Part shown: positions 1 to 64,000 of the stretch, piece by piece | How positions within the stretch are numbered: position 1 is the first letter of the stretch | Layout: the number at the start of each line of letters is the position of its first letter | Position numbers and translations under genes: made by a program | The notes under the pieces: generated by a model | Told to the model about the DNA's origin: nothing | The model's database searches: none | What the model saw: only the letters and a program-made list of their open reading frames with translations | Source: Escherichia coli | GTDB taxonomy: Bacteria > Pseudomonadota > Gammaproteobacteria > Enterobacterales > Enterobacteriaceae | DNA: 64,000 nucleotides | NCBI RefSeq assembly: GCF_050920415.1 | Contig: NZ_CP169309.1 | Strand: one strand, 5' to 3'

Positions 1-1253
1 GCCAGCTTTATCTGTGGCTGTGCCGCCATCGGATCGGAGCCGAACTTATCGCAGCCGGGCAACATTACCCACAGCCGGATCTGGCGTTGTCTCCCGCCGG
101 TTTCAGCGCCAGGGAATCCCTGTTGCCATCTCCCGCCGGAATGCGGGATGGCTACCGGATCTTACAGGACTGGCTCTGTTTCCCTGATGTGCTGTACTTT
201 TTTAATCTCCGCGACGTAGTGGTGCCGGATGGCGTGCTGACCGGCAGTTTTACTCTGCGACTGAATTTTAACCGCCCGTTGCCGGAGGAACTGCACATCA
301 GCCGCGACTCCCTGCGCCTGTACTGCGCCCCGGCGGTGAATCTGTTTGTCCATGACGCCATTCCCTTCGTACCTGACAGCACCCGTCGCGAATATCCGTT
401 GCAGGTCAGCGAAGACTACCCGGATCATTATGATATTTTCAGCGTCAGGGGTATCCGCAACCGGGACAATGGTCCTGAACGCACCGATGGTCTGCGCAAT
501 ATGATGTTATCCCGTGAGCAGAATGTACTCTCCCTGGATAACGATCAGCCGCGCCCGGAATATCATCGCGAGAAGAAAACCATTTACTGGCGGCACCGGA
601 CAAAAACCGCACTGTTACGTGAAACACCGGATCATTTCATTTCGCTGGTTCATTTTGATGGCAGCACGCCAGATGCCTCCCTGATGAGCAGTGAGCCTGT
701 TCTGGTTTCGCTGGTCTGCACCAGTGGTGACAGGCCCTGTTCGCTGGCACCCGGTGATATCTGTGAGGCAGCGGGGCAAAATACCTCCGTGGCGTCATTT
801 TGTAACGTCACCACACCAACAAGACCTGTGCCGCCCGTACCGGATGGCTCCCTGCACTGGTCGCTGCTCAATATTATGACGCTGAACTGGCTGACCATGA
901 ATGACGTGGAAGCCCTGAGGGATATTCTGCGTACGCTGGATCGGCATGGCATTCACAGGCCGCTGACGGCGCGCCTGTCGCCGGAAAAGCTGAACGGACT
1001 GGAGAAACTGGAAACCCTGCCCACCGATCGCCTTTTACGGGGTGTCGTGATACGCGGCCTGTCGTCCACACTGTACGTCAATCCGCAGCCGTTTTCCTGC
1101 GAAGGTGAAATGCACCTGCTGGGAACGGTGCTGTCGCACTTTTTTGCCCTGTACGCCAGCACAAACTCCTGGCATATGCTGACCATGATTAACACAGAAA
1201 CAAAGGAAGCCTGGCGATGGAAGGAAAGAACCGGTCAGTTCCCCCTGATGTAG
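1..1253 (+). CDS. tssF: Type VI secretion baseplate subunit TssF-like, C-terminal part (5' end outside window)
   Basis: Frame-3 ORF open from the window edge to the stop at 1253; overlaps the start of the downstream TssG-like ORF as is typical for tssF-tssG; family assignment from recall, not searched. Confidence 0.5.
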   Translation, partial: QLYLWLCRHRIGAELIAAGQHYPQPDLALSPAGFSARESLLPSPAGMRDGYRILQDWLCFPDVLYFFNLRDVVVPDGVLTGSFTLRLNFNRPLPEELHISRDSLRLYCAPAVNLFVHDAIPFVPDSTRREYPLQVSEDYPDHYDIFSVRGIRNRDNGPERTDGLRNMMLSREQNVLSLDNDQPRPEYHREKKTIYWRHRTKTALLRETPDHFISLVHFDGSTPDASLMSSEPVLVSLVCTSGDRPCSLAPGDICEAAGQNTSVASFCNVTTPTRPVPPVPDGSLHWSLLNIMTLNWLTMNDVEALRDILRTLDRHGIHRPLTARLSPEKLNGLEKLETLPTDRLLRGVVIRGLSSTLYVNPQPFSCEGEMHLLGTVLSHFFALYASTNSWHMLTMINTETKEAWRWKERTGQFPLM

Positions 1254-2281
1254 AAAACGACACGCCCGATAGCGGAAAACGGAATGAGACACAGGCTCTG
1301 CGTGATGCCTGCTACGGCAATTTTTTTGCTGTCACCGATCTGCTGTACCGCAGTCGTGGCGATGCCATTTCACTGAGAACGGAACCGGAGCAGGAAACGG
1401 TTCATTTTCGTGCCAGTCCTGACATCGCGTTTCCCCTGCGGGATATTGAATCGCTGGAAAAAAATACCGCCGATCAGTACGTAATGACCACCCGATTTAT
1501 GGGGTTATCCGGCAGTTCATCACCATTGCCGGGTTACTATCTGGATGAGATGGCCTGGGTGCAGGCACAGGAAGGCGGCAGCACAACGGCGGATTTCCTG
1601 AACCTCTTCACCCACAGGTATACGCAATTTTTGTACCACATCTGGCGAAAATACCGCTGGTATATCAGTTTTCGTAATGGTGGAACGGATAAGATCTCAC
1701 AGCGGATCTATGCGCTTATCGGGCTGGGCAACCCGCGTGTACGGGAACGGCTGGATATCTGCCACAGCAGGCTGCTGGCTTACGCCGGAATATTATCCGG
1801 CCCCGGACGTTCACCGGCAATGATCTGCGATCTGATCGCACACTGTTTTGATCTGCATGATGTCAGACTGGAAAACTGGCAGTTTCGTCGGGTGGCTATT
1901 CCACCTGATCAGCAAACCCGGCTGGGAAGGTGTGAGCCGGATGCCGAAGGGAAGATGCAGGGTAAATCGGTGCTGGGCGTTAATTTTGTTCTCGGCTCGC
2001 GCGTACCGGATTACAGTGGGAAATTTATGTTGTGTATCAGTAACCTGTCACTGCCGCGATATATGGCCTTTTTGCCCGACGGTGAGGAATACCTGGCGCT
2101 GACCACCTTCGTGGCTTTCCTGTTGCGCGATCAGTTTGCCTGGGAGCTGCGGTTAAGTCTTGTGCCAGAGCAAATTGGTGGAATGCGGCTGGGGGATAAG
2201 AGAAGCTCTCAACTGGGGAGAACCAGTTTTATTGGTAAGCCGCCACGCGAACCCTTTGTGACCATACGGGTCAGGGGATAA
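1217..2281 (+). CDS. tssG: Type VI secretion baseplate subunit TssG-like
   Basis: 354-aa ORF overlapping the upstream ORF by 37 nt; contains an FMGLSGSSSPLPGYY motif resembling the conserved TssG FxGLxGxxGPLP signature. Confidence 0.55.
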   Translation: MEGKNRSVPPDVENDTPDSGKRNETQALRDACYGNFFAVTDLLYRSRGDAISLRTEPEQETVHFRASPDIAFPLRDIESLEKNTADQYVMTTRFMGLSGSSSPLPGYYLDEMAWVQAQEGGSTTADFLNLFTHRYTQFLYHIWRKYRWYISFRNGGTDKISQRIYALIGLGNPRVRERLDICHSRLLAYAGILSGPGRSPAMICDLIAHCFDLHDVRLENWQFRRVAIPPDQQTRLGRCEPDAEGKMQGKSVLGVNFVLGSRVPDYSGKFMLCISNLSLPRYMAFLPDGEEYLALTTFVAFLLRDQFAWELRLSLVPEQIGGMRLGDKRSSQLGRTSFIGKPPREPFVTIRVRG

Positions 2282-2616
2282 AGCCTGTACTGGCAATTGT
2301 TCCGGCCTGCGCTTTGCGATCCGTCCTTCCAGAAAATCACTTGCCACCTTTTATGGGTCATTGTATCGTTGCGCCGCGTCTGCAAAATCAGGCGTCGGGA
2401 TTGGTCTCCCGGTTATAACTCGTTGACGGCATATGACATTTCTGTGTCATTTCTGTGCCGTGCGTTCGGCTGCACTTCTATGGTGGGGCCGGGTGGGGGC
2501 GTTGAAAGACGCGCCGGTTCCCAACGAGACCGGTAAGACCAACTCCGTCCGGTTCCACCACCCGTAAGATTGGTCTCTTCAGTGGTGGAAAATATATTCT
2601 CGTTGGAGGCCACATT

Positions 2617-3078
2617 ATGGCTGTTATTTCTGTTCATAAAGACGATTTACTTACCATCCCCTTCAGTGCCGCTACTGATTTCACCGATCTGGCTGCTCAC
2701 TGCGATCGCTTCGCCCAGACCCTGATCGAATGCCACAATCCTGCGCTAAAAATGGCGCTCTGTGGCAGGCTTAATACCTGCCTTGCACTGTTGCGGCCCA
2801 CGCTGAACGAGCCGATCCCGCCGCATCTGATTGACGGTTTTATTACGAATGATTTTCCCGATGTTTCACCCGGTTTTGAACCTGATGCAGAATCACTCTG
2901 CGATTACTGCCTGGCGCTGACACAGATACTGAATGGTCACTCACTGTTACCTGAAACCGAAACCACGCTGACCGGGCTGCTGTGCGAGCTGGTCTGGTAT
3001 TTTGCTGACAGTCTGAAAGCCCCGCACTGGATACGTACCGCTGACGGCGTACAGGTTATCGACGGGAGGCCAGCATGA
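2617..3078 (+). CDS. Hypothetical protein (153 aa), first gene of a two-gene operon with the Ner-like gene
   Basis: ORF with plausible RBS (GGAGG upstream of ATG); stop overlaps start of next ORF (ATGA); no recognisable motif. Confidence 0.5.
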   Translation: MAVISVHKDDLLTIPFSAATDFTDLAAHCDRFAQTLIECHNPALKMALCGRLNTCLALLRPTLNEPIPPHLIDGFITNDFPDVSPGFEPDAESLCDYCLALTQILNGHSLLPETETTLTGLLCELVWYFADSLKAPHWIRTADGVQVIDGRPA

Positions 3079-3329
3079 TGCAGCCGGACTGGCATCCCGC
3101 TGATATTATCGCGGGACTGAGAAAACGGGGGACATCGCTGGCTAAGGTGTCCCGCAGCGCGGGACTGGCGTCCGCCACGCTGGCAAACGCGTTGACCCGT
3201 TCGTGGCCGCGCGGCGAAAAACTCATTGCGGATGCGCTGGAAACATCACCGGAAATTATCTGGCCCTCCAGATATTTCGATAATCAGGGCAACCGCATTG
3301 TAAGACTTATGCGAGAGCGGCGCTCCTGA
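3075..3329 (+). CDS. Ner/Nlp (SfsB)-family HTH DNA-binding protein
   Basis: 84-aa product with DWHPADIIAGLRKRGTSLA...WPSRY, closely resembling recalled Mu Ner / E. coli Nlp(SfsB) proteins. Confidence 0.8.
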   Translation: MMQPDWHPADIIAGLRKRGTSLAKVSRSAGLASATLANALTRSWPRGEKLIADALETSPEIIWPSRYFDNQGNRIVRLMRERRS

Positions 3330-3366
3330 TGGCAGAAGCGTCAGATACAAGGTTACGGTAAAATAT

Positions 3367-3408
3367 CTCCCGGCTCTCTGCCTGCTTCTGCTGGCAGAGA
3401 GCCGGGAG
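3367..3408. terminator. Perfect 16-bp inverted repeat (ctcccggctctctgcc / ggcagagagccgggag) just after the Ner-like gene; terminator-like hairpin without a clear T-run
   Basis: Read directly from sequence. Confidence 0.5.
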
Positions 3409-4219
3409 AAGACAAGCGAAGCGCGGCAGTTTTTCAGTCACGAAGTAAGCAAACAATCTTTTAAACGCAAAAAACGTTTTTTCTTTCTGCGCCAGAAATA
3501 ACGGTGTAATCTCCCTCCTGCACTATGCCTTCGGGCACCCTTTGGCTTCATGGTCTGCAAGAAGCCCCTGATTTATCAGGACGACCAGCCCTTGCTACCG
3601 GTACGACCTCCGCAATACCGGAACGCGAAAGCGTTTGAGGCGAAGTAATTACACACCGGACAGCCCCATCGTCATCGTTTTACCGCAACGGCCTTCACTG
3701 GCTGCAAGGTTTCTCTTTGCCGGAATTTCTCCGGCCTGCTTATCCCCTGCTGATGACCAGCGCCTTTTACATGACGGGCTGCGGCCTGCATTGCCGTCAG
3801 GCTTTGCTGCCGCGTGACCGTTAATCTACCAGACTGTTAATTTTCGAATACTGCACCAGAAACGCAATGTTTACCCCTTGCACCAGACGAGGCGTCACTT
3901 TGATCGCGTCAGCGAAAAAGCAAAGTGACGCCGCACAACTCACCGCCGCAAGCCGCGCCAGTTCTGGCCTGCGCCCTGTTTCCGCCGTCTGACATGCCCT
4001 TTGGGGCCGTTGTCAGCTCAGAGTAAAGGAGAAAAAGATCGATACCGAGGGGGGCACGACGCCCCGGAGACACCCCTGCTTCGTCAGGCAGTCTGTACTG
4101 CGTACAGCCTGAAACTCCCTAAACCTCAACAAACTGCCACTCCGGCGTGAAGGTATCGTTCTGGCGCAGCCAAAAAGCACACGCCGGAGACTGTTTGTTT
4201 TTGTTGTCAGGGGAGAGTC

Positions 4220-5104
4220 ATGAGCAAATTAAGCAGTGAAATGAAGGCGCTGGCGAAGAAAGCGGGCGGCAGCTTCAAAACGGTGAATGATCGTATTCAT
4301 GCCACGAAGCGGTTCAGCCAGCATTTACGCGAACTGAATATCCAGATCCAGCGGGTGGAGCAGATCAAAGTTCGCCATATCGAATGCTACATTCAGGAGC
4401 GGCTGGAGCAGGATATTGGTTTACGCACGCTGCAAAACGAAATGGCGGCGCTGCGCTCCGTACTGAGACTGGCGGGACGCCGACAGGTGGTGGAGCATCC
4501 GCGCCTGACCAATAAGGCGCTGGGGCTGTCAGGCGCTTCGCGCAACGGCACGCGCCGCGCCATTACGCCGGAACATTATGAAAAAGTGATGGAGAGCGCC
4601 CGTGCACAGGATGCGGGGCTGGCGGCAGCGGTGGAGATTGCGCGGCTGATGGGATTACGCTCGCAGGAGGCGGTACAGAGTTCACAGTCGCTGAAAACGT
4701 GGCTGAAAGCCATTTCCCGCGGCGAAACCCGGCTGAAAGTGGTGTTTGGCACCAAAGGCGGGCGTCCACGTTACACAACGATCCTGGACGCTGGTGCAGT
4801 CAGAAAGGCGGTGGAAAACGCGTTACCGATCGCCAGACAGCGCAATGGCAGGCTGATCGACAGGCCTGACCTCAAAACAGCGCTGGAGAGCTGGCACAAA
4901 CAGGCCATTAAGGCGGGACTGAAGGGGGAATTTTCCCCGCACTCACTGCGTTATGCATGGGCACAGGACGCGATCCGTTATTATCTGGCGCAGGGATTCA
5001 GCGAAAAAGAATCCCTGGCGCTGACGGCAACGGATCTGGGCCACGGCGACGGTCGCGGCCGCTGGGTGAAACAGGTGTACGGCTACCGCTGGAAGGAGGA
5101 ATAA
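4220..5104 (+). CDS. Tyrosine-recombinase-like (phage integrase family) protein, atypical, 294 aa
   Basis: HSLRYAWAQD (HxxR-like box), GLRSQE motif and C-terminal Tyr-containing region; strong RBS (GGGGAGAG) before ATG. Confidence 0.55.
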   Translation: MSKLSSEMKALAKKAGGSFKTVNDRIHATKRFSQHLRELNIQIQRVEQIKVRHIECYIQERLEQDIGLRTLQNEMAALRSVLRLAGRRQVVEHPRLTNKALGLSGASRNGTRRAITPEHYEKVMESARAQDAGLAAAVEIARLMGLRSQEAVQSSQSLKTWLKAISRGETRLKVVFGTKGGRPRYTTILDAGAVRKAVENALPIARQRNGRLIDRPDLKTALESWHKQAIKAGLKGEFSPHSLRYAWAQDAIRYYLAQGFSEKESLALTATDLGHGDGRGRWVKQVYGYRWKEE

Positions 5105-6127
5105 CTGAATTCATGAATGGCGCAAAATAGTACGTTATTGTGTAATGACAGCAATCAGTCTGGCGCAGGGACCGGATGAAATAAAACAACCGGATACCTG
5201 CCGTTATCACTTAACAATATAGTGATAATATTGTTACTGTATGGCGAGTAAATATCAATAACCCAGACCTTCCTGCTTCATCAGTGTGTTTTTCTGGAAT
5301 ATTATAGTGATTACCCCTGTAATCACTCGAAACGTTCCCTATTGATAACAGGTGTTTTAATCGTTTTTACCGATACCACAGGACTGGGAAAATGTTAAAA
5401 TGCCAATTCACCAGAATTTCACATTAATTCTGGCGCAGGATTATATCTGAATAATTCTCTCCATGTTTTCCTGCATCCTGTGACATATATTGTATGCTCA
5501 CAGAATGTCTCATGATTTTATAAAAAATGCTGCGACAGTTTTTGACATCATTACCTGCTACATATAGATTAACAATCTTCGGTGCTTCATGTTGTTTTTT
5601 GCACTTTGTGATCATTATCAGGTGGTTAAAATACAATCTGGTGCAGACTGTCATGGCGCATTTCCAAATAAACTGGTTGCGCCAGAAAGGGAAAGGGTCA
5701 TAAAGGTTAAGGGGCAATAAGGGTAACAGCGCCTGACCGGAAAGGGCGGAAAACTAAAGGGCCAGAAACTGGCGCAGTCCTGAGTATTTTAAATCGCAGG
5801 ATGCTGGTGTAGATATCGGCTAATCCGAAATGGTGCAGGATTTTATCTCTGCGTATCTGGTGCGGTTCTTAAAGGTTGCAGGATATATTTTCATGATCAG
5901 GTTGTGGTGCAGATATTTTTGCGTATTAATTGTTTTTTCCGTGAAATTATCGCTTATTGATAGATTTCCACCTGTTTTGATTTGCATGCAAATCAAAACG
6001 GTCAGTTTCCTATTAATAAGGCGTTAATTAATAGGTTTTTACCCAAAATTATTCACTGGTGAATAATTTCGTACTATTTCCAATTAATAATAACAAACAC
6101 AATGGCAATACCTCTCAATACAAAAAA

Positions 6128-6160
6128 GCAGATCCCCGTCAATCAGGATCTGCTTTTCCA
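6128..6160. terminator. Bidirectional rho-independent terminator (gcagatcc...ggatctgc stem flanked by A-run and T-run)
   Basis: Hairpin with flanking A6 and T4; lies about 90 nt downstream of the integrase stop on the minus strand. Confidence 0.6.
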
Positions 6161-6249
6161 TTTTTACAGAATTACATTATTTCTGACTCAGGCAGGCCTG
6201 TGTCACCAGGTATGGCTGATAACGGCTATTTCTGTTGCCATATGGAGCA

Positions 6250-7461
6250 CTATATTGCCCTTACAGTCACAGATGCCTCACTGATCTTCTGCCCCCACCA
6301 ATTCATCAGTTCCACACGCTGAACCAGGTAAACTGCGCGGTTGTAGGCAACACGTGTTGGATTTTCATCAATATGTGACAAAACTGCTTCCACCGCATCC
6401 GGCATAAATCCGGCTTCATGCAGCGCCGTACTGCCCAGCGCGCGGAAACCATGTGAAACCAACTCGCCGCCGTAACCCATCCGCCATAATGCCTTGTTGA
6501 CCGTCTCACTGTGCATTGGCTGGCTGCGTTTAACCCTGCCGGGAAAGACATACAGCGAATGCTCACTTAATGGCTTAAGCTGCGCCAATACCGACATTGC
6601 CTGTGGTGACAGTGGCACCTGGTGCTCACGCTTCATCTTCATGCGTTCAGCCGGGATAGTCCAGAGCCGTTTATCCATATCAATCTCACACCACATCGTT
6701 CCTGCGGCCTCAGCAGGGCGTACCAGGGTCAGGAGTTGCCATTGCAGCAATAACCGCGTCATGGGGCTTAAACAGGTTGTGTGGACCCGCTGCATGAGTT
6801 CCGGCAGACGCTCCGGGCGAATGGTCGGCATATGCTGCTTTTTCGGCTTCACGAATGCTTCATCAATGGTTGACGCCGGGTTTGCATCCAGCAGGCCTGT
6901 ATTAATGGCGAATTTCATGACCTCATTAATTCGCTGCGTCAGCCGGTGCAACGTCTCCAGCGTGCCACGCGCCCGTACAGGCTCCAGGGCGGAAATAAGC
7001 GTGTGCGCTTTCAGTTCTGTCACTGGCATCTGCCCAATGGCCGGGAACACATCGCGCTCCAGCGATCTCCAGATATCGTCTGCATAATCTTCGGAGATTC
7101 TGGTTTTCTTCACCGCGAACCATCTCGTCGCCACATTAATAAACAGGCTCTCCACCGCCAGCCGCTCCCGTTCGGCTTCCTCCTGCTCCAGTTTCTTTGG
7201 GTCAATACCTTTCACAAGCAGGGAAAGCTGTTCGGCGTGTAATGCGCGTGCGCTGGCAAGCGACATGGCAGGATAATGCCCGAGAGTGATGGTGGTTCGC
7301 GCAGTCGAATTTGGCCGTTTGTAACGAAAACGCCAGATCTTTTTACCGCTGGTTCTGACAAACAGGGTCAGCCCCTGCCCGTCAAACAGTTCGTAATCTT
7401 TATCAGAGGGTTTTGCTTTCTGGACTTCGCAAGCTGATAACGGACGGGTAAGAACAGCCAT
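6250..7461 (-). CDS. P4-family site-specific tyrosine integrase
   Basis: 403-aa product with N-terminal DKDYELFDGQGLTLFVRTSGKKIWRFRYK (P4-int signature) and C-terminal catalytic region (HGFRALGST...AYNRA.Y); located immediately downstream of a tRNA operon. Confidence 0.85.
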   Translation of the reverse strand: MAVLTRPLSACEVQKAKPSDKDYELFDGQGLTLFVRTSGKKIWRFRYKRPNSTARTTITLGHYPAMSLASARALHAEQLSLLVKGIDPKKLEQEEAERERLAVESLFINVATRWFAVKKTRISEDYADDIWRSLERDVFPAIGQMPVTELKAHTLISALEPVRARGTLETLHRLTQRINEVMKFAINTGLLDANPASTIDEAFVKPKKQHMPTIRPERLPELMQRVHTTCLSPMTRLLLQWQLLTLVRPAEAAGTMWCEIDMDKRLWTIPAERMKMKREHQVPLSPQAMSVLAQLKPLSEHSLYVFPGRVKRSQPMHSETVNKALWRMGYGGELVSHGFRALGSTALHEAGFMPDAVEAVLSHIDENPTRVAYNRAVYLVQRVELMNWWGQKISEASVTVRAI

Positions 7462-7646
7462 ACAATCACTCCTTAAATGTCAGTTGAAAATGACAGTGAT
7501 TGAGTGGTGCAATATTTTGTTTTCTTGAAGTTTTTTCAGCAGGAAACTGAATATGGGCCTACAAGATTTCCACCGCCAGAAGCATAGGCCCATTCGTAGG
7601 CCCATTTGCTCTGGATTCCCCGAACCCCGGAGAGAAGCATACAGAC

Positions 7647-7682
7647 GAAAAAAAACCGTATCCTGTTGACAGTGATACGGTT
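7647..7682 (-). terminator. Rho-independent terminator of the val-val-val-lys tRNA operon
   Basis: aaccgtatc...gatacggtt hairpin followed on the minus strand by T8. Confidence 0.7.
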
Positions 7683-7726
7683 TTCTTACTTCCCCGGACT
7701 CTATGAGACATCCCAAGAATGTATGT

Positions 7727-7802
7727 TGGTGGGTCGTGCAGGATTCGAACCTGCGACCAATTGATTAAAAGTCAACTGCTCTACCAACTGAGCTAACGAC
7801 CC
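7727..7802 (-). tRNA. lysV: tRNA-Lys (UUU)
   Basis: 76-nt exact match to recalled E. coli tRNA-Lys sequence (reverse complement), ends CCA. Confidence 0.95.
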
Positions 7803-7806
7803 GAAG

Positions 7807-7882
7807 TGGTGGGTGATGACGGGATCGAACCGCCGACCCCCTCCTTGTAAGGGAGGTGCTCTCCCAGCTGAGCTAATCACCC
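7807..7882 (-). tRNA. valY: tRNA-Val (UAC)
   Basis: 76-nt match to recalled tRNA-Val (GGGTGATTAGCTCAGCTGGGAGAGCACCTCCCTTACAAGGAGG...); third of three tandem copies. Confidence 0.95.
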
Positions 7883-7928
7883 ACTTCGGTACTTCACATT
7901 GTTACAAGAAATCTAGCTGGCGAGAAAG

Positions 7929-8004
7929 TGGTGGGTGATGACGGGATCGAACCGCCGACCCCCTCCTTGTAAGGGAGGTGCTCTCCCAGCTGAGCTAATC
8001 ACCC
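7929..8004 (-). tRNA. valX: tRNA-Val (UAC)
   Basis: Identical tandem copy. Confidence 0.95.
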
Positions 8005-8047
8005 ACTTCTCAATTTCTTGCTACACGGCGGAGACTACATAAGTAGT

Positions 8048-8123
8048 TGGTGGGTGATGACGGGATCGAACCGCCGACCCCCTCCTTGTAAGGGAGGTGC
8101 TCTCCCAGCTGAGCTAATCACCC
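8048..8123 (-). tRNA. valU: tRNA-Val (UAC)
   Basis: Identical tandem copy, 5'-most in the operon. Confidence 0.95.
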
Positions 8124-8381
8124 CCGCTGTGTGGAGTCGCATTATAGGGAGAGTTCAAAATGAGTCAACGCATTTTCTAAAGAAATTGTTCGTTCGTCGT
8201 AAATTTAAGCAAGATGATCGCAAAACAGACCGTGTTGCGCAATTTGTCAACGAAAACAATAATGCGTAAGGTTGCAACCCGAACTACATTGAGGAATCAG
8301 GCGGGAGTGATAGAATATCGCCCACTCAATTTTTCCAGGATTTGCCGGTTGTCGGCATCTTTCTAAACGTAAGGCCATTTC

Positions 8382-9797
8382 ATGAAAATCAAAACTCGCT
8401 TCGCGCCAAGCCCAACAGGCTATCTACACGTTGGCGGCGCGCGTACTGCTCTTTACTCCTGGCTTTTTGCACGTAACCACGGCGGTGAGTTCGTGCTGCG
8501 TATTGAAGACACCGATCTTGAGCGTTCCACGCCGGAAGCTATCGAAGCCATTATGGATGGTATGAACTGGCTGAGCCTGGAGTGGGATGAAGGTCCGTAC
8601 TTCCAGACCAAACGTTTTGATCGCTACAACGCGGTGATCGATCAGATGCTGGAAGAGGGCACTGCCTATAAATGCTACTGCTCCAAAGAGCGTCTGGAAG
8701 CGCTGCGTGAAGAGCAAATGGCAAAAGGTGAGAAACCACGTTATGACGGTCGCTGCCGCCACAGTCATGAGCATCACGCTGATGATGAGCCGTGTGTCGT
8801 ACGTTTTGCTAACCCGCAGGAAGGTTCTGTTGTTTTTGACGATCAGATCCGTGGTCCGATCGAGTTCAGCAACCAGGAGCTGGATGATCTGATTATCCGC
8901 CGTACCGATGGTTCCCCAACCTATAACTTCTGTGTGGTTGTCGATGACTGGGATATGGAAATCACCCACGTTATCCGTGGCGAAGACCATATCAACAACA
9001 CACCGCGCCAGATTAACATTCTTAAGGCTCTGAAAGCGCCGGTACCGGTTTACGCGCACGTTTCTATGATCAACGGCGATGACGGTAAAAAACTGTCCAA
9101 ACGTCACGGGGCGGTCAGCGTAATGCAGTATCGTGATGATGGTTATCTGCCTGAAGCACTGCTGAACTATCTGGTGCGTCTGGGCTGGTCCCACGGCGAT
9201 CAGGAAATCTTCACTCGTGAAGAGATGATTAAATACTTCACTCTGAATGCCGTCAGCAAATCTGCCAGTGCGTTCAACACCGACAAGCTGCTGTGGCTGA
9301 ACCATCACTACATTAACGCGCTGCCGCCGGAGTATGTTGCTACTCACTTACAATGGCACATTGAGCAGGAAAATATCGATACCCGTAACGGCCCGCAGCT
9401 GGCTGATCTGGTGAAACTGCTGGGCGAACGCTGCAAGACGCTGAAAGAGATGGCACAGAGCTGCCGTTATTTCTACGAAGATTTTGCTGAGTTCGATGCC
9501 GACGCCGCGAAAAAACATCTGCGTCCGGTAGCGCGTCAGCCGCTGGAAGTGGTTCGTGACAAACTGACTGCGATTACTGACTGGACCGCTGAAAACGTTC
9601 ATCACGCTATTCAGGCGACGGCGGATGAGCTGGAAGTGGGTATGGGTAAAGTTGGTATGCCGCTGCGTGTCGCCGTAACCGGTGCGGGGCAGTCTCCGGC
9701 GCTGGATGTTACCGTTCACGCAATCGGTAAGACCCGCAGTATCGAGCGTATCAACAAAGCGCTGGCTTTTATTGCTGAACGCGAAAATCAGCAGTAA
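8382..9797 (+). CDS. gltX: Glutamate--tRNA ligase
   Basis: 471 aa; class I aaRS HIGH-type motif ([19 protein letters not shown]) and KLSKR (KMSKS) motif. Confidence 0.95.
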
Positions 9798-9817
9798 TTA
9801 GCGCATAAAAGATAAAC

Positions 9818-9848
9818 GGCAGGAGAGATACCCCTGCCGTTTTTTATT
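9818..9848 (+). terminator. Rho-independent terminator after gltX
   Basis: cggcagg...cctgccg hairpin followed by T6. Confidence 0.7.
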
Positions 9849-10240
9849 TATTCTGATTCATCTATGTCGAGACGAGCAAGGAAATGACGAATTCCTTCAC
9901 GTGACAAAAATTGCGCAACTTTTTCCTGCTCACTGTGAGTCATGTTGTCTATTGCGCTGATGATTTGCCGATAAGCGGGAGTGCGAATCCCCGGTGCATA
10001 TTCGGCAAGCGGTTCTTCGGCTTCCAGAAGCATCGGCGTGTTATGGAAGGCTGGCGTGTTCTGAATAAACTCGCAAACTTGCGTATCGACCAGAATAAGT
10101 CTGGCACGACCGCCTTTCACGCCGGGAAATTTTTCCGTTTTCCAGCCTTTCTCTCTGATCCAACGGTTAACAGTTTGTTTAGCCACACCGAGGCATTCCG
10201 CCAGTTCTTCGGTGGTCATTTTATTGCGTAATCTTTTCAT
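9848..10240 (-). CDS. yfeD: Putative DNA-binding protein YfeD
   Basis: 130 aa; paralogous to upstream gene (shared TINKWVRKEGW / TVNRWIREKGW HTH region); position between gltX and tRNA-Ala as in K-12. Confidence 0.85.
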   Translation of the reverse strand: MKRLRNKMTTEELAECLGVAKQTVNRWIREKGWKTEKFPGVKGGRARLILVDTQVCEFIQNTPAFHNTPMLLEAEEPLAEYAPGIRTPAYRQIISAIDNMTHSEQEKVAQFLSREGIRHFLARLDIDESE

Positions 10241-10241
10241 A

Positions 10242-10601
10242 TTATTTGCTATCGCGAATCCCTAAGCGTTGTAATAACCCGATAATCCCTTCCCGCAGAA
10301 GCAAGGATGTAAACTGTTTTTGTTCAACTGGCGTCATCTCTTTCGCCAGTGTCACCAGTAACACTTCAAGCGGCGTATCACCAGACAGGGCAGGTGCTTC
10401 TCCCTGACCTTCCGGACGCTCTGCATTCCGAATATATTCACGAACCTGTTCATTGACGTGAACCAGTCTGGCTTTGCCACCCTGGACGCCTGGTTTTGGT
10501 GACGTCGTCCAGCCTTCCTTGCGTACCCATTTATTAATGGTCTGACGGCTATAACCGGTCAGTCTGGCAAGTTCATCTGGCGTCATCCTCTCCTTGAACA
10601 T
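10242..10601 (-). CDS. yfeC: Putative DNA-binding protein YfeC (start codon uncertain; may begin a few codons downstream)
   Basis: 119-aa ORF, 2-nt gap to yfeD; paralogue of YfeD. Confidence 0.85.
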   Translation of the reverse strand: MFKERMTPDELARLTGYSRQTINKWVRKEGWTTSPKPGVQGGKARLVHVNEQVREYIRNAERPEGQGEAPALSGDTPLEVLLVTLAKEMTPVEQKQFTSLLLREGIIGLLQRLGIRDSK

Positions 10602-10821
10602 AACAATTCCCTGAATGTATGTAGGTCTATTAGCGGTTCATTTTATAACACCACTTTACAGGAAACCGTGACATGAATAACTACTGAATGCGAGCGGTTT
10701 TCCAAAATTGTTCATTTGCCTGATTTTTCAGCGATTGAAACTACACGCTGCAATTTGCCGTTGACACATTCGGGCGGAATTCATATGATGCCGCCCGTCA
10801 ACTCGACAAGCTTTACGTGAT

Positions 10822-10897
<76 letters not shown>

Positions 10898-10936
10898 AAT
10901 TTTGCACCCAGCAAATTTGGTACGTAAACGACTCGT

Positions 10937-11012
<76 letters not shown>

Positions 11013-11020
11013 AATTTCAA

Positions 11021-11048
11021 ACCCTCGCTGCAAAGCGGGGGTTTTTTG
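11021..11048 (+). terminator. Rho-independent terminator after the tRNA-Ala pair
   Basis: GC hairpin (ccctcgctg caa agcggggg) followed by T6. Confidence 0.7.
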
Positions 11049-11218
11049 TCTCTGCCTTTTGCCGCTTTTGTAATACAGTCTACATCCTGGCAGTGCCGTG
11101 TGGTGAATGCATCACTGACTGAAAAAACAGCAACAGGCTGGCCCCTGTTTGCTTCGCGATGCGAATAAACTTATTATTTGTGTGCCTGAAAACCCCGATC
11201 AGTGAGAGTAGTGTACTC

Positions 11219-13408
11219 ATGTTTGTGGAGCATAACCTGATAAAAAATATCAAGATATTCACACTAGCGTTTACGCTCACCGTGGTACTTATTCAGCTAT
11301 CCCGTTTTATTTCGCCACTTGCCATTATCCATTCCAGTTATATCTTTCTGGCGTGGATGCCACTGTGCGTAATGCTGTCAATCTTGTTTATCTTTGGCTG
11401 GCGCGGTGTCGTTCCCGTTTTATGCGGGATGTTTTGCACCAATCTGTGGAACTTTCATCTCTCTTTTTTACAGACCGCGGTCATGCTCGGCAGCCAGACG
11501 TTTGCAGTCCTGTGTGCCTGTGCAATATTACGCTGGCAATTGGGAACGCGTTGGCGTTATGGTTTGACCAGCCGATACGTCTGGCAACGTCTCTTCTGGC
11601 TTGGTTTGGTGGCACCGATTGGCATCAAATGCAGCATGTATCTTGTGGGGAATTTCTTTGATTTTCCGCTAAAGATATCTACCTTTTTCGGCGATGCGGA
11701 TGCCATTTTCACGGTCGTTGATTTGCTAAGCCTTTTCACCGCAGTGCTGATTTACAACATGCTGTTTTACTATCTCACCCGCATGATTGTAAGTCCCCAC
11801 TTTGCGCAGATACTGTGGCGCAGGGATATCGCTCCGTCGTTGAGCAAAGAGAAACGCGCATTTACCTTAAGCTGGCTGGCAGCTCTTAGCGTGCTGCTAC
11901 TTCTGATGTGTACACCGTATGAAAATGACTTCATTGCCGGTTACCTGGTACCTGTTTTCTTTATCATCTTTACCCTCGGGGTCGGTAAGCTTCGCTATCC
12001 GTTTTTAAATCTCACCTGGGCTGTTTCAACGCTTTGCCTGCTGAATTACAACCAGAACTTTTTGCAAGGGGTACTAACCGAATATTCGCTGGCATTTATT
12101 CTCGCAGTGCTGATTTCCTTTAGTGTTTGCCTGCTCTATATGGTGCGCATTTATCATCGTAGTGAATGGCTTAACCGACGCTGGCATTTGCAGGCGCTGA
12201 CCGATCCGTTAACGCTCTTACCCAACTTTCGCGCGTTGGAACAAGCACCAGAGCAAGAGGCTGGCAAGAGTTTTTGCTGCCTGCGTATTGATAACCTTGA
12301 GTTTATGAGTCGTCATTACGGGTTAATGATGCGCGTTCACTGTATCCGCTCAATTTACCGTACGTTAATGCCGCTGATGCAGGAAAACGAAAAGTTGTAT
12401 CAATTGCCGGGGAGTGAACTGCTATTAGTACTGAGCGGGCCGGAAACGGAAGGGCGACTCCAGCATATGGTTAACATCCTGAATAGTCGGCAAATTCACT
12501 GGAACAATACCGGGCTGGATATGGGCTATGGTGCTGCCTGGGGGCGTTTTGATGGAAATCAGGAAACCCTGCAACCCTTGTTGGGGCAGTTAAGCTGGCT
12601 GGCGGAGCAATCCTGCGCACATCATCATGTGCTGGCGCTGGATAGCAGAGAGGAGATGGTTTCCGGGCAGACCACTAAACAGGTGCTATTGCTGAATACC
12701 ATTCGCACGGCGTTAGATCAGGGGGATTTGCTGCTCTACGCCCAGCCAATTCGCAACAAAGAGGGTGAAGGTTATGATGAGATCCTCGCGCGACTGAAAT
12801 ATGACGGCGGCATTATGACCCCGGATAAGTTTCTGCCCCTTATTGCTCAGTTTAACCTTAGCGCGCGTTTTGATTTGCAAGTGCTGGAATCCTTGTTGAA
12901 GTGGCTGGCCACACACCCTTGCGACAAAAAAGGCCCGCGCTTTTCAGTTAATTTAATGCCGCTCACGCTGCTACAAAAGAATATTGCCGGGCGGATTATT
13001 CGTCTGTTTAAGCGTTATCACATCTCCCCGCAGGCGGTCATTCTTGAGATCACCGAGGAGCAGGCGTTTTCTAACGCAGAAAGCAGCATGTACAACATCG
13101 AGCAGCTGCATAAGTTTGGTTTCCGGATTGCGATTGATGATTTTGGCACCGGCTATGCCAACTACGAACGGTTAAAGCGTTTGCAGGCTGATATCATCAA
13201 AATCGATGGCGTCTTTGTGAAAGATATCGTCACGAACACGCTGGATGCGATGATTGTGAGATCAATTACCGATCTGGCGAAAGCGAAGTCATTGAGTGTG
13301 GTCGCGGAGTTTGTCGAGACGCCACAGCAGCAGGCGCTATTGCATAAGCTCGGGGTGCAATATCTGCAAGGGTATTTGATTGGTCGCCCTCAGCCATTAA
13401 CTGATTAA
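11219..13408 (+). CDS. pdeA: c-di-GMP phosphodiesterase PdeA (YfeA), MASE1 membrane domain plus degenerate GGDEF and EAL domains
   Basis: Long ORF with N-terminal multi-TM region and C-terminal EAL signature (ILEITEEQ, IAIDDFGTGYAN, IKIDGVFV); start placed at MFVEHNLIK as recalled for K-12 (ORF track begins 20 codons upstream). Confidence 0.85.
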   Translation: MFVEHNLIKNIKIFTLAFTLTVVLIQLSRFISPLAIIHSSYIFLAWMPLCVMLSILFIFGWRGVVPVLCGMFCTNLWNFHLSFLQTAVMLGSQTFAVLCACAILRWQLGTRWRYGLTSRYVWQRLFWLGLVAPIGIKCSMYLVGNFFDFPLKISTFFGDADAIFTVVDLLSLFTAVLIYNMLFYYLTRMIVSPHFAQILWRRDIAPSLSKEKRAFTLSWLAALSVLLLLMCTPYENDFIAGYLVPVFFIIFTLGVGKLRYPFLNLTWAVSTLCLLNYNQNFLQGVLTEYSLAFILAVLISFSVCLLYMVRIYHRSEWLNRRWHLQALTDPLTLLPNFRALEQAPEQEAGKSFCCLRIDNLEFMSRHYGLMMRVHCIRSIYRTLMPLMQENEKLYQLPGSELLLVLSGPETEGRLQHMVNILNSRQIHWNNTGLDMGYGAAWGRFDGNQETLQPLLGQLSWLAEQSCAHHHVLALDSREEMVSGQTTKQVLLLNTIRTALDQGDLLLYAQPIRNKEGEGYDEILARLKYDGGIMTPDKFLPLIAQFNLSARFDLQVLESLLKWLATHPCDKKGPRFSVNLMPLTLLQKNIAGRIIRLFKRYHISPQAVILEITEEQAFSNAESSMYNIEQLHKFGFRIAIDDFGTGYANYERLKRLQADIIKIDGVFVKDIVTNTLDAMIVRSITDLAKAKSLSVVAEFVETPQQQALLHKLGVQYLQGYLIGRPQPLTD

Positions 13409-13419
13409 CAGGCGTAAAA

Positions 13420-13535
13420 AAAGCAGGGAATTATCCCCGGCTTTTGTGGCTGATGACAAACAGAAAAATGCCTGATGCGCTACGCTTATCAGGCCTACAT
13501 GGAATTGAAGCCGGGGAATTATCCCCGGCTTTTTA
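13420..13535. repeat. REP-type extragenic palindrome (gcctgatgcgctacgcttatcaggcctac) flanked by two copies of a terminator hairpin (ccggggaattatccccgg)
   Basis: Read from sequence; convergent pdeA/nupC intergenic region. Confidence 0.7.
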
Positions 13536-13550
13536 ATTAATGAATTGGAC

Positions 13551-14753
13551 TTACAGCACCAGTGCTGCGATTGACGCAGACAGCACACTCACCAGAGTAG
13601 AGCCGTAAACCAGTTTCAGACCGAAGCGAGAAACCACGTTACCTTGCTCTTCATTCAGGCCTTTAACTGCACCTGCGATAATCCCGATAGAAGAGAAGTT
13701 AGCGAAGGAAACCAGGAACACAGAGATGATGCCTTCAGCACGCGGAGAGAGCGTGGAAGCAATTTTCTGCAGATCCATCATCGCAACGAACTCGTTGGAA
13801 ACCAGTTTGGTCGCCATAATACTGCCCACTTGCAGTGCTTCACTGGAAGGAACACCCATCACCCAAGCAACCGGATAGAAGATGTAGCCCAGGATGCCCT
13901 GGAAGGAGATGCTGTAGCCAAACCAGCCAGTCACAGTGGCAAACAGTGCGTTCAGCGCAGCGATCAGGGCGATAAAGCCGATCAGCATCGCGGCAACGAT
14001 AATGGCAACTTTGAAACCTGCCAGAATGTATTCACCCAGCATTTCGAAGAAGCTCTGACCTTCGTGCAGGTTGGACATCTGAATGTTTTCTTCACTGGCA
14101 TCAACACGGTAAGGGTTGATCAGCGACAGCACGATAAAGGTGCTGAACATGTTCAGTACCAGCGCCGCAACGACGTATTTCGGCTCCAGCATCGTCATGT
14201 ATGCACCAACGATGGACATCGACACGGTGGACATCGCCGTAGCTGCCATGGTGTACATACGATTGCGGGAGATTTTGCCGAGGATATCTTTATAGGCAAT
14301 AAAGTTTTCAGACTGACCCAGAATCAGAGAGCTGACGGCGTTGAAGGATTCCAGTTTGCCCATACCGTTGACTTTGGAGAGCAGGAAACCAATTGCGCGG
14401 ATAATCACCGGCAACACGCGAATGTGCTGGAGAATACCGATCAGCGCAGAGATAAAGACGATTGGGCACAGCACTTTCAGGAAGAAGAATGCCAGGCCTT
14501 GATCATTCATGCTACCAAAGACGAAGTTAGTCCCTTCGTTGGCAAATCCGAGCAGTTTCTCAAACATTTCGGAGAAGCCTTTCACGAAGCCCAAACCAAC
14601 GTCGGAGTTCAGGAAGAACCACGCCAGTAACACTTCGATAACAAGCAGTTGAATAACATAACGGATACGAATTTTTTTGCGGTCGCTGCTTACCAGCAGT
14701 GCGAGAATCGCAACAACGGCAAGTGCCAGTACAAAATGAAGGACGCGGTCCAT
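13551..14753 (-). CDS. nupC: Nucleoside:H+ symporter NupC
   Basis: Polytopic membrane protein of 400 aa from MDRVLHF (ORF track adds 13 codons upstream); concentrative nucleoside transporter family. Confidence 0.9.
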
Positions 14754-15079
14754 ATTTGCTCCAAATATGAGGCAGGTTAAATTTCCGTGCACATTCTATG
14801 TAACATGGTTAAGGAAAACGAGATCTGACACACACTATAATGACGTCCTGTGACAAGCTTCAAAAATAGTGAGCTGTCATACATTTCTGCTATGTTGTGT
14901 ATGGAAGCTGAAAGTTATGTAAATGTGCTAACATTAAACATAATCACAACATTCAAGTCATCAATCTTTTCGTCGTCATAATTCTGGTCTATCAAAGAAA
15001 TCATCACAATCCACTTAAATGAATTTGATAATCATTCTCGTTTGACATAGCATGAAACATAGCAAAGGCTATGTTTTAG

Positions 15080-16327
<1,248 letters not shown>

Positions 16328-16355
16328 TTCAACTGGCGTCGTACCAGGCATCACT

Positions 16356-16445
16356 GGCGGATGCGGCGTAAAACGCCTTATCCGCCCTACACATTAAAGA
16401 GCCGGTTTGTAGGCCTGATAAGACGCGCTAGCGTCGCATCAGGCA
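16356..16445. repeat. BIME: two inverted REP elements
   Basis: ggcggatgcggcgtaaaacgccttatccgccctaca and tgtaggcctgataagacgcgctagcgtcgcatcaggc match the REP consensus. Confidence 0.8.
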
Positions 16446-16468
16446 TTGTGCTCCAGTGGCGAATGTGT

Positions 16469-16795
16469 TTAATGGCGATGCCCATGTCCGCGGCCCTTTC
16501 CGCGATGATCATCACGATCGCGCCAGCCTTCACGATAGCCACGCTCATAGGCTTTACGCTTATCCCAGCCACGGTGGTAGCCATTATCATGACGCCACCA
16601 GCGGTTTTTACGCCATTCATAATTGCGATGCCAGTAGTCACGGTCGCGCCAGTGACCACCGTCCCAGTAATTACCGTAATGATCGCGATCGCCAATTTGT
16701 AATTTGATTGATGGCAGTAGGGTGATTTCACCTGCGTTTGCCACAAGCGGGGTAAATGCCATCAGGGCGGCCGCCAGAAACAGTGACCTGAACAT
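16469..16795 (-). CDS. ypeC: Secreted low-complexity protein YpeC (DUF2502-type), His/Arg/Trp/Asp-rich
   Basis: 108 aa with N-terminal signal peptide ([21 protein letters not shown]) and repetitive W/R/D/H-rich tail. Confidence 0.85.
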
Positions 16796-16909
16796 TGTTA
16801 TTCTCCTTCACGATCGAAGCCGTCAGCGGCCTGTTAACGCAATATTACGGGGAGGTAAAGCCCCGTATCATCGCCATAACTCTTAAATCATAAAGGAGAG
16901 CATTTTTTG

Positions 16910-18166
16910 CTAAATGTTATCGTGGGGTGGCTGTTGCTTCGGACGATTGACTATCATCATCGGCTTACCTGCTAATAACAGCCATGCCGGAAGCATGACG
17001 ATACAGAGCAGCGGTAGCAATGTGGTATTGGGTACAACGACTGCCGCCATAAAAAGACTTAACCAGCCATCGCGTGTTACCACCAGCACGATGCCGAGAA
17101 TAGCGCAGGAAACGGTTATTGCCGCTGGAACGGCGGGAACGTGCTCATGCAGCATCAATCCTAATGCCACGCCGACAAACACTGCCGGGAAGATTCGCCC
17201 ACCGCGAAAGCCGCTGGCGGCAGCAACCACGAGAGCGGCAAGTTTAATCACTGCCAGCAAAAAGTAATCGCTGGTGCTGAAAGCCTGATTTGCCACCATC
17301 TGCTGCATCTCATCCAGCCCTTTAAATAGCGAAACCGGTCCAGCAATAACCCCCAGAATACCGAGAATAAATCCGCCAACTCCTAGCATTAGCACCGGAT
17401 TTTTAATCTGATGCATCATCGCGTGCAACCGTGGCAGACACCATACGGCAACCATCCCTGCTGCGATGGCAATAGCCGCCACAATTGCACCGCTGAGAAT
17501 ATCGGTCATCTCCATCTGCCCATAATGCGCAATGGGCAGTGAAAAATGAGGATGGAAAAATAATCCGGTAGTAAGTGCACCAGCTGCTGCGGCCATTAAC
17601 GGCGCAAAGAGACGGTCCCATAGCGGAACCTCATTACTGCCATTTAAGGTTTGCGAAAATATCAACGCCGCTGCAACAGGTGTGCCAAACAGCGCGCCGA
17701 TGGTTCCGGCAGAGGCTAAAATAGTCCACTCCATTCGGTTGACGCGCGGTAACAGACGAGCGCCAATGGCGACGGCAAGGGCGATATTGACGGTCATGAT
17801 CGGATGTTCCGGCCCGAGACTGACGCCGCCAGCAAGACCGAGAATTAATGCTACGATAAGTCCTGGTAGCGCAGAGGGCGGAACCGGTGCGCCGATCAGC
17901 GGTTCACAGGCGGGGTCTGGCCCGGCATGCCCCTGGCTGAAACGGATAACCAACCCCACCGCAATACCTGTTAGCGTTAATATGGCGATGATCCAGAAAG
18001 GTGAATCCTGGGCTATCCCCAGAGTTCCCGGCAGTCGTTGCCAGAGCAAATTCTGTAATACCGAGGCGATTTTCATCACCACAATCAGAATAAGACTGGA
18101 CGCAATCCCAATTGCCACGGCGGGGAGCGATAATAACAACATGGTTCTGGCTCGCGGATGGAGCAT
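16910..18166 (-). CDS. yfeO: Putative ion-transport membrane protein YfeO (ClC-like)
   Basis: 418-aa polytopic membrane protein; position between ypeC and glk as in K-12. Confidence 0.85.
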
Positions 18167-18369
18167 GTTCTATTCCTTATGCAGGGTCAGATACTTAGTT
18201 TGCCCAGCTTGCAAAAAGGCATCGCTGCAATTGGTGCTGAAACGATAAAGTAATTGTGTGACCCAGATCGATATTTACAGGGAGCCTGCCTTTCCGGCGT
18301 TGTTGTTATGCCCCCAGGTATTTACAGTGTGAGAAAGAATTATTTTGACTTTAGCGGAGCAGTTGAAGA

Positions 18370-19335
18370 ATGACAAAGTATGCATTAGTCGGTGATGTGG
18401 GCGGCACCAACGCACGTCTTGCTCTGTGTGATATTGCCAGTGGTGAAATCTCGCAGGCTAAGACCTATTCAGGGCTTGATTACCCCAGCCTCGAAGCGGT
18501 CATTCGCGTTTATCTTGAAGAACATAAGGTCGAGGTGAAAGACGGCTGTATTGCCATCGCTTGCCCAATTACCGGTGACTGGGTGGCAATGACCAACCAT
18601 ACCTGGGCGTTCTCAATTGCCGAAATGAAAAAGAATCTCGGTTTTAGTCATCTGGAAATTATTAACGACTTTACCGCTGTATCGATGGCGATCCCGATGC
18701 TGAAAAAAGAGCATCTGATTCAGTTTGGTGGCGCAGAACCGGTAGAAGGTAAACCTATTGCGGTTTACGGTGCCGGAACAGGGCTTGGGGTTGCGCATCT
18801 GGTTCATGTTGATAAACGCTGGGTAAGCTTGCCAGGCGAAGGCGGTCACGTTGATTTTGCGCCGAATAGTGAAGAAGAGGCCATTATCCTCGAAATACTG
18901 CGTGCAGAAATTGGTCATGTTTCGGCAGAGCGCGTGCTTTCTGGTCCTGGGCTGGTGAATTTGTATCGCGCGATTGTGAAAGCCGACAACCGCCTGCCAG
19001 AAAATCTCAAGCCAAAAGATATTACCGAACGTGCGCTGGCTGACAGCTGCACCGATTGCCGCCGCGCGTTGTCGCTGTTTTGCGTCATTATGGGCCGTTT
19101 TGGCGGCAATCTGGCGCTCAATCTCGGGACATTTGGCGGCGTGTTTATTGCCGGTGGTATCGTGCCGCGCTTCCTTGAGTTCTTCAAAGCCTCTGGTTTC
19201 CGTGCCGCATTTGAAGATAAAGGGCGCTTTAAAGAATATGTCCATGATATTCCGGTGTATCTCATCGTCCATGACAATCCGGGCCTTCTTGGTTCCGGTG
19301 CACATTTACGCCAGACCTTAGGCCACATTCTGTAA
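18370..19335 (+). CDS. glk: Glucokinase
   Basis: 321 aa; N-terminal ATP-binding [11 protein letters not shown] motif. Confidence 0.95.
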
Positions 19336-19553
19336 ATCCTTCCTGTTATATCGGGAGGTAACTCTCCCGATAATCTTTTAAATCATACAGTTAATTCAAT
19401 TTTTCTTTGTGTCTCCTCACAAGGCCGACCTGCGTCACACTTCCGTACAGCGGGATTAATTCTCCAGTAAATGCATTATTTGTCTGGTAACGGCGATTTG
19501 TTTTGCACGTTCATAATTTCACTCGTCAACTATCACTGAACGAGGAATTAACG

Positions 19554-19880
19554 ATGAGTAAGAAACTGATTGCCTTATGTGCCTGCCCAATGGGCCTGGC
19601 TCACACCTTTATGGCCGCTCAGGCGCTGGAAGAAGCGGCGGTAGACGCCGGTTATGAAGTGAAAATTGAAACCCAGGGTGCGGACGGCATCCAGAATCGT
19701 CTGACCGCGCAGGATATCGCCGAAGCGACCATCATCATCCACTCCGTGGCGGTTACCCCGGAAGATAACGAACGTTTCGAATCACGCGACGTTTATGAAA
19801 TCACTTTGCAGGACGCAATTAAAAACGCTGCGGGCATCATCAAAGAAATCGAAGAGATGATTGCCTCTGAACAACAGTAA
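19554..19880 (+). CDS. fryB: PTS fructose-like EIIB component FryB
   Basis: 108 aa from MSKKLIALCACPMG (PTS IIB Cys-phosphorylation motif); ORF track start is 17 codons upstream. Confidence 0.9.
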   Translation: MSKKLIALCACPMGLAHTFMAAQALEEAAVDAGYEVKIETQGADGIQNRLTAQDIAEATIIIHSVAVTPEDNERFESRDVYEITLQDAIKNAAGIIKEIEEMIASEQQ

Positions 19881-19901
19881 TATTCGACAGGGATAATTGT
19901 T

Positions 19902-21149
19902 ATGGCCATTAAAAAACGCAGTGCAACCGTTGTGCCTGGCGCATCCGGTGCGGCAGCGGCAGTTAAGAATCCGCAGGCCTCTAAAACCAGCTTCTGGGGT
20001 GAACTCCCGCAGCATGTGATGTCAGGGATTTCACGCATGGTGCCGACCTTAATTATGGGCGGTGTGATCCTCGCTTTCAGCCAGCTGATTGCTTATAGCT
20101 GGCTTAAAATTCCTGCGGATATCGGCATCATGGATGCGCTTAATAGCGGGAAATTCTCCGGTTTCGACCTCTCCTTACTGAAGTTTGCCTGGCTGTCACA
20201 GTCCTTTGGTGGCGTGCTGTTTGGCTTTGCCATACCGATGTTTGCCGCTTTTGTGGCGAACTCTATCGGTGGCAAACTGGCATTCCCGGCTGGTTTTATC
20301 GGCGGCTTGATGTCTACCCAGCCGACGCAACTGCTGAACTTCGATCCCAGCACGATGCAATGGGCGACCTCTTCGCCGGTGCCGTCCACCTTCATTGGTG
20401 CCCTGATTATTTCCATCGTTGCCGGTTACCTTGTGAAGTGGATGAACCAGAAAATCCAGTTACCGGATTTCCTGTTAGCGTTCAAAACCACATTTTTGCT
20501 ACCGATTCTTTCCGCCATTTTTGTCATGCTGGCGATGTACTACGTCATCACCCCCTTTGGTGGCTGGATTAACGGTGGTATCCGTACCGTGCTGACTGCC
20601 GCAGGTGAGAAGGGCGCGCTAATGTATGCGATGGGTATCGCAGCAGCGACAGCAATCGACCTTGGTGGCCCGATCAACAAAGCCGCAGGTTTCGTTGCCT
20701 TCAGCTTTACCACTGACCACGTATTACCGGTCACCGCACGTTCTATCGCTATCGTTATTCCACCGATTGGTCTGGGTCTGGCGACCATTATTGACCGTCG
20801 TTTAACCGGCAAACGCCTGTTCAACGCTCAGCTTTATCCGCAGGGTAAAACCGCCATGTTCCTTGCCTTTATGGGGATCAGTGAGGGTGCGATTCCGTTT
20901 GCGCTGGAAAGCCCCATCACCGCCATTCCGTCGTATATGGTTGGCGCGATTGTCGGCTCAACCGCCGCAGTCTGGCTGGGTGCAGTTCAATGGTTCCCGG
21001 AATCTGCTATCTGGGCATGGCCGCTGGTCACTAACCTCGGTGTCTATATGGCGGGGATCGCGCTGGGAGCAATCATTACTGCGCTGATGGTGGTGTTCCT
21101 GCGTCTGATGATGTTCCGTAAAGGCAAATTGTTAATCGATAGCCTGTAA
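19902..21149 (+). CDS. fryC: PTS fructose-like EIIC component FryC
   Basis: 415-aa polytopic membrane protein downstream of fryB. Confidence 0.9.
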
Positions 21150-21163
21150 GAAGGACAATCCTG

Positions 21164-22249
21164 ATGACATTACTCGCTTCGCTGCGCGACTGGCTTAAGG
21201 CGCAACAACTGGATGCGGTGCTTCTCTCCTCACGGCAGAACAAACAACCGCATCTGGGGATCTCCACCGGATCAGGCTATGTGGTGCTTAGCCGTGAAAA
21301 TGCGCACATTCTGGTGGATTCGCGCTATTACGCGGATGTGGAAGCCCGTACGCAAGGCTACCAGATGCATTTGCTTGATGCGACGCACACGCTTGCAACC
21401 ATCGTCAGGCAAATCATTGCCGATGAACAGCTGCAAACGCTCGGTTTTGAAGGCCAGCAGGTGAGTTGGGAAACCGCGCACCGCTGGCAGGCTGAACTCA
21501 ATGCGAAATTGGTAAGCGCCACGCCGGACGTACTGCGGCAAATCAAAACGCCAGAGGAGGTGGAGAAAATCCGTCTCGCCTGTGGGATTGCCGATCGCAG
21601 TGTGCAACATATTCGCCGTTTTATTCAGGCGGGGATGAGCGAATGCGAGATAGCCGCTGAACTGGAGTGGTTTATGCGCCAGCAGGGGGCAGAAAAAGCC
21701 TCTTTTGACACCATTGTCGCCAGCGGCTGGCGTGGGGCGCTGCCGCACGGCAAAGCCAGCGACAAGATTGTTGCAGCGGGCGAGTTTGTCACTCTCGATT
21801 TCGGTGCGCTGTATCAGGGCTACTGCTCTGATATGACGCGCACCTTGCTGGTGAATGGCGAAGGGGTGAGCGCCGAATCTCACCCACTGTTTGATGTGTA
21901 TAACATTGTCCTGCAGGCACAGCTCGCGGCAATCTCCGCGATTCGCCCCGGCGTGCGCTGCCAACAGGTTGACGACGCCGCGCGCCGGATCATTACAGAA
22001 GCCGGTTATGGTGACTATTTTGGTCACAACACTGGTCATGCTATCGGCATTGAAGTCCATGAAGAGCCGCGTTTTTCACCGCGGGACACCACGACGCTAC
22101 AGCCAGGGATGTTACTGACCGTGGAGCCGGGGATTTATTTGCCAGGGCGAGGGGGCGTGCGCATCGAAGATGTCGTGCTGGTTACCCCGCAAGGCGCGGA
22201 AGTGCTCTACGCCATGCCAAAAACAGTGTTGCTCACGGGAGAGGCATAA
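21164..22249 (+). CDS. ypdF: Xaa-Pro aminopeptidase YpdF (M24 family)
   Basis: 361 aa; M24 metal-binding region ([15 protein letters not shown]). Confidence 0.9.
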
Positions 22250-23286
22250 TGGATTTATCGCTATTAAAAGCGTTGAGCGAGGCAGATGCGATCGCCTCCT
22301 CGGAACAGGAAGTGCGGCAGATCCTGCTGGATGAAGCGGATCGACTGCAAAAAGAAGTGCGATTTGATGGCCTGGGATCGGTGCTGATCCGCCTCAATGA
22401 ATCGACAGGTCCGAAGGTGATGATCTGTGCGCATATGGACGAAGTGGGATTTATGGTGCGTAGCATCTCCCGCGAAGGGGCGATTGATGTCCTGCCAGTT
22501 GGCAATGTGCGCATGGCTGCCCGCCAGCTTCAGCCAGTACGGATCACTACTCGTGAAGAGTGCAAAATTCCCGGTTTGCTCGATGGCGAGCGGCAGGGGA
22601 ATGACGTCAGCGCCATGCGCGTGGACATTGGTGCGCGCTCGTATGACGAAGTGATGCAGGCAGGTATTCGTCCGGGCGATCGTGTCACGTTTGATACCAC
22701 TTTTCAGGTTCTCCCTCACCAGCGAGTGATGGGTAAAGCCTTTGATGACCGCCTCGGTTGCTACCTGCTGGTGACGTTACTACGTGAGCTGCACAACACC
22801 GAGCTGCCTGCGGAAGTGTGGCTGGTGGCAAGTTCCAGCGAAGAGGTGGGATTACGCGGCGGGCAAACCGCCACCCGCGCGGTGTCGCCGGACATCGCCA
22901 TTGTGCTTGATACCGCCTGCTGGGCGAAAAACTTTGATTATGGCGCGGCTAACCATCGCCAGATTGGTAACGGCCCGATGCTGGTGTTAAGCGACAAGTC
23001 GCTGATTGCGCCGCCAAAACTTACCGCGTGGATCGAAACCGTGGCGGCAGAAATTGGCGTGCCGTTACAGGCGGATATGTTCAGCAACGGCGGCACGGAT
23101 GGCGGGGCGGTACATTTAACCGGCACTGGCGTACCCACAGTGGTGATGGGGCCAGCAACCCGCCACGGACATTGCGCCGCATCGATTGCCGACTGCCGCG
23201 ACATTTTGCAGATGCAGCAGCTTTTATCTGCCCTTATTCAACGTCTTACCCGTGAGACGGTTGTTCAACTGACGGATTTCAGATGA
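22249..23286 (+). CDS. ypdE: Aminopeptidase YpdE (M42 family)
   Basis: 345 aa; start overlaps ypdF stop. Confidence 0.9.
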
Positions 23287-23310
23287 TCTCCTGATTAACC
23301 CGGAGCGGTT

Positions 23311-25806
23311 ATGTTAACGATTCAATTTCTCTGTCCTTTGCCAAACGGCCTGCATGCTCGTCCGGCGTGGGAACTTAAAGAGCAGTGCAGCCAGTGGCAA
23401 AGCGAAATCATCTTCATTAACCATCGCCAGAACGTAAAGGCCGATGCCAAAAGTTCGCTGGCGCTGATTGGCACCGGCACCTTATTTAATGACAGTTGCA
23501 GCCTGAACATTAGCGGCAGCGATGAAGAGCAGGCGCGGCGCGTGCTGGAAGAGTACATCCAGGTGCGCTTTATCGACAGCGACAGCGTCCAGCCGACGCA
23601 GGCAGAACTGACGGCACATCCACTGCCGCGTTCATTAAGCCGCCTGAACCCTGATTTACTGTACGGCAATGTGCTGGCAAGCGGCGTCGGCGTGGGTACG
23701 TTGACCCTGCTACAGAGCAACAGCCTCGACAGTTATCGGGCAATCCCGGCCAGTGCGCAAGACTCCACCTGGCTGGAACACAGCCTGGCAACGCTTGCCG
23801 AGCAACTGAACCAGCAGTTGCGCGAGCGTGACGGCGAAAGCAAAACTATCCTCAGCGCCCATTTATCGCTGATTCAGGATGATGAATTTGCAGGGAATAT
23901 CCGTCGCCTGATGGCAGAACAGCATCAGGGGCTGGGGGCGGCGATCATCAGCAATATGGAGCAGGTTTGCGCCAAGCTTTCTGCCTCTGCCAGCGATTAT
24001 CTGCGCGAGCGGGTCAGCGACATTCGTGATATCAGCGAACAATTGCTGCATATCACCTGGCCGGAACTGAAGCCGCGTAATAATCTGGTGCTCGAAAAAC
24101 CGACCATTCTGGTGGCAGAAGATTTAACCCCTAGCCAGTTTTTGAGCCTCAATTTAAAAAATCTTGCGGGCATGATTCTGGAGAAAACCGGGCGCACCTC
24201 GCATACTCTGATTCTGGCCCGCGCCTCGGCGATCCCCGTACTGAGCGGCCTGCCGCTGGATGCCATTGCTCGCTATGCCGGGCAACCGGCGGTGCTTGAC
24301 GCCCAGTGCGGCGTGCTGGCGATTAATCCTGATGACGCGGTGAGCGGTTATTATCAGGTTGCGCAGACGCTGGCGGATAAACGCCAGAAACAACAGGCGC
24401 AGGCCGCCGCGCAGCTGGCCTATTCCCGTGATAACAAGCGCATTGATATCGCGGCGAATATTGGCACCGCTCTGGAAGCGCCTGGCGCGTTTGCCAACGG
24501 CGCGGAAGGTGTCGGGCTGTTTCGTACCGAAATGCTCTATATGGAGCGCGACAGTGCGCCGGACGAACAGGAACAGTTTGAAGCATACCAACAGGTGCTA
24601 CTGGCGGCGGGCGACAAGCCGATTATTTTCCGCACGATGGACATCGGCGGCGATAAAAGCATTCCTTACCTCAACATTCCCCAGGAAGAGAACCCGTTCC
24701 TCGGCTATCGCGCGGTACGTATTTACCCGGAATTTGCTGGTCTGTTCCGCACTCAATTGCGGGCTATTTTGCGCGCTGCCAGTTTCGGTAATGCCCAGTT
24801 AATGATCCCAATGGTCCACAGCCTCGATCAGATCTTATGGGTGAAGGGCGAGATCCAAAAAGCGATCGTTGAGCTTAAGCGCGATGGCCTGCGTCATGCA
24901 GAGTCGATTACGCTGGGTATCATGGTGGAAGTACCGTCGGTGTGCTACATCATCGACCACTTCTGCGATGAGGTCGATTTCTTCAGTATCGGTTCTAACG
25001 ATATGACCCAGTATCTGTATGCGGTCGATCGTAATAACCCGCGCGTATCGCCGCTGTATAACCCGATTACGCCATCGTTCCTGCGCATGTTGCAGCAGAT
25101 TGTTACCACTGCGCATCAGCGCGGCAAATGGGTAGGTATTTGCGGTGAACTGGGCGGTGAAAGTCGTTATCTGCCGCTACTGCTTGGACTGGGCCTGGAT
25201 GAGCTGAGTATGAGTAGCCCGCGTATTCCGGCGGTGAAAAGCCAGCTTCGTCAACTGGATAGCGAGGCGTGTCGGGAATTGGCTCGTCAGGCATGTGAAT
25301 GCCGCAGTGAGCAGGAAATTGAAGCGTTACTCACCGCCTTTACGCCGGAAGAAGACGTTCGCCCACTGCTGGCGCTGGAGAATATCTTTGTTGATCAGGC
25401 CTTTAGCAATAAAGAGCAGGCGATCCAGTTCCTGTGCGGCAACCTTGGCGTTAACGGGCGTACTGAACATCCGTTTGAGCTGGAAGAAGATGTCTGGCAG
25501 CGGGAAGAGATTGTTACTACTGGCGTTGGTTTTGGCGTGGCGATCCCGCACACCAAATCACAGTGGATCCGTCATTCCAGTATCAGCATTGCCCGGTTGG
25601 TGAAACCGGTTGACTGGCAGTCAGAAATGGGCGAAGTCGAACTGGTGATCATGCTGACGCTGGGCGCTAACGAAGGGATGAATCATGTGAAAGTCTTCTC
25701 GCAGCTGGCGCGTAAACTGGTGAATAAAAACTTCCGCCAGTCGCTGTTTGCCGCACAAGATGCACAAAGTATTCTGACGCTGCTGGAAACGGAATTAACC
25801 TTCTGA
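23311..25806 (+). CDS. fryA: PTS multiphosphoryl transfer protein FryA (HPr - EI - EIIA fusion)
   Basis: 831 aa; N-terminal HPr-like HARPA motif region (PNGLHARPAWE), central enzyme I-like PEP-utilising domain, C-terminal IIA domain. Confidence 0.9.
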   Translation: MLTIQFLCPLPNGLHARPAWELKEQCSQWQSEIIFINHRQNVKADAKSSLALIGTGTLFNDSCSLNISGSDEEQARRVLEEYIQVRFIDSDSVQPTQAELTAHPLPRSLSRLNPDLLYGNVLASGVGVGTLTLLQSNSLDSYRAIPASAQDSTWLEHSLATLAEQLNQQLRERDGESKTILSAHLSLIQDDEFAGNIRRLMAEQHQGLGAAIISNMEQVCAKLSASASDYLRERVSDIRDISEQLLHITWPELKPRNNLVLEKPTILVAEDLTPSQFLSLNLKNLAGMILEKTGRTSHTLILARASAIPVLSGLPLDAIARYAGQPAVLDAQCGVLAINPDDAVSGYYQVAQTLADKRQKQQAQAAAQLAYSRDNKRIDIAANIGTALEAPGAFANGAEGVGLFRTEMLYMERDSAPDEQEQFEAYQQVLLAAGDKPIIFRTMDIGGDKSIPYLNIPQEENPFLGYRAVRIYPEFAGLFRTQLRAILRAASFGNAQLMIPMVHSLDQILWVKGEIQKAIVELKRDGLRHAESITLGIMVEVPSVCYIIDHFCDEVDFFSIGSNDMTQYLYAVDRNNPRVSPLYNPITPSFLRMLQQIVTTAHQRGKWVGICGELGGESRYLPLLLGLGLDELSMSSPRIPAVKSQLRQLDSEACRELARQACECRSEQEIEALLTAFTPEEDVRPLLALENIFVDQAFSNKEQAIQFLCGNLGVNGRTEHPFELEEDVWQREEIVTTGVGFGVAIPHTKSQWIRHSSISIARLVKPVDWQSEMGEVELVIMLTLGANEGMNHVKVFSQLARKLVNKNFRQSLFAAQDAQSILTLLETELTF

Positions 25807-25808
25807 CG

Positions 25809-26666
25809 TTAGCCCTGAAAACGTGCGCTATACTCTCCCGGCGTCAGACCAAACTGACGCCGGAAAACGCGACAAAAATAGTCGCTATCCGGAAACCCGC
25901 AACGCTGCGCCACTTCATGAATCGACAGATGATATTTCTGCAAAATCATCCTCGCCTTCGCCATTCGCACCCAACGCACATATTCGATAAAACGCATTGT
26001 TCCATGCTGCGCAAACAGTTTTGACAGATGATTGGGCGTGATATTAAAAAACTGCGCCACGTTCTCACGGGTGAGCGGCTGGGCATAATTATCCTGAACC
26101 CAGTTACAAATGCTGTGATAGAGAAAATCGCCGCGCGGCTGCGAATTACCCGGCGGCATATTCACCACGTTGCGGCAGAGATGCAGCAAACTTAACACCA
26201 GCGGCTGAATGATATTCTGCTCCAGCGGCGAACGGCTAAGATGGGTGAGGGCAGTAAGCATTGCTTCACCTTCGCCGCGTTGCAGGCTGGGAAGTTGGAT
26301 CTGGCGAACTGGATGCAACAACGACGTGGTGCGGCTATCGTAATACGATAAACCAAGCCAGGTCGGCGCGAACACCAGACTTAACAGCATTACCGGTTTG
26401 TTGTTGACCGGTAAATTAGCCGCGCGCGCCGGAATAAACAGCATTTCTCCTTCCACTATATGTTGCTGCTTTGCTTCCAGCAGATTGCCGTATTCGCCGC
26501 GCAGCACGATATCCAGACGGGGAAAATCAATACATAAACTGCCCACCGGCAACGAGGCCGGCTGGCTGGCAAACCAGACGCGCCCCAGTAGTTGCGGGTT
26601 AAGCACCAGGCCGCTGAACAGATCGGCGAAAAATTGTTGATCGGCGGGCAAGCCTGTTGCTTTCAT
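25809..26666 (-). CDS. ypdC: AraC-family transcriptional regulator YpdC
   Basis: 285 aa; C-terminal AraC HTH (ARMILQKYHLSIHEVAQRCGFPDSDYFCRVFRRQFGLTPGEY). Confidence 0.9.
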   Translation of the reverse strand: MKATGLPADQQFFADLFSGLVLNPQLLGRVWFASQPASLPVGSLCIDFPRLDIVLRGEYGNLLEAKQQHIVEGEMLFIPARAANLPVNNKPVMLLSLVFAPTWLGLSYYDSRTTSLLHPVRQIQLPSLQRGEGEAMLTALTHLSRSPLEQNIIQPLVLSLLHLCRNVVNMPPGNSQPRGDFLYHSICNWVQDNYAQPLTRENVAQFFNITPNHLSKLFAQHGTMRFIEYVRWVRMAKARMILQKYHLSIHEVAQRCGFPDSDYFCRVFRRQFGLTPGEYSARFQG

Positions 26667-26677
26667 GAAAATCCCGA

Positions 26678-27412
26678 TTACAGATGCATTAACTGCCTGA
26701 ATTCTTTTACTTTGCTACGGCTGACCGGTACTTCAAAATCCAGATCTTTCAGTCGCAGAATGTAGGTGTTATTAAACCACGGTTCGATTTCGCGGATTTT
26801 GTTCAGATTGACACAAAATGAGCGATGGCAGCGGAAAAAATGTGACGGCGGCAGCTTGCTGCAAAATTCAGTAATGTTCATTGGCATTACGTAGGATTCA
26901 CGCCGCGTATAGACAAAGGTCATTTTCTCGTGCGCTTCGGCGTAATAGATATCGTTAATTGGCGTGACGATGATTCGCTCATCTTTCACCAGATTAATGG
27001 TGTCATTCTCACGCGTTACCATTGCGGCAGGCGTACTGCTGGTTTGCTGTTGCTGCCAGGCTGCTTCCAGCTTTTGCAGCATTCCTGTAATGCGTGATTC
27101 CTGATACGGTTTGAGAATGTAGTCAAACGCCTCCAGCTCAAACGCTTCTACCGCATGTTCTTTCCACGCAGTGATGAACACAATAAACGGTTTATGGGCA
27201 AACTGGCTGATGTTTTGCGCCAGCAACACGCCATCCAGCGACGGAATATTGATATCCAGAAAAATGGCGTCGACGCGGTTATGCTGCAAAAACTTCAACA
27301 CGTCCAGACCATCGTCAAAGGTGCCGACAATCTCCATCTGGCTGTGCTCTTTAATCAGCCAGCTCAGTTCCTGTTGTGCCAGGAATTCGTCTTCAACAAT
27401 GATGACTTTCAC
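26678..27412 (-). CDS. ypdB: LytTR-type response regulator YpdB
   Basis: Receiver domain (KVIIVEDE...DAIFLDINIP) plus LytTR output domain; start taken at the GTG giving MKVIIVEDE (ORF track starts 6 codons upstream). Confidence 0.9.
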   Translation of the reverse strand: MKVIIVEDEFLAQQELSWLIKEHSQMEIVGTFDDGLDVLKFLQHNRVDAIFLDINIPSLDGVLLAQNISQFAHKPFIVFITAWKEHAVEAFELEAFDYILKPYQESRITGMLQKLEAAWQQQQTSSTPAAMVTRENDTINLVKDERIIVTPINDIYYAEAHEKMTFVYTRRESYVMPMNITEFCSKLPPSHFFRCHRSFCVNLNKIREIEPWFNNTYILRLKDLDFEVPVSRSKVKEFRQLMHL

Positions 27413-27426
27413 AATATCACTCCGGC

Positions 27427-29124
27427 TCAAAGCAATAACGTAGCCTGTGAGGCGACAGGGGGGCGTTGGTTAGGAATGTAAAATGCGATTTCCGTCCCAG
27501 GCTCCAGACGACGAATATGCAGCCCTTCGCCATATAACAACTTCACGCGGTGATGGACATTAAGCAGGCCAATTTTATTGCCTGGCATTTCATTCGCTTC
27601 GACCCGTTCAATCACCTTTGGATCGATGCCGTGCCCGGTGTCTCGCACCGCAATGCGTACCCGATTGCCGCACTCTGCAACGCTGATGGTGACAACGCCT
27701 TTTCCCTTACAAGGCTGAATACCGTGGACAATGGCGTTCTCCACTAAAGGCTGGATCAGCAGGCTGGGAATGTAGCAATTCACCTCTTCATCAATATCAT
27801 AGATAACCGTCAGCTTGTCGCCAAAGCGGGCCTGCTCAATGGCAATATAGTCTTTAATTTGGTACAGCTCTTTTTTGATATCGATTTGCTCATCGTCTTT
27901 TAATTCAATGTTATAGCGCAGATAACGCGACAGATTAAAGATTAACTGGCGAGCGGTATCCGGATTCAGACGGATCGACGATGAGATAGCATTCAGAGCA
28001 TTAAACAGGAAATGGGGATTAATTTTGCTTTGCAGAGCGCGAAGCTCTGCCTTATTTGCCATTTCACGTAGCTGCTCGGCGCGTGAAACCTCCAGTTGGG
28101 TGGAGATGATTTGAGACAGACCGACAGCCATTTCCTGTAATGACGAGGTGATCTGATGCGCGTGGCAGTAGTAAATTTTCAGTGTTCCTGTCACCACGCC
28201 TTTCTCCCACAATGGGATCACCAGCATCGAATGAATCTCTGGCGTGCGGTGGGCTTCATCATTGTTTTTAATAATGATTTTTCCGTAATTCATTGCCTGA
28301 CGCGTTGTTGGGCTAATGAAATCATCGCCATTCTGATAGTTGTGCTCACCTACGCCAACATAGGCCAGCACATGATCGGTGTTGGTAATCGCTACCGCAT
28401 CGGCGTGAATATCATCGCGGATAATTTCACAAACTTTGCGTAATGACTCGCTATTGACATGGCGAAACAGCGGCAGCGTTTTGTTGGCGATATCCAGCGC
28501 CAGCTTGGCCTGCCGCGCGGCGCTGGCCTCTTTTTCGCCCTCAACGCTTTGTACCAGCAACACAATAAAGCCGATACAAACGCTGCCGAGGATCATCGGA
28601 ATCCCGATTTTGGAGACGATATCAATCCCCAGTGCAGTGGTGGGCGCCCAGACAATCACCAGAATCATCGTCAACGTTTCACATAACATGCCACCGAGAA
28701 TACCGACGCGCCAGCGCTGTGCTTTGGGGATTTTCAGGTTGATCCAGCCTGATATGCAACCCGCGAGAATACTGGTGATAAAGCACGGAATTGCCGTCAC
28801 GCCGCCGATGTCAATTAAATAACGGTGAATACCCGCAATCACACCGGTAATGATGCCTACCCACGGGCCAAATAGAATTCCGCCTGACATCACCGCGATA
28901 ATGCGCACATTAACCAGCGAGCCTTCTACGGGCACGCCGGACCAGGTGCTGAACAGGGCGAACAGCGAGAAAATGGCGGTAACGGCGAGCAGCTCTTTTG
29001 GGGAGTGTGCCGACTTGTGCAACAGTTCGCGAAACAGGCGGATACGGATAAGAAAGAACAGGCAGATAAGCATTAACGCTGCCCGATCGAAGACCGCCAG
29101 CAGCATGTTGAATATTTCGTGCAC
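27427..29124 (-). CDS. ypdA: Sensor histidine kinase YpdA (LytS-like)
   Basis: 565 aa; N-terminal multi-TM sensing domain, GAF-like region, C-terminal HisKA_3/HATPase ([10 protein letters not shown]...GHGI). Confidence 0.9.
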
Positions 29125-29500
29125 GGGTGACTCTGAATAAGGATTAAACCTCTATGATAGGTAACCTGAAGGCTGATGACCAGCAGGCCGTTTTTGAGGA
29201 AAAACCACAATTTTAAAAGGGGATTGAAAGATAAATGGTGTATTAGCAATGCATCTCTTGATAATGCATATCTGTTTGGTAAATTTATTGAAATTATAAT
29301 GTTAATAGATTGAGTGGTAATTTTCTTGTTAGCGTAGATAAATTTCCTGTTTTTAAAGCGGAGTTCCTCATTTAAGGCTATTAACAAAAATGTTCTAAAA
29401 CGCTGGACAGACAGAAATTAATCAGGCTATTTTCAAAACAGCCACCATCGTGGCAGCGTCGCTCGGACGGTCCGGGCGCTCACGTTAATCTGAGGAAATT

Positions 29501-30739
29501 ATGGCTGACACTCGCCCTGAACGTCGCTTTACGCGTATTGATCGTCTCCCACCCTACGTTTTTAACATTACCGCTGAACTGAAAATGGCTGCGCGTCGGC
29601 GCGGCGAAGATATTATCGATTTCAGTATGGGTAACCCGGACGGTGCGACCCCGCCGCATATCGTCGAAAAATTATGTACGGTGGCCCAGCGACCGGACAC
29701 GCATGGTTACTCCACCTCGCGTGGTATTCCGCGGTTACGTCGCGCCATTTCCCGCTGGTATCAGGATCGTTACGACGTCGAGATCGACCCGGAATCAGAG
29801 GCTATCGTCACCATTGGCTCGAAAGAGGGGCTGGCGCATCTGATGCTGGCGACGCTGGATCACGGTGACACTGTACTGGTGCCTAATCCAAGCTACCCGA
29901 TTCATATTTACGGCGCGGTGATTGCCGGAGCGCAGGTACGCTCAGTGCCGCTGGTGGAAGGTGTCGATTTCTTCAACGAACTGGAACGCGCTATCCGTGA
30001 AAGTTATCCGAAACCGAAGATGATGATCCTCGGCTTCCCGTCGAACCCAACCGCGCAATGCGTGGAACTGGAATTCTTTGAGAAGGTTGTGGCGCTGGCG
30101 AAACGCTACGATGTGCTGGTGGTCCATGACCTGGCCTATGCCGATATCGTCTACGATGGCTGGAAAGCGCCGTCAATCATGCAGGTGCCAGGTGCACGCG
30201 ATGTGGCGGTAGAGTTCTTTACGCTGTCGAAAAGCTACAACATGGCGGGCTGGCGTATCGGCTTTATGGTCGGTAACAAAACGCTGGTCAGCGCGTTGGC
30301 ACGTATTAAAAGCTATCACGATTACGGTACTTTTACGCCGTTGCAGGTGGCGGCGATTGCGGCGCTGGAGGGAGATCAACAGTGCGTTCGCGACATTGCC
30401 GAACAGTACAAACGCCGCCGCGATGTACTGGTTAAAGGGCTGCATGAAGCGGGCTGGATGGTCGAAATGCCGAAGGCTTCGATGTATGTCTGGGCGAAAA
30501 TCCCGGAACCATATGCGGCCATGGGCTCACTGGAATTTGCCAAGAAACTGCTTAACGAAGCGAAGGTCTGTGTCTCTCCAGGGATTGGCTTTGGCGACTA
30601 CGGCGACACCCATGTTCGCTTTGCGCTGATTGAAAACCGCGATCGTATTCGCCAGGCGATTCGTGGAATTAAAGCGATGTTCCGTGCCGACGGTTTACTA
30701 CCCGCCAGCAGCAAACATATTCACGAAAACGCGGAATAA
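29501..30739 (+). CDS. alaC: Glutamate-pyruvate aminotransferase AlaC (YfdZ)
   Basis: 412 aa; PLP-dependent aminotransferase class I with [12 protein letters not shown] lysine motif. Confidence 0.9.
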
Positions 30740-30762
30740 ACACCATCGCCAGAAATGCAAAC

Positions 30763-30787
30763 AGGAGCCAGATGGCTCCTGTTTTTC
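30763..30787 (+). terminator. Rho-independent terminator after alaC
   Basis: aggagcca ga tggctcct hairpin followed by gttttt. Confidence 0.7.
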
Positions 30788-31229
30788 ATTGCACAGTTTG
30801 CTTTTAGATCATCAGGGCAAAAGTACCGGCCCAAACGATGACCATAAAAGAAATGCCCATAAAGAAATATTTCACTTTACATCTCTCCGCGTAATTACTG
30901 TTACGCCTGAATGACTTCATTACACCTGATACAGTGAGTTGACACCGGGCAAAACGACATTGAAAGTCCGTATTTTACCGTGGGCATCACCCCAGAATTC
31001 TGAGCTAAACTGCTCGAGACGGCGCTAATGTACGCCTAAAACTGAAACGAGACAAGAGGCATTTTCTTATTTACTTTTAGTAACTTACAGGTGTCTCATA
31101 TCGGCGACAGTTTAATTTCTGACGGTAATAATTAGAGATTCAGCGAAGGAAAAAACCTTAAGAAAAAAGCCATAAAAACCATGAGGTTAATATGGCTGAT
31201 TTGAGGAGGGAAAGAGTAGAAGCAATTTG

Positions 31230-32150
31230 TTAAATGTATAACGACGATTCTCCCACCGGGCGCGTTTTAAAGCGACGGTGGATCCAGAGGTACTGCTCAG
31301 GTGCGCGCATAATCTCTTTCTCGATAATCTTGTTCATATAGGCAGCGGCTTGATTTTCATCTGCCGGGTAGCCTTCCATTTCAGGGGTGATGAACAACCG
31401 ATATCCGCTGTAATCCGTTTTTCTGACCATCGTTACGGTCAACATGGCTGCGCCAGAGAGACGAGAGAGGACATAGGTGCCATTTGTTGTGGCAACATTT
31501 TCTACCGCAAAGAACGGTGCGAAGGAGCTACCTTTACGACCATAATCCTGATCGGGAGCAAACCATACGGCTTCACCTTTCTTCAGCGCACCGACAATAC
31601 CGCGCAGATTATTTCTGCCGATCATCGCTTTGTTAGAGCGCATGCGACCACGGGTCTGCACCCATTCCATCAGCTGATTATTATGTGGACGATAGGTGGC
31701 CATCATTGGCTGACATAGTCCCATCACGCGGCCGCCCAATTCCAGCGACATAAAATGGACGCCGACAACCATCACGCCACGATTTTGCAGTTGTGCGCGT
31801 TTGAGGTTATCCAGCCCTTCAACATCAAACCATTTACGTACGCGACTGTCGGGCCAGAACCATGCCATGCCGGTTTCTACCAGCGCCATGCCGAGTGAAC
31901 GAAAGTTTTCGGCAATCATCTTCTCGCGCTCTTCAGCAGAATGCTGTGGGAAACAAAGTTCCAGGTTCTTACGGGCGATAGATTCACGACGTTTCAGGAA
32001 TGGTCGCGCCATCGTGCCGATACGCGTGCCGAGAAAACAGAGAACAGGGTAAGGAAGCTGTACCCAAAGCCAGAGTACACCAAGCCCAAACCACGTGAGC
32101 CAGTAGCGAGGATGTAGAAACTCGCGGGAAAATTTGCATTTTGGAAACAT
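31230..32150 (-). CDS. lpxP: Lipid A palmitoleoyltransferase LpxP (Ddg)
   Basis: 306 aa from MFPKCKF (ORF track begins 22 codons upstream); HtrB/MsbB-family late acyltransferase. Confidence 0.85.
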   Translation of the reverse strand: MFPKCKFSREFLHPRYWLTWFGLGVLWLWVQLPYPVLCFLGTRIGTMARPFLKRRESIARKNLELCFPQHSAEEREKMIAENFRSLGMALVETGMAWFWPDSRVRKWFDVEGLDNLKRAQLQNRGVMVVGVHFMSLELGGRVMGLCQPMMATYRPHNNQLMEWVQTRGRMRSNKAMIGRNNLRGIVGALKKGEAVWFAPDQDYGRKGSSFAPFFAVENVATTNGTYVLSRLSGAAMLTVTMVRKTDYSGYRLFITPEMEGYPADENQAAAYMNKIIEKEIMRAPEQYLWIHRRFKTRPVGESSLYI

Positions 32151-32502
32151 AGTTACCTTCTGTAGATACAAATTGTTGTATCGCAGAAGATTCCATGTCG
32201 ACAGCGGTACACTCAATTGATTGGGCCATCATGTACGACAATGGTTCCTGTAAAGAGTGTAAAGACTAGTCAGGACATAACCACGAGGAGCATGAATGCG
32301 GTGCTTTTACTTTATCACTGGCTGACTGCTTTCAGCTACTGATTATTTATCGTGCAAAGTAAATATTTTTTCGCACATTACAGTCTTGCATTTAACGTGC
32401 TGTTTTCATTAATACTTAGCAAAAATTGCCAGAGGTTAAGGATTGTCTTACTATTAAAGTGACTGAAGTTACAGGTTTTTTAGCGCGGCAGGAGGTTGAG
32501 CT

Positions 32503-32745
32503 ATGATTTATTTATGGATGTTTCTCGCCCTGTGTATTGTCTGCGTAAGCGGATACATCGGTCAGGTACTGAACGTGGTCTCGGCGGTCTCTTCTTTCTT
32601 CGGCATGGTGATCCTCGCTGCACTCATTTACTACTTCACCATGTGGTTAACTGGCGGTAATGAACTAGTGACGGGGATATTTATGTTTCTTGCCCCGGCT
32701 TGTGGCTTGATGATTCGCTTTATGGTGGGGTATGGCAGGCGGTAG
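32503..32745 (+). CDS. yfdY: Small membrane protein YfdY (DUF2545)
   Basis: 80 aa, two predicted TM helices. Confidence 0.8.
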   Translation: MIYLWMFLALCIVCVSGYIGQVLNVVSAVSSFFGMVILAALIYYFTMWLTGGNELVTGIFMFLAPACGLMIRFMVGYGRR

Positions 32746-32821
32746 TAGTTCAGGATGGATCATTTGGGCAGGTGCTCACATCATCAACAGATATGATTGT
32801 TCACCTGCCATGTGACAGACG

Positions 32822-33097
32822 CTATCGCACAGGATGAATAAGATAATTCGCCTTTGTCGGAAAAGGGGGCGTGATGTCTTCTGTGAGATTTAATGGTGGC
32901 GCATCTTCTCTCATCTTAAACAAAATCGCCTGTGATGGTTGAAGTTTTGTAGAATGAGTTGTCGTCATCACTGACGTTTTTTCTGTCTCTTTATAGCTCG
33001 TCTCACTTCCGCCACCAGAAATGGAAAATGCAAAAACATTGCATGCCATAATAGAGACCAATAAAAATAAGCTAAAAAGCATTAAGTTTACTTTCAT
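32822..33097 (-). CDS. ypdI: Small exported protein YpdI
   Basis: 91 aa with signal peptide and lipobox-like MAC motif. Confidence 0.75.
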   Translation of the reverse strand: MKVNLMLFSLFLLVSIMACNVFAFSISGGGSETSYKETEKTSVMTTTHSTKLQPSQAILFKMREDAPPLNLTEDITPPFPTKANYLIHPVR

Positions 33098-33392
33098 AGA
33101 AAGTTATCCTGAGAATGGCTCACTGAGAACCTACGATGTTATGACTGTATTTACATTTAATTAATCAGTATTTACATCGATATAATAAATGACATCTCTT
33201 TGTGGTATATAAGAATAGTTCTCTGCGACAGGAAGCATATTCCTACAATTGTAAGACTAAAATACTTCTTGCGATAATAACTACAACTGTAAGATAACCC
33301 TTTCAAAATGACCGTTGCTCTCTGATTTCTCATTTCATGCTCACCCAATATGATGGCGGCGTTTTCTAAAACTGTTAAAGAATGAGGTAAGT

Positions 33393-34025
33393 ATGAAACG
33401 TTTAATTATGGCTACGATGGTCACAGCAGTTCTGGCATCTTCAACTGTATGGGCTGCTGATAATGCACCGGTAGCAGCACAACAGCAAACTCAGCAAGTT
33501 CAGCAAACCCAGAAAACGGTAGCAGCAGAGCGTATCTCTGAACAGGGTTTATATGCGATGCGTGACGTGCAGGTAGCGCGCCTGGCTCTGTTTCATGGCG
33601 ATCCGGAAAAGGCAAAAGAACTGACCAATGAAGCTTCCGCTTTGCTGTCAGATGACAGTACTGAATGGGCAAAGTTCGCTAAGCCAGGTAAAAAGACCAA
33701 TATCAATGATGACCAATATATTGTCATTAATGCATCTGTCGGAATTTCTGAGAGTTATGTAGCGACACCCGAAAAAGAAGCAGCGATAAAAATTGCGAAT
33801 GAAAAAATGGCGAAAGGGGATAAAAAGGGAGCAATGGAAGAGCTTCGCCTGGCCGGTGTTGGCGTAATGGAAAACCAATATCTGATGCCGCTTAAACAGA
33901 CTCGTAATGCACTTGCTGATGCGCAGAAACTGCTTGATAAAAAGCAATACTACGAGGCAAACCTGGCGCTTAAAGGTGCGGAAGATGGAATCATCGTCGA
34001 TAGCGAAGCACTGTTTGTGAACTAA
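33393..34025 (+). CDS. yfdX: Periplasmic protein YfdX
   Basis: 210 aa with signal peptide ([21 protein letters not shown]); first gene of the EvgA-regulated yfdX-frc-oxc-yfdV-yfdE cluster. Confidence 0.85.
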
Positions 34026-34538
34026 TGCTGACAGGCAGCATATTGAAGTAAAAGATTTTACTCCCTCCAGGCGACAATTTTTTATGACCACAATACGACC
34101 GATTGTGGTCATAAAATTATTTGGCGCTCGCGGTTCTATAAACACGCATTATCTATTCCTCAAAGTAAACATCAATAATCCCGTGTCATCACGAAATCAT
34201 TGTTTATGTTATGTTTTATGGTACGATTTAAAAATCGTAATCATTTCCCTCACTGTAAATCACAATCGCTTCTTACAGTTGTAAGAATAACATCACAAAT
34301 GTCGCGGCTCTCTCTGATTACCGCAAACCAATATTTATCATATTCTTCTTTTCGTCCTCACTACTTACCATGCAAAAAGGAATTGGTAGTGGCGATGAAA
34401 TGATTTCCAGCACTTGATACAGGAATTTAAAAATATCGAGTGCAGCTACGACGATATTTTGCGGATTATTTATAGAGGGCGTTATGCCTTAAATAAACGC
34501 TAAATTAACATATATTTAATTAACTAATAGGTATTGCT

Positions 34539-35789
34539 ATGTCAACTCCACTTCAAGGAATTAAAGTTCTCGATTTCACCGGTGTGCAATCTGGCCCATC
34601 TTGTACTCAGATGCTGGCGTGGTTTGGCGCTGACGTCATTAAAATTGAACGTCCCGGCGTTGGTGACGTAACGCGTCGCCAGCTGCGAGATATTCCTGAT
34701 ATCGATGCACTTTACTTCACCATGCTTAACAGCAACAAACGTTCTATTGAATTAAATACCAAAACAGCGGAAGGCAAAGAGGTAATGGAAAAGCTGATCC
34801 GCGAAGCTGATATCTTGGTCGAGAACTTTCATCCAGGGGCTATTGATCACATGGGCTTCACCTGGGAGCATATTCAGGAAATCAACCCACGTCTGATTTT
34901 TGGTTCGATCAAAGGGTTTGATGAGTGTTCGCCTTATGTGAATGTAAAAGCCTATGAAAACGTTGCTCAGGCAGCGGGTGGCGCGGCATCCACTACGGGT
35001 TTTTGGGACGGCCCGCCGCTGGTAAGCGCTGCAGCGTTGGGTGACAGCAACACCGGAATGCATTTGCTGATCGGTTTACTTGCTGCTTTGCTGCATCGCG
35101 AAAAAACGGGGCGTGGGCAACGAGTTACCATGTCAATGCAGGATGCCGTGTTGAACCTTTGCCGCGTGAAATTACGCGACCAGCAGCGCCTCGATAAGCT
35201 GGGTTATCTGGAAGAATACCCGCAGTATCCGAATGGCACATTTGGTGATGCAGTTCCCCGCGGTGGTAATGCGGGTGGTGGCGGTCAGCCTGGCTGGATC
35301 CTGAAATGTAAAGGCTGGGAAACCGATCCTAATGCCTATATTTATTTCACTATTCAGGAGCAAAACTGGGAAAACACCTGTAAAGCTATCGGCAAACCAG
35401 AATGGATTACCGATCCGGCATATAGTACAGCTCATGCCCGACAGCCACATATTTTCGATATTTTTGCTGAAATCGAAAAATACACTGTCACTATTGATAA
35501 ACATGAAGCGGTGGCCTATTTGACTCAGTTTGATATTCCTTGTGCACCGGTTTTAAGTATGAAAGAAATTTCACTCGATCCCTCTTTGCGCCAAAGTGGC
35601 AGTGTTGTCGAAGTAGAGCAACCGTTGCGTGGAAAATATCTGACCGTTGGTTGTCCAATGAAATTCTCTGCCTTTACGCCGGATATTAAAGCTGCGCCGC
35701 TATTAGGTGAACATACCGCTGCTGTATTGCAGGAGCTGGGTTATAGCGACGATGAAATTGCTGCAATGAAGCAAAACCACGCCATCTGA
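34539..35789 (+). CDS. frc: Formyl-CoA:oxalate CoA-transferase Frc
   Basis: 416 aa; CoA-transferase family III. Confidence 0.9.
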
Positions 35790-35842
35790 TATTAACGGGG
35801 GCTTCTGGCTCCCAATTTATAAAAATTTCGAGGTTATTAATC

Positions 35843-37537
35843 ATGTCAGATCAACTTCAAATGACAGATGGTATGCATATCATCGTTGAAGCATTAAAAC
35901 AGAATAATATTGACACTATTTATGGTGTTGTAGGTATTCCTGTGACGGATATGGCGCGCCATGCCCAGGCGGAAGGCATTCGTTATATTGGTTTTCGTCA
36001 TGAGCAATCTGCAGGCTATGCGGCTGCGGCAAGCGGTTTTCTTACCCAAAAGCCAGGGATCTGCCTGACCGTTTCTGCGCCAGGATTCCTCAATGGTTTG
36101 ACCGCATTGGCCAACGCAACAGTAAATGGTTTTCCGATGATCATGATCAGCGGCTCCAGCGATCGCGCGATCGTTGATCTCCAGCAAGGTGATTATGAAG
36201 AGCTGGACCAAATGAATGCGGCAAAACCCTATGCCAAAGCGGCATTCCGCGTTAACCAGCCGCAGGATCTTGGCATTGCGTTGGCACGCGCTATCCGGGT
36301 CTCCGTTTCGGGTCGCCCTGGTGGTGTTTATCTTGATTTGCCAGCAAATGTCCTGGCTGCGACGATGGAAAAAGACGAAGCATTAGCCACTATTGTTAAA
36401 GTTGAAAACCCATCGCCAGCGTTATTGCCATGCCCGAAGTCAGTCACTAGTGCAATTTCGCTGTTAGCAAAAGCAGAACGGCCATTAATTATCCTTGGTA
36501 AAGGCGCGGCGTATTCACAAGCTGATGAGCAGCTTCGTGAGTTTATTGAAAGTACCCAGATTCCATTCCTGCCAATGTCTATGGCGAAAGGGATCCTGGA
36601 AGATACGCATCCACTTTCTGCGGCGGCTGCGCGTTCGTTTGCGCTGGCAAATGCTGATGTTGTCATGCTTGTTGGGGCGCGACTGAATTGGTTACTGGCG
36701 CACGGTAAAAAAGGATGGGCGGCAGATACACAGTTTATTCAACTGGATATAGAACCGCAGGAAATTGACAGCAACCGCCCCATTGCTGTGCCAGTCGTTG
36801 GTGATATTGCATCCAGTATGCAAGGTATGCTGGCAGAACTGAAACAAAACACATTTACGACTCCACTGGTGTGGCGCGATATTTTAAATATCCACAAGCA
36901 GCAAAATGCGCAAAAAATGCATGAAAAGTTAAGTACAGATACCCAACCATTAAATTACTTTAATGCATTGAGTGCGGTGCGCGATGTATTGCGCGAGAAC
37001 CAGGATATTTATGTAGTTAATGAAGGGGCAAATACCCTGGATAATGCACGAAATATTATTGATATGTATAAACCACGTCGTCGTCTGGATTGTGGCACCT
37101 GGGGTGTCATGGGCATCGGTATGGGCTATGCCATCGGTGCTAGCGTGACCTCTGGTTCTCCGGTTGTCGCCATTGAAGGTGATAGTGCTTTTGGTTTCAG
37201 TGGGATGGAGATTGAAACGATTTGTCGATATAACCTGCCGGTGACGATCGTTATTTTTAATAATGGCGGCATCTACAGAGGAGACGGTGTTGATCTCAGT
37301 GGCGCTGGTGCACCATCACCAACAGATCTATTGCACCATGCAAGGTATGACAAATTAATGGATGCATTTCGTGGCGTTGGATATAACGTCACCACGACAG
37401 ATGAGCTTCGTCATGCGTTAACCACCGGTATTCAGTCGCGCAAACCGACCATTATTAATGTGGTCATCGACCCAGCAGCAGGAACTGAAAGTGGCCATAT
37501 TACCAAACTTAACCCAAAACAAGTCGCTGGTAATTAA
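35843..37537 (+). CDS. oxc: Oxalyl-CoA decarboxylase Oxc (ThDP-dependent)
   Basis: 564 aa; ThDP-binding motif region ([31 protein letters not shown]). Confidence 0.9.
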
Positions 37538-37605
37538 ATACTGACATCGTCTCCTCTTGCCAACTCATTATCGATGGTGAGGGGACCCTTATCGGAAATA
37601 CTATT

Positions 37606-38550
37606 ATGCTAACATTTTTTATTGGCGATTTATTGCCTATTATCGTAATCATGCTGTTGGGTTATTTTAGCGGCAGACGAGAAACTTTTTCAGAAGATCA
37701 AGCCCGGGCATTTAATAAACTGGTATTAAACTACGCTCTTCCTGCGGCCCTATTTGTTTCTATTACCCGGGCAAACAGGGAAATGATTTTTGCGGACACT
37801 CGCCTGACCCTTGTATCACTTGTGGTTATTGTCGGATGTTTCTTTTTCTCCTGGTTTGGTTGCTACAAATTTTTTAAACGTACCCATGCAGAAGCAGCAG
37901 TATGTGCATTAATTGCAGGTTCACCTACCATTGGATTCCTGGGGTTTGCAGTTCTCGACCCTATTTATGGTGATTCCGTATCAACAGGTTTAGTGGTAGC
38001 AATTATTTCTATTATTGTTAACGCAATTACTATTCCTATTGGTCTGTATTTGCTGAATCCCTCCTCAGGAGCGGATGGTAAGAAGAATAGCAATCTGAGC
38101 GCGTTAATCTCTGCGGCAAAGGAGCCAGTCGTATGGGCACCTGTTCTGGCAACGATCCTGGTGTTGGTTGGGGTAAAAATTCCGGCAGCATGGGATCCAA
38201 CCTTTAATCTGATTGCGAAGGCCAACTCAGGGGTAGCGGTATTCGCTGCGGGGTTGACTCTGGCTGCACATAAATTCGAGTTCAGTGCTGAAATTGCTTA
38301 TAACACCTTCCTGAAGCTGATTCTGATGCCACTGGCACTGCTTCTCGTTGGTATGGCATGTCATTTGAACAGCGAACATCTGCAGATGATGGTACTGGCA
38401 GGCGCATTACCGCCGGCATTCTCCGGAATCATTATTGCCAGCCGGTTTAATGTCTACACCCGCACTGGTACAGCGTCATTGGCTGTTAGCGTGCTGGGTT
38501 TTGTCGTCACGGCTCCCTTGTGGATTTATGTCAGTCGACTGGTTTCATAA
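37606..38550 (+). CDS. yfdV: AEC-family transporter YfdV
   Basis: 314-aa polytopic membrane protein. Confidence 0.85.
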
Positions 38551-38623
38551 TTAATCATGTTATTAATTTTCATAAATGCCGAAGAGTCTTTTCACCTTCG
38601 GCTTTTTTTCAAGGCATAAGCAA

Positions 38624-39769
38624 ATGACAAATACTAAAAGCAAAGGCCCATTTGAAGGGTTATTAGTTATTGATATGACTCATGTCCTTAATGGGCCTTT
38701 CGGAACTCAACTCCTTTGTAATATGGGCGCAAGGGTCATTAAAGTTGAGCCGCCGGGTCATGGTGATGATACCCGCACATTTGGTCCCTATGTGGATGGG
38801 CAGTCACTCTATTACAGTTTTATTAATCATGGCAAAGAGAGCGTGGTTCTTGATTTAAAGAATGACCACGATAAAAGTATATTTATAAATATGCTTAAAC
38901 AAGCGGATGTATTAGCTGAGAATTTTCGCCCAGGTACAATGGAAAAACTGGGATTTTCGTGGGAAACGCTACAAGAAATCAACCCACGCCTCATATATGC
39001 TTCATCGTCAGGTTTCGGACATACCGGTCCGCTAAAAGATGCTCCGGCCTACGATACCATTATTCAGGCAATGAGTGGAATAATGATGGAAACGGGATAT
39101 CCTGATGCTCCGCCAGTGCGTGTTGGCACCTCTCTTGCAGATCTCTGTGGCGGTGTCTATTTATTCAGTGGAATCGTGAGTGCGCTTTATGGCCGCGAAA
39201 AGAGCCAGCGAGGGGCGCATGTCGATATCGCGATGTTTGATGCCACTCTGAGTTTTCTGGAGCATGGACTGATGGCATATATCGCGACAGGGAAGTCACC
39301 ACAACGCCTGGGAAATCGCCATCCCTACATGGCTCCTTTTGATGTTTTCGATACTCAGGATAAACCAATTACTATTTGTTGTGGTAATGACAAGCTTTTT
39401 TCTGCGTTATGCCAGGCACTGGATCTGACGGAACTTGTTGATGATCCCCGATTTAACAGCAATATTTTACGTGTACAAAATCAAGCTATTCTTAAACAAT
39501 ATATTGAGCGGACGTTAAAAACGCAGGCAGCTGAAGTTTGGTTAGCCAGAATAAATGAAGTTGGTGTGCCTGTAGCGCCGCTATTAAGTGTGGCTGAGGC
39601 CATTAATTTGCCACAAACTCAGGCGAGAAATATGTTGATTGAAGCTGGCGGAATAATGATGCCGGGTAATCCGATAAAAATCAGCGGCTGCGCGGACCCG
39701 CATGTTATGCCGGGAGCGGCAACGCTCGACCAGCATGGGGAACAAATTCGCCATGAGTTCTCATCATAA
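38624..39769 (+). CDS. yfdE: Acetyl-CoA:oxalate CoA-transferase YfdE
   Basis: 381 aa from MTNTKSK (ORF track starts 16 codons upstream); paralogue of Frc. Confidence 0.85.
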   Translation: MTNTKSKGPFEGLLVIDMTHVLNGPFGTQLLCNMGARVIKVEPPGHGDDTRTFGPYVDGQSLYYSFINHGKESVVLDLKNDHDKSIFINMLKQADVLAENFRPGTMEKLGFSWETLQEINPRLIYASSSGFGHTGPLKDAPAYDTIIQAMSGIMMETGYPDAPPVRVGTSLADLCGGVYLFSGIVSALYGREKSQRGAHVDIAMFDATLSFLEHGLMAYIATGKSPQRLGNRHPYMAPFDVFDTQDKPITICCGNDKLFSALCQALDLTELVDDPRFNSNILRVQNQAILKQYIERTLKTQAAEVWLARINEVGVPVAPLLSVAEAINLPQTQARNMLIEAGGIMMPGNPIKISGCADPHVMPGAATLDQHGEQIRHEFSS

Positions 39770-39824
39770 ATGTAAGATGTGCTGGTAAATAGCTCCCACA
39801 TTTGAACCTTGTGGGAGCCGCTAT

Positions 39825-42800
39825 TTAGTCATTTTGTTGACAGAAAACCGCAATCTCCTGGTCTAACTCTGCAATGTGTTCTTTAACAGAGTTCAGCAAC
39901 TTAAGAATTTCAGGCTTGCTGTCATCTGAAACGGGCGTTATTTCTAACTGGTGGCTAAGATTAATCAACTTTTGCAAATTCAGGATGTTAGCCGCACCGT
40001 GGATGCGATGAATACACTGATGGAAAGTTCTGTTATCGCCAGCTTCTAACGCATGAAACGCAGCGGGTAGATCTTTATGCGTTTCATGCTGGAAAGTCAT
40101 GAGAATCTCCTGCATCAGTTGTAGATCGTTCGCCGTATTATTTTTCAGGGCCTCGATATCAAGGTGGCGATACTGAGGTGCAATATGTGCAACCTGGTGT
40201 AACTGACTTAAATGTGTTTTCAGTACATCCAGGGTTAACGGTTTGAACAAACATAAGTTCATGCCGCAATTTAACCCTTTTTCACGTTCGTTAGCCTGTG
40301 CGTTGGCTGTAAGCCCCCAGATGGGTAAGGAAGAATTTTGCTCACGGAGTTTGCGAGTCAACTCAAAACCATCCATATTCGGCATATTAACGTCAGTAAT
40401 AAGCAGATCATAATGTTGCATACTGACTTTGTGTAGCGCTTGCACACCATCAGTTGCTTCATCAACATCATATCCTAATAGGTTTAGCTGGCGTTTGAGT
40501 AATAGCCTGTTGGTCGGATGATCATCCGCGATTAATATGCTCAACTTTTCAGGGAGTGTCATAGGTTGTTCTGCTTTTGCCTCGACAGTCGCCACTTGTT
40601 GGGTAATTTCTACCGGGATTGTGATCGTAAATGTCGTTCCTATGCCTGGATGACTTTCTAATGACAAATCGCCCTGCATGTTTTTAATTAATTCTTTGCA
40701 GATCATTAAGCCTAAACCAGAACCTGTTTGCTGACGACCTGCTGTTGTTTGGCTATAGCGTTTAAACAGTTGTTGTTGTTCTTCCTGAGATAATCCGCTT
40801 CCGGTGTCCATAATGGTCATTTTGATAACAGCGTGGTTGTCATCAATATGAACCAGGGAAGTCGTAATTTTTACTGCCCCCTCGGTGGTAAATTTAAGGG
40901 CATTACTCAGTAAATTAGACAGCACCTGCTTAAATGCTTGAGGGTCGATTTTAACCAGGTAGCGTTCAGGAAGCGTACTGCTGCAATTTAATGCGATGGA
41001 TTTGCTTGCAGCAATCGCACCGAAAGAATGACAAGTGTTCTGGACTAAAGTAGGGATATCGACCCATTGTGGTTGAAGTTGATAGTTACCCGACTCAATT
41101 TTGTCGACATCAAGGATTTCACCAATTAAGCCGAGGAGCGACTGTCCGGTGGCGTAAGCAAGTGAAATCGCCTCCACACGTTGCTCCTTGCTAAGACCTG
41201 AACCCGACAGAAGTTCCAGGAAGCCCATAATGGAGCTTATTGGTGTTCTTATTTCGTGACTCATTGTTGCCAGGAACTGGCTTTTTGCGACAGTTGCATT
41301 GATCGCTTTATTTCTTTCTACTTCGAGTGCATGAATTAAATCACGCGTCTCGGTAATATCTTGCCAACCACAAATATATACTGCATTGTCACTTGCAGGT
41401 AAATTGCATAATGTATGCCAATGATTAATGCATCTTTTTTCAGTACCATTATTAATTTCAAAAACTTGGCTATATATTGTTCTGTTTTCTTTTGTTTCTG
41501 CTGTGACTTCATGCACATTAGAAAAAACATCTTTAAAGGGGGAGTCACTGTTTTCTAATGGTAACATTGCATTTTTGTAGTAATCAGCAGTGAAATAATG
41601 TTCAAATGCACTATTGTGACTAATGACATTACCTTGCCAGTTTACAACATAAGTTGGATTCGGTAAGGAATCCGAGAGTGCTTTCCGGAATGATATTTGG
41701 TTTTCTAAATCACCCTGAATTACCTTACGACGACGAACTGAGCGTAACAGGTAGAATCCCCATAAAAGGCTACTGCCAACTAATAAAACGGATAAAGTCG
41801 TAACAATGTAAAATTGCTCACTATAGAGGTCCCATGTGTCAATGGTCACATTGGGCATTTTGATCCATTTTTCCGTCAGGCGCAGAACTTCGCTTGGGGG
41901 AATTGCATTCAATGCTTTATTAATAATATCCTTAAGTTCTGGTTCTCCGCGAGGAAAAGCGAACGAAAGCGATGCATTCTCAACGCCGGGAATAAGAAAA
42001 TGATAAAGCTCATTAGGATAGTAATGGTCGATCATGTAACGCGAATTTAGCTGTGTCGCGACCAGGGCATCAAGTTCACCTTCCTTAACCTTGTGAAATG
42101 CAGCGCTAGCATTATCGACTTGTATCCACTCAACCTCCGGATACATCTCTTTCAATTGCGAATGAAGCTCATAATAATATGGAATGGCAACTTTCATTCC
42201 TTTTTTTAAAGTTTGTTCACTATCAGGCGCTTTTTGCATGACGAAAACGTAAGGCGTTGTTATGAATGCTTCAGCAAATAAAACATTATTTTCTCGATCT
42301 TCACTATAAATAGCGCCAGGTAAGATATCCCATCCATCGGGATTAAGCTGTGTTCCGGCATGGATATTGTGTGAAACGGTGATCGGAGAAAATCTTAAAC
42401 CTGTTTGCAATGTAATAATATTAAGAATATCCCCCATAACGCCCCGAACCGAGCCATTTTCATCAGTCATAGAATAGGGAGGGGAGTAAGGATTTTCCAG
42501 CACCTTTAAATCGGGATGTTGCTTAATCCACTGTTTTTCATGTTCAGTGAGTTCTAATGGTTTGTTCAGAAAGGCCAGGTTTCCTGTATCAAGCCAATTT
42601 TGTGATACTTCATAGCGAACTTCATTTGTTAAAGCATCAACAAACCGATTGAGTACTTCATTAAGAATGACGGATTCTTTTCTGGTCAAGAAAAAATTAT
42701 ATTGACGCGGCGAGTTATAATATTTCACTACATTTAAGGAGTGAGTGAAATAGCGGGAAATCATACTGCTGGTAATGATGTTACTACCAATAAAGTAATC

Positions 42801-43418
42801 ATTATGTCCGGTAGAAACGGATGCTAATGCCTGATATAAATTTGTAAAAGAGATAATTGTTGCTTTTGGAAATGATTGATGAATTACCTCGTCTGGGGGG
42901 TAATTTGCTACCCGAGCAATATTTACTGGTTTTGGTGAGGTAAGCGGTCGCATTGAGTCGTGAAGGGTGGTTACCAGCGCCGGAAAGGTAATTATCAATG
43001 GTTTGGTTGCAGCAATGTCATTATTAAGAGGCGGCGAAGTAACTAAATGTGATAACACTATATCGACTTCACCTTCTGCAAGCGCGTCCATTGCTTTTTG
43101 ATGATCTGCGTATTCCCGGAGTGTTAATTTGATATTTAACGCTCTTTTTAAAAGATTTAAATAATCAGCATTAATACCACGAACCCGTTGCTGCGAATCG
43201 GTATGCAACAACGTAGCCGTTTGGGACTTGTGTACTGCAATCACAAGATTTTTTTTGCTCGCTAACCAACGTAATTCCTTGTTGCTCAGACGTAGTGGAT
43301 CAAGCGTGACACGGTTGTTACTACTGATGCCACGATATTCGATGTAATCTTCGTCTGCGAAACTTATGGTCGACCAAAGACCACAACAGAGAAGAAAAAA
43401 ATAGGGTAAAAACTTCAT
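39825..43418 (-). CDS. evgS: Hybrid sensor histidine kinase EvgS
   Basis: 1197 aa; two periplasmic solute-binding-like domains, TM, PAS, HisKA (MSHEIRTP), HATPase, receiver and HPt domains. Confidence 0.95.
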   Translation of the reverse strand: MKFLPYFFLLCCGLWSTISFADEDYIEYRGISSNNRVTLDPLRLSNKELRWLASKKNLVIAVHKSQTATLLHTDSQQRVRGINADYLNLLKRALNIKLTLREYADHQKAMDALAEGEVDIVLSHLVTSPPLNNDIAATKPLIITFPALVTTLHDSMRPLTSPKPVNIARVANYPPDEVIHQSFPKATIISFTNLYQALASVSTGHNDYFIGSNIITSSMISRYFTHSLNVVKYYNSPRQYNFFLTRKESVILNEVLNRFVDALTNEVRYEVSQNWLDTGNLAFLNKPLELTEHEKQWIKQHPDLKVLENPYSPPYSMTDENGSVRGVMGDILNIITLQTGLRFSPITVSHNIHAGTQLNPDGWDILPGAIYSEDRENNVLFAEAFITTPYVFVMQKAPDSEQTLKKGMKVAIPYYYELHSQLKEMYPEVEWIQVDNASAAFHKVKEGELDALVATQLNSRYMIDHYYPNELYHFLIPGVENASLSFAFPRGEPELKDIINKALNAIPPSEVLRLTEKWIKMPNVTIDTWDLYSEQFYIVTTLSVLLVGSSLLWGFYLLRSVRRRKVIQGDLENQISFRKALSDSLPNPTYVVNWQGNVISHNSAFEHYFTADYYKNAMLPLENSDSPFKDVFSNVHEVTAETKENRTIYSQVFEINNGTEKRCINHWHTLCNLPASDNAVYICGWQDITETRDLIHALEVERNKAINATVAKSQFLATMSHEIRTPISSIMGFLELLSGSGLSKEQRVEAISLAYATGQSLLGLIGEILDVDKIESGNYQLQPQWVDIPTLVQNTCHSFGAIAASKSIALNCSSTLPERYLVKIDPQAFKQVLSNLLSNALKFTTEGAVKITTSLVHIDDNHAVIKMTIMDTGSGLSQEEQQQLFKRYSQTTAGRQQTGSGLGLMICKELIKNMQGDLSLESHPGIGTTFTITIPVEITQQVATVEAKAEQPMTLPEKLSILIADDHPTNRLLLKRQLNLLGYDVDEATDGVQALHKVSMQHYDLLITDVNMPNMDGFELTRKLREQNSSLPIWGLTANAQANEREKGLNCGMNLCLFKPLTLDVLKTHLSQLHQVAHIAPQYRHLDIEALKNNTANDLQLMQEILMTFQHETHKDLPAAFHALEAGDNRTFHQCIHRIHGAANILNLQKLINLSHQLEITPVSDDSKPEILKLLNSVKEHIAELDQEIAVFCQQND

Positions 43419-43422
43419 GTGA

Positions 43423-44037
43423 TTAGCCGATTTTGTTACGTTGCGCGAATGTGTAAAGATCCATCAGTGATTTACATTCTAATTTTTCCATCAGGCGACT
43501 TTTATACGTGCTGACAGTTTTGTTGCTGATGAACATTTTTTCCGCAATGTCATTATTGTCCTTGCCATCAAGAATATACCTCATGACACTAATTTCTTGT
43601 TTCGATAAGGAGTCGAGTTTTTGCTGGTCGGACGTTAAACTTCCAACAAACCGGTTGAGAGAGAAAGGGAAATAGCAGTAGCCATTTTTTGCAGCTTCAA
43701 TAGCCGCAATGATATTGTTCATGCCTTCTTTTTTACTCACGAATCCATTAGCGCCAGCATCAGCACAATGTTTCCCGTAAAAATGGTCATTTTTAGCGGA
43801 GACGATAATAATAATTCCGCTATATTGGCGCTTCCTCAGCGTTTCTAACACCTGGATACCGTTAACTCCGGGGATATCGACATCAATGATGACGATATCA
43901 GGTTTAAGTGTTTCCACCCGCTGAACGGCACTTCCCCCTTCAGTCAACTCCGCTAAGATTTCAATATCGTTTTTGATCAATAAATTACGAATTGCTGCGA
44001 TAGCAAGAGGATGGTCATCAATAATTATTGCGTTCAT
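43423..44037 (-). CDS. evgA: Response regulator EvgA (NarL/LuxR family)
   Basis: 204 aa; receiver domain plus LuxR-type HTH. Confidence 0.95.
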   Translation of the reverse strand: MNAIIIDDHPLAIAAIRNLLIKNDIEILAELTEGGSAVQRVETLKPDIVIIDVDIPGVNGIQVLETLRKRQYSGIIIIVSAKNDHFYGKHCADAGANGFVSKKEGMNNIIAAIEAAKNGYCYFPFSLNRFVGSLTSDQQKLDSLSKQEISVMRYILDGKDNNDIAEKMFISNKTVSTYKSRLMEKLECKSLMDLYTFAQRNKIG

Positions 44038-44452
44038 AGATTATTCCCTTTGCAATGAAGCATCTCCCTTCTCCCTGTAGTAATACAGACATAAGGCATC
44101 ATCTCATTTTCTCAATCAAAATAAGAAAATTTGAGCTTCCTTTAAGATAATTCAACAAGTATACCATATAAATAGTCGGCATAAATGAAATGTCAACAAT
44201 AAAATCAGGGATAATACCGCTAACTTATAGTTTCAAATGAGTACTATAAGGCTTCTTATTAATCCTACAGGCGTAAGAATTGTATTGCAAAAGTCACGGT
44301 TTAGTCCTCTGTTGTATCTTCTGCAACTCCTTTAAATTAGGCCTCCAACGTTCCTGGGATAATGTGTAACACATGCACTGTGTTTGATATGAAGAATGAA
44401 TACTCTTTTCATTCAATTCATAAATTTCATCTATGCGAAATGAGAGATAATA

Positions 44453-45616
44453 GTGGAACAGATTAATTCAAATAAAAAACATTCTGACAGAAGAAAATAT
44501 TTTGCTTTATTAGCAGTGGTTTTATTTATTGCGTTTTCAGGAGCCTATGCCTATTGGTCACTGGAATTAGAAGACATGATTAGTACAGATGACGCCTATG
44601 TTACGGGGAATGCTGATCCAATTTCTGCACAAGTCTCAGGCAGTGTCACTGTCGTTAATCATAAAGATACGAACTTTGTTCGACAGGGTGACATTTTAGT
44701 TTCACTGGATAAAACTGATGCTACGATTGCACTCAATAAAGCTAAAAATAATCTGGCAAATATTGTGCGACAAACGAATAAACTATACTTACAGGATAAA
44801 CAATACAGTGCCGAAGTCGCTTCAGCACGTATCCAGTATCAACAATCTTTAGAAGATTATAATCGTCGTGTGCCGCTAGCAAAGCAGGGGGTTATTTCAA
44901 AAGAAACGCTGGAGCACACCAAAGATACGTTAATAAGTAGCAAAGCGGCATTGAATGCAGCTATTCAGGCTTATAAAGCGAACAAAGCCTTAGTAATGAA
45001 CACACCATTAAATCGCCAGCCACAAGTTGTTGAAGCTGCGGATGCAACCAAAGAAGCCTGGTTAGCGCTTAAGCGTACGGATATTAAGAGTCCGGTTACT
45101 GGTTATATTGCCCAGCGAAGTGTGCAGGTTGGCGAAACAGTGAGTCCTGGACAATCGTTAATGGCTGTCGTACCGGCACGTCAAATGTGGGTTAATGCCA
45201 ACTTTAAAGAAACACAACTCACGGATGTACGGATTGGTCAATCGGTTAATATAATCAGCGATCTTTATGGTGAAAATGTTGTGTTTCATGGTCGGGTGAC
45301 AGGGATCAATATGGGAACCGGCAATGCGTTCTCCTTATTACCTGCACAAAATGCGACAGGGAACTGGATCAAAATCGTTCAGCGTGTACCGGTTGAGGTG
45401 TCTCTGGATCCAAAAGAACTCATGGAACATCCCTTGCGCATTGGTTTATCGATGACTGCAACCATTGATACCAGGAACGAAGACATTGCCGATATGCCTG
45501 ATCTGGCTTCATCCGTGACGTCAATGCCTGCTTACACCAGTAAGGCCTTAGTTATCGATACCAGTCCGATAGAAAAAGAGATTAACAACATTATTTCTCA
45601 TAATGGACAACTTTAA
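44453..45616 (+). CDS. emrK: Multidrug efflux membrane fusion protein EmrK
   Basis: 387 aa; HlyD-family periplasmic adaptor. Confidence 0.9.
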   Translation: MEQINSNKKHSDRRKYFALLAVVLFIAFSGAYAYWSLELEDMISTDDAYVTGNADPISAQVSGSVTVVNHKDTNFVRQGDILVSLDKTDATIALNKAKNNLANIVRQTNKLYLQDKQYSAEVASARIQYQQSLEDYNRRVPLAKQGVISKETLEHTKDTLISSKAALNAAIQAYKANKALVMNTPLNRQPQVVEAADATKEAWLALKRTDIKSPVTGYIAQRSVQVGETVSPGQSLMAVVPARQMWVNANFKETQLTDVRIGQSVNIISDLYGENVVFHGRVTGINMGTGNAFSLLPAQNATGNWIKIVQRVPVEVSLDPKELMEHPLRIGLSMTATIDTRNEDIADMPDLASSVTSMPAYTSKALVIDTSPIEKEINNIISHNGQL

Positions 45617-47154
45617 TGGCAATCACTAAATCAACTCCGGCACCATTAACCGGTGGGACGTTATGGTGCGTCACTATTGCATTGTCATTAGCGACGTTTA
45701 TGCAAATGTTGGACTCCACTATTTCTAACGTCGCAATACCCACAATATCTGGCTTTCTCGGAGCATCAACGGACGAAGGCACATGGGTTATCACATCGTT
45801 TGGCGTAGCAAATGCCATTGCGATCCCTGTTACCGGCAGGCTGGCACAAAGAATAGGCGAATTAAGGTTATTTTTACTATCAGTAACCTTCTTTTCGCTG
45901 TCTTCATTAATGTGTAGTCTTTCGACTAATCTTGATGTTCTTATATTTTTTAGAGTCGTCCAGGGATTAATGGCGGGGCCGTTAATTCCATTGTCACAGA
46001 GTTTATTATTAAGGAATTATCCGCCAGAAAAAAGAACATTTGCTTTGGCGTTATGGTCAATGACCGTAATTATCGCTCCGATTTGTGGGCCGATATTGGG
46101 TGGCTATATTTGTGATAACTTTAGTTGGGGATGGATATTTTTAATCAATGTCCCTATGGGGATTATCGTCCTGACATTATGTTTAACTTTACTTAAAGGA
46201 AGAGAAACTGAAACTTCACCGGTCAAAATGAATTTACCAGGGTTGACCCTGTTAGTGCTCGGTGTTGGTGGCTTGCAAATTATGCTTGATAAAGGGCGCG
46301 ATCTGGATTGGTTTAACTCGAGTACAATCATAATATTAACAATAGTGTCAATTATTTCTCTGATCTCTTTAGTCATTTGGGAGTCGACCTCAGAGAACCC
46401 AATTCTTGACCTCAGTTTATTCAAGTCGCGTAATTTCACCATTGGTATTGTGTGTATCACATGCGCATATTTATTTTACTCTGGGGCGATTGTACTTATG
46501 CCGCAGTTGCTGCAGGAAACTATGGGGTATAATGCGATATGGGCCGGGCTTGCCTATGCGCCAATCGGCATAATGCCACTATTAATATCGCCTTTAATAG
46601 GACGTTATGGCAACAAAATTGATATGCGTGCATTGGTTACATTTAGTTTTTTGATGTATGCGGTTTGCTATTACTGGCGTTCTGTGACATTTATGCCAAC
46701 GATTGATTTCACAGGCATCATTTTGCCACAGTTTTTCCAGGGATTCGCCGTTGCCTGTTTCTTTTTACCCTTAACAACGATTTCGTTTTCAGGGTTGCCA
46801 GATAATAAATTTGCCAATGCCTCGAGTATGAGTAATTTTTTTCGTACCCTGTCAGGATCAGTTGGTACGTCGTTGACAATGACGTTGTGGGGACGACGCG
46901 AATCGTTACACCATAGTCAGTTGACAGCAACCATCGATCAATTTAACCCCGTGTTTAATTCATCATCACAAATTATGGATAAATACTATGGTTCGCTTTC
47001 AGGGGTTCTTAATGAAATTAATAATGAAATAACTCAGCAGTCACTTTCAATTTCTGCAAATGAGATTTTCCGTATGGCGGCTATTGCTTTTATCTTACTT
47101 ACGGTATTGGTTTGGTTTGCGAAACCGCCGTTTACAGCGAAAGGTGTTGGGTGA
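45616..47154 (+). CDS. emrY: Multidrug efflux MFS transporter EmrY
   Basis: 512 aa, 14-TM MFS (EmrB-like); translationally coupled to emrK. Confidence 0.9.
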   Translation: MAITKSTPAPLTGGTLWCVTIALSLATFMQMLDSTISNVAIPTISGFLGASTDEGTWVITSFGVANAIAIPVTGRLAQRIGELRLFLLSVTFFSLSSLMCSLSTNLDVLIFFRVVQGLMAGPLIPLSQSLLLRNYPPEKRTFALALWSMTVIIAPICGPILGGYICDNFSWGWIFLINVPMGIIVLTLCLTLLKGRETETSPVKMNLPGLTLLVLGVGGLQIMLDKGRDLDWFNSSTIIILTIVSIISLISLVIWESTSENPILDLSLFKSRNFTIGIVCITCAYLFYSGAIVLMPQLLQETMGYNAIWAGLAYAPIGIMPLLISPLIGRYGNKIDMRALVTFSFLMYAVCYYWRSVTFMPTIDFTGIILPQFFQGFAVACFFLPLTTISFSGLPDNKFANASSMSNFFRTLSGSVGTSLTMTLWGRRESLHHSQLTATIDQFNPVFNSSSQIMDKYYGSLSGVLNEINNEITQQSLSISANEIFRMAAIAFILLTVLVWFAKPPFTAKGVG

Positions 47155-47262
47155 TGGTAAAAAGAGAGAGCTATAGCAGGTAAGACGGTAGAATCTTAAG
47201 CCTGCGCCATCGGCAGCATCGTTCACCCAGGGAAAGGATGGTGATGCTGCGTTGAAACGTTA

Positions 47263-48591
47263 TTAACGGCCTTTAGCCAGATATTGCTTCATCTCTTCTT
47301 CCGGCACCATTCCACCTCCTGTCGCCCACACCAGATGAGTGGCATTACGCAGTTGTTCTGTGCTGAAACCTTGCATCTGTTGGTAACTTACTGATGCGCA
47401 CACGCGCTGAGGCCCAGCCATACCCGCCAGTGCTGAAGGTTCAAGACGAATGTCTTCTTCCTGCGCCAGCCAGCCAAGCATGTCATACATGGTTTGATCG
47501 CTAAGGGTATAGAAGCCATCCAGCAGACGCTCCATTGCTCGCCCGACAAAGCCTGATGCGCGACCAACAGCAAGGCCATCCGCTGCGGTAAGGTTGTCGA
47601 TACCAATATCCTGAACAGAAATCTGATTGTGTAGTCCGGTATGGACGCCTAACAGCATACAAGGAGAGTGCGTGGGTTCGGCAAAAAAGCAGTGAACATG
47701 ATCGCCAAATGCCAGTTTAAGACCGAATGCGACGCCACCAGGACCACCGCCAACGCCACACGGCAGATAGACAAACAGAGGGTTACCAGCATCGACGATA
47801 CGACCTTGCTGGGCAAATTGCGCTTTAAGACGCTGGCCTGCGACGGAATACCCAAGGAACAACGTGCGGGAATTCTCGTCATCAATAAAGAAACAGTTCG
47901 GGTCAGACTGCGCTGCTTTACGTCCTTCCTCGACGGCAACCCCATAATCTTGCTCATATTCCACGACCGTAACGCCATGGCTGCGCAGTTTCGCTTTTTT
48001 CCATGCCCGGGCATCAGCAGACATATGTACTGTCACCTTAAAGCCAATGCGGGCGCTCATAATACCGATTGATAACCCCAGATTTCCGGTTGAGCCCACA
48101 GCAATGCTGTATTGGCTAAAGAACTGCTTAAACTCCGGAGAAAGCAGTTTGCTGTAGTCATCTTCAAGCGTCAGCAACCCTGCTTCCAGAGCCAGTTTTT
48201 CTGCATGTGCCAGGGCTTCATAAATCCCGCCGCGTGCTTTTATGGAGCCGGAAATAGGCAAATGGCTATCTTTTTTCAGTAACAGTTGCCCGCTGATCGG
48301 TTGCTGATATTCCTTTTCCAGCCGTTTTTGCATAGCCGGAATGGCAACCAGTTCTGATTCAATAATCCCTCCAGAGGCAGCCGTTTCAGGAAATGCTTTT
48401 GCCAGATAGGGGGCAAAACGAGATAAGCGCGCATGGGCGTCTTGAACATCCTGTTCGGTCAGGCCAACATAAGGTAAACCTTCAGCCAATGAGGTCGTGC
48501 CAGGATTGAACCAGGTGGTTTCTTTAAGAGCAACCAGATCCTTTACCAACGGATACTGGGCGATGAGCGAGTTCATTTTAGCGTTTTCCAT
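47263..48591 (-). CDS. dsdA: D-serine ammonia-lyase (D-serine dehydratase)
   Basis: 442 aa; PLP-lysine motif region ([13 protein letters not shown]). Confidence 0.95.
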
Positions 48592-48608
48592 AGTACGTCT
48601 CTTTGCGC

Positions 48609-48791
48609 TTAGATGATAAATGACAGCAGGAATGTGCCCGCCAGAGCGACGACTGAAGCGATAAATGTCGCTGTCGTATAGTATTTATATGTTTCACTGA
48701 GCGTAGCGCCGCAAAATTGTTTCATCAGCCAGAAAAACGAGTCCGTAACGATCGTGCAGCCAATCGCAATAATTTCCGGGCTGATGTCTGG
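48609..48791 (-). pseudogene. dsdX: 3' remnant of dsdX (D-serine permease, GntP family): only the last 60 codons remain
   Basis: Minus-strand frame translates to ...[56 protein letters not shown], a GntP-type C-terminus, 17 nt upstream of the dsdA start; the frame is closed by a stop at 48792-48794. Confidence 0.6.
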
Positions 48792-49047
48792 TTACAGCCA
48801 CAGCACAATGATCCATATTTATATTTTTTCTCCGGGTGGGTGATGCCAGTCGGCATGTTTTACCTACTTGTCTGCATGGTGACTCGTTGGCGAGAACAGA
48901 GGCGGAATTGGTTACAATTGTCCGGGAATTCTTGTTATTTTTTACTGTATTGTCGTGTCGGGTGATAGGACGTTAAGAATATCGCTGGATCTCGCCAGTG
49001 ACGTCTGTTTCTGCTACAGTGCCCGTTTTACGGCAAACGGCTTGGGT

Positions 49048-50043
49048 ATGGCTTCATTAAAGGATGTCGCACGCCTGGCGGGAGTGTCGATGATGACTGT
49101 CTCCCGGGTGATGCATAATGCAGAATCTGTGCGTCCTGCAACGCGTGACCGCGTATTGCAGGCAATCCAAACCCTGAATTATGTTCCTGATCTTTCCGCT
49201 CGTAAGATGCGCGCTCAGGGACGTAAGCCGTCGACTCTCGCCGTGCTGGCGCAGGATACTGCTACCACTCCTTTCTCTGTTGATATTCTGCTTGCCATTG
49301 AACAAACCGCCAGCGAGTTTGGCTGGAATAGTTTTTTAATCAATATTTTTTCTGAAGATGACGCTGCCCGCGCGGCACGTCAGCTGCTTGCCCTCCGTCC
49401 GGATGGCATTATCTATACTACAATGGGACTGAGGCATATCACGCTGCCTGAGTCTCTGCATGGTGAAAATATTGTATTGGCGAACTGTGTGGCGGATGAC
49501 CCAGCGTTACCCAGTTATATCCCTGATGATTACACTGCCCAATATGAAGCAACACAGCATTTGCTCGCGGCGGGCTATCGTCAACCGTTATGCTTCTGGC
49601 TACCGGAAGGTGCGTTGGCAACAGGGTATCGTCGGCAGGGATTTGAGCAGGCCTGGCGTGATGCTGGACGAGATCTGGCTGAGGTGAAACAATTTCACAT
49701 GGCCATAGGTGATGATCACTACACCGATCTCGCAAGTATACTCAATGCCCACTTCCAGTCTGGAAAACCAGATTTTGATGTTCTGATTTGTGGTAACGAT
49801 CGCGCAGCCTTTGTGGCTTATCAGGTTCTTCTGGCGAAGGGGGTACGTATCCCGCAGGATGTCGCCGTAATGGGCTTTGATAATCTGGTTGGCGTCGGGC
49901 ATCTGTTTTTACCGCCGCTGACCACAATTCAGCTTCCACATGACATTATCGGGCGGGAAGCTGCATTGCATATTATTGAAGGTCGTGAAGGGGGAAGGGT
50001 AACGCAGATCCCTTGCCCGCTGTTGCTCCGTTGTTCCACCTGA
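49048..50043 (+). CDS. cscR: LacI-family sucrose operon repressor CscR
   Basis: N-terminal HTH (MASLKDVARLAGVSMMTVSRV) plus periplasmic-binding-like fold; start chosen at this Met rather than the ORF-track start 31 codons upstream. Confidence 0.85.
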   Translation: MASLKDVARLAGVSMMTVSRVMHNAESVRPATRDRVLQAIQTLNYVPDLSARKMRAQGRKPSTLAVLAQDTATTPFSVDILLAIEQTASEFGWNSFLINIFSEDDAARAARQLLALRPDGIIYTTMGLRHITLPESLHGENIVLANCVADDPALPSYIPDDYTAQYEATQHLLAAGYRQPLCFWLPEGALATGYRRQGFEQAWRDAGRDLAEVKQFHMAIGDDHYTDLASILNAHFQSGKPDFDVLICGNDRAAFVAYQVLLAKGVRIPQDVAVMGFDNLVGVGHLFLPPLTTIQLPHDIIGREAALHIIEGREGGRVTQIPCPLLLRCST

Positions 50044-50050
50044 TATTATG

Positions 50051-51484
50051 TTACCCCAGTTGCCAGAGTGCTCCATGTTGCAGCACGGCCACTCCGTGGG
50101 CGGCATAGAGCGACAGTTCCCGTTCTTCTGGCTGCGGATAGATTCGGCTACTCATCACAGCTTCCCCGTCGTTAATAAATACTTCCACGGATGATGTATC
50201 GATAAATATCCTTAGGGCGAGCGTGTCACGCTGCGGGAGGGGAATACTACGGTAACCATCTAAATTCTCGTGTGGGTAATACCGCCACAAAACAAGTCGC
50301 TCAGATTGGTTATCAATATACAGCCGCATTCCCGTGCCGAGCTGTAATCCGTAATGTTCGGCATCGCTGTTCTTCAGAGCCCAGTGCAACTGAATCTCAA
50401 CCGCTTGCGCGTTTTCCTGCAAAACATATTTGTTGCTGATTGTGTGGGGAGAGATTGATTGATGCTGCTGGCGTAACGACTCAGCTTCGTGTACCGGGCG
50501 TTGTAGGAGTTTGCCATTGCTCTCTGAAAGCTCGCGCGCCAGCGTCATGCAGCCTGCCCAGCCTTCACGTTTTGAGGGCATTGGCGATTCCCACATATCC
50601 ATCCAGCCGATAACAATACGCCGACCATCCTTCGCTAAAAAGCTTTGTGGTGCATAAAAGTCATGCCCATTATCAAGTTCAGTAAAATGCCCGGATTGTG
50701 CAAAAAGTCGTCCTGGCGACCATATTCCGGGTATTACACCACTTTGAAAGCGATTTCGATAATTGTATCCCTCGGCATTCATTCCCTGCGGGGAAAACAT
50801 CAGATAATGTTGATCGCCAAGGCTGAAAAAGTCCGGACATTCCCACATATAGCTTTCACCCGCATCAGCGTGGGCCAGTACGCGATCGAAAGTCCATTCA
50901 CGCAATGAACTGCCGCGATAAAGCAGGATCTGTCCCGTGTTGCCTGGGTCTTTCGCCCCGACTACCATCCACCAGGTGTCGGCTTCACGCCACACTTTAG
51001 GATCGCGGAAGTGCATGATTCCTTCTGGTGGAGTGAGGATCACACCTTGTTTCTCGAAATGAATACCATCCCGGCTGGTAGCCAGACATTGTACTTCACG
51101 AATTGCATCGTCATTACCTGCACCATCGAGCCAGACGTGGCCGGTGTAGATAAGTGAGAGGACACCATTGTCATCAACAGCACTACCTGAAAAACACCCG
51201 TCTTTGTCATTCTCGTCTCCTGGCGCTAGCGCAATAGGCTCGTGCTGCCAGTGGATCATATCGTCGCTGGTGGCATGTCCCCAGTGCATTGGCCCCCAGT
51301 GTTCGCTCATCGGGTGATGCTGATAAAACGCGTGATAACGATTGTTAAACCAGATCAGGCCGTTTGGATCGTTCATCCACCCGGCTGGAGGCGCGAGGTG
51401 AAAATGGGGATAAAAAGTATTCCCCCGGCGCTCGTGAAGTTTTGCTAGTGCGTTTTGCGCCGCATGCAATCGAGATTGCGTCAT
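50051..51484 (-). CDS. cscA: Sucrose-6-phosphate hydrolase / invertase CscA (GH32)
   Basis: GH32 N-terminal catalytic motif (WMNDPNGL) and the RDP and EC motifs; start uncertain by 3 codons. Confidence 0.9.
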   Translation of the reverse strand: MTQSRLHAAQNALAKLHERRGNTFYPHFHLAPPAGWMNDPNGLIWFNNRYHAFYQHHPMSEHWGPMHWGHATSDDMIHWQHEPIALAPGDENDKDGCFSGSAVDDNGVLSLIYTGHVWLDGAGNDDAIREVQCLATSRDGIHFEKQGVILTPPEGIMHFRDPKVWREADTWWMVVGAKDPGNTGQILLYRGSSLREWTFDRVLAHADAGESYMWECPDFFSLGDQHYLMFSPQGMNAEGYNYRNRFQSGVIPGIWSPGRLFAQSGHFTELDNGHDFYAPQSFLAKDGRRIVIGWMDMWESPMPSKREGWAGCMTLARELSESNGKLLQRPVHEAESLRQQHQSISPHTISNKYVLQENAQAVEIQLHWALKNSDAEHYGLQLGTGMRLYIDNQSERLVLWRYYPHENLDGYRSIPLPQRDTLALRIFIDTSSVEVFINDGEAVMSSRIYPQPEERELSLYAAHGVAVLQHGALWQLG

Positions 51485-51699
51485 TTTAATCATCCTGGTT
51501 AAGCAAATTTGGTGAATTGTTAACGTTAACTTTTATAAAAATAAAGCCCCTTATCTTTATAAATGTGATTAATATCACAAATGTTAACGTTAACTATGAC
51601 GTTTTGTGATCGAATGTGCATGTTTTAGTAAATCCATGACGATTTTGCGAAAAAGAGGTTTATCACTATGCGTAAGTCAGATGAATTTGAGGGAAAAAA

Positions 51700-52614
51700 A
51701 TGTCAGCCAAAGTATGGGTTTTAGGGGATGCGGTTGTCGATCTCTTGCCTGAATCAGACGGGCGCCTACTGCCTTGTCCTGGCGGCGCGCCAGCTAACGT
51801 TGCGGTGGGAATCGCCAGATTAGGCGGAATAAGTGGGTTTATAGGCCGGGTGGGTGATGATCCTTTTGGCGCGTTAATGCAAAGAACGCTGCTAACGGAG
51901 GGAGTCGATATCACGTATCTGAAGCAGGATGAATGGCACCGAACATCCACGGTGCTTGTCGATCTGAACGATCAGGGGGAACGTTCATTTACGTTTATGG
52001 TCCGCCCTGGTGCCGATCTTTTTTTAGAGACGACTGACTTGCCCTTCTGGCGACATGGCGAATGGTTACATCTCTGTTCTATTGCGTTGTCTGCTGAACC
52101 TTCGCGTACCAGCGCATTTACTGCGATGACGGCGATCCGGCATGCCGGAGGTTTTGTCAGCTTCGATCCCAATATTCGTGAAGATCTGTGGCAAGACGAG
52201 CATTTGCTCCGCTTGTGTTTGCGACAGGCGCTACAACTGGCGGATGTCGTCAAGCTCTCGGAAGAAGAATGGCGACTTATCAGCGGAAAAACACAGAACG
52301 ATCGGGATATATGTGCTCTGGCAAAAGAGTATGAGATCGCCATGCTGTTGGTGACTAAAGGTGCAGAAGGGGTGGTGGTCTGTTATCGAGGACAAGTTCA
52401 CCATTTTGCTGGAATGTCTGTGAATTGTGTCGATAGCACGGGGGCGGGAGATGCGTTCGTTGCCGGGTTACTCACAGGTCTTTCCTCTACGGGATTAGAG
52501 ACCGATGAGAGAGAAATGCGACGAATTATCGATCTCGCTCAACGTTGTGGAGCGCTTGCAGTAACGGCGAAAGGGGCAATGACAGCGCTGCCATGTCGAC
52601 AAGATCTGGAATAG
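51700..52614 (+). CDS. cscK: Fructokinase CscK (PfkB/ribokinase family)
   Basis: 304 aa; PfkB signature (DSTGAGDAFVAG). Confidence 0.9.
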   Translation: MSAKVWVLGDAVVDLLPESDGRLLPCPGGAPANVAVGIARLGGISGFIGRVGDDPFGALMQRTLLTEGVDITYLKQDEWHRTSTVLVDLNDQGERSFTFMVRPGADLFLETTDLPFWRHGEWLHLCSIALSAEPSRTSAFTAMTAIRHAGGFVSFDPNIREDLWQDEHLLRLCLRQALQLADVVKLSEEEWRLISGKTQNDRDICALAKEYEIAMLLVTKGAEGVVVCYRGQVHHFAGMSVNCVDSTGAGDAFVAGLLTGLSSTGLETDEREMRRIIDLAQRCGALAVTAKGAMTALPCRQDLE

Positions 52615-52685
52615 TGAGAAATAAACGGCGAGGCCGTTCTTGTCTCTGAATAGGACGTGAATATTTTAACGACAGGCAGGTAATT

Positions 52686-53933
52686 ATGGCACTGAATATA
52701 CCATTCAGAAATGTGTACTATCGTTTTGCATCCAGTTACTCATTTCTCTTTTTTATTTCCTGGTCGCTGTGGTGGTCGTTATACGCTATTTGGCTGAAAG
52801 GACATCTAGGGTTGACTGGGACGGAATTAGGTACACTTTATTCGGTCAACCAGTTTACCAGTATTCTATTTATGATGGTCTACGGCATCGTCCAGGATAA
52901 ACTCGGTCTGAAGAAACCGCTTATCTGGTGTATGAGTTTCATCCTGGTCTTGACCGGACCGTTTATGATTTACGTTTATGAACCGTTACTGCAAAGCAAT
53001 TTTTCTGTAGGTCTAATTTTGGGGGCGCTCTTTTTTGGCTTGGGGTATCTGGCGGGCTGCGGTCTGCTTGATAGCTTCACCGAAAAAATGGCACGAAATT
53101 TTCATTTCGAATATGGAACAGCGCGCGCCTGGGGATCTTTTGGCTATGCGATTGGCGCGTTCTTTGCTGGCATATTTTTCAGTATCAGTCCCCATATCAA
53201 CTTCTGGTTGGTTTCGCTATTTGGCGCTGTATTTATGATGATCAACATGCGTTTTAAATATCAGGATCAGCAGTGCGTAGCGGCAGATGCGGGAGGGGTA
53301 AAAAAAGAGGATTTTATTGCAGTTTTCAAGGACCGAAACTTCTGGATTTTCGTCATATTTATTGTGGGGACGTGGTCTTTCTATAACATTTTTGATCAAC
53401 AGCTCTTTCCTGTTTTTTATGCAGGTTTATTCGAATCACACGATGTAGGAACGCGCCTGTATGGTTATCTCAACTCATTCCAGGTTGTACTCGAAGCGCT
53501 GTGCATGGCCATTATTCCTTTCTTTGTTAATCGGGTAGGGCCAAAAAATGCATTACTTATCGGTGTTGTGATTATGGCGTTGCGTATTCTTTCCTGCGCA
53601 CTGTTCGTTAATCCCTGGATTATTTCATTAGTGAAGCTTTTACATGCCATTGAGGTTCCACTGTGTGTCATTTCCGTCTTCAAATACAGCGTGGCAAACT
53701 TTGATAAACGCCTGTCGTCGACGATCTTTCTGATTGGTTTTCAAATTGCCAGTTCGTTGGGGATTGTGTTGCTTTCAACGCCGACTGGAATACTTTTTGA
53801 CCATGCAGGTTACCAGACGGTTTTCTTCGTAATTTCGGGTATTGTCTGCCTGATGTTGTTATTTGGCATTTTCTTCCTGAGTAAAAAACGTGAGCAAATG
53901 GTGATGGAAACGCCTGTACCTTCTGCAATATAG
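52686..53933 (+). CDS. cscB: Sucrose:H+ symporter CscB (MFS, LacY-like)
   Basis: 415 aa, 12-TM oligosaccharide:H+ symporter family. Confidence 0.9.
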   Translation: MALNIPFRNVYYRFASSYSFLFFISWSLWWSLYAIWLKGHLGLTGTELGTLYSVNQFTSILFMMVYGIVQDKLGLKKPLIWCMSFILVLTGPFMIYVYEPLLQSNFSVGLILGALFFGLGYLAGCGLLDSFTEKMARNFHFEYGTARAWGSFGYAIGAFFAGIFFSISPHINFWLVSLFGAVFMMINMRFKYQDQQCVAADAGGVKKEDFIAVFKDRNFWIFVIFIVGTWSFYNIFDQQLFPVFYAGLFESHDVGTRLYGYLNSFQVVLEALCMAIIPFFVNRVGPKNALLIGVVIMALRILSCALFVNPWIISLVKLLHAIEVPLCVISVFKYSVANFDKRLSSTIFLIGFQIASSLGIVLLSTPTGILFDHAGYQTVFFVISGIVCLMLLFGIFFLSKKREQMVMETPVPSAI

Positions 53934-54368
53934 ACGTAAACTCTTTCCGGTTGTTGTCGATAGCTCTATATCCCTCAACCGGAAAATAATAATACCAAAA
54001 TGCTTAGCGCGGCTAATAATCGCCTAATCCAAACGCCTCATTCATGTTCTGGAACAGCCGCTCAAATGTACTCAGGATACGCGGTTCGCTGATTTCCAGG
54101 AAATTGTCGTAATTCAGCGACCTGTCCCGTGTATCACGGGCCTGCTAATCCATCAAGGAATGCATTGCGGAGTGAAGTATCGAGTCAAGCCAGATTTCGC
54201 GATCAGGATTCTGTGTGATGATTACATTGCCAGGCCCGGGGCTGTTTAGTCATCGCCGCACAGTGCTGAGATTTCAACCTGTTGCAGGGAAAATGAGTAG
54301 ATTTAGGGCAAGTGTGCTGCCAAACCCAACTTTTACGCGGGGAAGGTAGATTTCGTTGGAAGGATAAA

Positions 54369-54383
54369 TGGTGTCCCCTGCAG
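54369..54383 (-). repeat. att core: 15-nt copy of the 3' end of tRNA-Arg argW (CTGCAGGGGACACCA on the minus strand)
   Basis: Exact match to the recalled argW 3' end; no complete tRNA gene here, so this is the duplicated core at the int-distal prophage junction. Confidence 0.7.
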
Positions 54384-54456
54384 ACATCTACTTGAAGCGA
54401 CAGGGGATTGATTGGAATGGTGTTTTTTAGATGTGAGAAATATTTTACCCGCTATT

Positions 54457-54657
54457 TTACCCATTGGCGCGGCTTAAGAGCTTATTTTTGAATTCACAAT
54501 GGTCACGATATAACCATCTTGCTCGCCCGTGGATAACTTTGGCTTTTGGCAGGTCGCCGGACTTAATCCGGTCATAGATGAAGGTTTTACCAAAGCCAGT
54601 ATCGGCCATGATGAATTTCAAATCAACCAGTGAATCAGGCTGTAGTTCGTGTTGCAT
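54457..54657 (-). CDS. torI: Excisionase / recombination directionality factor TorI (AlpA-like winged helix)
   Basis: 66-aa product MQHELQPDSLVDLKFIMADTGFGKTFIYDRIKSGDLPKAKVIHGRARWLYRDHCEFKNKLLSRANG matches my recollection of KplE1 TorI. Confidence 0.8.
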   Translation of the reverse strand: MQHELQPDSLVDLKFIMADTGFGKTFIYDRIKSGDLPKAKVIHGRARWLYRDHCEFKNKLLSRANG

Positions 54658-54701
54658 GAGTGCTATCTCCGAATAGGGAATCGAACCTGCAAATCAGGCA
54701 A

Positions 54702-54722
54702 TAAAAAACCGCATTGATGCGG
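54702..54722 (-). terminator. Rho-independent terminator downstream of the leftward early operon
   Basis: ccgca/tgcgg hairpin followed on the minus strand by T6. Confidence 0.55.
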
Positions 54723-54782
54723 CGATGGTAGGTCTGGATATCATTGAGAAATGAACAGGCCTCATCGAGTGTGAGGCTGTGG

Positions 54783-55127
54783 TTAGTCCTTGCGTAACTC
54801 GCTAATTCTTCTGTAAGTCTCTGGTGCTTTGTTTCCGTGTATCTTCATTTCAGACTTCAACAGAGCAACGAGGGAATCCCATTCGTTGAGGATGCCTTTG
54901 AATGCCGGAACGCGCTTTGCAACCTTGTTGAATGAATCTCTGATTTCTGGAATCTGCTCAACAAGTGCAACGCATCGTCTGAAATCGGCTGCGTCATGGG
55001 GAGCGCCGAAGCTATGACCATAGATATTCTTTTTCAGTCCACATGCGATTGAGGCAAGAGTTGCGCTACTGATGCCAACATCGCCAGTCGATTGCCATTT
55101 CAAAACCTTCATAGCCAAATCTGACAT
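54783..55127 (-). CDS. Hypothetical prophage early protein (114 aa)
   Basis: ORF only; no recognised motif. Confidence 0.5.
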   Translation of the reverse strand: MSDLAMKVLKWQSTGDVGISSATLASIACGLKKNIYGHSFGAPHDAADFRRCVALVEQIPEIRDSFNKVAKRVPAFKGILNEWDSLVALLKSEMKIHGNKAPETYRRISELRKD

Positions 55128-55227
55128 TTCTTGTCTCCATAAAACAAAACTCGCCGTAGCGAGTTCAGATAAAATAAATCCCCGCGAGTGCGAGGATTGT
55201 TATTCACCTTTAACGGCAAGTTGCAGG

Positions 55228-55896
55228 TTAGCCACGGTTTACCTCCTGAGGCGGTTCTGCTGCAAAATACGCAATACCTTTATCCCAGATGGATTTAATG
55301 GTCGTCCACGTGACTGGTACTTTAATTTCAATCCGCCCGCTACCGTCACAGGTATCGCAATCATCATCGCCAAAGCATTCCGGGCAGCTGATAAACGTAG
55401 TTTCTGAAAATTCACCGGATAGCGCACCCTTAGCGCCGTTCTCGGCTGTTAGTCTCTTCGGCACCATGACCCAACCATCCGGAGTTACCGGAGAGTTGCC
55501 CGACAGCTCGTTCAACTTGTAAGTTTGGCTTACAGGTTCGGCTTCCAGTTCTGCTATGCGTTTTTTTGCTGCTTCCAGCTCAACACGCAGCCTCCCAACC
55601 GTTAGTGCAATATTCTCGTTCTCCTGGTCGCGGTGTTTGATGTATTGCTGGTTTCTTTCCCGTTCATCCAGCAGCGCCTGCACTACTTCAGGGTTGAAAG
55701 CTGCGATATAACGAGCGTTGTTCTCTGCGTTTTTCTGTCCATCAAAGCCGGTCCATTTGATAACGTCTTCACATCGTTTATCACCGGGCGTATGCACCGC
55801 ATACGTACCAGTACCCGGTGAAATAAATGCGGACCATTCGCCTTGTGTTGCCTTTTTTGCTATCTCACGCAGTGCCTGATAGTCAATCTTGCTCAC
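55228..55896 (-). CDS. Ea22-like prophage protein with DnaJ-type CxxCxGxG zinc-finger pair
   Basis: Start placed at the GTG preceded by AGGAGG (the ORF-track ATG would overlap the upstream gene by about 100 nt); coiled-coil middle; CPECFGDD and CDTCDGSG motifs. Confidence 0.55.
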   Translation of the reverse strand: MSKIDYQALREIAKKATQGEWSAFISPGTGTYAVHTPGDKRCEDVIKWTGFDGQKNAENNARYIAAFNPEVVQALLDERERNQQYIKHRDQENENIALTVGRLRVELEAAKKRIAELEAEPVSQTYKLNELSGNSPVTPDGWVMVPKRLTAENGAKGALSGEFSETTFISCPECFGDDDCDTCDGSGRIEIKVPVTWTTIKSIWDKGIAYFAAEPPQEVNRG

Positions 55897-56200
55897 TGGC
55901 TGCCTCCTTTGCTGGGCTTTCGAACTTCTGAGTGGTTGTATCAAACTCAAGCAACTTAACCACGTCATCAAACAGGACATAATCGCCATCAGAATCTTCA
56001 GTCATGTCAGCGCCACAATCCTGACCGAACGAGTCACAACCATCCATATCAAGCTCGTATCGCTTGAGTTTTGCGATATTTGATAAATTCAGCGCCAGTA
56101 CAGCAAGGTCATAAACCTCGTCAGCGGTATACCCGGCACCATGCCCATACATTTCAATGCGGGATATGATTTCTTCTACACGTTGTTTTGTGATCGTCAT
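55883..56200 (-). CDS. Hypothetical acidic prophage protein (105 aa)
   Basis: ORF translationally coupled to neighbours. Confidence 0.5.
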   Translation of the reverse strand: MTITKQRVEEIISRIEMYGHGAGYTADEVYDLAVLALNLSNIAKLKRYELDMDGCDSFGQDCGADMTEDSDGDYVLFDDVVKLLEFDTTTQKFESPAKEAASEQD

Positions 56201-56742
56201 TTTTGCTCACCTCCCTGTTCTTCCAGAAAAATACGCATAGCCTCAAGCATCTCTTCGGTGTCATACGGTGACAACTTGTCACGCAGGATGTGCTCAATGC
56301 TGTTAATGAACTTGCGGATTGCTTTGCGTTCAATTTCAGCCAGGAAAGCATCGGTGGCTGGGGTGTCTGATTGCAGAGACTTTGCGCGATAGTCATTCCA
56401 CCCTCTTGCATACATGGGATTAACTTGCACTCCATCTTTTACGCAATATGCCTGCCCTCCACGGTTGATAACATTGATTTCGTCCATAGCGCCAGCCTTC
56501 AGCCCCGCATTCTCCGCCGCCAGCGCCGAAAACTTCTCGTGTGCCAACTTAACAGCTGCATCAGCCTGCTTAATTGACTCAATCGCTTTCTGGTGGTCTT
56601 CGTACAGAGCCGAAATCTTGGCCTCCGCTTCAGCAAATTTACGCACCAGATATTCAGCGTTTGTTTCGTTAACCTTTAAATCTCGGGGGATGCATTTACC
56701 TTTCAGAAATCCATCCATCTCAATTAGTGACATTTGTTTCAT
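56197..56742 (-). CDS. Hypothetical prophage protein with coiled-coil region (181 aa)
   Basis: ORF; start overlaps stop of upstream small ORF (ATGA). Confidence 0.5.
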
Positions 56743-56903
56743 TTCTTCCCACTCCGCAACATCGCGTTCAGATATTTGTTTTGATTCACTGAAGGAAAAG
56801 AATTTCTCTTAAGCAATTCCTCTCTCGATGGCATTGGCTTTACGCGTTGGCGAATAATCATTTCTGCCGGAAGAATTCCGGGATTGTATGCAAGTCCTCT
56901 CAT
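56739..56903 (-). CDS. Small ORF (54 aa), not in the supplied track
   Basis: ATG preceded by AAAGAGGA RBS, fills the gap between flanking genes, stop overlaps next start (ATGA); product [54 protein letters not shown]. Confidence 0.4.
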
Positions 56904-56919
56904 GGTAAATTCCTCTTTG

Positions 56920-57234
56920 TTAATTTATTCGTATGCCTGTTCTCTCTTCATCAAGTTTTTTTAGCTTGTATCGCATAGCTCTTACTGAATAAATTGAGCG
57001 GCAGGTTGCAATTGCTATTTCTTCTGCGGAGAACTTACCGAAAAGTGATACTTCGGCTCTTGTCCAGCGTCTTCCACGAAGTCGGCTAACAATGTCAGCT
57101 CCAATCCTTGTTGCTTTCGCCATTACTGCTTTTTCAGTCCTTTCCAGTTTTTCAGCGATAACTTCAACTGGCATTGTCGCCGCCACTTCGCGCAAGAAAT
57201 CGACTTCCCATTTCTCCCATGGAGTCTTTTTCAT
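56920..57234 (-). CDS. Hypothetical prophage protein (104 aa)
   Basis: ORF in the operon. Confidence 0.5.
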
Positions 57235-57245
57235 AGGCGATACCG

Positions 57246-57734
57246 TTATTTGATAAGAAGTGAAGGTTTCCCAACTTTGAGTTGAGCGCCGGGGATATTT
57301 ATTCCTGCTTTTAGTTGGTGTTTGATTGCCAGTTTGTCGGCTTTAATTGTTGTTTCAAACTCAACGTATTCTGGAGGAAGGGCGCTTGAGTCGATGATTT
57401 CTACAGTTTCTGACGGTTTGCGGATTGTTACCTGGTGAATACCTGCTCGAATCTTTTTCTTTCCAACCATTTCAAGCGATGACGCTATATACGTCATAAT
57501 GCTATCAATCTTATTTTGAATTACTGCTGCTCTTTCATTCAGTGACTTTGCCTCTTCCTTGAGGCGTTCAGCATAACCAGACTCATTTTTAATAATGGCA
57601 AGAAGTTGCTCTATTTTATCGGTAAATTCTCCTTCCATGCCTTCTATTGTGTCAGCAATCATCTCTGGTTCTAAATCTGAATCCATCAATTTTGCGTATT
57701 CATTGGCAATTTCATACAGTTTGCTCACTGGCAA
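57246..57734 (-). CDS. Siphovirus Gp157-family protein
   Basis: 162-aa acidic coiled-coil protein immediately downstream of recT; family call from recall of recT-linked Gp157-like proteins. Confidence 0.5.
   Translation of the reverse strand: MPVSKLYEIANEYAKLMDSDLEPEMIADTIEGMEGEFTDKIEQLLAIIKNESGYAERLKEEAKSLNERAAVIQNKIDSIMTYIASSLEMVGKKKIRAGIHQVTIRKPSETVEIIDSSALPPEYVEFETTIKADKLAIKHQLKAGINIPGAQLKVGKPSLLIK

Positions 57735-64000: not shown

Follow-up and report, generated by a model that had tools for sequence, protein, structure and literature searches.

tssF and tssG beside vgrG on a tRNA-integrated island of Escherichia coli: a probable T6SS auxiliary module of unusual make-up

A ~16-kb genomic island, integrated at the 3′ end of the tRNA-Lys gene lysV in Escherichia coli MFDS1022581 (source record NZ_CP169399.1), probably carries as its mobile payload a type VI secretion system (T6SS) auxiliary module of unusual make-up, with a tssF and a tssG of its own and no other structural gene. 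The usual view is that auxiliary modules contribute secreted parts of the machine alone, namely Hcp, VgrG, PAAR and effectors. The DNA analysed here, the window, is a stretch of 64,000 nucleotides that begins inside the island; its remainder is core chromosome. It is fairly likely that tssG is the last tss gene of the locus by design, and not the end of a cluster.

The window opens within tssF and holds the 3′ two thirds of the gene (positions 1–1253, plus strand; the frame 3–1253 is open to the left edge). The full gene (NZ_CP169399.1, 1510602–1512449) starts 595 nt before the window and encodes 615 aa. The window part of TssF matches positions 200–607 of the 608 in the Pfam profile T6SS_TssF (PF05947; E 2.7e-62; 211.6 bits, cut-off 25), and the full-length protein reaches E 3.4e-108 with Pfam and 448 bits with the TssF equivalog TIGR03359 (cut-off 260), residues 5–614 lying on positions 2–599 of a profile of 600. 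Residues 5–608 align continuously to positions 6–580 of the solved TssF of EAEC (PDB 6giy_A, E 1.4e-55), an alignment that predicts the three-domain architecture of an N-terminal helix, central beta-barrels and a C-terminal domain. The tssG gene (1217–2281, plus strand) is complete, encodes 354 aa and overlaps tssF by 37 nt, the same overlap as in complete clusters. TssG matches all but the first residues of Pfam T6SS_TssG (PF06996, 6–304 of 304, E 3.6e-86) and scores 312 bits with TIGR03347 (cut-off 143); it aligns to positions 12–325 of the solved EAEC TssG (6giy_C, E 7e-28). The product names first proposed from the letters alone are thus borne out by the profile searches, Pfam and TIGRFAM both assigning the two proteins to T6SS families.

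The island has the hallmarks of tRNA-integrated elements: an integrase beside the tRNA gene, a directly repeated tRNA 3′ end on either side, and relatives in which the site is empty. The target is lysV, encoding tRNA-Lys(UUU) (7727–7802, minus strand; ARAGORN and Rfam tRNA), and comparison with the empty site of E. coli K-12, which is colinear across it, places the attR core TTGGTGGGTCGTGCAGGAT at the lysV 3′ end (7726–7744). The attL is identical to this 19-mer at 18 of 19 positions and is found 15.98 kb further left, beyond the window edge (L001 32945–32963). An exact 19-bp repeat at L001 32789 was considered as attL and rejected, since in the K-12 comparison it proved to be part of an RtT-like unit that is native to the region downstream of lysV. 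Next to lysV lies a P4-type integrase of 403 aa (6250–7461, minus strand) with Arm-DNA-bind_3, Phage_int_M and Phage_integrase domains and 521 bits with NF007246 (cut-off 434). The lysV site is occupied in one of 5,426 complete E. coli genomes.

The genes 5′ of tssF, outside the window, are on the minus strand: vgrG, a DUF4123 adaptor gene, four uncharacterised cargo ORFs and a PAAR gene, followed by attL. These seven genes thus occupy one strand and tssF-tssG the other. The island VgrG matches TIGR03361 at 600 bits, and matches to DUF4123 and PAAR_motif were also found; the cargo ORFs have no match in Pfam, NCBIfam or PHROG, even with permissive E-values. The preliminary description had put the two genes at the edge of a T6SS cluster and proposed a search upstream for the remaining core genes. 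This placement is contradicted by the gene content of the source record, in which tssA–E, tssH, tssJ–M and hcp are absent upstream of tssF. Of the 13 core genes that define a T6SS (tssA–tssM), only tssF, tssG and vgrG (tssI), accompanied by PAAR, lie between attL and attR. The abrupt stop of T6SS content at 2281 is real, with no further tss gene anywhere in the 64-kb window. The idea of an island bounded by integrases holds for one side, whereas the other end is attL, which repeats the 3′ end of the tRNA at 18 of 19 positions. With vgrG, an adaptor, effector/immunity candidates and PAAR all lying apart from the main cluster, the island has the gene set by which an auxiliary module or VgrG island is recognised.

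The DNA that follows tssG is a backbone in the order C4/IsrK-like RNA cassette, orf153, Ner-like gene, EFASI RNA, Integrase_1-type recombinase and P4-type integrase; Pfam confirms the Ner-like and recombinase genes named in the preliminary description as HTH_35, Integrase_1/Phage_int_SAM_2 and P4-type integrase proteins. The gap after tssG, first described as non-coding, has about the size then given (335 nt) but is not plain non-coding DNA, holding Rfam matches to isrK and C4 antisense RNA. A weak sigma-70-like promoter candidate (TTGCCA-17-TATCGT, 2341–2369, plus strand; consensus scan only) precedes the RNA cassette. The cassette comprises, all on the plus strand, a c4-a1b1-like target region (2363–2415) overlapping an isrK-like RNA (2376–2454), together spanning 2363–2454, and a C4 antisense RNA-like gene of the phage P1/P7 immI type (2476–2565; RF01695, 68.1 bits, gathering 45). 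The isrK-like RNA scores 53.2 bits with RF01394 (gathering 50), and the a1b1-like targets score 43.1 bits with RF03163, just under the gathering threshold of 46.7; in the O145 island L002 both exceed gathering, the targets at 49.1 bits. The C4-like RNA is kept at the same place in islands L002, L004 and L010.

The first gene after the C4-like RNA is orf153 (2617–3078, plus strand), which has no match in Pfam, NCBIfam or PHROG; its 228 homologues are all unnamed or labelled ‘ash family’, and the family is widespread in Enterobacterales. The Ner-like gene (3075–3329, plus strand) overlaps the orf153 stop by 4 nt and encodes a DNA-binding protein of 84 aa (HTH_35, PF13693, E 1.2e-32; PHROG 769 transcriptional repressor, E 3.6e-29), which scores 114 bits with the SfsB model, under its cut-off of 150. 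Just 3′ of it, a strong hairpin with 20-nt arms, 95% complementary (3366–3409, plus strand), is a possible terminator. The EFASI RNA motif (4034–4162, plus strand; RF02957, 99.2 bits, gathering 51.2), found at the same place in L002, L004, L010 and L012, lies directly upstream of the Integrase_1/Phage_int_SAM_2 tyrosine recombinase gene (4220–5104, plus strand; 294 aa; PF12835 E 3.4e-59, PF12834 E 2.5e-40). The recombinase is intact here, and one of this type lies downstream of tssG in every island checked. The spacer between the two recombinase genes (5105–6249) is AT-rich (GC about 42%), has near-palindromes at 5953–6020 and 6027–6088 and contains no convincing gene. A search for an invertible switch beside the Integrase_1 recombinase gave only short inverted repeats of low identity and no convincing flanking pair.

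The architecture of the island recurs in O145:H28 and in other E. coli, where it is found at tRNA-Asn, as well as in Escherichia sp., Citrobacter freundii and Salmonella enterica. Exact peptide patterns found only four loci, and further context came from contigs encoding the proteins. In five independent islands of three genera, with protein identities of 58–92%, vgrG is divergent from tssF-tssG and the backbone and Integrase_1 follow; the Salmonella loci L012–L014 have the layout vgrG divergent from tssF-tssG-EFASI-Integrase_1. The TssG relatives that were checked fall into two sets: those at least 73% identical are all orphans (5 of 5), and those at most 58% identical all lie within complete clusters (7 of 7), where hcp-vgrG is divergent from tssBCEFG-tagH-JKL-clpV-vasI-tssA-tssM. 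Orphan proteins are 46–49% (TssF) and 52–58% (TssG) identical to those of complete clusters and form a separate clade.

The orphan genes are under purifying selection. Across all 10 pairs of orphan islands, dN/dS is 0.14–0.24 for tssF and 0.11–0.22 for tssG, and the pairs include an unsaturated one (dS 0.23–0.34). This range is similar to that in complete clusters, although constraint on orphan tssF may be somewhat relaxed by comparison. On the common backbone, vgrG, tssF and tssG form one presence/absence block, as resolved at the junction. The block is dispensable, since about 540 of the 572 E. coli backbone copies are without it. The gp27-like domain of VgrG travels with TssF and TssG: it forms an island clade, 71–96% identical internally and 53–59% identical to resident VgrGs, while VgrG C-termini and cargo are swapped. 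Within TssF, with domain limits taken from PMC6300606, the central domain has diverged most between the orphan and complete clades (40% identity, against 61% for the N-terminal stem and 58% for the C-terminal trimerisation domain). This divergence is consistent with the delivery model set out below. The AT-rich vgrG-tssF intergenic regions of the five islands align with 51% column identity and no shared motif, and a promoter scan of them gave fewer matches than shuffled sequences.

In structural work on the T6SS baseplate, the wedge core consists of a (TssF)2-TssG heterotrimer; the central domain of TssF touches the OB fold of VgrG, TssK is bound by loops of TssG, and wedge assembly is nucleated by VgrG (PMC6300606). 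The host of the window has a complete T6SS at aspV, 2.6 Mb from the island, unbroken and of the same architecture as the closest complete clusters. The aspV locus of NZ_CP169399.1 contains tssA, B, C, E, F, G, H, J, K, L and M with hcp and vgrG, free of pseudogene flags; the island copies share 49% (TssF) and 55% (TssG) identity with its proteins. Gene content, co-inheritance and the structure of a distant homologue make it likely that the island carries a mobile spike-plus-wedge auxiliary module that works through the resident machine. VgrG, TssF and TssG of the island would touch at the centre of the baseplate and form a hub and wedge core specific to the island, to which TssE, TssK, the membrane complex TssJLM, Hcp, TssBC, TssA and ClpV of the aspV T6SS would be recruited, and the host machine would thereby fire the toxins of the island. 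It is possible, if somewhat doubtful, that the vgrG-tssF-tssG block is a transferable kit of hub plus wedge core, a baseplate centre of the island's own that re-tools the resident T6SS or competes for it.

Several observations weigh against this mechanism, among them the dispensability of the block and the possibly relaxed constraint on tssF. The island has neither tssE nor tssK, so heterologous partners 49–55% identical would have to fit. Between island and resident VgrGs the OB fold, where TssF is reported to make contact, is 84–88% identical, so that the need for a dedicated wedge is not obvious. In O145:H28 the block is intact although of the aspV T6SS only an hcp remnant is left after deletion. 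O145:H28 RM12761, which carries the sister island, was thus not found to have the complete T6SS that the host of the window possesses. Four T6SS probes, covering in the named genomes alleles within megablast range (about 85% identity or more), gave no match in the O145:H28 genomes, which are a clonal lineage. The block can hence persist without its proposed partner. The aspV-type tssC is likewise present in only 3 of 30 asnT-type carriers.

The same observations, intact blocks where the aspV T6SS is gone and the rarity of aspV-type tssC among asnT-type carriers, are what an orphan TssF-TssG functioning outside delivery by a resident machine might leave, as does the position of the block next to a phage-like regulatory cassette. 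Such proteins might act as a T6SS brake or competitor that titrates TssK, TssE or VgrG, might have another role for the element, or might in many hosts be stranded cargo. All of these are unlikely. The block is always accompanied by vgrG and cargo of the usual secreted type (Rhs, DUF4123 adaptor with effector, PAAR), which is sensible only if something fires them; moreover, the window's own host carries a complete related T6SS, and literature searches gave no precedent for interference. Even less credit can be given to phage baseplate proteins, or those of another contractile injection system (gp6/gp7 or P2 J/I type), as the identity of the two ORFs: this reading can be dismissed for practical purposes. 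A distant structural kinship links TssF and TssG to T4 gp6 and gp7 (PMC6300606), and the island has phage-like regulatory parts, but the equivalog cut-offs for TssF and TssG are widely exceeded, the alignments with solved T6SS proteins run end to end, the nearest relatives lie within complete T6SS clusters, and neither ORF matched a phage family; an assignment to such a family was what the preliminary description had named as refuting it. The island contains no genes for capsid, tail tube or sheath.

It is also very improbable that the locus is the remnant of a once complete T6SS cluster, with the rest lost through insertion of the Ner-like operon and recombinases and with tssF and tssG as decaying leftovers. 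The closest complete clusters do have vgrG divergent from tssB-C-E-F-G, the island looking like such a layout minus hcp, tssBCE and everything after tssG, and an ancient origin by cluster reduction is plausible. Against decay, the boundaries are identical in the five islands despite their protein divergence, both genes are intact everywhere and under selection, and the backbone right after tssG is conserved and occurs without the block too. Any reduction would be old and followed by selection on the reduced form, and a recent truncation at the lysV locus is largely refuted. The cross-strain comparison of island content suggested at the outset gave the same gene order in other E. coli, Escherichia sp., Citrobacter freundii and Salmonella, and truncation by later insertions, then offered as one explanation, is rejected on that ground.

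An auxiliary module acting through the resident machine, as preferred here, would have consequences beyond this locus. Wedge-core genes that are under selection on a family of islands, and are gained and lost with vgrG, suggest that the fit of hub and wedge may be a point of specificity when new spikes are loaded onto an existing machine. If the block is indeed a hub and wedge-core kit, T6SSs sharing only about 50% identity would have a modular baseplate in common, and mobile elements would be using this modularity to have their toxins fired. The natural protein pairs of about 50% identity make baseplate modularity a directly testable question. In genome surveys the locus should not count as a T6SS cluster, whole or partial, and tools that count tssF and tssG matches will overcall T6SSs in O145:H28 and similar strains.

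Parts of the backbone can be compared with known elements. Through its Rfam matches to C4, isrK and, weakly, the a1b1 targets, the RNA cassette can be set beside the immI locus of phages P1/P7 (c4 RNA, icd, ant) and the Salmonella IsrK locus, and its parts follow the P1 order, with targets first, C4 next and ORFs last; in immI, icd/ant lie downstream, whereas the island has orf153 and the Ner-like gene, which are not homologues of icd/ant or AnrP by any HMM. The Rhs islands at tRNA-Asn in E. coli D4, 98208, Z142-1 and E67 have the same backbone of C4-like RNA, orf153, ner, EFASI, Integrase_1 and P4-type integrase, and their cargo (Rhs core, DUF2169) is T6SS-related like that of the window island; in them, however, about 265 nt of AT-rich DNA replaces the block, and many genes are pseudogenes.

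Among complete systems, the nearest relatives of the orphan genes are the resident aspV type (as in EAEC 042 at 0.26 Mb) and Enterobacteriaceae clusters with a V. cholerae-like order. The complete aspV-type clusters share with the island the tssF/tssG overlap and a vgrG divergent from the tssB…G operon, but have all 13 core genes where the island has three (vgrG, tssF and tssG). The ‘incomplete clusters’ of Klebsiella and Pantoea were considered as the same thing and set aside as different things. The island belongs to a known but poorly studied kind, VgrG islands with tssF and tssG. Literature searches for orphan tssF/tssG found only one mention, a VgrG-associated island of Salmonella enterica subsp. 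diarizonae that contains both genes (PMC13304343, 2026). That island shares the unusual set of vgrG, tssF and tssG, and it is likely that, compared by description only, the two belong to the same family; they differ in host, integration site (lysV here) and cargo, which is phospholipase D and Sel1 there and DUF4123 with uncharacterised ORFs here. The 2026 paper reports the effector, and the tssF/tssG pair, backbone and distribution were not analysed in it.

The V. cholerae Aux clusters, the E. coli vgrG islands of Ma et al. 2018 (as cited in PMC6730261) and the P. ogarae VgrG5a module (PMC10671463) likewise encode vgrG, adaptor, effector/immunity and PAAR at a distance from the main cluster; their products are believed to load onto the resident machine. 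Auxiliary modules have been defined by hcp, vgrG or PAAR only (e.g. PMC10763514, PMC13098142). The island differs from these in adding tssF and tssG, the genes of the wedge core, and in being a tRNA-integrated element that has two recombinases.

The window opens inside tssF, within a ~16-kb element inserted in lysV (tRNA-Lys) of E. coli MFDS1022581. The 3′ part of tssF occupies 3-1253 on the plus strand, in a frame open to the left window edge, and matches positions 200-607 of the 608 in the Pfam T6SS_TssF profile (E 2.7e-62); the complete tssG follows at 1217-2281 on the same strand (PF06996, E 3.6e-86). Upstream DNA was read from the MFDS1022581 chromosome (NZ_CP169399.1), with which the window is 100% identical from position 1,511,197. 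There, the complete tssF encodes 615 aa and scores 448 bits against the TssF equivalog model (cut-off 260), while TssG reaches 312 bits (cut-off 143), and the alignments of both proteins to their solved EAEC counterparts (6GIY) run from end to end. The product calls of the preliminary description are thereby borne out, and the HMM searches assigned neither ORF to a phage baseplate family. The identity of the two genes and the island structure described here are held with high confidence.

The same description had placed the pair at the edge of a T6SS cluster, either its natural end or a truncation by later insertions. The annotated record from xapR to lysV shows no T6SS cluster upstream of the window, and the locus holds 3 of the 13 core genes, which contradicts such an edge. 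The minus strand carries the genes for a PAAR protein, four hypothetical proteins, a DUF4123 adaptor and VgrG, from which tssF-tssG diverge on the plus strand, so that the T6SS set consists of three baseplate-centre proteins (VgrG, TssF, TssG) with PAAR, adaptor and cargo, and nothing else. The four consecutive ORFs between adaptor and PAAR genes (443, 341, 309 and 237 aa; 33421-37500 of L001, the host locus with its upstream flank) lack matches in Pfam, NCBIfam and PHROGs; their 443-aa member, encoded immediately past the adaptor gene, may be a new T6SS effector.

Flanking sequences are colinear across the empty site of K-12, and the 19-mer TTGGTGGGTCGTGCAGGAT at the lysV 3′ end (window 7726-7744) has an 18/19 copy 15.98 kb leftward. 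An exact copy of the 19-mer was rejected as attL, being part of a native RtT-like unit also present in K-12. This ~155-bp duplicated unit downstream of lysV, annotated as RtT sRNA (L001 32789-32963; also in L027, the K-12 site), repeats the final 19 nt of the tRNA region and the terminator and resembles an att repeat; the two exact 19-mer copies of K-12 start 156 bp apart. The island occupies lysV in 1 of 5,426 complete E. coli genomes.

That tss content stops after tssG holds true: the remaining 61.7 kb of the window contain no further tss gene, and from gltX onward to fadJ they are core chromosome. The gap after tssG measures 335 nt and leads, as described, to Ner-like and recombinase genes; the label 'non-coding' fails, since Rfam RNA matches lie inside it. 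These are a1b1 targets of C4 (2363-2415, just below threshold), an isrK-like RNA (2376-2454; 53.2 bits, gathering 50) and a C4 antisense RNA (2476-2565; 68.1 bits, gathering 45), with a candidate promoter-like site at 2341-2369. The cassette (2363-2565), which resembles those of phage P1 immI and Salmonella IsrK, sits immediately 5′ of orf153 (2617-3078; no family match, 228 unnamed homologues across Enterobacterales) and the Ner-like HTH_35 gene (3075-3329). A strong hairpin (3366-3409) is followed by an EFASI RNA motif (4034-4162; RF02957, 99 bits) directly upstream of the Integrase_1/Phage_int_SAM_2 recombinase gene (4220-5104), an AT-rich spacer, a P4-type integrase gene (6250-7461, minus strand) and lysV itself (7727-7802, minus strand). 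The labels 'ash family protein' and PF10554 are confined to ORF calls that run across the C4-like RNA gene 5′ of orf153 (11162-11839 in L011, from Citrobacter freundii; 12123-12281 in L025, a backbone locus; proteins P0131, P0138, P0202, P0204 and P0208), and this annotation may read a conserved RNA gene as protein. Far downstream, at ~49048-54443, genes for sucrose utilisation (LacI-type regulator, cscA, kinase, MFS transporter) adjoin dsdA, with dsdX truncated and tRNA-Arg (argW) alongside; E. coli is known to vary in this region.

The lysV island belongs to a family and is no accident. Thirty complete E. coli genomes, most of them of the O145:H28 clone, carry a relative at tRNA-Asn, with 84% identity across part of the region and the order PAAR...vgrG <-> tssF-tssG-orf153-ner-(higA)-Integrase_1-P4 integrase-tRNA. 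Comparison of island content across strains shows the vgrG <-> tssF-tssG arrangement recurring in E. coli, Escherichia sp. (L004), C. freundii (L010, L011) and, without orf153 and ner, Salmonella enterica (L012-L014). All related islands examined (L002 from O145, L004, L010, L012) contain the EFASI and Integrase_1 gene pair, and the C4-like RNA occurs in all islands with orf153 (E. coli, Escherichia sp., Citrobacter), being absent from the Salmonella one. The P4-type integrases of the lysV and asnT types share 35% identity. Among islands, TssF is 58-92% and TssG 69-92% identical, and in 10 of 10 pairs, one of them unsaturated, tssF shows a dN/dS of 0.14-0.24 and tssG one of 0.11-0.22; complete clusters give 0.06-0.19 and 0.07-0.23. 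Truncation by later insertions is therefore rejected, and the reduced tss gene set is, on sequence comparison, old, conserved and selected.

The backbone (window 2340-5110: C4-like RNA, orf153, ner, EFASI and Integrase_1) also exists without the block of vgrG, tssF and tssG. Of 5,426 complete E. coli genomes, 572 contain it, 182 with coverage of at least 80%, and in strains D4, 98208, Z142-1 and E67 it lies at tRNA-Asn beside Rhs or DUF2169 cargo without any of the three genes. At this junction, ~265 nt of AT-rich DNA separate the Rhs 5′ end from sequence whose counterpart in full islands starts 45-100 nt past the tssG stop; thus the three genes were gained or lost as one piece. The backbone (loci L023-L026 among others) usually lies at tRNA-Asn, with Rhs/DUF2169 cargo, many pseudogenes and none of the three genes. 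Such islands form a widespread family of T6SS-effector islands, apparently one without a name.

Orphan and complete-cluster proteins form separate groups. Among the TssG relatives checked, the five at ≥73% identity are all orphans and the seven at ≤58% all sit in complete clusters (hcp-vgrG <-> tssB-C-E-F-G-tagH-J-K-L-clpV-vasI-tssA-tssM); matches of 63-71% lay outside this check. Between the groups TssF is 47% and TssG 56% identical; within a group TssF shares ~65%, and TssG 66% in complete clusters and 76% in orphans. Divergence of TssF peaks in its central domain, where identity falls to 40% (21% in one 50-residue window), against 61% in the N-terminal stem and 58% in the C-terminal domain. 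The VgrG gp27-like domain likewise forms an island clade (71-96% within, 53-59% to resident or complete-cluster VgrGs), and VgrG C-termini track cargo.

The host carries a complete T6SS of this same architecture at aspV (4.109-4.152 Mb), its core genes free of pseudogene flags; its TssF and TssG share 49% and 55% identity with those of the island. Copies of IS21 and IS2 interrupt its vgrG/effector arm; it also has one truncated vgrG and, at its edge, a group II intron. The aspV-type tssC allele occurs in ~550 of 5,426 genomes, EAEC 042 included. Just 3 of the asnT-type carriers have it, and L008-type tssC, EAEC Sci-1 tssF and aai tssC probes found no match in any of the 30. The L008-type allele family (~29 of 5,426 complete E. 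coli) has the same T6SS architecture, with a tssC outside megablast reach of the aspV/042 type; this T6SS and the orphan tssF-tssG island never occur together. In O145:H28 RM12761 the tRNA-Asp to yafV interval (L020, 245-248 kb) holds just a hypothetical gene and a terminal hcp: the T6SS at aspV is deleted in this lineage and the orphan vgrG-tssF-tssG island at tRNA-Asn kept, so tssF/tssG matches there would overcall a T6SS.

In the T6SS baseplate, TssF and TssG make up the wedge core, (TssF)2-TssG, with two TssK trimers held by loops of TssG; TssF touches the VgrG OB fold and TssB/C through its central domain and binds TssE through its N-terminal stem, and VgrG has been proposed to nucleate wedge assembly (PMC6300606). 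The best explanation is that the island is a mobile spike-plus-wedge-core module, which would borrow the remaining core parts from a related resident T6SS. Stated whole, structure and mechanism together, this explanation is probably right; the use of a resident machine, taken separately, has slightly less than an even chance. Against that mechanism count the O145:H28 case, the closeness of island and resident VgrGs in the OB fold (84-88% identity), the need for ~50%-identical partners to fit, and the frequent loss of the block.

Interference with the resident T6SS, some other role or stranded cargo is an unlikely alternative. That the genes are an eroding remnant of a T6SS cluster is very improbable, given dN/dS of 0.11-0.24 in all ten island pairs and an order conserved across genera. 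A phage baseplate origin has a negligible chance, with both equivalog cut-offs exceeded and the 6GIY chains aligned throughout.

Reviews and surveys define auxiliary T6SS modules by hcp, vgrG or PAAR, and literature searches turned up no functional work on orphan tssF/tssG. A Salmonella VgrG island with tssF and tssG has featured solely as the place where a phospholipase D effector is encoded (PMC13304343). The lysV island is therefore a further case, not the first, of an already noted, barely characterised kind of island, and it would matter more if the idea of a hub-plus-wedge kit proves true.

Follow-up and report, generated by a model that had tools for sequence, protein, structure and literature searches.

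We found that the short repeats upstream of orf153, a gene for a 153-aa protein in a 64,000-nucleotide stretch of DNA (the window), are a phage-type antisense RNA, C4, and the sites it targets, the latter covering the ribosome-binding site of orf153. The window belongs to an Escherichia coli chromosome, showing 100% identity to strain MFDS1022581, and orf153 is followed by an overlapping gene encoding a small helix-turn-helix (HTH) protein of the Ner family. We consider it probable, with a likelihood of roughly three in four, that an integrative genomic island here carries an operon of the immI type whose expression an antisense RNA gates. The interpretation shifts from that of an HTH regulator with operator repeats, as given in a preliminary description, to that of a P1-type, RNA-gated switch reused by chromosomal islands. 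The switch is of a known regulatory kind and the variant is new; no description of the module was found in the literature searched, either by protein accessions or for Ner-like proteins and antisense RNA on islands. Coordinates are those of the window, and features lie on the plus strand unless stated otherwise.

C4 RNA, its leader and its target sites

A sigma-70-type promoter is predicted at 2341-2369, with a -35 box TTGCCA (2341-2346), a 17-nt spacer and a -10 box TATCGT (2364-2369). It was the only promoter-like match in 2200-4300, and its predicted transcription start, at about 2376, is the first position of the match to the isrK model. In a comparison of 73 related loci (74 sequences), the -35 CTTGCC and the -10 GGTATCTT boxes were conserved and the spacer was variable. 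The isrK-like 5' leader RNA (2376-2454; Rfam RF01394) scored 53.2 bits against a gathering score of 50; related loci scored 55-76 bits, and isrK preceded C4 in 10 of the 12 that were scanned. Overlapping this leader is an upstream copy of the C4 target, the c4-a1b1 element (2363-2415; Rfam RF03163), which at 43.1 bits fell just under the threshold of 46.7, a value passed by two related loci. Its a1 segment is TTGGTCT (2401-2407), and b1, CTCGTTG (2419-2425), lies just past the model match. Both are exact complements of segments of C4, both pair with C4 in cis in the predicted fold of the precursor, and these upstream copies co-vary with C4 in the same way as the downstream targets do.

The gene for the C4-type antisense RNA itself occupies 2476-2565 (Rfam RF01695; 68.1 bits, threshold 45), the match covering the full length of the model, positions 1-87. 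Its minimum free energy and centroid folds both consist of a closing stem around two hairpins (-46.3 kcal/mol, z = -3.4), in which two segments are unpaired, the b' loop (CCAACGAGA, 2521-2529) and the a' junction (AGACCAA, 2536-2542). The target leader follows at 2570-2608 and contains a2 (TTGGTCT, 2570-2576) and b2 (TCTCGTTGG, 2598-2606), the latter overlapping the Shine-Dalgarno sequence of orf153 (GGAGG, 2604-2608), whose ATG is at 2617. Complementarity is exact over 9 nt between b' and b2, and over 7 nt between a' and a2 (and a1). In addition, the 3' arm of C4 has a complement between the two targets, GTGGTGGAA at 2582-2590; this third complementarity is also conserved, and hints at alternative structures.

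These RNAs account for the repeats that had been proposed as operator sites for a protein. The tandem catttctgtg repeat was confirmed at 2437-2457 (copies at 2437-2446 and 2448-2457, spaced 11 nt), and ccggttcc indeed occurs twice (2514-2521 and 2549-2556), but the cgtaaga motif (2562-2568) is matched only imperfectly by its other copy, ggtaaga (2532-2538; ACCGGTAAGA versus ACCCGTAAGA). A repeat finder returned 19 comparable families in 1.2 kb, and short repeats alone are weak evidence. The operator role could not be upheld: the repeats sit inside C4 and isrK covariance-model matches that exceed the Rfam curated thresholds, with ccggttcc forming stem arms of C4, g/cgtaaga corresponding to the C4 junction and the C4 3' edge, and catttctgtg lying at the 3' hairpin of the isrK-like leader, which part of this tandem repeat forms. 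The informative repeats are others, absent from the preliminary description, namely GATTGGTCTC at 2399-2408 (a1) and 2568-2577 (a2), and CTCGTTG at 2419-2425 (b1) and 2599-2605 (b2), and the complements of both pairs are present inside C4.

A C4 homologue was located directly 5' of the orf153 homologue in 69 of 80 loci, and in most of these 69 loci b2 ended 9-11 nt before the ATG; some loci were without C4 altogether. For the analysis of co-variation, we used 70 sequences, comprising 69 related Enterobacterales loci and the window, and scored b' as matched when a perfect complement of at least 7 nt was present in its own leader. By this measure, b' matched its own leader in 93% of the sequences, as against 18% of non-cognate pairs, and the corresponding values for a' were 99% and 20%. 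About 17 b cores and at least 7 a cores were distinguished, each with matching targets, in about 40 combinations. The invariant partner of orf153 is the C4 RNA, and the co-variation, which spans many specificity types, is evidence from nature that C4 and its targets interact; the a/b types are at the same time a ready set of orthogonal RNA/target pairs. Decay was seen as well; for example, in the copy of APEC O78, a2 no longer matches a' and the HTH gene is frameshifted.

The two coupled genes and the terminal hairpin

The orf153 product (2617-3078) is acidic, with a pI of 4.6, a net charge of -12 and seven cysteines, and belongs to an orphan family that forms 228 clusters when grouped at 90% identity and 171 when grouped at 50%; of 5,426 complete E. 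coli genomes, 294 encode a member. Searches of Pfam, NCBIfam, PHROG and PADLOC, and a sequence-profile search of the PDB, yielded no match. The AF2 model (pLDDT 88.6, pTM 0.82) is a four-helix bundle with a C-terminal beta-hairpin, for which a structural search returned generic helical bundles only, with no known toxin fold and no informative relative among them. Changes within the family fall mostly on the third codon position (4443 versus 1329 and 962), and orf153 is under purifying selection; the protein most likely acts by binding another protein. The present analysis gives a regulatory context to this orphan family of about 170 clusters at 50% identity.

In many cases, members of the family carry the mistaken annotation "ash family protein". 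Apparent fusion proteins of 291-494 aa, which were examined for additional domains, proved to be gene calls running across one or two C4 genes, whence their matches to PF10554 ("Ash"), and are not genuine fusions. We also considered, and rejected, orf153 as a P4 orf151-like or phage-borne gene, as the 50,697 phage records contained a single match, on a 1.5-kb fragment. The few "plasmid" matches resemble pieces of chromosomes or prophages.

The second gene (3075-3329) encodes an 84-aa winged-HTH protein with a pI of 11.1, and its start overlaps the stop of orf153 (ATGA), as had been described. Its assignment to the Ner family was supported by Pfam HTH_35 (PF13693; 1.2e-32, 112 bits against a cut-off of 25) and by PDB sequence matches to Mu Ner (1NEQ, 6.9e-25) and EnrR (7F9H, 5.8e-21). 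Family matches were limited to PF13693, NF007670 and phrog_769; the score for NCBIfam NF007670, 114.4 bits against a cut-off of 150, indicates that the protein is not the SfsB/Nlp equivalog, and PADLOC gave no match. The proposed translational coupling of the two genes gained support from the related loci, the 4-nt ATGA overlap being kept in about 34 of the 37 that have both genes. A complex of the two proteins was not supported by a linked AF2 model (pTM 0.47), a weak test that used 19 sequences and a monomer model and gave no PAE output.

A long GC-rich hairpin follows both genes at 3366-3409, with 20-nt arms (3366-3385 and 3390-3409) that are 95% complementary; its core is the perfect 16-bp stem noted earlier. 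The hairpin folds at -47 kcal/mol (z = -4.6), and none of 200 shuffled sequences was as stable. It is not a canonical intrinsic terminator, since no T-run occurs within 2 nt and a terminator scan was silent, the nearest run, T5, lying about 20 nt on. It may terminate transcription, mark a site of processing or stabilise the RNA. Hairpins of 16-20 bp, different in sequence, occupy the same place in most Ner-containing loci.

The island and related systems

The xap genes lie on one side of the island and the lysV/valU tRNA cluster on the other, and the cassette is positioned at the integrase end of the island. An EFASI RNA motif (4034-4162; Rfam RF02957, 99.2 bits, threshold 51.2) is situated directly 5' of a gene for a tyrosine recombinase of the Phage_int_SAM_2/Integrase_1 type (4220-5104; Pfam PF12834, 2.5e-40, and PF12835, 3.4e-59), and EFASI preceded Integrase_1 in all 12 related loci scanned. 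STAXI (Rfam RF01728) was not detected in the window by the Rfam scan; in two loci it was located between the Ner gene and EFASI. STAXI has been reported near c4 RNAs and integrases (PMC2864571), and EFASI is described as lying 3' of STAXI and 5' of integrase genes (Rfam description quoted in PMC12370729), a placement that agrees with the order of EFASI and Integrase_1 in the window and in the related loci. Further on, a P4-type integrase gene (6250-7461, minus strand; Pfam Arm-DNA-bind_3, Phage_int_M and Phage_integrase) adjoins a tRNA-Lys gene (7730-7802, minus strand), and the two mark the attachment end of the island.

The elements form a recurrent island backbone, consisting of C4, orf153, Ner, EFASI RNA, Integrase_1, P4-type integrase and tRNA. 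The Integrase_1 gene co-occurs with the Ner-containing form of the cassette, and the module with EFASI and Integrase_1 recurs across many genera, with cargo that differs by host and comprises type VI secretion (T6SS), RHS or anti-phage defence genes; the island in the window carries type VI secretion genes. In two loci that were compared, the genes 5' of the cassette were unrelated. The view of the locus as a regulatory module on a mobile island, put forward in the preliminary description, is supported by these findings. They also tie the orphan RNA motifs C4, isrK, EFASI, STAXI and sRNA-Xcc1 to one recurrent island backbone.

A P1-like phage has, in its immI region, a stretch that aligns with the sequence from C4 through the Shine-Dalgarno and the first codons of orf153; in this phage c4 is followed by icd, and icd overlaps the next gene by 4 nt. 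The locus resembles immI of P1/P7 in the succession of a1/b1, C4, a2/b2 on the ribosome-binding site, a first ORF, and a second ORF with a 4-nt overlap, and Icd and the orf153 homologues have the N-terminus MATIPTxTHP in common. The shared sequence is, however, limited to the leader and about 10 codons of the first ORF. The body of orf153 is unrelated to Icd (hhalign probability 0.6%); the second gene encodes an 84-aa Ner-type HTH protein here and the Ant antirepressor there; the host element is a tRNA-integrated island and not a phage; and C4 is preceded here by an isrK-like leader. The name of P1 Icd stands for "interference with cell division". In work of Citron & Schuster in 1990 and Biere et al. 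in 1992, c4 of P1 reportedly blocks the translation of icd, and Rho then stops the transcription of ant.

In satellite phage P4, the CI RNA, a processed C4/CI-type RNA of the same Rfam family, base-pairs with sites on either side of it in the transcript from which it derives and brings about premature transcription termination at seqA and seqC. The present locus is like P4 in that its C4-type RNA is flanked by complementary sites within one predicted transcript and in that a P4-type integrase gene adjoins a tRNA gene, but differs in the mode of control, which is transcription termination in P4 and is proposed here to be occlusion of the ribosome-binding site. The genes for P4 replication and capsid redirection are absent from the gene content of the window.

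In the Salmonella prophage Gifsy-1, the homologous isrK leader activates translation of the downstream genes and controls a toxic pathway; the downstream antirepressor induces AntQ (PMC4825925). The isrK-orf45-anrP arrangement resembles the present one in its match to the isrK model, followed by a small element and then an AUGA-coupled gene, and in that control would here, too, rest on RNA-RNA pairing near the ribosome-binding site. It differs in that IsrK activates in trans, whereas the clear pairing here is that of C4 with the ribosome-binding site, and in that the downstream gene is an antirepressor, whereas here they are orf153 and the Ner-like gene. Because the Gifsy-1 isrK leader activates translation, the sign of regulation at the present locus could, by analogy, be more complex than repression.

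Within the Ner family, IncA/C plasmids encode a Ner-like repressor, Acr1 (PMC4207636), and both Acr1 and Mu Ner act as repressors at the promoters of their own genes (PMC9023278, PMC4207636). EnrR of Edwardsiella is a counter-silencer encoded on an island; it activates both T3SS and T6SS, and its top ChIP peak is 5' of its own gene (PMC9023278). The Ner-like protein of the window shares with all three the HTH_35 fold, a small size, a very basic character and a location on a mobile element. The T3SS/T6SS of E. piscicida are under EnrR, and the present island has type VI secretion genes; EnrR, however, is encoded on a separate island (GI2), apart from T3SS/T6SS. We also asked if the cassette is shared by enrR loci and rejected this, as enrR-type genes are first in their operon, with neither C4 nor orf153 upstream.

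Proposed regulation and alternative explanations

In the RNA-gated operon that we propose, one transcript starting at about 2376 would carry the isrK-like leader with a1/b1, C4, a2/b2, orf153 and the Ner-like gene, and C4 would presumably be excised from it, as in P1, P7 and P4. The b' loop would pair with b2, and the a' junction with a2. Because b2 overlaps the Shine-Dalgarno, its pairing would shut ribosomes out of orf153, and the Ner-like gene would then be off too, through the ATGA coupling and probably Rho-dependent polarity; with the ribosome-binding site blocked and the second gene coupled or subject to polarity, the steady state of the pair would therefore be off. Expression would be expected wherever C4 is lacking or is exceeded by its targets, as might be the case immediately after entry of the island into a naive cell. 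The numerous a/b sequence types may represent separate immunity specificities, and the Ner-like protein may be a repressor of the Mu-Ner/Acr1 type or an H-NS counter-silencer of the EnrR type, acting on island DNA.

A different possibility, which we regard as unlikely, is that C4 and orf153 constitute a self-contained type I-like cassette of RNA antitoxin and protein toxin, or a growth-arrest cassette comparable to c4/Icd of P1, with the Ner-like gene as an optional passenger. The unit of promoter, C4 and orf153 is indeed the invariant part of the locus; solo copies are found in unrelated chromosomal contexts, with up to five copies per genome; orf153 occupies the position of icd, with the first 10 or so codons in common; and the homologous Gifsy-1 leader controls a toxic pathway (PMC4825925). 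In addition, identical a+b specificity was found in none of the 23 same-genome pairs with a detectable C4 in both copies, although this is not significant, as only about 0.5 shared pairs would be expected at a background of 2.4%. The lack of relationship between orf153 and the body of Icd, and the lack of resemblance to any known toxin fold, speak against such a cassette, and the production of C4 and its target from the same transcript is a poor fit to classical post-segregational killing.

Control that is mainly protein-based, with the Ner-like protein binding 2330-2600 and autoregulating the operon and C4 being a relic, appears still less probable. It would be in keeping with the self-repression by Mu Ner and Acr1 and with the EnrR peak 5' of its own gene, but the leader is equally conserved in loci without the Ner gene, the target sites co-vary with the RNA loops in a way that a protein operator leaves unexplained, and a conserved palindromic AT-rich operator was not found. 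Autoregulation by the Ner-like protein is compatible with an RNA gate.

The toxin-antitoxin pair of two proteins raised in the preliminary description, taken here with orf153 as a type II toxin and the Ner-like HTH protein as a DNA-binding antitoxin autoregulating through the upstream repeats, is highly improbable. The locus does couple a small acidic and a small basic protein translationally on a mobile island, but co-occurrence is not obligate: orf153 is without the Ner gene in 43 of 80 loci, where unrelated genes follow it, and Ner/EnrR homologues exist without orf153. That orf153 follows C4 with or without the Ner gene argues against the pair. Moreover, neither protein matched a toxin, antitoxin or defence model in Pfam, NCBIfam or PADLOC, the linked AF2 model gave no confident complex, and the repeats are explained by RNA structure. 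Equally improbable is the reading of the locus as a prophage immunity region that has lost its function and persists at the island edge, for although the elements are of phage origin and decayed copies exist (e.g. APEC O78 and the loci without C4), the purifying selection on orf153, the conserved promoter, the compensatory changes in many lineages, the conservation of coupling and terminal hairpin, and the recurrence of the module with EFASI and Integrase_1 in many genera all argue against it.

Returning to the RNA-gated operon, we put forward a wider version of it tentatively, as a possibility that has the odds against it. The promoter, a1b1/isrK, C4, a2b2 and orf153 might form an RNA-immunity cassette that is portable and exists in more than 15 orthogonal specificities, and its Ner-containing form might act as the master switch for a family of tRNA-integrating islands not described before (C4, orf153, Ner, STAXI/EFASI, Integrase_1 and P4-type integrase). 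A burst of orf153 and Ner expression on entry into a cell lacking the cognate C4 would then establish counter-silencing, excision or functions directed against the host. On this view, orf153 would be a novel type of effector, and sRNA-Xcc1 would serve in the same manner as another C4-like immunity RNA. Should the Ner-like protein work as EnrR does, the switch could time the escape of horizontally acquired T6SS genes from H-NS silencing.

The orf153 operon and its leader RNAs

The 153-aa ORF (orf153, 2617-3078) and the 84-aa Ner-like gene (3075-3329) are coupled by an ATGA overlap, as the preliminary description had stated, and the perfect 16-bp stem noted after them proved to be the core of 20-nt arms in a hairpin at 3366-3409, whose folding far exceeds that of shuffled sequence (z = -4.6). 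No U-tract was found directly 3' of this hairpin, and in related loci the long hairpin following the Ner gene is kept in structure but not in sequence. The unit is flanked by tssG (1217-2281) and a gene for a second tyrosine recombinase. The island that carries it is integrated beside gltX, at the lysV/valU tRNA cluster of an E. coli chromosome; the window is 100% identical to strain MFDS1022581. The spacer between the Ner-like gene and the EFASI RNA (3410-3490) contains two short elements that recur in other loci: AAGCGAAGCGCGGCAGTTT, immediately 3' of the hairpin, and a TTTAAACGCAAAAAACGTTTTTT-like motif, seen in other loci as TTTGAA(A/C)CGCAAAAACAGTTTTT.

Rfam scans of the region 5' of orf153 revealed two RNAs above threshold, one isrK-like at 2376-2454 (53.2 bits against 50) and one a C4 antisense RNA at 2476-2565 (68.1 bits against 45), together with a near-threshold c4-a1b1 element at 2363-2415 (43.1 bits against 46.7). 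The promoter (-35 TTGCCA, 2341-2346; -10 TATCGT, 2364-2369) puts the predicted transcription start on the initial nucleotide of the isrK match, and this promoter was conserved in 74 sequences (-35 CTTGCC, -10 GGTATCTT, with a variable spacer). C4 folds into two hairpins enclosed by a closing stem. Its second loop (b', CCAACGAGA, 2521-2529) is the exact complement of TCTCGTTGG at 2598-2606 (b2), which overlaps the orf153 Shine-Dalgarno sequence GGAGG (2604-2608), and its junction (a', AGACCAA, 2536-2542) is complementary to TTGGTCT at 2570-2576 and 2401-2407; CTCGTTG at 2419-2425 repeats the loop target in part. The short repeats previously proposed as operator sites are all present, but both copies of ccggttcc are C4 stem arms and catttctgtg sits within the 3' hairpin of the isrK-like leader; the operator reading is not supported.

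A further complementarity links the 3' arm of C4's closing stem (TTCCACCAC, 2553-2561) to GTGGTGGAA (2582-2590), a leader element that is conserved and lies between a2 and b2. Across 69 loci this pair co-varies (for example, CCGCCACC/GGTGGCGG and CTGCCAC/GTGGCAG), with a mean complementarity of 7.3 nt for cognate versus 5.8 nt for non-cognate pairs, and may represent an alternative structure in the unprocessed transcript.

Co-variation of C4 and its targets

Clustering at 90% gave 228 relatives of orf153 and clustering at 50% gave 171, and all those with an organism name belong to Enterobacterales. In a sample of 80 loci from different species, a C4 homologue was located directly 5' of the orf153 homologue in 69. 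The C4 loop and junction sequences varied widely, with about 17 b cores and at least 7 a cores, and the targets changed alongside: a perfect complement of b' spanning at least 7 nt was present in the cognate leader of 93% of loci (non-cognate pairs, 18%) and one of a' in 99% (non-cognate pairs, 20%), and the upstream a1/b1 copies likewise co-varied with C4. The end of b2 was 9-11 nt from the start codon in most loci. This co-variation, together with the position of b2 and the conserved promoter, supports a real RNA-RNA interaction that would occlude the orf153 ribosome-binding site.

Several loci departed from this arrangement. C4 was absent from L044 and L079 (also L042, L056, L073 and L075), with isrK/a1b1 kept directly before the orf153 homologue, which fits loss of C4 by recombination of one direct repeat (a1b1) with the other (a2b2); control of such copies could then be exerted in trans only. 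The copy at tRNA-Asn in APEC O78 (L002, 9960-10250 and 10702-10955), 82% identical, looks recombinant or decaying, in that its C4 a' (ATGCCAA) matches a1 and mismatches a2 (TTAGCCT), and its Ner-like gene is annotated as frameshifted. A solo cassette in L085 (9112-10438), consisting of a family-less 176-aa ORF, isrK, C4 and an orf153 homologue, is inserted between chemoreceptor genes and cheW; its host, an Enterobacteriaceae genome, has five cassette copies, each with a different a/b specificity.

Proposed regulation and the two proteins

We propose that a single promoter would give rise to one transcript holding the leader, C4 and the mRNA, from which C4 would be processed. C4 would pair with a2 and b2 to block translation of orf153 and, through coupling and probably Rho polarity, that of the Ner-like gene as well. 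Expression would be expected where C4 is lacking or in short supply, such as upon arrival in a new cell, and repression would be exerted only by C4 of the matching type. The layout of the RNAs, their co-variation, the promoter and the coupling are what the analysis shows, and we infer C4 processing, the direction and dynamics of regulation and what the two proteins do. As the homologous isrK leader of Gifsy-1 activates translation (PMC4825925), and the third complementarity hints at alternative folds, regulation may involve more than simple repression.

One rival explanation that is retained is a type-I-like relation of C4 to orf153. The protein-protein toxin-antitoxin pair envisaged in the preliminary description is unlikely, because orf153 stands solo after C4 in 43 of the 80 loci, with unrelated genes behind it (among them GGDEF, HAD, Dam methylase, RhuM and DeoR genes), and a linked AF2 model gave no sign of a fixed orf153-Ner complex (pTM 0.47). 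A Ner gene follows in the other 37, almost always with the 4-nt overlap.

The orf153 protein is acidic (pI 4.6) and has 7 Cys. Changes at third codon positions (4443) predominate over those at first (1329) and second (962) positions, indicating that orf153 is under purifying selection. Structure prediction, proposed earlier for this protein, yielded a four-helix bundle with a C-terminal beta-hairpin at high confidence (pLDDT 88.6); no specific relative was found in family libraries or structure searches. The label 'Ash family protein' (PF10554) on longer homologues (P0011, P0018, P0238, P0249 and P0253) arises from N-terminal extensions or internal stretches reading through the C4 RNA gene; this Pfam family seems to capture a translated RNA gene.

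The assignment of the second ORF as Ner-like was borne out by matches to Pfam HTH_35 (1.2e-32), Mu Ner (6.9e-25) and EnrR (5.8e-21), and its product, a putative regulator, has a pI of 11.1. Among Ner-like proteins, Acr1 represses the IncA/C transfer activator (PMC4207636), and EnrR, a nucleoid-associated protein encoded on an island, displaces H-NS and switches on T3SS and T6SS genes (PMC9023278). Although EnrR belongs to the same DNA-binding family, neither C4 nor orf153 was present in enrR loci, pointing to a different deployment of the family here. Between the Integrase_1 and P4-type integrase genes, an AT-rich stretch without a long ORF (5200-6400; GC 35-42% versus about 53-57% in most flanking windows) is a plausible candidate for an H-NS or Ner-type binding region.

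Island backbone and kinship with phage immI

Ner-containing cassettes usually precede EFASI RNA, an Integrase_1-type recombinase, a P4-type integrase and a tRNA. This order is repeated in the window, with EFASI at 4034-4162 (99 bits), directly 5' of the Integrase_1-type gene (4220-5104) as in 12 of 12 related loci scanned, followed by the P4-type integrase gene (6250-7461) and tRNA-Lys (7730-7802). STAXI, found between the Ner gene and EFASI in two loci (L005 and L041), was not detectable in the window by Rfam scan. On this backbone (L001, the window with its flanks; L086-L089; L002) the cargo is host-dependent: a partial/orphan T6SS set (vgrG, DUF4123, PAAR, tssF and tssG) in the window island, RHS and Ig-like genes in APEC O78, and AbiE, TacA/TacT and DUF4747 defence genes in Klebsiella pneumoniae.

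The layout of phage P1 immI, reportedly worked out by Citron & Schuster in 1990 and Biere et al. in 1992, is a1/b1, C4 (a'/b') and a2/b2, and the window leader has this layout. At the DNA level, the C4 core matched a few phages. The P1-like phage vB_EcoM-673R5 carries icd after c4, with a 4-nt overlap between icd and the gene that comes next, and its sequence from C4 through a2, b2 and the Shine-Dalgarno sequence to the first codons can be aligned with that of the island loci. The first ~10 residues of P1-like Icd (L096, 2590-2811), MATIPTxTHP, and their encoding DNA are common to many orf153 homologues (MATIPTPTHP in Icd versus MATIPTQTHP), whereas the remainder of the proteins is unrelated; orf153 of the window itself starts MAVISVHKDD. 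It therefore appears that the regulatory cassette and some 10 codons travel together as a portable unit, which has become attached to different coding bodies, with the recombination joint seemingly inside the ORF. All the RNA elements are from described Rfam families and follow the logic of P1 immI. The novelty lies in the genes under control, which are those of an orphan protein family and a Ner/EnrR-type regulator, in their placement in a recurrent island backbone, and in the breadth of co-varying C4-target specificities. Our literature searches turned up no account of the C4-orf153-Ner module.

Hits to sRNA-Xcc1 (RF02221), similar in shape to C4, were obtained in L017 (5841-5925), L023 (5859-5943) and L012 (5572-5656), and in two loci this RNA replaces C4 directly 5' of the orf153 homologue. 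Complements of its second loop are present next to the Shine-Dalgarno sequence (TCGTTAG/CTAACGA in L023) and, as a copy, upstream, and its junction, GTTTTGAG, has matches on both sides, CTCAAAAC upstream and CTCAAA downstream, which suggests that sRNA-Xcc1 is a C4-like cis-encoded antisense regulator. In L012, Xcc1, isrK and C4 occur in tandem, the order listed for Xylella in Table 4 of PMC12189769.

Follow-up and report, generated by a model that had tools for sequence, protein, structure and literature searches.

The region described here lies near the start of a 64,000-nucleotide stretch of Escherichia coli DNA (contig NZ_CP169309.1), which was analysed as a whole and which we call the window. 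A gene for a tyrosine-recombinase-like protein of 294 aa occupies 4220..5104 on the plus strand. It is preceded on the same strand by a conserved non-coding leader (3483..4219) that contains the structured RNA EFASI in its 3' part, and it is followed by an AT-rich spacer (5105..5630) and a conserved non-coding block, element D (5630..5866, plus strand). The left edge of the leader region is formed by a hairpin with a 20-bp stem (3366..3409, inverted repeat I5), which closes the upstream c4 / orf153 / HTH_35 operon. The arms of this repeat are 95% complementary and fold at -42.3 kcal/mol (z = -9.4), with a T-run on the minus-strand side only.

These features belong to a genomic island. A P4-type integrase (6250..7461, minus strand; Pfam Arm-DNA-bind_3, Phage_int_M and Phage_integrase; NCBIfam PRK09692, 521 bits) lies 1.1 kb from the relaxase-like gene, and beyond it is the tRNA-Lys gene lysV (7727..7802, minus strand, found with ARAGORN), the attachment site of the island. 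The 3'-terminal 19 nt of this tRNA are repeated 16.1 kb away, beyond the window, as the direct repeat TTGGTGGGTCGTGCAGGAT at record positions 1502788 and 1518922. The island cargo includes a type VI secretion VgrG/effector. No MPF (transfer-pore) genes were found in the 16 kb between the 19-bp repeats, and the island therefore looks like an integrative mobilizable element. In most of 80 related loci a P4-type integrase and a tRNA gene are likewise present 1-6 kb away, and the block of HTH gene, leader and relaxase-like gene is found in both orientations relative to them across islands.

Plasmids seldom carry the relaxase-like family (65 of 72,556), and MOB-suite finds no relaxase on those that do, even on a Pantoea plasmid typed MPF_G, where EFASI and a further structured-RNA motif, STAXI, accompany the relaxase-like gene and anti-restriction/methylase genes. 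An 8-kb Caballeronia plasmid has the relaxase-like gene besides a separate Xer-type recombinase, with ~850 nt of non-coding DNA upstream. Downstream of the relaxase-like gene we found no MpsB-like gene and no ORF conserved across loci; a small ORF that follows the Caballeronia homologue was considered as an MpsB analogue and rejected, having no likeness to MpsB.

A recombinase-like protein of the MpsA family

A preliminary description of this DNA had noted a recombinase-like ORF of 294 aa at 4220..5104, and both Pfam and the predicted fold agree with that assignment. The protein (RefSeq WP_000041050.1, annotated 'integrase domain-containing protein') matches Integrase_1 (PF12835; E 3.4e-59, 199.5 bits against a cut-off of 23) and Phage_int_SAM_2 (PF12834; E 2.5e-40, 137.4 bits against a cut-off of 22) in Pfam, with PF00589 matching below threshold only. 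Its AlphaFold (AF2) model (pLDDT 87.7) has a two-domain fold, core-binding and catalytic, and resembles XerA, IntI4, lambda Int, Tn1549 Int, XerH and Cre (Foldseek probability 1.00, ~300 alignment columns). Foldseek was required to find these relatives, as a search for solved structures by sequence gave marginal matches to lambda Int only. The gene has a dN/dS of 0.05-0.16 and is under purifying selection.

The same description called the protein unusually short, with non-canonical spacing of its catalytic motifs. Its length is in fact normal for a simple Xer-type recombinase, and the catalytic set is complete: R147, K179, H241, R244 and H275 are invariant in 27 sequences, and Y287, a candidate for the nucleophile, is conserved at the end of the last helix of the predicted fold. 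The remark on spacing holds for the C-terminus, where the distance from His to Tyr is 12 residues compared to the usual ~9 and only 7 residues follow Y287. Tyrosine recombinases normally have a C-terminal segment beyond the nucleophile. Furthermore, a second near-invariant Tyr, at position 282 in relatives, is replaced by W282 in the clade of the window; if that residue rather than Y287 were the nucleophile, the protein would be catalytically dead. Because the recombinase active site is complete and a core-binding domain is present, the protein could still carry out true recombination.

The homology of the protein points to relaxases. An SGI1-type MpsA (locus L005) was recovered through the published oriT sequence of SGI1, a 22-nt piece of which retrieved three SGI1-like loci from metagenomes; SGI1 itself was not found when the E. 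coli collection was searched with the sequence of a knockout primer from the literature. This MpsA also scores with PF12835 (42.7 bits), the signature used for MpsA-like 'INT_DTR_like' relaxases (PMC10484663). The two proteins are distant relatives (BLASTP, 27% over 153 aa, E 2e-6), and their alignment pairs the R, K, H and R residues and the LGH, with both ending just past the Tyr. Membership of the MpsA (MOB_M-type) family is thus seen in Pfam and in MpsA homology, alongside the fold, dN/dS and RefSeq record. From these sequence relationships, the 294-aa protein is most likely a DNA-nicking relaxase for conjugative transfer of the 16-kb island.

The leader and its EFASI RNA

Cross-genus conservation begins at 3483, and homologous leaders, all unannotated, are present in 825 of 5426 E. 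coli genomes. The ORFs in 3409-4219 are all ≤60 aa and none of the 10 that were scanned has a Pfam match at E<=1, in line with the earlier view that the region lacks a convincing ORF. The high GC content also ascribed to it is not borne out: at 0.51-0.58 the GC content is ordinary for the host genome, and the leader seems GC-rich because the spacer downstream is 36-38% GC. Its cross-genus conservation, lack of Pfam matches and consensus fold suggest that it is a putative primary transcript of ~700 nt and a candidate oriT region. The idea of a long structured leader was well founded, since its 3' part is a bona fide EFASI and the rest has conserved hairpins, including some with UUCG and GAAA tetraloops; the consensus fold (9 sequences) is multi-hairpin, with compensatory change in 27 of 132 pairs.

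At the 5' end of the leader, a weak -35 (TTTCTG) and a conserved -10-like element (TAATCT/TAGTCT, 3507-3512) make up a putative plus-strand promoter (3484..3512). In 9 loci the block TTTCTGCGCCAG...GGTGTAATCT is kept, whereas the DNA before it has diverged. A consensus promoter scan made no call at 3484..3512, and for that reason we only infer this weak promoter. Close to the predicted 5' end of the leader RNA is a UUCG-tetraloop hairpin (3526..3537, plus strand) whose whole stem is exchanged in relatives, TGCC-TTCG-GGCA being swapped for TTGTC-GTA-GACAA and CTGTC-GTT-GACAG in L011, L019 and L026. It is followed by a GAAA-tetraloop hairpin (ACGC GAAA GCGT, 3623..3634, plus strand) with compensatory changes in its closing pairs, from AU to GC in 4 of 9 sequences and from AU to UA in 2 of 9 (alignment columns 150-154/165-169).

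Two larger elements occupy the middle of the leader. Element U (3758..3860, plus strand), recognized by conservation and fold, is a nearly invariant GC-rich block of ~65 nt that ends in CTGCACCAGA, a copy of the repeated motif discussed below; it holds an irregular hairpin (3772-3823), folds with z = -4.6 and is kept in ~30 of 86 loci, a distribution that by blastn is wider than that of the EFASI sequence. Hairpin H (3891..3932, plus strand) corresponds to the 12-bp inverted repeat that had been picked out before at 3891-3902/3921-3932. This repeat (I19) is indeed exact, folds with z = -5.1 and is conserved as a hairpin in 27/27 aligned relatives, with compensatory changes in L008, L009, L012, L032 and L056, and it is flanked by CTGCRCCAGA motif copies. 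A search of 3409-4033 for Rfam families, including STAXI, gave only noise (miRNA/lncRNA models on the 3366-3409 hairpin). A small hairpin, CTGACA...TGTCAG (3989..4016, plus strand), stands some 20 nt ahead of EFASI; its 5' arm TCTGACAC and T-run are kept across a 75-locus alignment, and in Xenorhabdus it is a terminator-like hairpin. In the same alignment a conserved AAGGAG (4026..4031, plus strand) stands ~10 nt before EFASI helix P1, and no conserved start codon or ORF comes after it. A small EFASI-internal ORF behind AAGGAG was rejected, as the window lacks its start codon, which elsewhere varies between ATG, TTG and CTG, and the frame lengths differ.

Covariance and structure scanning of the leader returned covarying helices and a full-length match to EFASI (Rfam RF02957, 4034-4162, plus strand), which covers all 133 model positions and scores 99.2 bits where the gathering score is 51.2. 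To this we add a 3' helix, Px (4140-4149 with 4180-4189), which extends the element to 4034..4189. Helix Px is absent from the Rfam model and crosses P1 (4040-4046 with 4152-4158), indicating that the structure is a pseudoknot; P1 and Px have 4 covarying pairs each. Over 75 loci, 96% of cells are paired and 18 pairs show compensatory change, a result that 0 of 500 shuffles reach, and slid controls give 29-50% paired. The helices contain 113 G.U cells versus 10 A.C cells, which places the fold on the sense strand, and the folding z is -3.15 on the plus strand versus -0.79 on the minus strand. EFASI is 95-99% identical in 327 E. coli genomes, and RT-PCR on RNA from E. coli vesicles has picked up the element (PMC12370729).

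The linkage between EFASI and the relaxase-like gene is invariable. Rfam calls EFASI in all 11 related loci that were sampled, and an EFASI-like structure is found upstream of the homologous gene in 75/75 related loci spanning 53-94% protein identity, always on the same strand and at 30-110 nt (~30 nt before the start codon in the window). The Rfam family is named 'Enterobacteriaceae, Frequently Around STAXI and Integrases', and the element in the window is, as described there, a full-length, high-scoring member before an 'integrase' gene. It differs from that description in its additional covarying pseudoknot helix, in the nature of the accompanying 'integrases', which are MpsA-family relaxase-like proteins, and in having no STAXI upstream, a slot taken by element U and hairpin H. 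STAXI (RF01728) has no match in 3300-4260 at E<=10 and none in the window at the gathering threshold; among 11 related loci it was seen in 5, and the Pantoea plasmid has it too. Depending on the clade, the slot further upstream holds STAXI, the radC motif or element U. We also considered an RNA-guide role for the invariant ACCTCAAC loop. Its complement GTTGAGGT occurs once in the window, far off at 45392, and gives no support to such a role.

Repeated motifs around the gene

The recurrence of a ctggcgcag motif in the AT-rich spacer, already pointed out in the preliminary description, is confirmed by two exact copies there (5159-5168 and 5429-5438) and by its enrichment over shuffled sequence. 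At ≤1 mismatch, TCTGGCGCAG occurs 19 times in the window compared to 4.6 expected (0/100 shuffles); 9 of the 19 copies fall in 3487-5777, and of the 6 exact ones, 5 lie in 3487-5438. One copy (3487-3496) overlaps the spacer of the putative promoter. Another lies within the gene (4984..4993, plus strand; codons Y-L-A-Q-G): among 25 orthologues encoding YLAQG, 22 have TAT CTG GCG CAG GG unchanged, with free synonymous variation in the neighbouring codons. Local enrichment, conservation in relatives and a synonymously frozen copy within the gene together show that the motif is real.

The spacer itself (~37% GC) is lineage-specific, being found only in L001-L003 among 86 loci; in the other loci element D begins 0-400 nt after the stop codon. 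Element D is conserved in ~25 loci with indels that are not multiples of 3. Its core (5674-5778) has about seven AAGGG repeats between inverted motif copies at 5677-5686 (minus) and 5768-5777 (plus), with further plus-strand copies around it, and the downstream motif pair mirrors an upstream pair at 3851/3878 (inverted repeat I1). On either side of the gene the motif arrays run in opposite orientations, and among them is a 36-nt pair that is mirrored. In distant clades the motif pair corresponds to the two strands of RNA helix Px, and in the Pantoea MPF_G plasmid the slot of element D is filled by a second copy of STAXI.

It had been proposed that the leader might hold a recombination site for the enzyme. 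A cis-acting site is an apt idea, but its kind was probably wrong: for an enzyme in the MpsA family of relaxases, the expected upstream site is an oriT and not a crossover site, and we saw no paired binding sites with a 6-8-bp spacer. Element U is the best positional candidate for this oriT, lying 360-460 nt upstream of the gene where the SGI1 oriT lies at 300-425 nt. The literature that we searched gave no defined sites for this Enterobacterales subfamily. Of the two findings that would have told against the preliminary description, one applies, as the protein is a member of a common annotated family; the other, a leader made of a degraded known gene, fails on the evidence given below.

Comparison with known systems and rival readings

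The closest tested relative of this locus is the mobilization region of SGI1, mobSGI1, in which oriT, sgm-sRNA, mpsA and mpsB follow one another in that order (Kiss 2019, PMC6414798; Nagy 2021, PMC9299015). There, promoter P5 precedes oriT, sgm-sRNA and mpsA, the sgm-sRNA is the 3' part of a ~700-nt leader transcript between oriT and mpsA and is essential for mobilization, and oriT and sgm-sRNA are separable neighbours (PMC9299015). The likeness extends to several levels. Both enzymes belong to PF12835 and end right past the catalytic Tyr, both reside in an integrative mobilizable island with its own separate integrase, and both have a ~700-nt leader, on the gene strand and rich in G and C in its inverted repeats, and directly before the gene an RNA element that is functional or conserved. 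However, protein identity to MpsA is only ~26-27%, the window has no mpsB and its protein has a SAM-like core-binding domain of its own, the leader has no similarity to the SGI1 oriT, the module of the window has the repeated TCTGGYGCAG motifs and the conserved element D, and the likely helper is MPF_G rather than the IncA/C helper of SGI1. Homology between EFASI and sgm-sRNA was rejected: the Rfam EFASI model has no match at E<=1 upstream of mpsA in the three SGI1-like loci, and the two RNAs share no hallmarks by eye. The RNA parallel with SGI1 is therefore positional only.

Similar features are found in the wider group. Of the MOB_M relaxases, 96% adjoin an integrase, in MPF_G ICEs or relaxase-only IMEs (bioRxiv 10.64898/2026.01.13.699239), and like the enzyme studied here they are chromosomal, mis-annotated as integrases and placed beside a real integrase, here too in an island with a relaxase only. 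That preprint does not mention EFASI, STAXI or an RNA role, a full-text search for EFASI having returned two other papers only. It takes the first intergenic stretch before each MOB_M gene to be the oriT region ('oriT_rM') and reports oriT regions of this type in relaxase-less islands too (bioRxiv 10.64898/2026.01.13.699239). The three characterized enzymes, MpsA of SGI1, MobK of pIGRK and TcpM of pCW3, have no significant mutual sequence similarity, and the oriT of each is in the intergenic region upstream of its gene. MobK, whose nicking requires the catalytic Tyr, and TcpM resemble the protein in the window as tyrosine-recombinase-like relaxases with an upstream intergenic oriT; compared by description only, they differ in being plasmid-borne, and MobK is said to have no core-binding domain, whereas the window protein has one. 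XerC and XerD have the size, two-domain fold and active-site residues of the window protein. However, the latter scores 31 bits against a family cut-off of 335, its C-terminus is truncated after the Tyr, the window has no dif-like site, and the genomic role is different.

On balance we think it probable that the 3483-5866 region serves to mobilize a ~16-kb integrative mobilizable island inserted at tRNA-Lys, as a module comprising an MpsA-family relaxase, an oriT-bearing leader and EFASI as a cofactor or cis regulator. The leader (3483-4219, ~740 nt) would probably be transcribed from the weak promoter at ~3484-3512 into a long multi-hairpin RNA with the pseudoknotted EFASI as its 3' end, ~30 nt before the start codon. 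The leader DNA most likely also holds the oriT, for which element U and hairpin H with their CTGCRCCAGA repeats are the best candidate. The enzyme would nick this oriT, acting as relaxase, the excised island would be exported by a conjugative helper, most likely an MPF_G element, and integration and excision would fall to the neighbouring P4-type integrase. As sgm-sRNA is essential in SGI1, we propose by analogy that EFASI either assists the relaxase as an RNA cofactor or regulates it in cis.

Other readings of the same elements have to be weighed. EFASI, and perhaps the whole leader, could be folded single-stranded DNA that serves as a recognition structure for the relaxase at oriT, or as a promoter or initiation signal in single-stranded form. 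A role as ssDNA was considered possible for STAXI by its discoverers, who pointed to the DNA-handling genes beside it (PMC2864571), and the company kept by STAXI and EFASI on the MPF_G plasmid, namely relaxase-like and anti-restriction/methylase genes, fits it, as do the three GC-rich hairpins in a row that make up the SGI1 oriT and the use of the intergenic region before MOB_M genes, found also in relaxase-less islands, as oriT (bioRxiv 10.64898/2026.01.13.699239). The excess of G.U over A.C (113 versus 10) sets the fold on the sense strand, with which a sense-strand DNA fold is still compatible, but the UUCG and GNRA tetraloops of the leader hairpins favour RNA, EFASI has been detected by RT-PCR (PMC12370729), and in SGI1 the RNA and oriT are separable; we consider a DNA structure unlikely, while giving it serious weight. 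Another suggestion is that the enzyme is a true site-specific recombinase (an invertase, resolvase or cassette excisase) acting on the TCTGGYGCAG repeats that flank its own gene, with the leader as a regulated 5' UTR. The full R-K-H-R-H-Y set and SAM-like domain, the opposed motif arrays with their mirrored 36-nt pair, the synonymously frozen copy in the gene and the two orientations of the HTH, leader and gene block relative to integrase and tRNA are all what such an enzyme might show. However, an inverted pair of binding sites with a 6-8-bp crossover spacer was not found, the protein stops 7 residues past Y287 and so is without the usual C-terminal segment, a dedicated integrase is already there, the homology is to a relaxase, the motif pair in distant clades is merely the two strands of helix Px, and MPF_G plasmids with the relaxase-like gene have no other relaxase. 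A recombinase of this kind is in our judgement quite unlikely.

The remaining readings concern the leader only. The Rfam entry text quoted in PMC12370729 suggests that EFASI is an independent trans-acting small RNA, which would lie near integrase-like genes by chance, and the conserved hairpin and T-run at 3989-4016 could indeed split it from the remainder of the leader. The strict cis linkage described above (same strand, 30-110 nt before the gene, 75/75 loci, 53-94% protein identity) argues against a free-standing RNA, and we saw no conserved promoter directly before EFASI and no conserved terminator between EFASI and the gene across clades, making this a doubtful explanation that we judge very unlikely. 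The preliminary description had also considered that the leader might be what is left of an inactivated gene. In the leader of some genomes PGAP does call short 'hypothetical proteins', and the equivalent region of SGI1 contains dispensable ORFs, S021 and S022. However, the called ORFs vary in position and strand among genomes, the 10 ORFs have no Pfam match at E<=1, alignments of relatives contain 1-nt indels within the most conserved blocks, and helices, not codons, govern the conservation; a decayed protein-coding gene is extremely improbable.

To our knowledge, EFASI (2017) and STAXI and radC (2010) are orphan structured-RNA motifs without known function. The locus joins these motifs to two other threads, the MpsA-type relaxases, seen as abundant only since 2026 (bioRxiv 10.64898/2026.01.13.699239), and the SGI1 relaxase system, for which a small RNA requirement was reported in 2021 and left unexplained (PMC9299015). 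The kind of system is already known; the link from EFASI to the relaxase family is new and useful, as it makes EFASI an invariable leader element of relaxase-like proteins in at least 75 species-level loci and the function of an orphan RNA motif testable. In practical terms, 8-15% of complete E. coli genomes are marked out as having islands with a putative mobilization module that has gone unannotated. A bolder proposal, which we offer tentatively as possible rather than probable, is that EFASI is an RNA subunit of the relaxosome and not a classical regulatory sRNA, and that the tyrosine-recombinase-like relaxases of Enterobacterales need such an upstream-encoded RNA. If this were true, the RNA would help in oriT recognition or processing, or in docking on the helper coupling protein, its matching DNA or RNA partners would be the TCTGGYGCAG arrays and whatever stands in the slot further upstream (STAXI, the radC motif or element U), and the lone case of the SGI1 sgm-sRNA would become a general rule.

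A putative relaxase of the MpsA family

The gene at 4220–5104 on the plus strand encodes a 294-aa protein annotated as an "integrase domain-containing protein". This protein matches the Pfam families Integrase_1 (PF12835, 199.5 bits) and Phage_int_SAM_2 (PF12834, 137.4 bits), but it scores only 23.7 bits, under threshold, with the general Phage_integrase model and ~30 bits with the XerC/XerD equivalogs, which have cut-offs of ~330. An AlphaFold model built from 27 homologues (pLDDT 87.7) matches XerA, IntI4, lambda Int, Tn1549 Int, XerH and Cre across ~300 alignment columns and thus predicts a complete two-domain tyrosine-recombinase fold. R147, K179, H241, R244 and H275 are invariant among the homologues and Y287 is conserved. 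Strong purifying selection acts on the gene (dN/dS 0.05–0.16 against the E. coli and E. albertii orthologues). The C-terminus is unusual: 12 residues lead from H275 to Y287, and the protein ends 7 residues past Y287. Five residues ahead of this tyrosine, position 282 (codon 5063–5065) is Trp in the E. coli and E. albertii orthologues that form the window clade, and a near-invariant Tyr in other relatives. Either this substitution in the last helix is neutral, or it marks a differently working enzyme in this clade.

Burrus and colleagues recognize atypical relaxases of the MpsA-like kind ("INT_DTR_like") by the PF12835 signature (PMC10484663). MpsA itself, a tyrosine-recombinase-like protein encoded by Salmonella Genomic Island 1 (SGI1), is indispensable for mobilization, and the oriT on which it acts lies upstream of mpsA (PMC6414798). 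To examine this link directly, we searched metagenomes with the published oriT sequence; this yielded three SGI1-like loci, from which an MpsA of 321 aa and an MpsB of 99 aa were taken. The SGI1-type MpsA matches PF12835 at 42.7 bits. Its alignment with the window protein covers 153 residues at 27% identity (E 2e-6) and brings the catalytic Arg, Lys, His-x-x-Arg and LGH motifs into register; this MpsA stops two residues beyond its own Tyr. A 2026 preprint describes "MOB_M" relaxases as the commonest chromosomal relaxases, routinely mis-annotated as integrases, with a real integrase adjoining in 96% of cases, and found in MPF_G ICEs or relaxase-only IMEs (bioRxiv 10.64898/2026.01.13.699239). 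Our own survey of 80 loci in species-representative genomes (53–94% protein identity) agrees with this picture: in most of them a P4-type integrase and a tRNA gene (Phe, Asn, Leu, Pro, Met, Arg or Gly) lie within 1–6 kb, with an HTH_35 gene nearby. Because of the MpsA homology, the MOB_M context and this survey, we infer that the window protein is the putative relaxase of the island, and that the P4-type enzyme (6250–7461, minus strand, convergent with it) is the integrase.

Plasmids hardly ever carry the family (65 of 72,556). In those that do, MOB-suite detects no relaxase, and 49 are typed "non-mobilizable", including one from Pantoea, pGABEKP28_3 of P. piersonii, which is nevertheless typed MPF_G. 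The overlooked PF12835 protein is probably the relaxase of such plasmids. On pGABEKP28_3 (5151–7090), STAXI, EFASI, the PF12835 gene and a second STAXI are followed by ArdC-like metallopeptidase and methylase genes; the flanking STAXI copies parallel elements U and D of the window, described below. An 8-kb plasmid, p4 of Caballeronia zhejiangensis (8158 bp), has a PF12835 gene plus a separate Xer-type recombinase. Its gene is overlapped downstream by an 86-aa ORF, in which BLASTP found no likeness to MpsB, and preceded by ~850 nt of non-coding DNA in which no Rfam family was detected, so that a long non-coding leader may be a general feature beyond the clade bearing EFASI. Some genomes hold multiple modules: Citrobacter youngae ATCC 29220 has at least six, Brenneria sp. 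hezel4-2-4 has three, and species of Xenorhabdus and Photorhabdus have several. The Kluyvera georgiana copy has an internal stop.

EFASI and the structured leader

The RNA motif EFASI (RF02957) lies immediately upstream of the gene, on its strand, at 4034–4162 (99.2 bits against a gathering score of 51.2). Rfam describes it as "Enterobacteriaceae, Frequently Around STAXI and Integrases", of unknown function (quoted in PMC12370729). We aligned the 270 nt preceding the gene in 75 non-identical loci, whose hosts range from E. albertii to Yersinia pestis, Pectobacterium, Photorhabdus and Xenorhabdus; all 75 have an EFASI-like structure, and Rfam calls EFASI in 11 of 11 sampled loci (91–119 bits). 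Pairing is kept in 96% of the cells of this alignment, with compensatory changes at 18 pairs (267 cells); none of 500 shuffles reached the observed values, and slid controls were 29–50% paired. A further helix outside the Rfam model, Px, joins CTCCGGCGTG (4140–4149) to CACGCCGGAG (4180–4189), 99.4% paired with four covarying positions. Because the 5' strand of Px lies inside helix P1 (4040–4046 with 4152–4158; four covarying pairs) and both helices covary, the element is a pseudoknot or two exclusive conformers, both conserved. The fold belongs to the sense strand, since G.U cells outnumber A.C cells 113 to 10 and folding exceeds that of shuffles on the plus strand only (z = -3.15 versus -0.79 on the minus strand). 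A 166-nt EFASI piece is 95–99% identical in 327 E. coli genomes; the whole leader-plus-gene query is mostly 80–90% identical. Of 5426 complete E. coli genomes, 825 have homologous leaders, which are unannotated.

The rest of the leader is also structured. Cross-genus conservation begins abruptly at 3483 with the block TTTCTGCGCCAGAAATAACGGTGTAATCT, proposed from its sequence as a candidate promoter (-10-like TAATCT/TAGTCT, weak -35), for which a consensus promoter scan gave no call. It is followed by UUCG-loop (3526–3537) and GAAA-loop (3623–3634) hairpins, both with compensatory changes, and by element U (3758–3860, z = -4.6), a near-invariant GC-rich block common by blastn to ~30 loci, more than share the EFASI sequence. 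Hairpin H (3891–3932, z = -5.1), the inverted repeat of the preliminary description, is kept by all of the 27 relatives aligned, five of which show compensatory changes. Just 5' of EFASI come a small hairpin, one arm of which (TCTGACAC) is conserved, and then a conserved AAGGAG. RNAalifold also pairs a conserved CCUCCU (3514–3519), at the 5' end of the leader RNA just past the putative -10, with AGGGGA (4209–4214), the Shine-Dalgarno sequence of the relaxase-like gene 700 nt away. This weakly supported pairing might form a long-range translational lock, although any purine-rich Shine-Dalgarno sequence would pair with CCUCCU. In other clades, the slot 500–900 nt upstream of the gene holds STAXI in 5 of 11 loci and a radC motif in one (L033, a related locus); Cury et al. 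noted earlier that 80% of the RNA genes found in MPF_G ICEs are radC or STAXI.

The motif array and the surrounding island

The preliminary description had noted a recurring motif. With at most one mismatch, TCTGGCGCAG occurs 19 times in the 64 kb against 4.6 expected; nine of these copies, and five of the six exact ones, fall within 3487–5777. Across 77 related loci with gene coordinates, its density from -1 to +2.2 kb around the gene start is 8.6 times that of regions farther away. The upstream copies (3487, 3851, 3878) read CTGCRCCAGA on the plus strand, and those after EFASI, in the gene and in the spacer (4160, 4984, 5159, 5429, 5637, 5768) have the opposite orientation, with an inverted copy at 5677; the pair at 3851/3878 is mirrored with equal spacing at 5831/5858. 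The copy in the gene encodes a conserved YLAQG; of 25 orthologues, 22 share all 14 nt (TAT CTG GCG CAG GG), while synonymous variation occurs in the codons around them. Selection on the motif thus acts on the nucleotides themselves. The 9-mer and its complement form, in distant clades, the two strands of helix Px. Candidates for reading the motif are the relaxase-like protein, the HTH_35 protein and long-range RNA pairing. Element D (core 5674–5778), after the gene, has about seven AAGGG repeats between inverted motif copies, and is kept in ~25 loci, usually 0–400 nt past the stop codon. In the window, a lineage-specific AT-rich stretch of 530 nt (5105–5630), confined to the closest relatives and containing two exact motif copies, parts it from the gene. 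The best sigma-70-like site of the region (5542–5570, TTGACA-17-TAGATT, 10/12) is at the right end of this insert.

A 1.1-kb AT-rich spacer leads from the gene to the integrase, beyond which come tRNA-Lys, three tRNA-Val genes and gltX. The last 19 nt of tRNA-Lys are repeated 16.1 kb away beside xapR, bordering an island of ~16.1 kb (window 1–7802; NZ_CP169399.1, 1502788–1518941); the far att-like repeat is annotated 'RtT sRNA'. As cargo the island carries an orphan type VI secretion set that includes an effector (PAAR, four hypotheticals, DUF4123, VgrG, TssF and TssG), with no mating-pore genes and nothing of the rest of the type VI apparatus.

Upstream of the leader lie a c4-a1b1 target (2363–2415), isrK (2376–2454) and a C4 antisense RNA (2476–2565), together spanning 2363–2565, then an unannotatable 153-aa ORF (2617–3078) overlapped by a Ner/SfsB-like HTH_35 gene (3075–3329). 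The stretch 2363–3329 resembles the phage P1 immI unit. Because C4 RNA is close to the relaxase-like gene in 7 of 11 sampled loci, on either side, and an HTH_35 gene is near in most related loci, this unit seems to accompany the mobilization module and may regulate it. An unusually stable hairpin at 3366–3409 (20-bp stem, -42.3 kcal/mol, z = -9.4), situated between the leader and the HTH_35 gene, has its T-run on the minus-strand side; as an intrinsic terminator it would therefore stop leftward transcription out of the leader, not the upstream operon.

Comparison with SGI1 and alternative explanations

In the proposed layout, a promoter would be followed by a ~700-nt structured leader with GC-rich inverted repeats, an RNA element abutting the gene, and the relaxase-like gene. 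The same layout was worked out experimentally in SGI1, where P5 drives a 650–700-nt RNA over S022 and a 125-bp oriT, and the 3' part of this RNA, between oriT and mpsA, is sgm-sRNA, which is essential for mobilization and acts otherwise than by activating mpsAB expression (PMC9299015). The oriTs of pIGRK and pCW3 are also upstream of their genes. By position, element U and hairpin H would correspond to the SGI1 oriT (which in the SGI1-like locus lies 300–425 nt ahead of the gene) and EFASI to the sgm-sRNA core. The window module would then work as SGI1 does, with a candidate oriT in U and H, and EFASI in the role of sgm-sRNA. The parallel goes no further: upstream of mpsA in the SGI1-like loci we found no EFASI features, by the Rfam model or by eye, and mpsB, present in the SGI1-type locus, is absent from the window module because the window protein has its own core-binding domain.

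The covariation of EFASI and the conserved hairpins bear out the earlier suggestion of a structured leader, and the tyrosine-recombinase-like ORF, the inverted repeat and the recurring motif are likewise real. EFASI might instead be folded single-stranded DNA of the oriT, which we consider unlikely: a sense-strand DNA fold is compatible with the data, but the strand asymmetry, the RNA-type tetraloops and the amplification of EFASI by RT-PCR from vesicle RNA of a STEC strain (PMC12370729) lean towards RNA. An independent trans-acting sRNA is very improbable given the cis linkage in 75 of 75 loci. It is improbable that the enzyme is a true recombinase with the motif arrays as its target, since no canonical crossover site was found and the protein lacks a C-terminal segment after the Tyr. 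The recombination site proposed earlier probably survives as a cis-acting DNA site, although of another kind, an oriT. The idea that the leader is an inactivated gene we reject as having almost no chance of being right: its ORFs reach at most 60 aa and none has a Pfam match, 1-nt indels occur inside the most conserved blocks, and the PGAP "hypothetical proteins" of relatives vary in place and strand.

All components belong to described families, namely PF12835/MpsA-type relaxases, the Rfam EFASI motif and tRNA-linked islands with a P4-type integrase. In the literature searched, three points appear to be unreported: that across Enterobacterales the relaxase-like genes of the MpsA family invariably have EFASI as their leader, that EFASI has an extra pseudoknot helix, and that one upstream slot is shared by STAXI, radC and element U as alternative occupants. 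With the SGI1 precedent, the function of these orphan motifs becomes directly testable by experiment.

Follow-up and report, generated by a model that had tools for sequence, protein, structure and literature searches.

An oriented array of 11-bp sites at the junction between the mobilization and integration modules of an Escherichia coli tRNA-Lys island

What occupies the 1.1 kb between two genes for proteins of the tyrosine-recombinase fold in Escherichia coli (RefSeq assembly GCF_050920415.1, contig NZ_CP169309.1)? The stretch analyzed, here called the window, is 64,000 nucleotides long, and the spacer in question covers its positions 5105-6249. GC content is low (0.34-0.44 over 5101-6300 versus 0.49-0.62 in both flanks), and there is no credible open reading frame (ORF): those present encode only 58-97 aa, none is conserved, and single-base indels between alleles disrupt their frames. 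The RefSeq annotation of an identical genome places nothing in the spacer. A first-pass annotation made from the sequence had correctly noted both the composition and the missing ORF, and had proposed a cluster of protein-binding sites (iteron-like or arm-type sites, or an H-NS-bound regulatory region) rather than random intergenic DNA. The features discussed below are collected in Table 1.

Table 1. Features in and around the spacer (positions in the window)
Feature	Position	Strand	Remarks
Minus-strand motif copies upstream of the oriT-like repeat	3487-3494, 3851-3858, 3878-3885	-	
oriT-like inverted repeat, GGCGTCACTTTG-N18-CAAAGTGACGCC	3891-3932	strandless	motif array switches strand around it
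EFASI RNA (Rfam RF02957)	4034-4162	+	99.2 bits versus gathering score 51.2
Motif copy directly after EFASI	4162-4169	+	
294-aa tyrosine-recombinase-fold protein, MpsA/MOB_M atypical-relaxase family	4220-5104	+	PF12835 and PF12834
TTCTGGYGCAR array in the spacer	5118-5912	+	exact cores at 5118, 5161, 5431, 5639, 5770, 5831, 5905 (n=7)
Palindrome AGTGATTACCCCTGTAATCACT	5306-5327	strandless	in Escherichia alleles except E. albertii L008; single-strand z = -4.95
Conserved sub-element starting with motif 5431 (TAATTCTGGCGCAGGATTATATCTGAATAATTCTCTCC...)	5425-5480	+	column conservation 0.92-0.97
Promoter-like site TTGACA-17-TAGATT	5542-5570	+	10/12 consensus positions; partly conserved between alleles
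Purine-rich conserved block, from minus-strand motif 5677-5684 to plus-strand motif 5770-5777	5677-5777	+	
Single minus-strand motif copy in the spacer	5677-5684	-	
Degenerate motif copies in the spacer	5805, 5858, 5877	+	
Compound nested palindrome enclosing the 26-bp perfect palindrome 5974-5999	5945-6029	strandless	
Inverted repeat CCTATTAAT / ATTAATAGG	6009-6035	strandless	
Inverted repeat around AATTATTCAC / GTGAATAATT	6044-6071	strandless	
int intrinsic terminator hairpin	6124-6157	-	12-bp perfect stem; kept in every locus with convergent int
403-aa P4-type integrase (int)	6250-7461	-	NCBIfam NF007246, 521 bits; intact
tRNA-Lys	7726-7802	-	3' end 7726-7744 (TTGGTGGGTCGTGCAGGAT) is the att core

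Both neighbours had been read as recombinase genes. This holds for int, whose product has an arm-binding domain, but the left-hand gene is assigned by Pfam to the relaxase-like proteins that share the tyrosine-recombinase fold (Integrase_1 PF12835 at 3.4e-59 and Phage_int_SAM_2 PF12834 at 4.9e-40), the first profile being the signature used for MpsA of SGI1 (PMC10484663). The strings GLRSQE, HSLR, LGH and VYGY can be read in its translation and may represent the R-H-R-H/W-Y catalytic residues of tyrosine recombinases; the profile matches end at residue 250, and the tyrosine lies outside the alignment. The 19-bp repeat of the tRNA-Lys 3' end recurs ~16 kb leftward, outside the window, and bounds an island of ~16 kb that carries type VI secretion (T6SS) genes and no rep gene; the surrounding annotation agrees with this reading. 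Its backbone runs in the order C4/isrK RNAs, orf153, HTH_35, oriT-like repeat, EFASI, MOB_M gene, junction, int and tRNA, and in E. coli, Salmonella, Citrobacter, Klebsiella and further enterobacteria it bears T6SS clusters as well as genes for anti-phage defence. A role for orf153 as an MpsB-like DNA-binding partner was rejected: its AlphaFold model (pLDDT 74.5) shows a generic helical bundle, and matches in the PDB are no better than E = 0.06. In this mobilizable island in tRNA-Lys, the spacer forms the non-coding junction between a mobilization module, made up of the oriT-like inverted repeat, EFASI and the MOB_M/MpsA-type gene, and an integration module, made up of the P4-type int and the att site.

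The spacer is rich in copies of one short motif. It had been described as a 16-mer, TGG(C/T)GCAGGAT(A/T)TTAT, at 5431, 5831, 5876 and 5901. The first two copies stand (one and no mismatch, respectively), whereas the third is degenerate and carries a 1-nt insertion (TGCAGGAT at 5877-5884), and the fourth begins at 5905 and has only the 8-nt core in common; at up to three mismatches the 16-mer also matches at 5506 (plus strand) and 5522 (minus strand), with three mismatches each. The repeat unit is shorter, an 11-bp (T)TCTGGYGCAR. Against dinucleotide shuffles of the region the enrichment is large: TGGYGCAG occurs six times on the plus strand and never on the minus strand, versus 0.026 expected (0/2000 shuffles reach 6), and GCAGGAT occurs four times versus 0.068. 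Over 41 kb, 11 of the 15 copies of CTGGYGCAR fall within 2.4 kb around the relaxase-like gene. Among 98 non-coding copies from 10 loci, C is found at -1 in 84 and T at -2 in 60. Degenerate positions differ by transitions, spacing is irregular (19-270 bp), and the GGAT extensions differ between alleles. The string CTGGCGCAG doubles as a favoured Leu-Ala-Gln codon string and is mildly enriched in E. coli DNA generally. Within Escherichia the motif columns show no conservation beyond that of their neighbours (0.843 versus 0.838, p = 0.50), and synonymous constraint on the copies inside the gene is not significant, with few sites available (p = 0.18). The copy at 5831 has 10 nt in common with the tRNA-Lys att core, probably by chance, since the same copy is present in an Asn-type allele.

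The 11-bp sites make up a single oriented set with the oriT-like repeat at its centre: copies to the left of the repeat are on the minus strand, those to the right on the plus strand. The core of this repeat, GTCACTT...AAGTGAC, lies at the same place in 19/19 related loci, some of them on plasmids with a relaxase-like gene 45-50% identical to that of the window. Across the 19 loci, plus and minus copies number 1 and 46 over the 800 bp to the left of the repeat, 15 and 5 between the repeat and the relaxase-like gene, and 33 and 1 past the stop codon of that gene. The motif accompanies relaxase-like genes with 58% or more identity to that of the window; the two plasmid loci in the 45-50% range lack it, though both retain the repeat and EFASI. 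In every locus scanned EFASI precedes the relaxase-like gene, and STAXI (RF01728) follows that gene in a Pantoea plasmid.

The spacer also carries more palindromes than expected, seven with arms of at least 9 nt versus 0.83 in shuffles. The three reported earlier (a 26-bp palindrome at 5974-5999 and inverted repeats of 9 bp at 6009-6035 and 10 bp at 6047-6068) are all exact. As single strands, the cluster at 5945-6085 folds with z = -7.3 (plus) and -5.9 (minus). In other alleles the compound palindrome is maintained by matching changes on both arms, and TTATTTGG / CCAAATAA stand at the site of the 6044-6071 inverted repeat.

Among 5426 complete E. coli genomes, 487 (~9%) have the spacer region between the same neighbours. 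It has one copy in this genome, and every match in E. coli sits at a relaxase/integrase junction; a degraded IS, a known repeat element or a copy of a plasmid oriT is not supported. Nor is the spacer a degraded copy of its flanking genes, to which its similarity (Smith-Waterman, tblastn) does not rise above that of shuffles, or an inverted duplicate of the upstream oriT region, with which the alignment is limited to the motif itself. When the block, the complete spacer and two alleles of the palindrome were compared with PLSDB by blastn, nothing came up beyond a chromosome-like Salmonella record and chance matches, and a phage search with the block alone (5660-5790) gave no true match. On these searches, origins of plasmids or phages and mimicry of oriT or parS were rejected.

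Comparison across genera points to an ancestral junction core of ~190 bp, consisting of motif copies, the 100-bp purine-rich block and the int terminator. In short-type junctions identity is 0.878, versus 0.745 at third and 0.919 at first and second codon positions, and the spacer exceeds third codon positions in 21/21 pairs, which indicates that the core is under purifying selection across genera. The block, which includes the near-invariant TAAGGGTAACAGCGCC.GACC.GAAA.GGC, is conserved in 21 loci from Escherichia, Salmonella, Klebsiella, Serratia, Cedecea, Erwinia and Pseudocitrobacter and from an Enterobacter ludwigii locus (L035/L036). A scan of viral contigs with its 16-mer gave 10 matches, of which three are true homologues. 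In Escherichia lineages the junction grew to 1.1-1.4 kb by AT-rich, palindrome-rich inserts. Over most of the Escherichia-specific 900 bp, conservation is little above that of synonymous sites (0.84 versus 0.79). Two sub-regions of the spacer, 5425-5480 and 5625-5780, reach 0.92-0.97; the former has a homologue in a Salmonella locus that is without the block (L032). Together with the enrichment of the repeat and the recurrence of the region, a core more conserved than synonymous sites bears out the first-pass view that the spacer is not a random intergenic sequence.

Block and downstream array are confined to loci in which int is convergent with the relaxase-like gene. At three loci (L034, L037 and L019) cargo instead of int follows an intact relaxase-like gene, and both are missing, so the relaxase as such does not require them. 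Loci without the downstream int still have the upstream copies. The same junction adjoins integrases only 34-38% identical to the window's, at Asn, Asp or other tRNAs, so that the array is independent of the type of integrase.

We therefore suggest, with a confidence somewhat short of even, that the spacer is the junction of an integrative mobilizable island whose oriented sites are bound by a protein of the mobilization module. The 11-bp units would be the binding sites of a DNA-binding protein that probably belongs to that module, and not of the integrase. The relaxase-like protein is the most plausible candidate, because tyrosine-recombinase-fold enzymes recognize arms of roughly 11 bp; the Ner-like HTH_35 protein (3075-3329) is the alternative. 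Once bound, the protein would form a higher-order complex at oriT and at the convergent relaxase/integrase junction. In a more detailed version, which we regard as rather doubtful, the units are half-site-like sites of the MOB_M relaxase, which spreads to either side of the oriT hairpin as it loads and builds a nucleoprotein complex of ~2.4 kb that couples the initiation of transfer to int expression. Such loading would account for the strand switch, and the complex would take in the EFASI gene, the relaxase gene and the int junction. The 23-bp direct repeat at locus L012 suggests a further variant, in which motif-bearing junction repeats are recombination sites for the insertion of cargo cassettes.

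Could the repeats act in RNA instead? The spacer would then serve as 3' UTR to the relaxase mRNA, or encode a small RNA running from the promoter-like site to the terminator hairpin, and UUCUGGYGCAR would, for instance, pair with the minus-type copies (YUGCRCCAGAA) in the upstream oriT-EFASI transcript or be recognized by an RNA-binding protein. This is consistent with the sense orientation of all downstream copies, with degenerate positions that as transitions are compatible with G-U pairing, with the match to a promoter at 10 of 12 positions, with the requirement of SGI1 for a self-encoded sRNA beside mpsA (PMC9299015) and with the detection of EFASI RNA by RT-qPCR (PMC12370729). We nevertheless consider it unlikely. 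EFASI and STAXI belong to the same neighbourhood, and the spacer itself matches neither family, nor any other in Rfam down to E = 1; single-sequence folds of the block are unremarkable (z from -0.04 to -1.7), and RNAalifold gave a covariation term of -0.19 for 19 block sequences and of +2.16, with 0/40 compensatory pairs, for 10 short-type junctions. A structured non-coding RNA was rejected on these grounds.

Equally unlikely in our judgment is that the spacer is mostly non-functional filler, a hot spot of insertion and decay in which repeats and palindromes are scars or duplications and the AT-rich DNA is silenced by H-NS. Much of its history would fit. Alleles are mosaic, with different sub-segments common to different alleles; between the window and L003 the gene is 94% identical and the spacer 80.6%, which indicates that the two have different histories; cargo has entered at the same place in other genera (764 bp flanked by the 23-bp repeat at L012, and another insert at L009); L004-L006 carry an internal duplication of ~215 bp; and overall conservation in Escherichia is near that of synonymous sites. 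About half of the homology breakpoints lie within 14 nt of a motif copy; we rejected this as a signal, since a rough estimate is not significant and alignment ends alone would give it. The purifying selection on the ~190-bp core, the two strongly conserved sub-regions, and palindromes preserved by paired changes all speak against mere filler, and scars would hardly produce a motif polarity shared by loci whose flanks are non-homologous. Binding by H-NS as such is plausible, as it fits any insert of 38% GC, but it would not account for the oriented motif.

An insulator of convergent transcription is improbable. Here the int terminator, with the minus strand of the block acting as a Rho-loading site behind it, would keep the int and relaxase transcripts apart, which agrees with the restriction of block and downstream array to convergent loci, with the C-rich, G-poor minus strand of the block (36 C versus 18 G and 23 YC dimers in 101 nt) and with a terminator conserved everywhere. 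A Rho-loading site would not require the invariant 16-mer, however, and the upstream minus-strand copies are left unexplained.

Less probable still is a replication origin, with iterons and an AT-rich unwinding region, or a mimic of the oriT or centromere of a helper, such as an ATCCTG^C nick core on the minus strand of GCAGGAT or parS-like palindromes of the kind that SGI1 carries as mimics (PMC10954446). As in plasmid iteron and origin regions, direct repeats adjoin AT-rich palindromic DNA here, and YATCCTGY occurs three times. Against this, the GGAT extensions are not conserved between alleles, and in the searches described above neither the spacer nor the palindromes matched a PLSDB plasmid, and the block alone matched no phage. 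The iteron option of the first-pass annotation is likewise not supported: the island lacks a rep gene, there are neither DnaA boxes nor IHF sites, and the unit is 11 bp at irregular spacing, unlike iterons, which are 17-22 bp and regularly spaced.

The other option raised at that stage, arm-type sites for the P4-type integrase, deserves almost no credence in spite of short direct repeats beside a gene whose product has an arm-binding domain, for CTGGYGCAR is absent from the int-tRNA gap and from the distal island end, the sites lie 1.8-3.5 kb or more from the att core, and the array accompanies divergent integrases at other tRNAs and, upstream, loci without the downstream int. Oriented arrays of short accessory or arm sites are a feature of tyrosine recombinases, as in the attP arms of lambda and P4, the direct-repeat sites of Tn4430 TnpI and the XerC arm GGTGCGCATAA of dif. 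The present repeats resemble them in length (about 10-11 bp), in orientation and in their proximity to a gene for a protein of this fold, and copies reading GGTGCAGATA agree with the XerC arm at 8/10 positions. They differ in extending over about 2.4 kb with no paired core site and central region, in lying away from att, and in switching strand at the oriT-like repeat.

The closest known counterpart is the mobilization module of SGI1 (oriT, sgm-sRNA, mpsA, mpsB; PMC6414798, PMC9299015). Both are chromosomal islands in which a PF12835 relaxase-type gene adjoins an integrase, with a GC-rich inverted-repeat region upstream of the gene and an RNA element in between; EFASI occupies the position of the sgm-sRNA core, and this analogy suggests that the orphan RNA motif may be the counterpart of the sRNA that SGI1 needs for transfer. 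Unlike SGI1, the present island has no mpsB-like gene after the relaxase-like gene, and SGI1 has not been described as having an oriented array of 11-bp sites, a purine-rich block or a junction with a convergent int; the oriT and relaxase are here putative, known from sequence. MOB_M relaxases are stated to usually adjoin integrases, with oriT upstream of the gene (preprint 10.64898/2026.01.13.699239; PMC6414798). In that preprint, relaxase-only integrative mobilizable elements likewise have a chromosomal gene annotated 'integrase' next to the true integrase and T6SS or defence cargo, and oriT is predicted from the intergenic region upstream of the gene; the passages searched make no mention of the downstream relaxase/int junction.

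How such islands move is only now being worked out. Should the junction prove to be filler, the analysis would still account for an AT-rich gap that recurs in ~9% of complete E. coli genomes. We know of no defined binding or nick site for relaxases of the tyrosine-recombinase type, and the clade-specific, oriented 11-bp site at an oriT-like repeat would be a concrete candidate for a relaxase site.

The AT-rich stretch at 5105-6249 had been described in the first-pass annotation as a spacer between two recombinase genes. This is true of the right-hand gene, an integrase; the left-hand one (4220-5104) is no ordinary integrase, since its product (Pfam Integrase_1, PF12835, 3.4e-59, plus Phage_int_SAM_2) belongs by sequence to the MpsA family. 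MpsA of Salmonella genomic island 1 (SGI1) is an atypical relaxase with a tyrosine-recombinase fold (PMC6414798), and PF12835 serves as a relaxase-like signature (PMC10484663). A 2026 preprint names the class MOB_M and describes it as the commonest chromosomal relaxase, with an integrase adjoining 96% of such genes (10.64898/2026.01.13.699239). The 19-nt 3' end of the tRNA-Lys next to the integrase recurs ~16 kb leftward, thus delimiting an island whose cargo includes vgrG, PAAR, tssF and tssG. At its distal end, left of the window, two att-core copies lie 156 bp apart (6488-6506 and 6644-6659 of the compared locus L001), each preceded by an identical terminator-like sequence; this stretch bears the annotation RtT sRNA. 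As first reported, the spacer is sharply lower in GC (0.34-0.44 versus 0.49-0.62 in both flanks) and has no credible ORF: the longest reading frames reach only 58-97 aa, all are disrupted by single-base indels between alleles, and the RefSeq annotation of 5105-6249 is empty in an identical genome (E. coli MFDS1022581). Comparisons with the flanking genes and the upstream region gave no sign that it derives from them. We tentatively suggest, at somewhat less than even confidence, that this stretch forms a non-coding junction within an integrative mobilizable island of the MOB_M type, and that it carries 11-bp putative binding sites for a protein of the mobilization module.

Features of the junction and of the region upstream of the relaxase-like gene (window coordinates)
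Feature	Position	Strand	Remark
Upstream motif copies	3487, 3851, 3878	minus	
Inverted repeat GGCGTCACTTTG-N18-CAAAGTGACGCC	3891-3932		between minus- and plus-strand upstream copies
EFASI (Rfam motif)	4034-4162		upstream of relaxase-like gene
Motif copy	4162	plus	directly after EFASI
Exact motif cores	5118, 5161, 5431, 5639, 5770, 5831, 5905	plus	
Single motif copy	5677-5684	minus	
Purine-rich block	5677-5777		as in short junctions
Degenerate motif copies	5805, 5858, 5877		
Int terminator	6124-6157		as in short junctions
P4-type integrase	6250-7461	minus	abuts tRNA-Lys of valU-lysV cluster

The true repeat unit is (T)TCTGGYGCAR, shorter than the 16-mer proposed earlier. With up to three mismatches, the 16-mer was recovered at 5431 and 5831, as well as, with three mismatches each, at 5506 and 5522, but not at 5876, where there is a one-base insertion, nor at 5901, where the copy truly starts at 5905 and has the core alone in common. 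TGGYGCAG occurs six times in the region, always on the plus strand, against 0.026 expected from dinucleotide shuffles (0/2000). Four copies carry a GCAGGAT extension (5434-5440, 5797-5803, 5834-5840 and 5878-5889), the reverse complement of ATCCTGC, the nick core of IncP/Ti-type oriT and T-DNA borders; 5878-5889, GCAGGATATATT, is identical to 12 nt of the T-DNA border consensus. These extensions are not kept in other alleles, and the likeness is therefore probably due to chance or local duplication. The att core TTGGTGGGTCGTGCAGGAT (tRNA-Lys 3' end, 7726-7744) has GTGCAGGATT in common with motif copy 5831 (5829-5840); since a closely similar copy, GCAGGATTTT, occupies the same place in an island at tRNA-Asn, a link to att appears unlikely.

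The motif forms an oriented set around the oriT-like repeat. Across 19 loci, plus and minus copies number 1 and 46 in the 800 bp left of the repeat, 15 and 5 from the repeat to the gene start, and 33 and 1 in the 400 bp past the stop codon; because the loci are related, these counts describe a pattern and are not independent tests. The surroundings of many copies are non-homologous between locus types. In the 41 kb scanned around the island, 11 of 15 copies of CTGGYGCAR fall inside 2.4 kb around the relaxase-like gene, and none lies near either att site. The motif is found with relaxase-like genes at least 58% identical and is missing in both loci at 45-50% identity, which keep the repeat and EFASI; indeed, the core of the repeat is kept in 19/19 loci, these plasmid loci included. 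By position, the repeat matches the oriT of SGI1, which lies upstream of mpsA and is rich in GC and in inverted repeats (PMC6414798). EFASI always lies between repeat and PF12835 gene (window, L009-L019 and L037), so that the "integrase" of its name is a MOB_M relaxase-like gene. SGI1 transfer needs the sgm-sRNA core, whose position EFASI occupies (PMC9299015), and by this analogy the two may be counterparts.

We read the 11-bp sites as binding sites because their length fits tyrosine-recombinase arms (~11 bp), they abut the oriT-like repeat, they are confined to one relaxase clade, and copies like GGTGCAGATA are similar to GGTGCGCATAA, the XerC arm of dif, a likeness that serves as a lead only. 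They would be bound by a protein encoded in the mobilization module; we infer both this binder and the effect of its binding.

In most non-Escherichia loci, only ~190 bp separate the relaxase-like gene from the convergent integrase. The stop codon is followed after 11 nt by TTCTGGTGCAAT, then by a purine-rich block with near-invariant TAAGGGTAACAGCGCC.GACC.GAAA.GGC and by CTGGCGCAG, then by one or two more motif copies and, last, the int terminator. Among seven such loci, identity is 0.878 in the junction versus 0.745 at third and 0.919 at first plus second positions of the adjacent gene, and the junction exceeds third positions in 21/21 pairs. This pattern of substitution indicates that the core is under purifying selection. 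Three loci lack the downstream array and block (L034, L037 and L019); there, what follows the intact relaxase-like gene is cargo and not an integrase. Thus, the module tracks the convergent arrangement, with any integrase, and is not required by the relaxase gene alone. This fits an interface role, for example in a nucleoprotein complex or in transcriptional insulation, and also keeps alive the reading of part of the region as a recombination-prone joint.

The spacer was matched in 487 of 5426 complete E. coli genomes (80-88% identity), always on the chromosome at a relaxase/integrase junction beside tRNA-Asn, tRNA-Asp or tRNA-Lys, and in most cases where a T6SS or Rhs island ends. Its alleles are mosaic, the sub-segments in common differing from genome to genome. 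Escherichia has two additional AT-rich stretches (roughly 5180-5660 and 5920-6100), whose overall conservation (0.84) is little above that of synonymous sites (0.79); sub-regions 5425-5480, 5505-5545, 5585-5605 and 5625-5780 reach 0.92-0.97. Given the selected core, we consider it unlikely that the spacer is for the most part neutral DNA filling a hot spot of recombination and probably silenced by H-NS; for much of the 900 bp specific to Escherichia, this may well be so. Cargo inside the junction in other genera supports the reading as a recombination-prone joint. In Cedecea and Citrobacter loci, the insert is 764 bp long and contains an AAA_28 gene; in Cedecea L012 (7049-7835) it is bounded by a 23-bp direct repeat, GTGCAAATAAAAAGCAGA[A/T]CCGC, which takes in the left half of the int terminator together with a motif copy. 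The same insert is present in L043 and L044, the flanking repeat having been examined in L012 only. In Serratia L009 (6990-7540), a ~600-bp insert starts inside a motif copy.

A role of spacer or motif at the RNA level is similarly doubtful: an Rfam search of the spacer down to E = 1 gave no match, its RNA folds are unremarkable, and neither 19 block sequences nor 10 whole short junctions showed compensatory pairs in RNAalifold, results that speak against a structured RNA. A Rho-backed insulator of convergent transcription would suit the convergent-only presence, and we consider it improbable. We give still less credence to an origin or helper-site mimic: the suggested iterons are contradicted by an island without rep gene, DnaA boxes or IHF sites and by an irregularly spaced 11-bp unit, and searches for a known element, of plasmids with the spacer and block and of phages with the block alone, gave one chromosome-like Salmonella record and nothing further. 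Arm-type sites of the neighboring integrase, also proposed at first, are the least probable, as the copies lie far from att, upstream copies remain where no integrase follows, and array and block also adjoin integrases only 34-38% identical to that of the window.

The three palindromes reported earlier are exactly placed. The palindromes are limited to Escherichia and some Salmonella alleles, and are secondary to the conserved core. Seven have arms of 9 nt or longer, versus 0.83 in shuffles, and single-strand folding of the 5945-6085 cluster gave z = -7.3 and -5.9. Their sequences vary by allele yet stay palindromic (GTTTTGATTTGCA/TGCAAATCAAAAC, TTCCGTGATTAACG/CGTTAATCACGGAA, TTCTGTGATTTGC..GCAAATCACAGAA; at the third site, TTCAC/GTGAA versus TTTGG/CCAAA), which argues for selection on symmetry, for either hairpin formation or dimer binding. 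SGI1 carries a parS mimic (PMC10954446); such a role is unsupported here, the palindromes having no counterpart among PLSDB plasmids.

The relaxase-like protein has 1645 homologues (E <=1e-20), and the loci compared come from Escherichia, Salmonella, Klebsiella, Citrobacter, Serratia, Cedecea, Erwinia, Pseudocitrobacter, an Enterobacter ludwigii assembly and several plasmids. A backbone of isrK, C4-like RNA, orf153, HTH_35 (Ner-like), inverted repeat, EFASI, relaxase-like gene, int and tRNA recurs (window 1-7802; L003-L006, L020, L021, L032, L034, L037, L040 and L043). T6SS clusters are its cargo at the asp, asn and lys tRNAs of E. coli as well as in Salmonella and Citrobacter; other loci have defence cargo (ThsB-TIR protein; PIN-TPR-GreABC with HetE-N; NA-iREase2 with RelA_SpoT; methyltransferase with DUF87). 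In most backbone loci, isrK and C4-antisense-like RNAs (2376-2565), reminiscent of a P1/P4-type immunity region, immediately precede orf153 and the HTH_35 gene. The conserved orf153 (2617-3075) is a predicted helical bundle (pLDDT 74.5) with no informative solved-structure match and no family match. In Pantoea/Klebsiella plasmids (L016; L017, 4160-4317; L018, 5406-5558), STAXI motifs flank the 45-50% identical relaxase-like gene; in the one from Pantoea, a gene for an ArdC-like metallopeptidase comes next, resembling a leading region.

MOB_M islands, EFASI and P4-type integrases are already known; in the portions of the literature examined, neither the oriented 11-bp array nor the conserved purine-rich block nor the architecture of the junction is described. 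By our analysis, EFASI probably corresponds to the sgm-sRNA of SGI1, and the oriented 11-bp motif offers a candidate, open to test, for the DNA sites that relaxases of the tyrosine-recombinase type would use.

Follow-up and report, generated by a model that had tools for sequence, protein, structure and literature searches.

REP elements and BIMEs have been defined in earlier work (PMC3333891, after Bachellier et al.). A GTAG or CTAC tetranucleotide at the foot of the palindrome is part of the REP definition, and in a BIME-2 a short linker joins a y REP to a z2 REP. The linkers of BIME-2 and of atypical BIMEs are variable in both length and sequence (PMC3333891). Also relevant to what follows are shadow ORFs, a general annotation artefact in which the codon composition of a true gene leaves long non-coding frames free of stops. 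The true gene in the present case is ypeC. Expression of this gene is induced 42-60-fold, along with that of Rcs-regulon genes, when LolCDE is inhibited (PMC5105897), and it is 24-fold lower in an O157 isolate whose rcsB is disrupted (PMC5343319). Moreover, ypeC is a target of MarA and SoxS, and the sequence of the MarA-binding site has been published (Table 1 of PMC5684230).

We analyzed the interval 16356-16795 of a stretch of 64,000 nucleotides of Escherichia coli DNA, which we call the window. The gene order in this part of the window is nupC, mntH, ypeC, yfeO, glk. In a near-identical E. coli record, RefSeq places nupC on the minus strand, mntH at 15089-16327 on the plus strand, yfeO at 16910-18166 on the minus strand, and glk on the plus strand. 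Positions 16250-16950 match the chromosome of E. coli strain MFDS1022581 with 100% identity, and are annotated there as mntH, ypeC and yfeO; when the whole window was compared with that chromosome base by base, the earliest mismatch was at window position 10908. The region is present in approximately 5,300 of 5,426 complete E. coli genomes, and K-12 MG1655 has the identical gene order; its ypeC is b2390 and its mntH is b2392.

An earlier note on this DNA, made from its letters alone, had named the two genes mntH and ypeC, and these names agree with the RefSeq annotation of the near-identical record and with K-12 MG1655. The note had also proposed a comparison with the K-12 annotation. In both K-12 MG1655 and the near-identical RefSeq record, mntH and ypeC are the only features annotated here, and the alternative reading frames are empty. 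The number b2391 is absent between b2390 and b2392, but a literature search for “b2391”, as a phantom ORF that might once have been annotated, returned nothing relevant. We are highly confident that the interval consists of one real gene, ypeC, and one known kind of repeat, a REP pair, and that the three additional ORFs in it are non-genes. The gene is annotated, the repeat family is known and the additional ORFs are shadow ORFs; all of this is either already known or ordinary, and the interval holds no novelty.

Two other parts of the window deserve mention. Positions 1-7500 contain tssF and tssG (Type VI secretion baseplate), two integrase-domain genes and a helix-turn-helix gene, beside a tRNA-Lys / tRNA-Val cluster; genomic islands at tRNA sites are arranged in this way. 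At 15019-15108, upstream of mntH and overlapping its start, the K-12 small protein YpeD (b4819, 29 aa) is disrupted in the strain of the window, both by a change of TGG to TGA at codon 9 (around 15045) and by a change of GAA to TAA at 15094-15096. The 14-codon “hypothetical protein” at 15052-15096 in the RefSeq annotation of the near-identical record is the remnant of YpeD. The ypeD ORF sits on a perfect palindrome, AAACATAGC-AAAG-GCTATGTTT (15055-15076), in the mntH promoter region, and this palindrome looks like a putative operator for a regulator.

The REP pair between mntH and ypeC

The genes mntH and ypeC are convergent, and a 141-nt spacer separates the mntH stop (16327) from the ypeC stop (16469). 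The earlier note had placed two inverted REP elements in this spacer, and its claim is borne out by an inverted-repeat search, by matches to the REP foot and head motifs and by folding. The inverted-repeat search, which covered 16300-16500, found two hairpins, at 16356-16386 and 16413-16444, with 14-nt arms that are 86% complementary. The two hairpins are inverted copies of each other, as the arms 16374-16391 and 16408-16425 pair with each other, and likewise the arms 16352-16368 and 16432-16448. They fold on both strands (z = -3.0 and -4.9), with an internal mismatch in each stem.

The first element is a Y-type REP at 16352-16391 on the plus strand (CACTGGCGGATGCGGCGTAAAACGCCTTATCCGCCCTACA), with its hairpin core at 16356-16386 and a CTAC foot at 16387-16390. 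The second, a Z2-type REP at 16408-16448, is inverted relative to the first; it reads CAATGCCTGATGCGACGCTAGCGCGTCTTATCAGGCCTACA on the minus strand, and has its hairpin core at 16413-16444 and a GTAG foot at 16409-16412 in plus-strand terms. The CTAC of the first REP faces this GTAG, which is CTAC on the minus strand, across the 16-nt linker CATTAAAGAGCCGGTT (16392-16407). The foot motif CTTATCMGGCCTAC matches at 16377-16390 (plus strand, one mismatch) and at 16409-16422 (minus strand, no mismatches), and has 3 matches in the 64-kb window, as compared with 0.46 expected by chance. The head motif GCCKGATGCGRCG matches at 16356-16368 (plus strand) and 16432-16444 (minus strand). The head of the first REP is GGCGGATG, with a y-like G, and that of the second is GCCTGATG, with a z-like T and a longer loop region, GACGCTAGCGCGTC. 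The same REP pair is present in K-12.

It is important to note that we assigned the REP types from a few reference copies and from a y/z2 consensus of the literature, cross-checked only against the REP pair downstream of yaaX, and not from a genome-wide census. Weak evidence points to a probable third element, the decayed half of a Z-like REP, at 16333-16351 on the minus strand, 6 nt past the mntH stop. This stretch is a direct repeat of 16428-16446 with 84% identity and matches the head motif at 16337-16349 with two mismatches; its K-12 counterpart, GCGTCGCATCTGGCA, is closer in form.

Elsewhere in the window, a further perfect REP foot motif, CTTATCAGGCCTAC, occurs at 13485-13498, between pdeA and nupC. 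In K-12, a copy of IS186 is annotated from 29 nt past the nupC stop.

Both elements in the mntH-ypeC spacer have three of the properties that characterize REPs. Each is an imperfect palindrome of 30-40 nt that forms a hairpin with a stem mismatch, each has GTAG or CTAC at its foot, and each is extragenic, since both lie entirely inside the spacer. Near-identical REP copies are found at unrelated loci, namely at window position 13485 and downstream of K-12 yaaX, although these are two sites and not a genome-wide count.

We consider it very improbable that the two hairpins are instead terminator-like palindromes that are specific to this locus and unrelated to the REP family. Such an explanation would account for the locus-specific linker. 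Indeed, the linker is not borne out as a recurrent BIME motif: together with the REP feet, it occurs once in an E. coli genome (a median of 1 place and at most 2). [quoted passage not shown] The REP-derived Rfam family naRNA4 might also seem to favor this explanation, as it matches both REPs below its gathering score of 59.5, with 47.1 bits for the Z2 copy and 36.6 bits for the Y copy. Finally, the RefSeq copies of the locus carry no REP features. Yet the K-12 RefSeq record has none around the clearly readable REP pair downstream of yaaX either, so the missing annotation is uninformative. What speaks against locus-specific palindromes is that both hairpins have the head and foot motifs with 0-1 mismatch, including the CTAC/GTAG and the stem mismatch, that near-identical REPs exist at the two other sites given above, and that the hairpins have no T-tract. 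We therefore treat the two hairpins as REPs below.

The ypeC gene and the composition of its product

The ypeC gene (16469-16795, minus strand) is the sole real gene of the interval. Annotated in RefSeq and matched by Pfam family PF10697, it encodes a secreted DUF2502 protein of 108 aa. A signal peptide covers approximately residues 1-22, and residues 23-106 match positions 1-90 of the 90 in the DUF2502 model with 85.4 bits (cut-off 27, E = 3e-24). The Shine-Dalgarno sequence GAAGGAG lies 7 nt before the ATG. YpeC occurs on at least 1000 contigs in a collection of approximately 15 billion proteins. A sequence search against solved structures gave no match at E <= 1. The published marbox assigned to ypeC, GCATTTTTTGCTAAA, has a single exact match in the window, where 0.03 are expected. 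This match is at 16900-16914 (plus strand), 105 nt upstream of the ypeC ATG, and overlaps the 3' end of yfeO.

In a scan for orthologues that used one genome per species, we collected 80 ypeC loci from Enterobacteriaceae. The ORF is intact in 79 of these, running from MFRSL... to a Gly/His-rich end, and its length changes in whole codons. The 80th locus (L019) has no stop within the sequence read, and we excluded it from the alignments. Over the whole gene, nucleotide diversity among the Enterobacteriaceae orthologues is 0.12, 0.10 and 0.40 at the first, second and third codon positions, respectively; in codons 36-108, the corresponding values are 0.117, 0.111 and 0.422. The K-12 gene (b2390) has the same location, with yfeO and mntH as its neighbors, and also encodes a DUF2502 protein of 108 aa. 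It differs from the window at 11 of 327 nt, of which 10 are third codon positions, and the proteins differ by one residue, V18 here being A in K-12, and otherwise in nothing of substance.

Two further observations concern ypeC in other sequences. The gene contains a pair of 15-nt direct repeats, at 16512-16526 and 16638-16652, which are 93% identical, are spaced exactly 126 nt apart and both encode WRDRD. On 51 contigs (e.g., in E. coli O22:H8 strain 154), ypeC occurs as a natural allele of 66 aa, from which exactly these 42 codons are missing; it looks like the product of an in-frame deletion between the 15-nt repeats. Separately, an assembly with the label Rhizobium wenxiniae has a 398-nt contig, NZ_JAEUAN010000098.1, whose YpeC is 99% identical to the E. 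coli protein. This contig is almost certainly Escherichia DNA that contaminates the Rhizobium wenxiniae assembly.

The earlier note had described the ypeC region as one of low complexity. This description is correct for the protein and for the codon positions, but not for the bulk composition of the DNA. Residues 36-108 of YpeC use 10 residue types, i.e., R, G, D, H, W, Y, K, E, N and one A, and have an entropy of 3.06 bits, as compared with a minimum of 3.48 bits in 11,677 windows of equal length from the other proteins of the window. At the DNA level, the 4-mer richness is 0.50, and the minimum elsewhere is 0.53. The bias is also seen at the second codon position, where codons 36-108 have A at a frequency of 0.51, G at 0.48, C at 0.01 and T at 0.00. 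The corresponding frequencies in the other genes of the window are 0.28, 0.18, 0.23 and 0.31. In contrast to these values, the overall G+C content is normal (0.54-0.57), and the profile of G+C and skew is unremarkable. We found no tandem DNA repeat in ypeC, which rules out microsatellite DNA as the source of its bias. Given a normal G+C content and no tandem repeat, the bias lies at the level of amino acids and codon positions, and not in simple-sequence DNA.

Open reading frames that overlap ypeC

Three long ORFs overlap ypeC. The first (16361-16702, plus strand, 113 aa) is antisense to ypeC in the same codon register; its predicted product is rich in I, V, M, A, T and P, and its start codon is inside the Y-type REP. 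The second (16387-16746, 119 aa) is in the +1 frame of the ypeC strand, i.e., the minus strand; it has a TTG start and extends across the Z2 REP as far as the linker. The third (16456-16707, plus strand, 83 aa) is in the second antisense frame and has a GTG start.

The earlier note attributed such ORFs, in other frames and on the opposite strand, to the compositional bias of the ypeC coding region. The entropy given above, counts of stop codons and re-coding experiments in silico all support this attribution. In the last 76 codons of ypeC, three of the five alternative frames are free of stops: the five frames have 0, 12, 0, 11 and 0 stops, as compared with approximately 3.8, 4.7, 2.7, 2.7 and 4.2 for other genes. 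Three open alternative frames are rare in general, as they occur in 45 of 11,560 sliding windows of the window's other 39 genes and in 1 of 5,000 simulated proteins of average composition (0.02%). However, when YpeC itself was re-coded with synonymous codons in 5,000 trials, the three frames were open in 92%, 100% and 100% of cases, and all three together in 92%. In nature, 90%, 99% and 100% of the 80 species have these frames open, which does not exceed the forced rate.

The cause is as follows. Beyond the signal peptide and a short conserved N-terminal stretch, YpeC consists almost wholly of R, G, D, H, W, Y, K, E and N, whose codons all carry A or G in their second position, and this clears stops from three frames. 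A stop in the +1 frame requires an NTA or NTG codon, with T at position 2; the ypeC tail has none, so the +1 frame is open. For the codon-aligned antisense frame, a stop requires TTA, CTA or TCA, which encode Leu or Ser; these are also absent from the tail, so this frame is open as well. The second antisense frame is open for a similar reason, and the other two frames are unusually rich in stops. Because the composition of YpeC clears stops in this way, ORFs of 83-119 codons are a forced by-product of its sequence.

As judged from comparisons between sequences, the ORFs at 16361-16702 (plus strand), 16387-16746 (minus strand) and 16456-16707 (plus strand) are not genes. The earlier note had called these ORFs almost certainly not genes, and annotation, Pfam, diversity by codon position and the substitutions relative to K-12 all agree with it. 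None of the three has a translation signal or a detected product. A Pfam search of the three alternative products gave no match, there is no Shine-Dalgarno sequence before any of the three starts, and the ORFs have no annotation. The six alternative products, in their window and K-12 versions, are absent from the collection of approximately 15 billion proteins, in an exact-sequence look-up that misses products with other starts.

Nor does any of the three ORFs exhibit purifying selection in its own frame. It follows from the coordinates that the position that is variable in ypeC corresponds to position 2 in the first alternative frame, 1 in the second and 2 in the third, and never to the third codon position of any of them. 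In codons 33-108, the window and K-12 differ by 9 substitutions, which cause no change in YpeC and 9 residue changes in each open alternative frame. When all 11 differences are counted, 1 YpeC residue is changed, versus 9-10 residues in each open alternative frame. In addition, the K-12 counterpart of the 113-aa ORF has only 84 aa, because its start sits in the variable REP region.

Scoring of codon usage in each frame, a check that the earlier note had put forward, was less decisive. We scored each frame by the log-odds of codon frequencies in frame as opposed to off frame, with 39 genes of the window (44 kb) as the training set. In the shared part, the log-odds per codon are 0.16 for ypeC, 0.31 for the +1 frame, and 0.17 (codon-aligned) and 0.01 for the antisense frames. 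Plain log-odds thus fail to separate the frames. A score restricted to the choice among synonymous codons does favor ypeC, with 0.30 versus at most 0.13 for the other frames. The failure of plain codon-usage scoring on these frames means that the annotation hazard is real in principle. The comparative data settle the question of frame where plain codon scoring cannot.

The possibility should nonetheless be weighed that one of these ORFs is a genuine overlapping gene, whose product (the hydrophobic 113-aa antisense product or the 119-aa +1 product, either of which looks membrane-like) is translated alongside YpeC. All three ORFs are long, 90-100% of the 80 species keep them open, their codon log-odds are inside or close to the span seen in real genes, and synonymous diversity is slightly reduced at a handful of Gly and Arg codons. 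Specifically, at Gly and Arg codons that are invariant, ypeC has third-position diversities of 0.36 and 0.42 (n=5 and 4, respectively), versus 0.58 and 0.59 in mntH; at two-fold codons there is no difference, with 0.34 in ypeC versus 0.38 in mntH. The lower diversity at these nine codons, a very small sample, could reflect an overlapping constraint, but a codon preference of ypeC, as seen in its synonymous-codon score of 0.30, is the simpler reading. The openness of the frames is what YpeC forces, given the 92-100% found on synonymous re-coding. Moreover, in every alternative frame the most variable nucleotide falls at position 1 or 2, all 9 of the 9 substitutions in codons 33-108 alter the alternative products and none alters YpeC, and the 113-aa ORF, which is shortened in K-12, starts in a REP that is found only in Escherichia. 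With no Pfam match, Shine-Dalgarno sequence, K-12 annotation or exact product in the protein collection, we regard an overlapping gene as highly unlikely.

The converse idea, that ypeC is the artefact and that the true gene is in another frame, can point to the odd composition of YpeC and to the better codon log-odds of the +1 frame in the shared part, but there is next to no chance that it is right: only the ypeC frame has a signal peptide and a DUF2502 match (85 bits), its ORF is intact in the 79 fully readable orthologues with length changes in multiples of three, third-position variation tracks this frame, as do the substitutions relative to K-12, the Shine-Dalgarno sequence is strong, and a regulated transcript exists on the ypeC strand with a mapped MarA site upstream. 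The preferred reading remains that ypeC is the gene and that the three overlapping ORFs are its by-products.

The mntH-ypeC spacer in relatives and comparison with known systems

We found no intrinsic terminator in the mntH-ypeC spacer of E. coli. The convergent arrangement of the two genes is kept in most of the 80 loci. Outside Escherichia, the spacers are 29-91 nt long, and at least 27 of 45 (among loci L011-L083) consist of an A-tract, a GC hairpin and a T-tract; the Citrobacter spacer, AAACAAAAGAGCCCGTAGGCTCTTTTGTT, is an example. Such spacers have the shape of bidirectional intrinsic terminators. The Escherichia spacers are 80-143 nt long and have REPs in 5 of 5 cases, and the terminator shape and T-tract in 0 of 5. 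Escherichia lineages range from one REP to a pair, as the E. albertii spacer has the Y copy only. The Salmonella spacer has a GC hairpin without a T-tract.

Since they can fold on both strands, the REP hairpins most likely form the 3'-end structure of both the mntH and the ypeC transcripts. In this position, they would block 3' exonucleases, and they may attenuate read-through. Position and folding suggest that the REPs most likely mark or protect both 3' ends. It is also conceivable, although we would not call it probable, that the Escherichia REP pair replaced an ancestral bidirectional intrinsic terminator and is now a 3'-end element shared by the mntH and ypeC transcripts. A portion of the linker, AAAGAGCC, resembles the left arm of the Citrobacter terminator at the same position, and this portion of the linker may be what is left of the old terminator arm. 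If the replacement did occur, the locus would be a clean natural case of REPs doing the job of a terminator. The difference between the REPs of Escherichia and the bidirectional terminator of its relatives offers a small, testable point on the role of REPs at the ends of convergent genes.

The ypeC locus is also a compact worked example of how protein composition, here the purine-only second codon positions, can force several long phantom ORFs. Simple codon-usage scoring can let such ORFs pass as genes, whereas variation by codon position across relatives rejects them at once. Beyond annotation hygiene, the importance of the case is small.

In comparison with known repeats, the two REPs are in inverse orientation with 16 nt between their feet, as expected of a BIME. 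They resemble a BIME-2 in combining a Y and a Z2 copy, with feet that face each other across a short linker, and in their extragenic position between convergent genes. In this they are unlike BIME-1, which has a z1 REP and a long linker with an IHF site. However, BIME-2 elements occur in multiple tandem copies, and the mntH-ypeC locus has one pair with, at most, the possible decayed half-REP at 16333-16351. From these features, the REPs appear to be a single BIME-2-like (or atypical) pair. The individual copies can be compared with those downstream of K-12 yaaX. The Y copy has a compensated change in its stem, with GGCGGAT...ATCCGCC here versus GCCGGAT...ATCCTGC there, while the Z2 copy is one loop mismatch from the Z-type REP.

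The yaaX locus (b0005) is comparable in a second respect, because yaaX is a DUF2502 paralogue of ypeC. The two genes share a conserved N-terminal segment (...YWDGGHWRD), and each is followed by a REP pair. The YaaX tail is different in being rich in Pro and His, with C and T at second codon positions, and the alternative frames of yaaX have 1, 5, 1, 9 and 0 stops from codon 36. The REP pair downstream of yaaX (532-683 of the K-12 segment 5000-6600) has a long AT-rich linker, as opposed to the 16 nt at ypeC.

Compared with shadow ORFs in general, the case of ypeC is unusually strong, as three frames are open at once over approximately 76 codons. It differs also in what drives it, which is the lack of T and near lack of C at the second codon position, and not a high G+C content.
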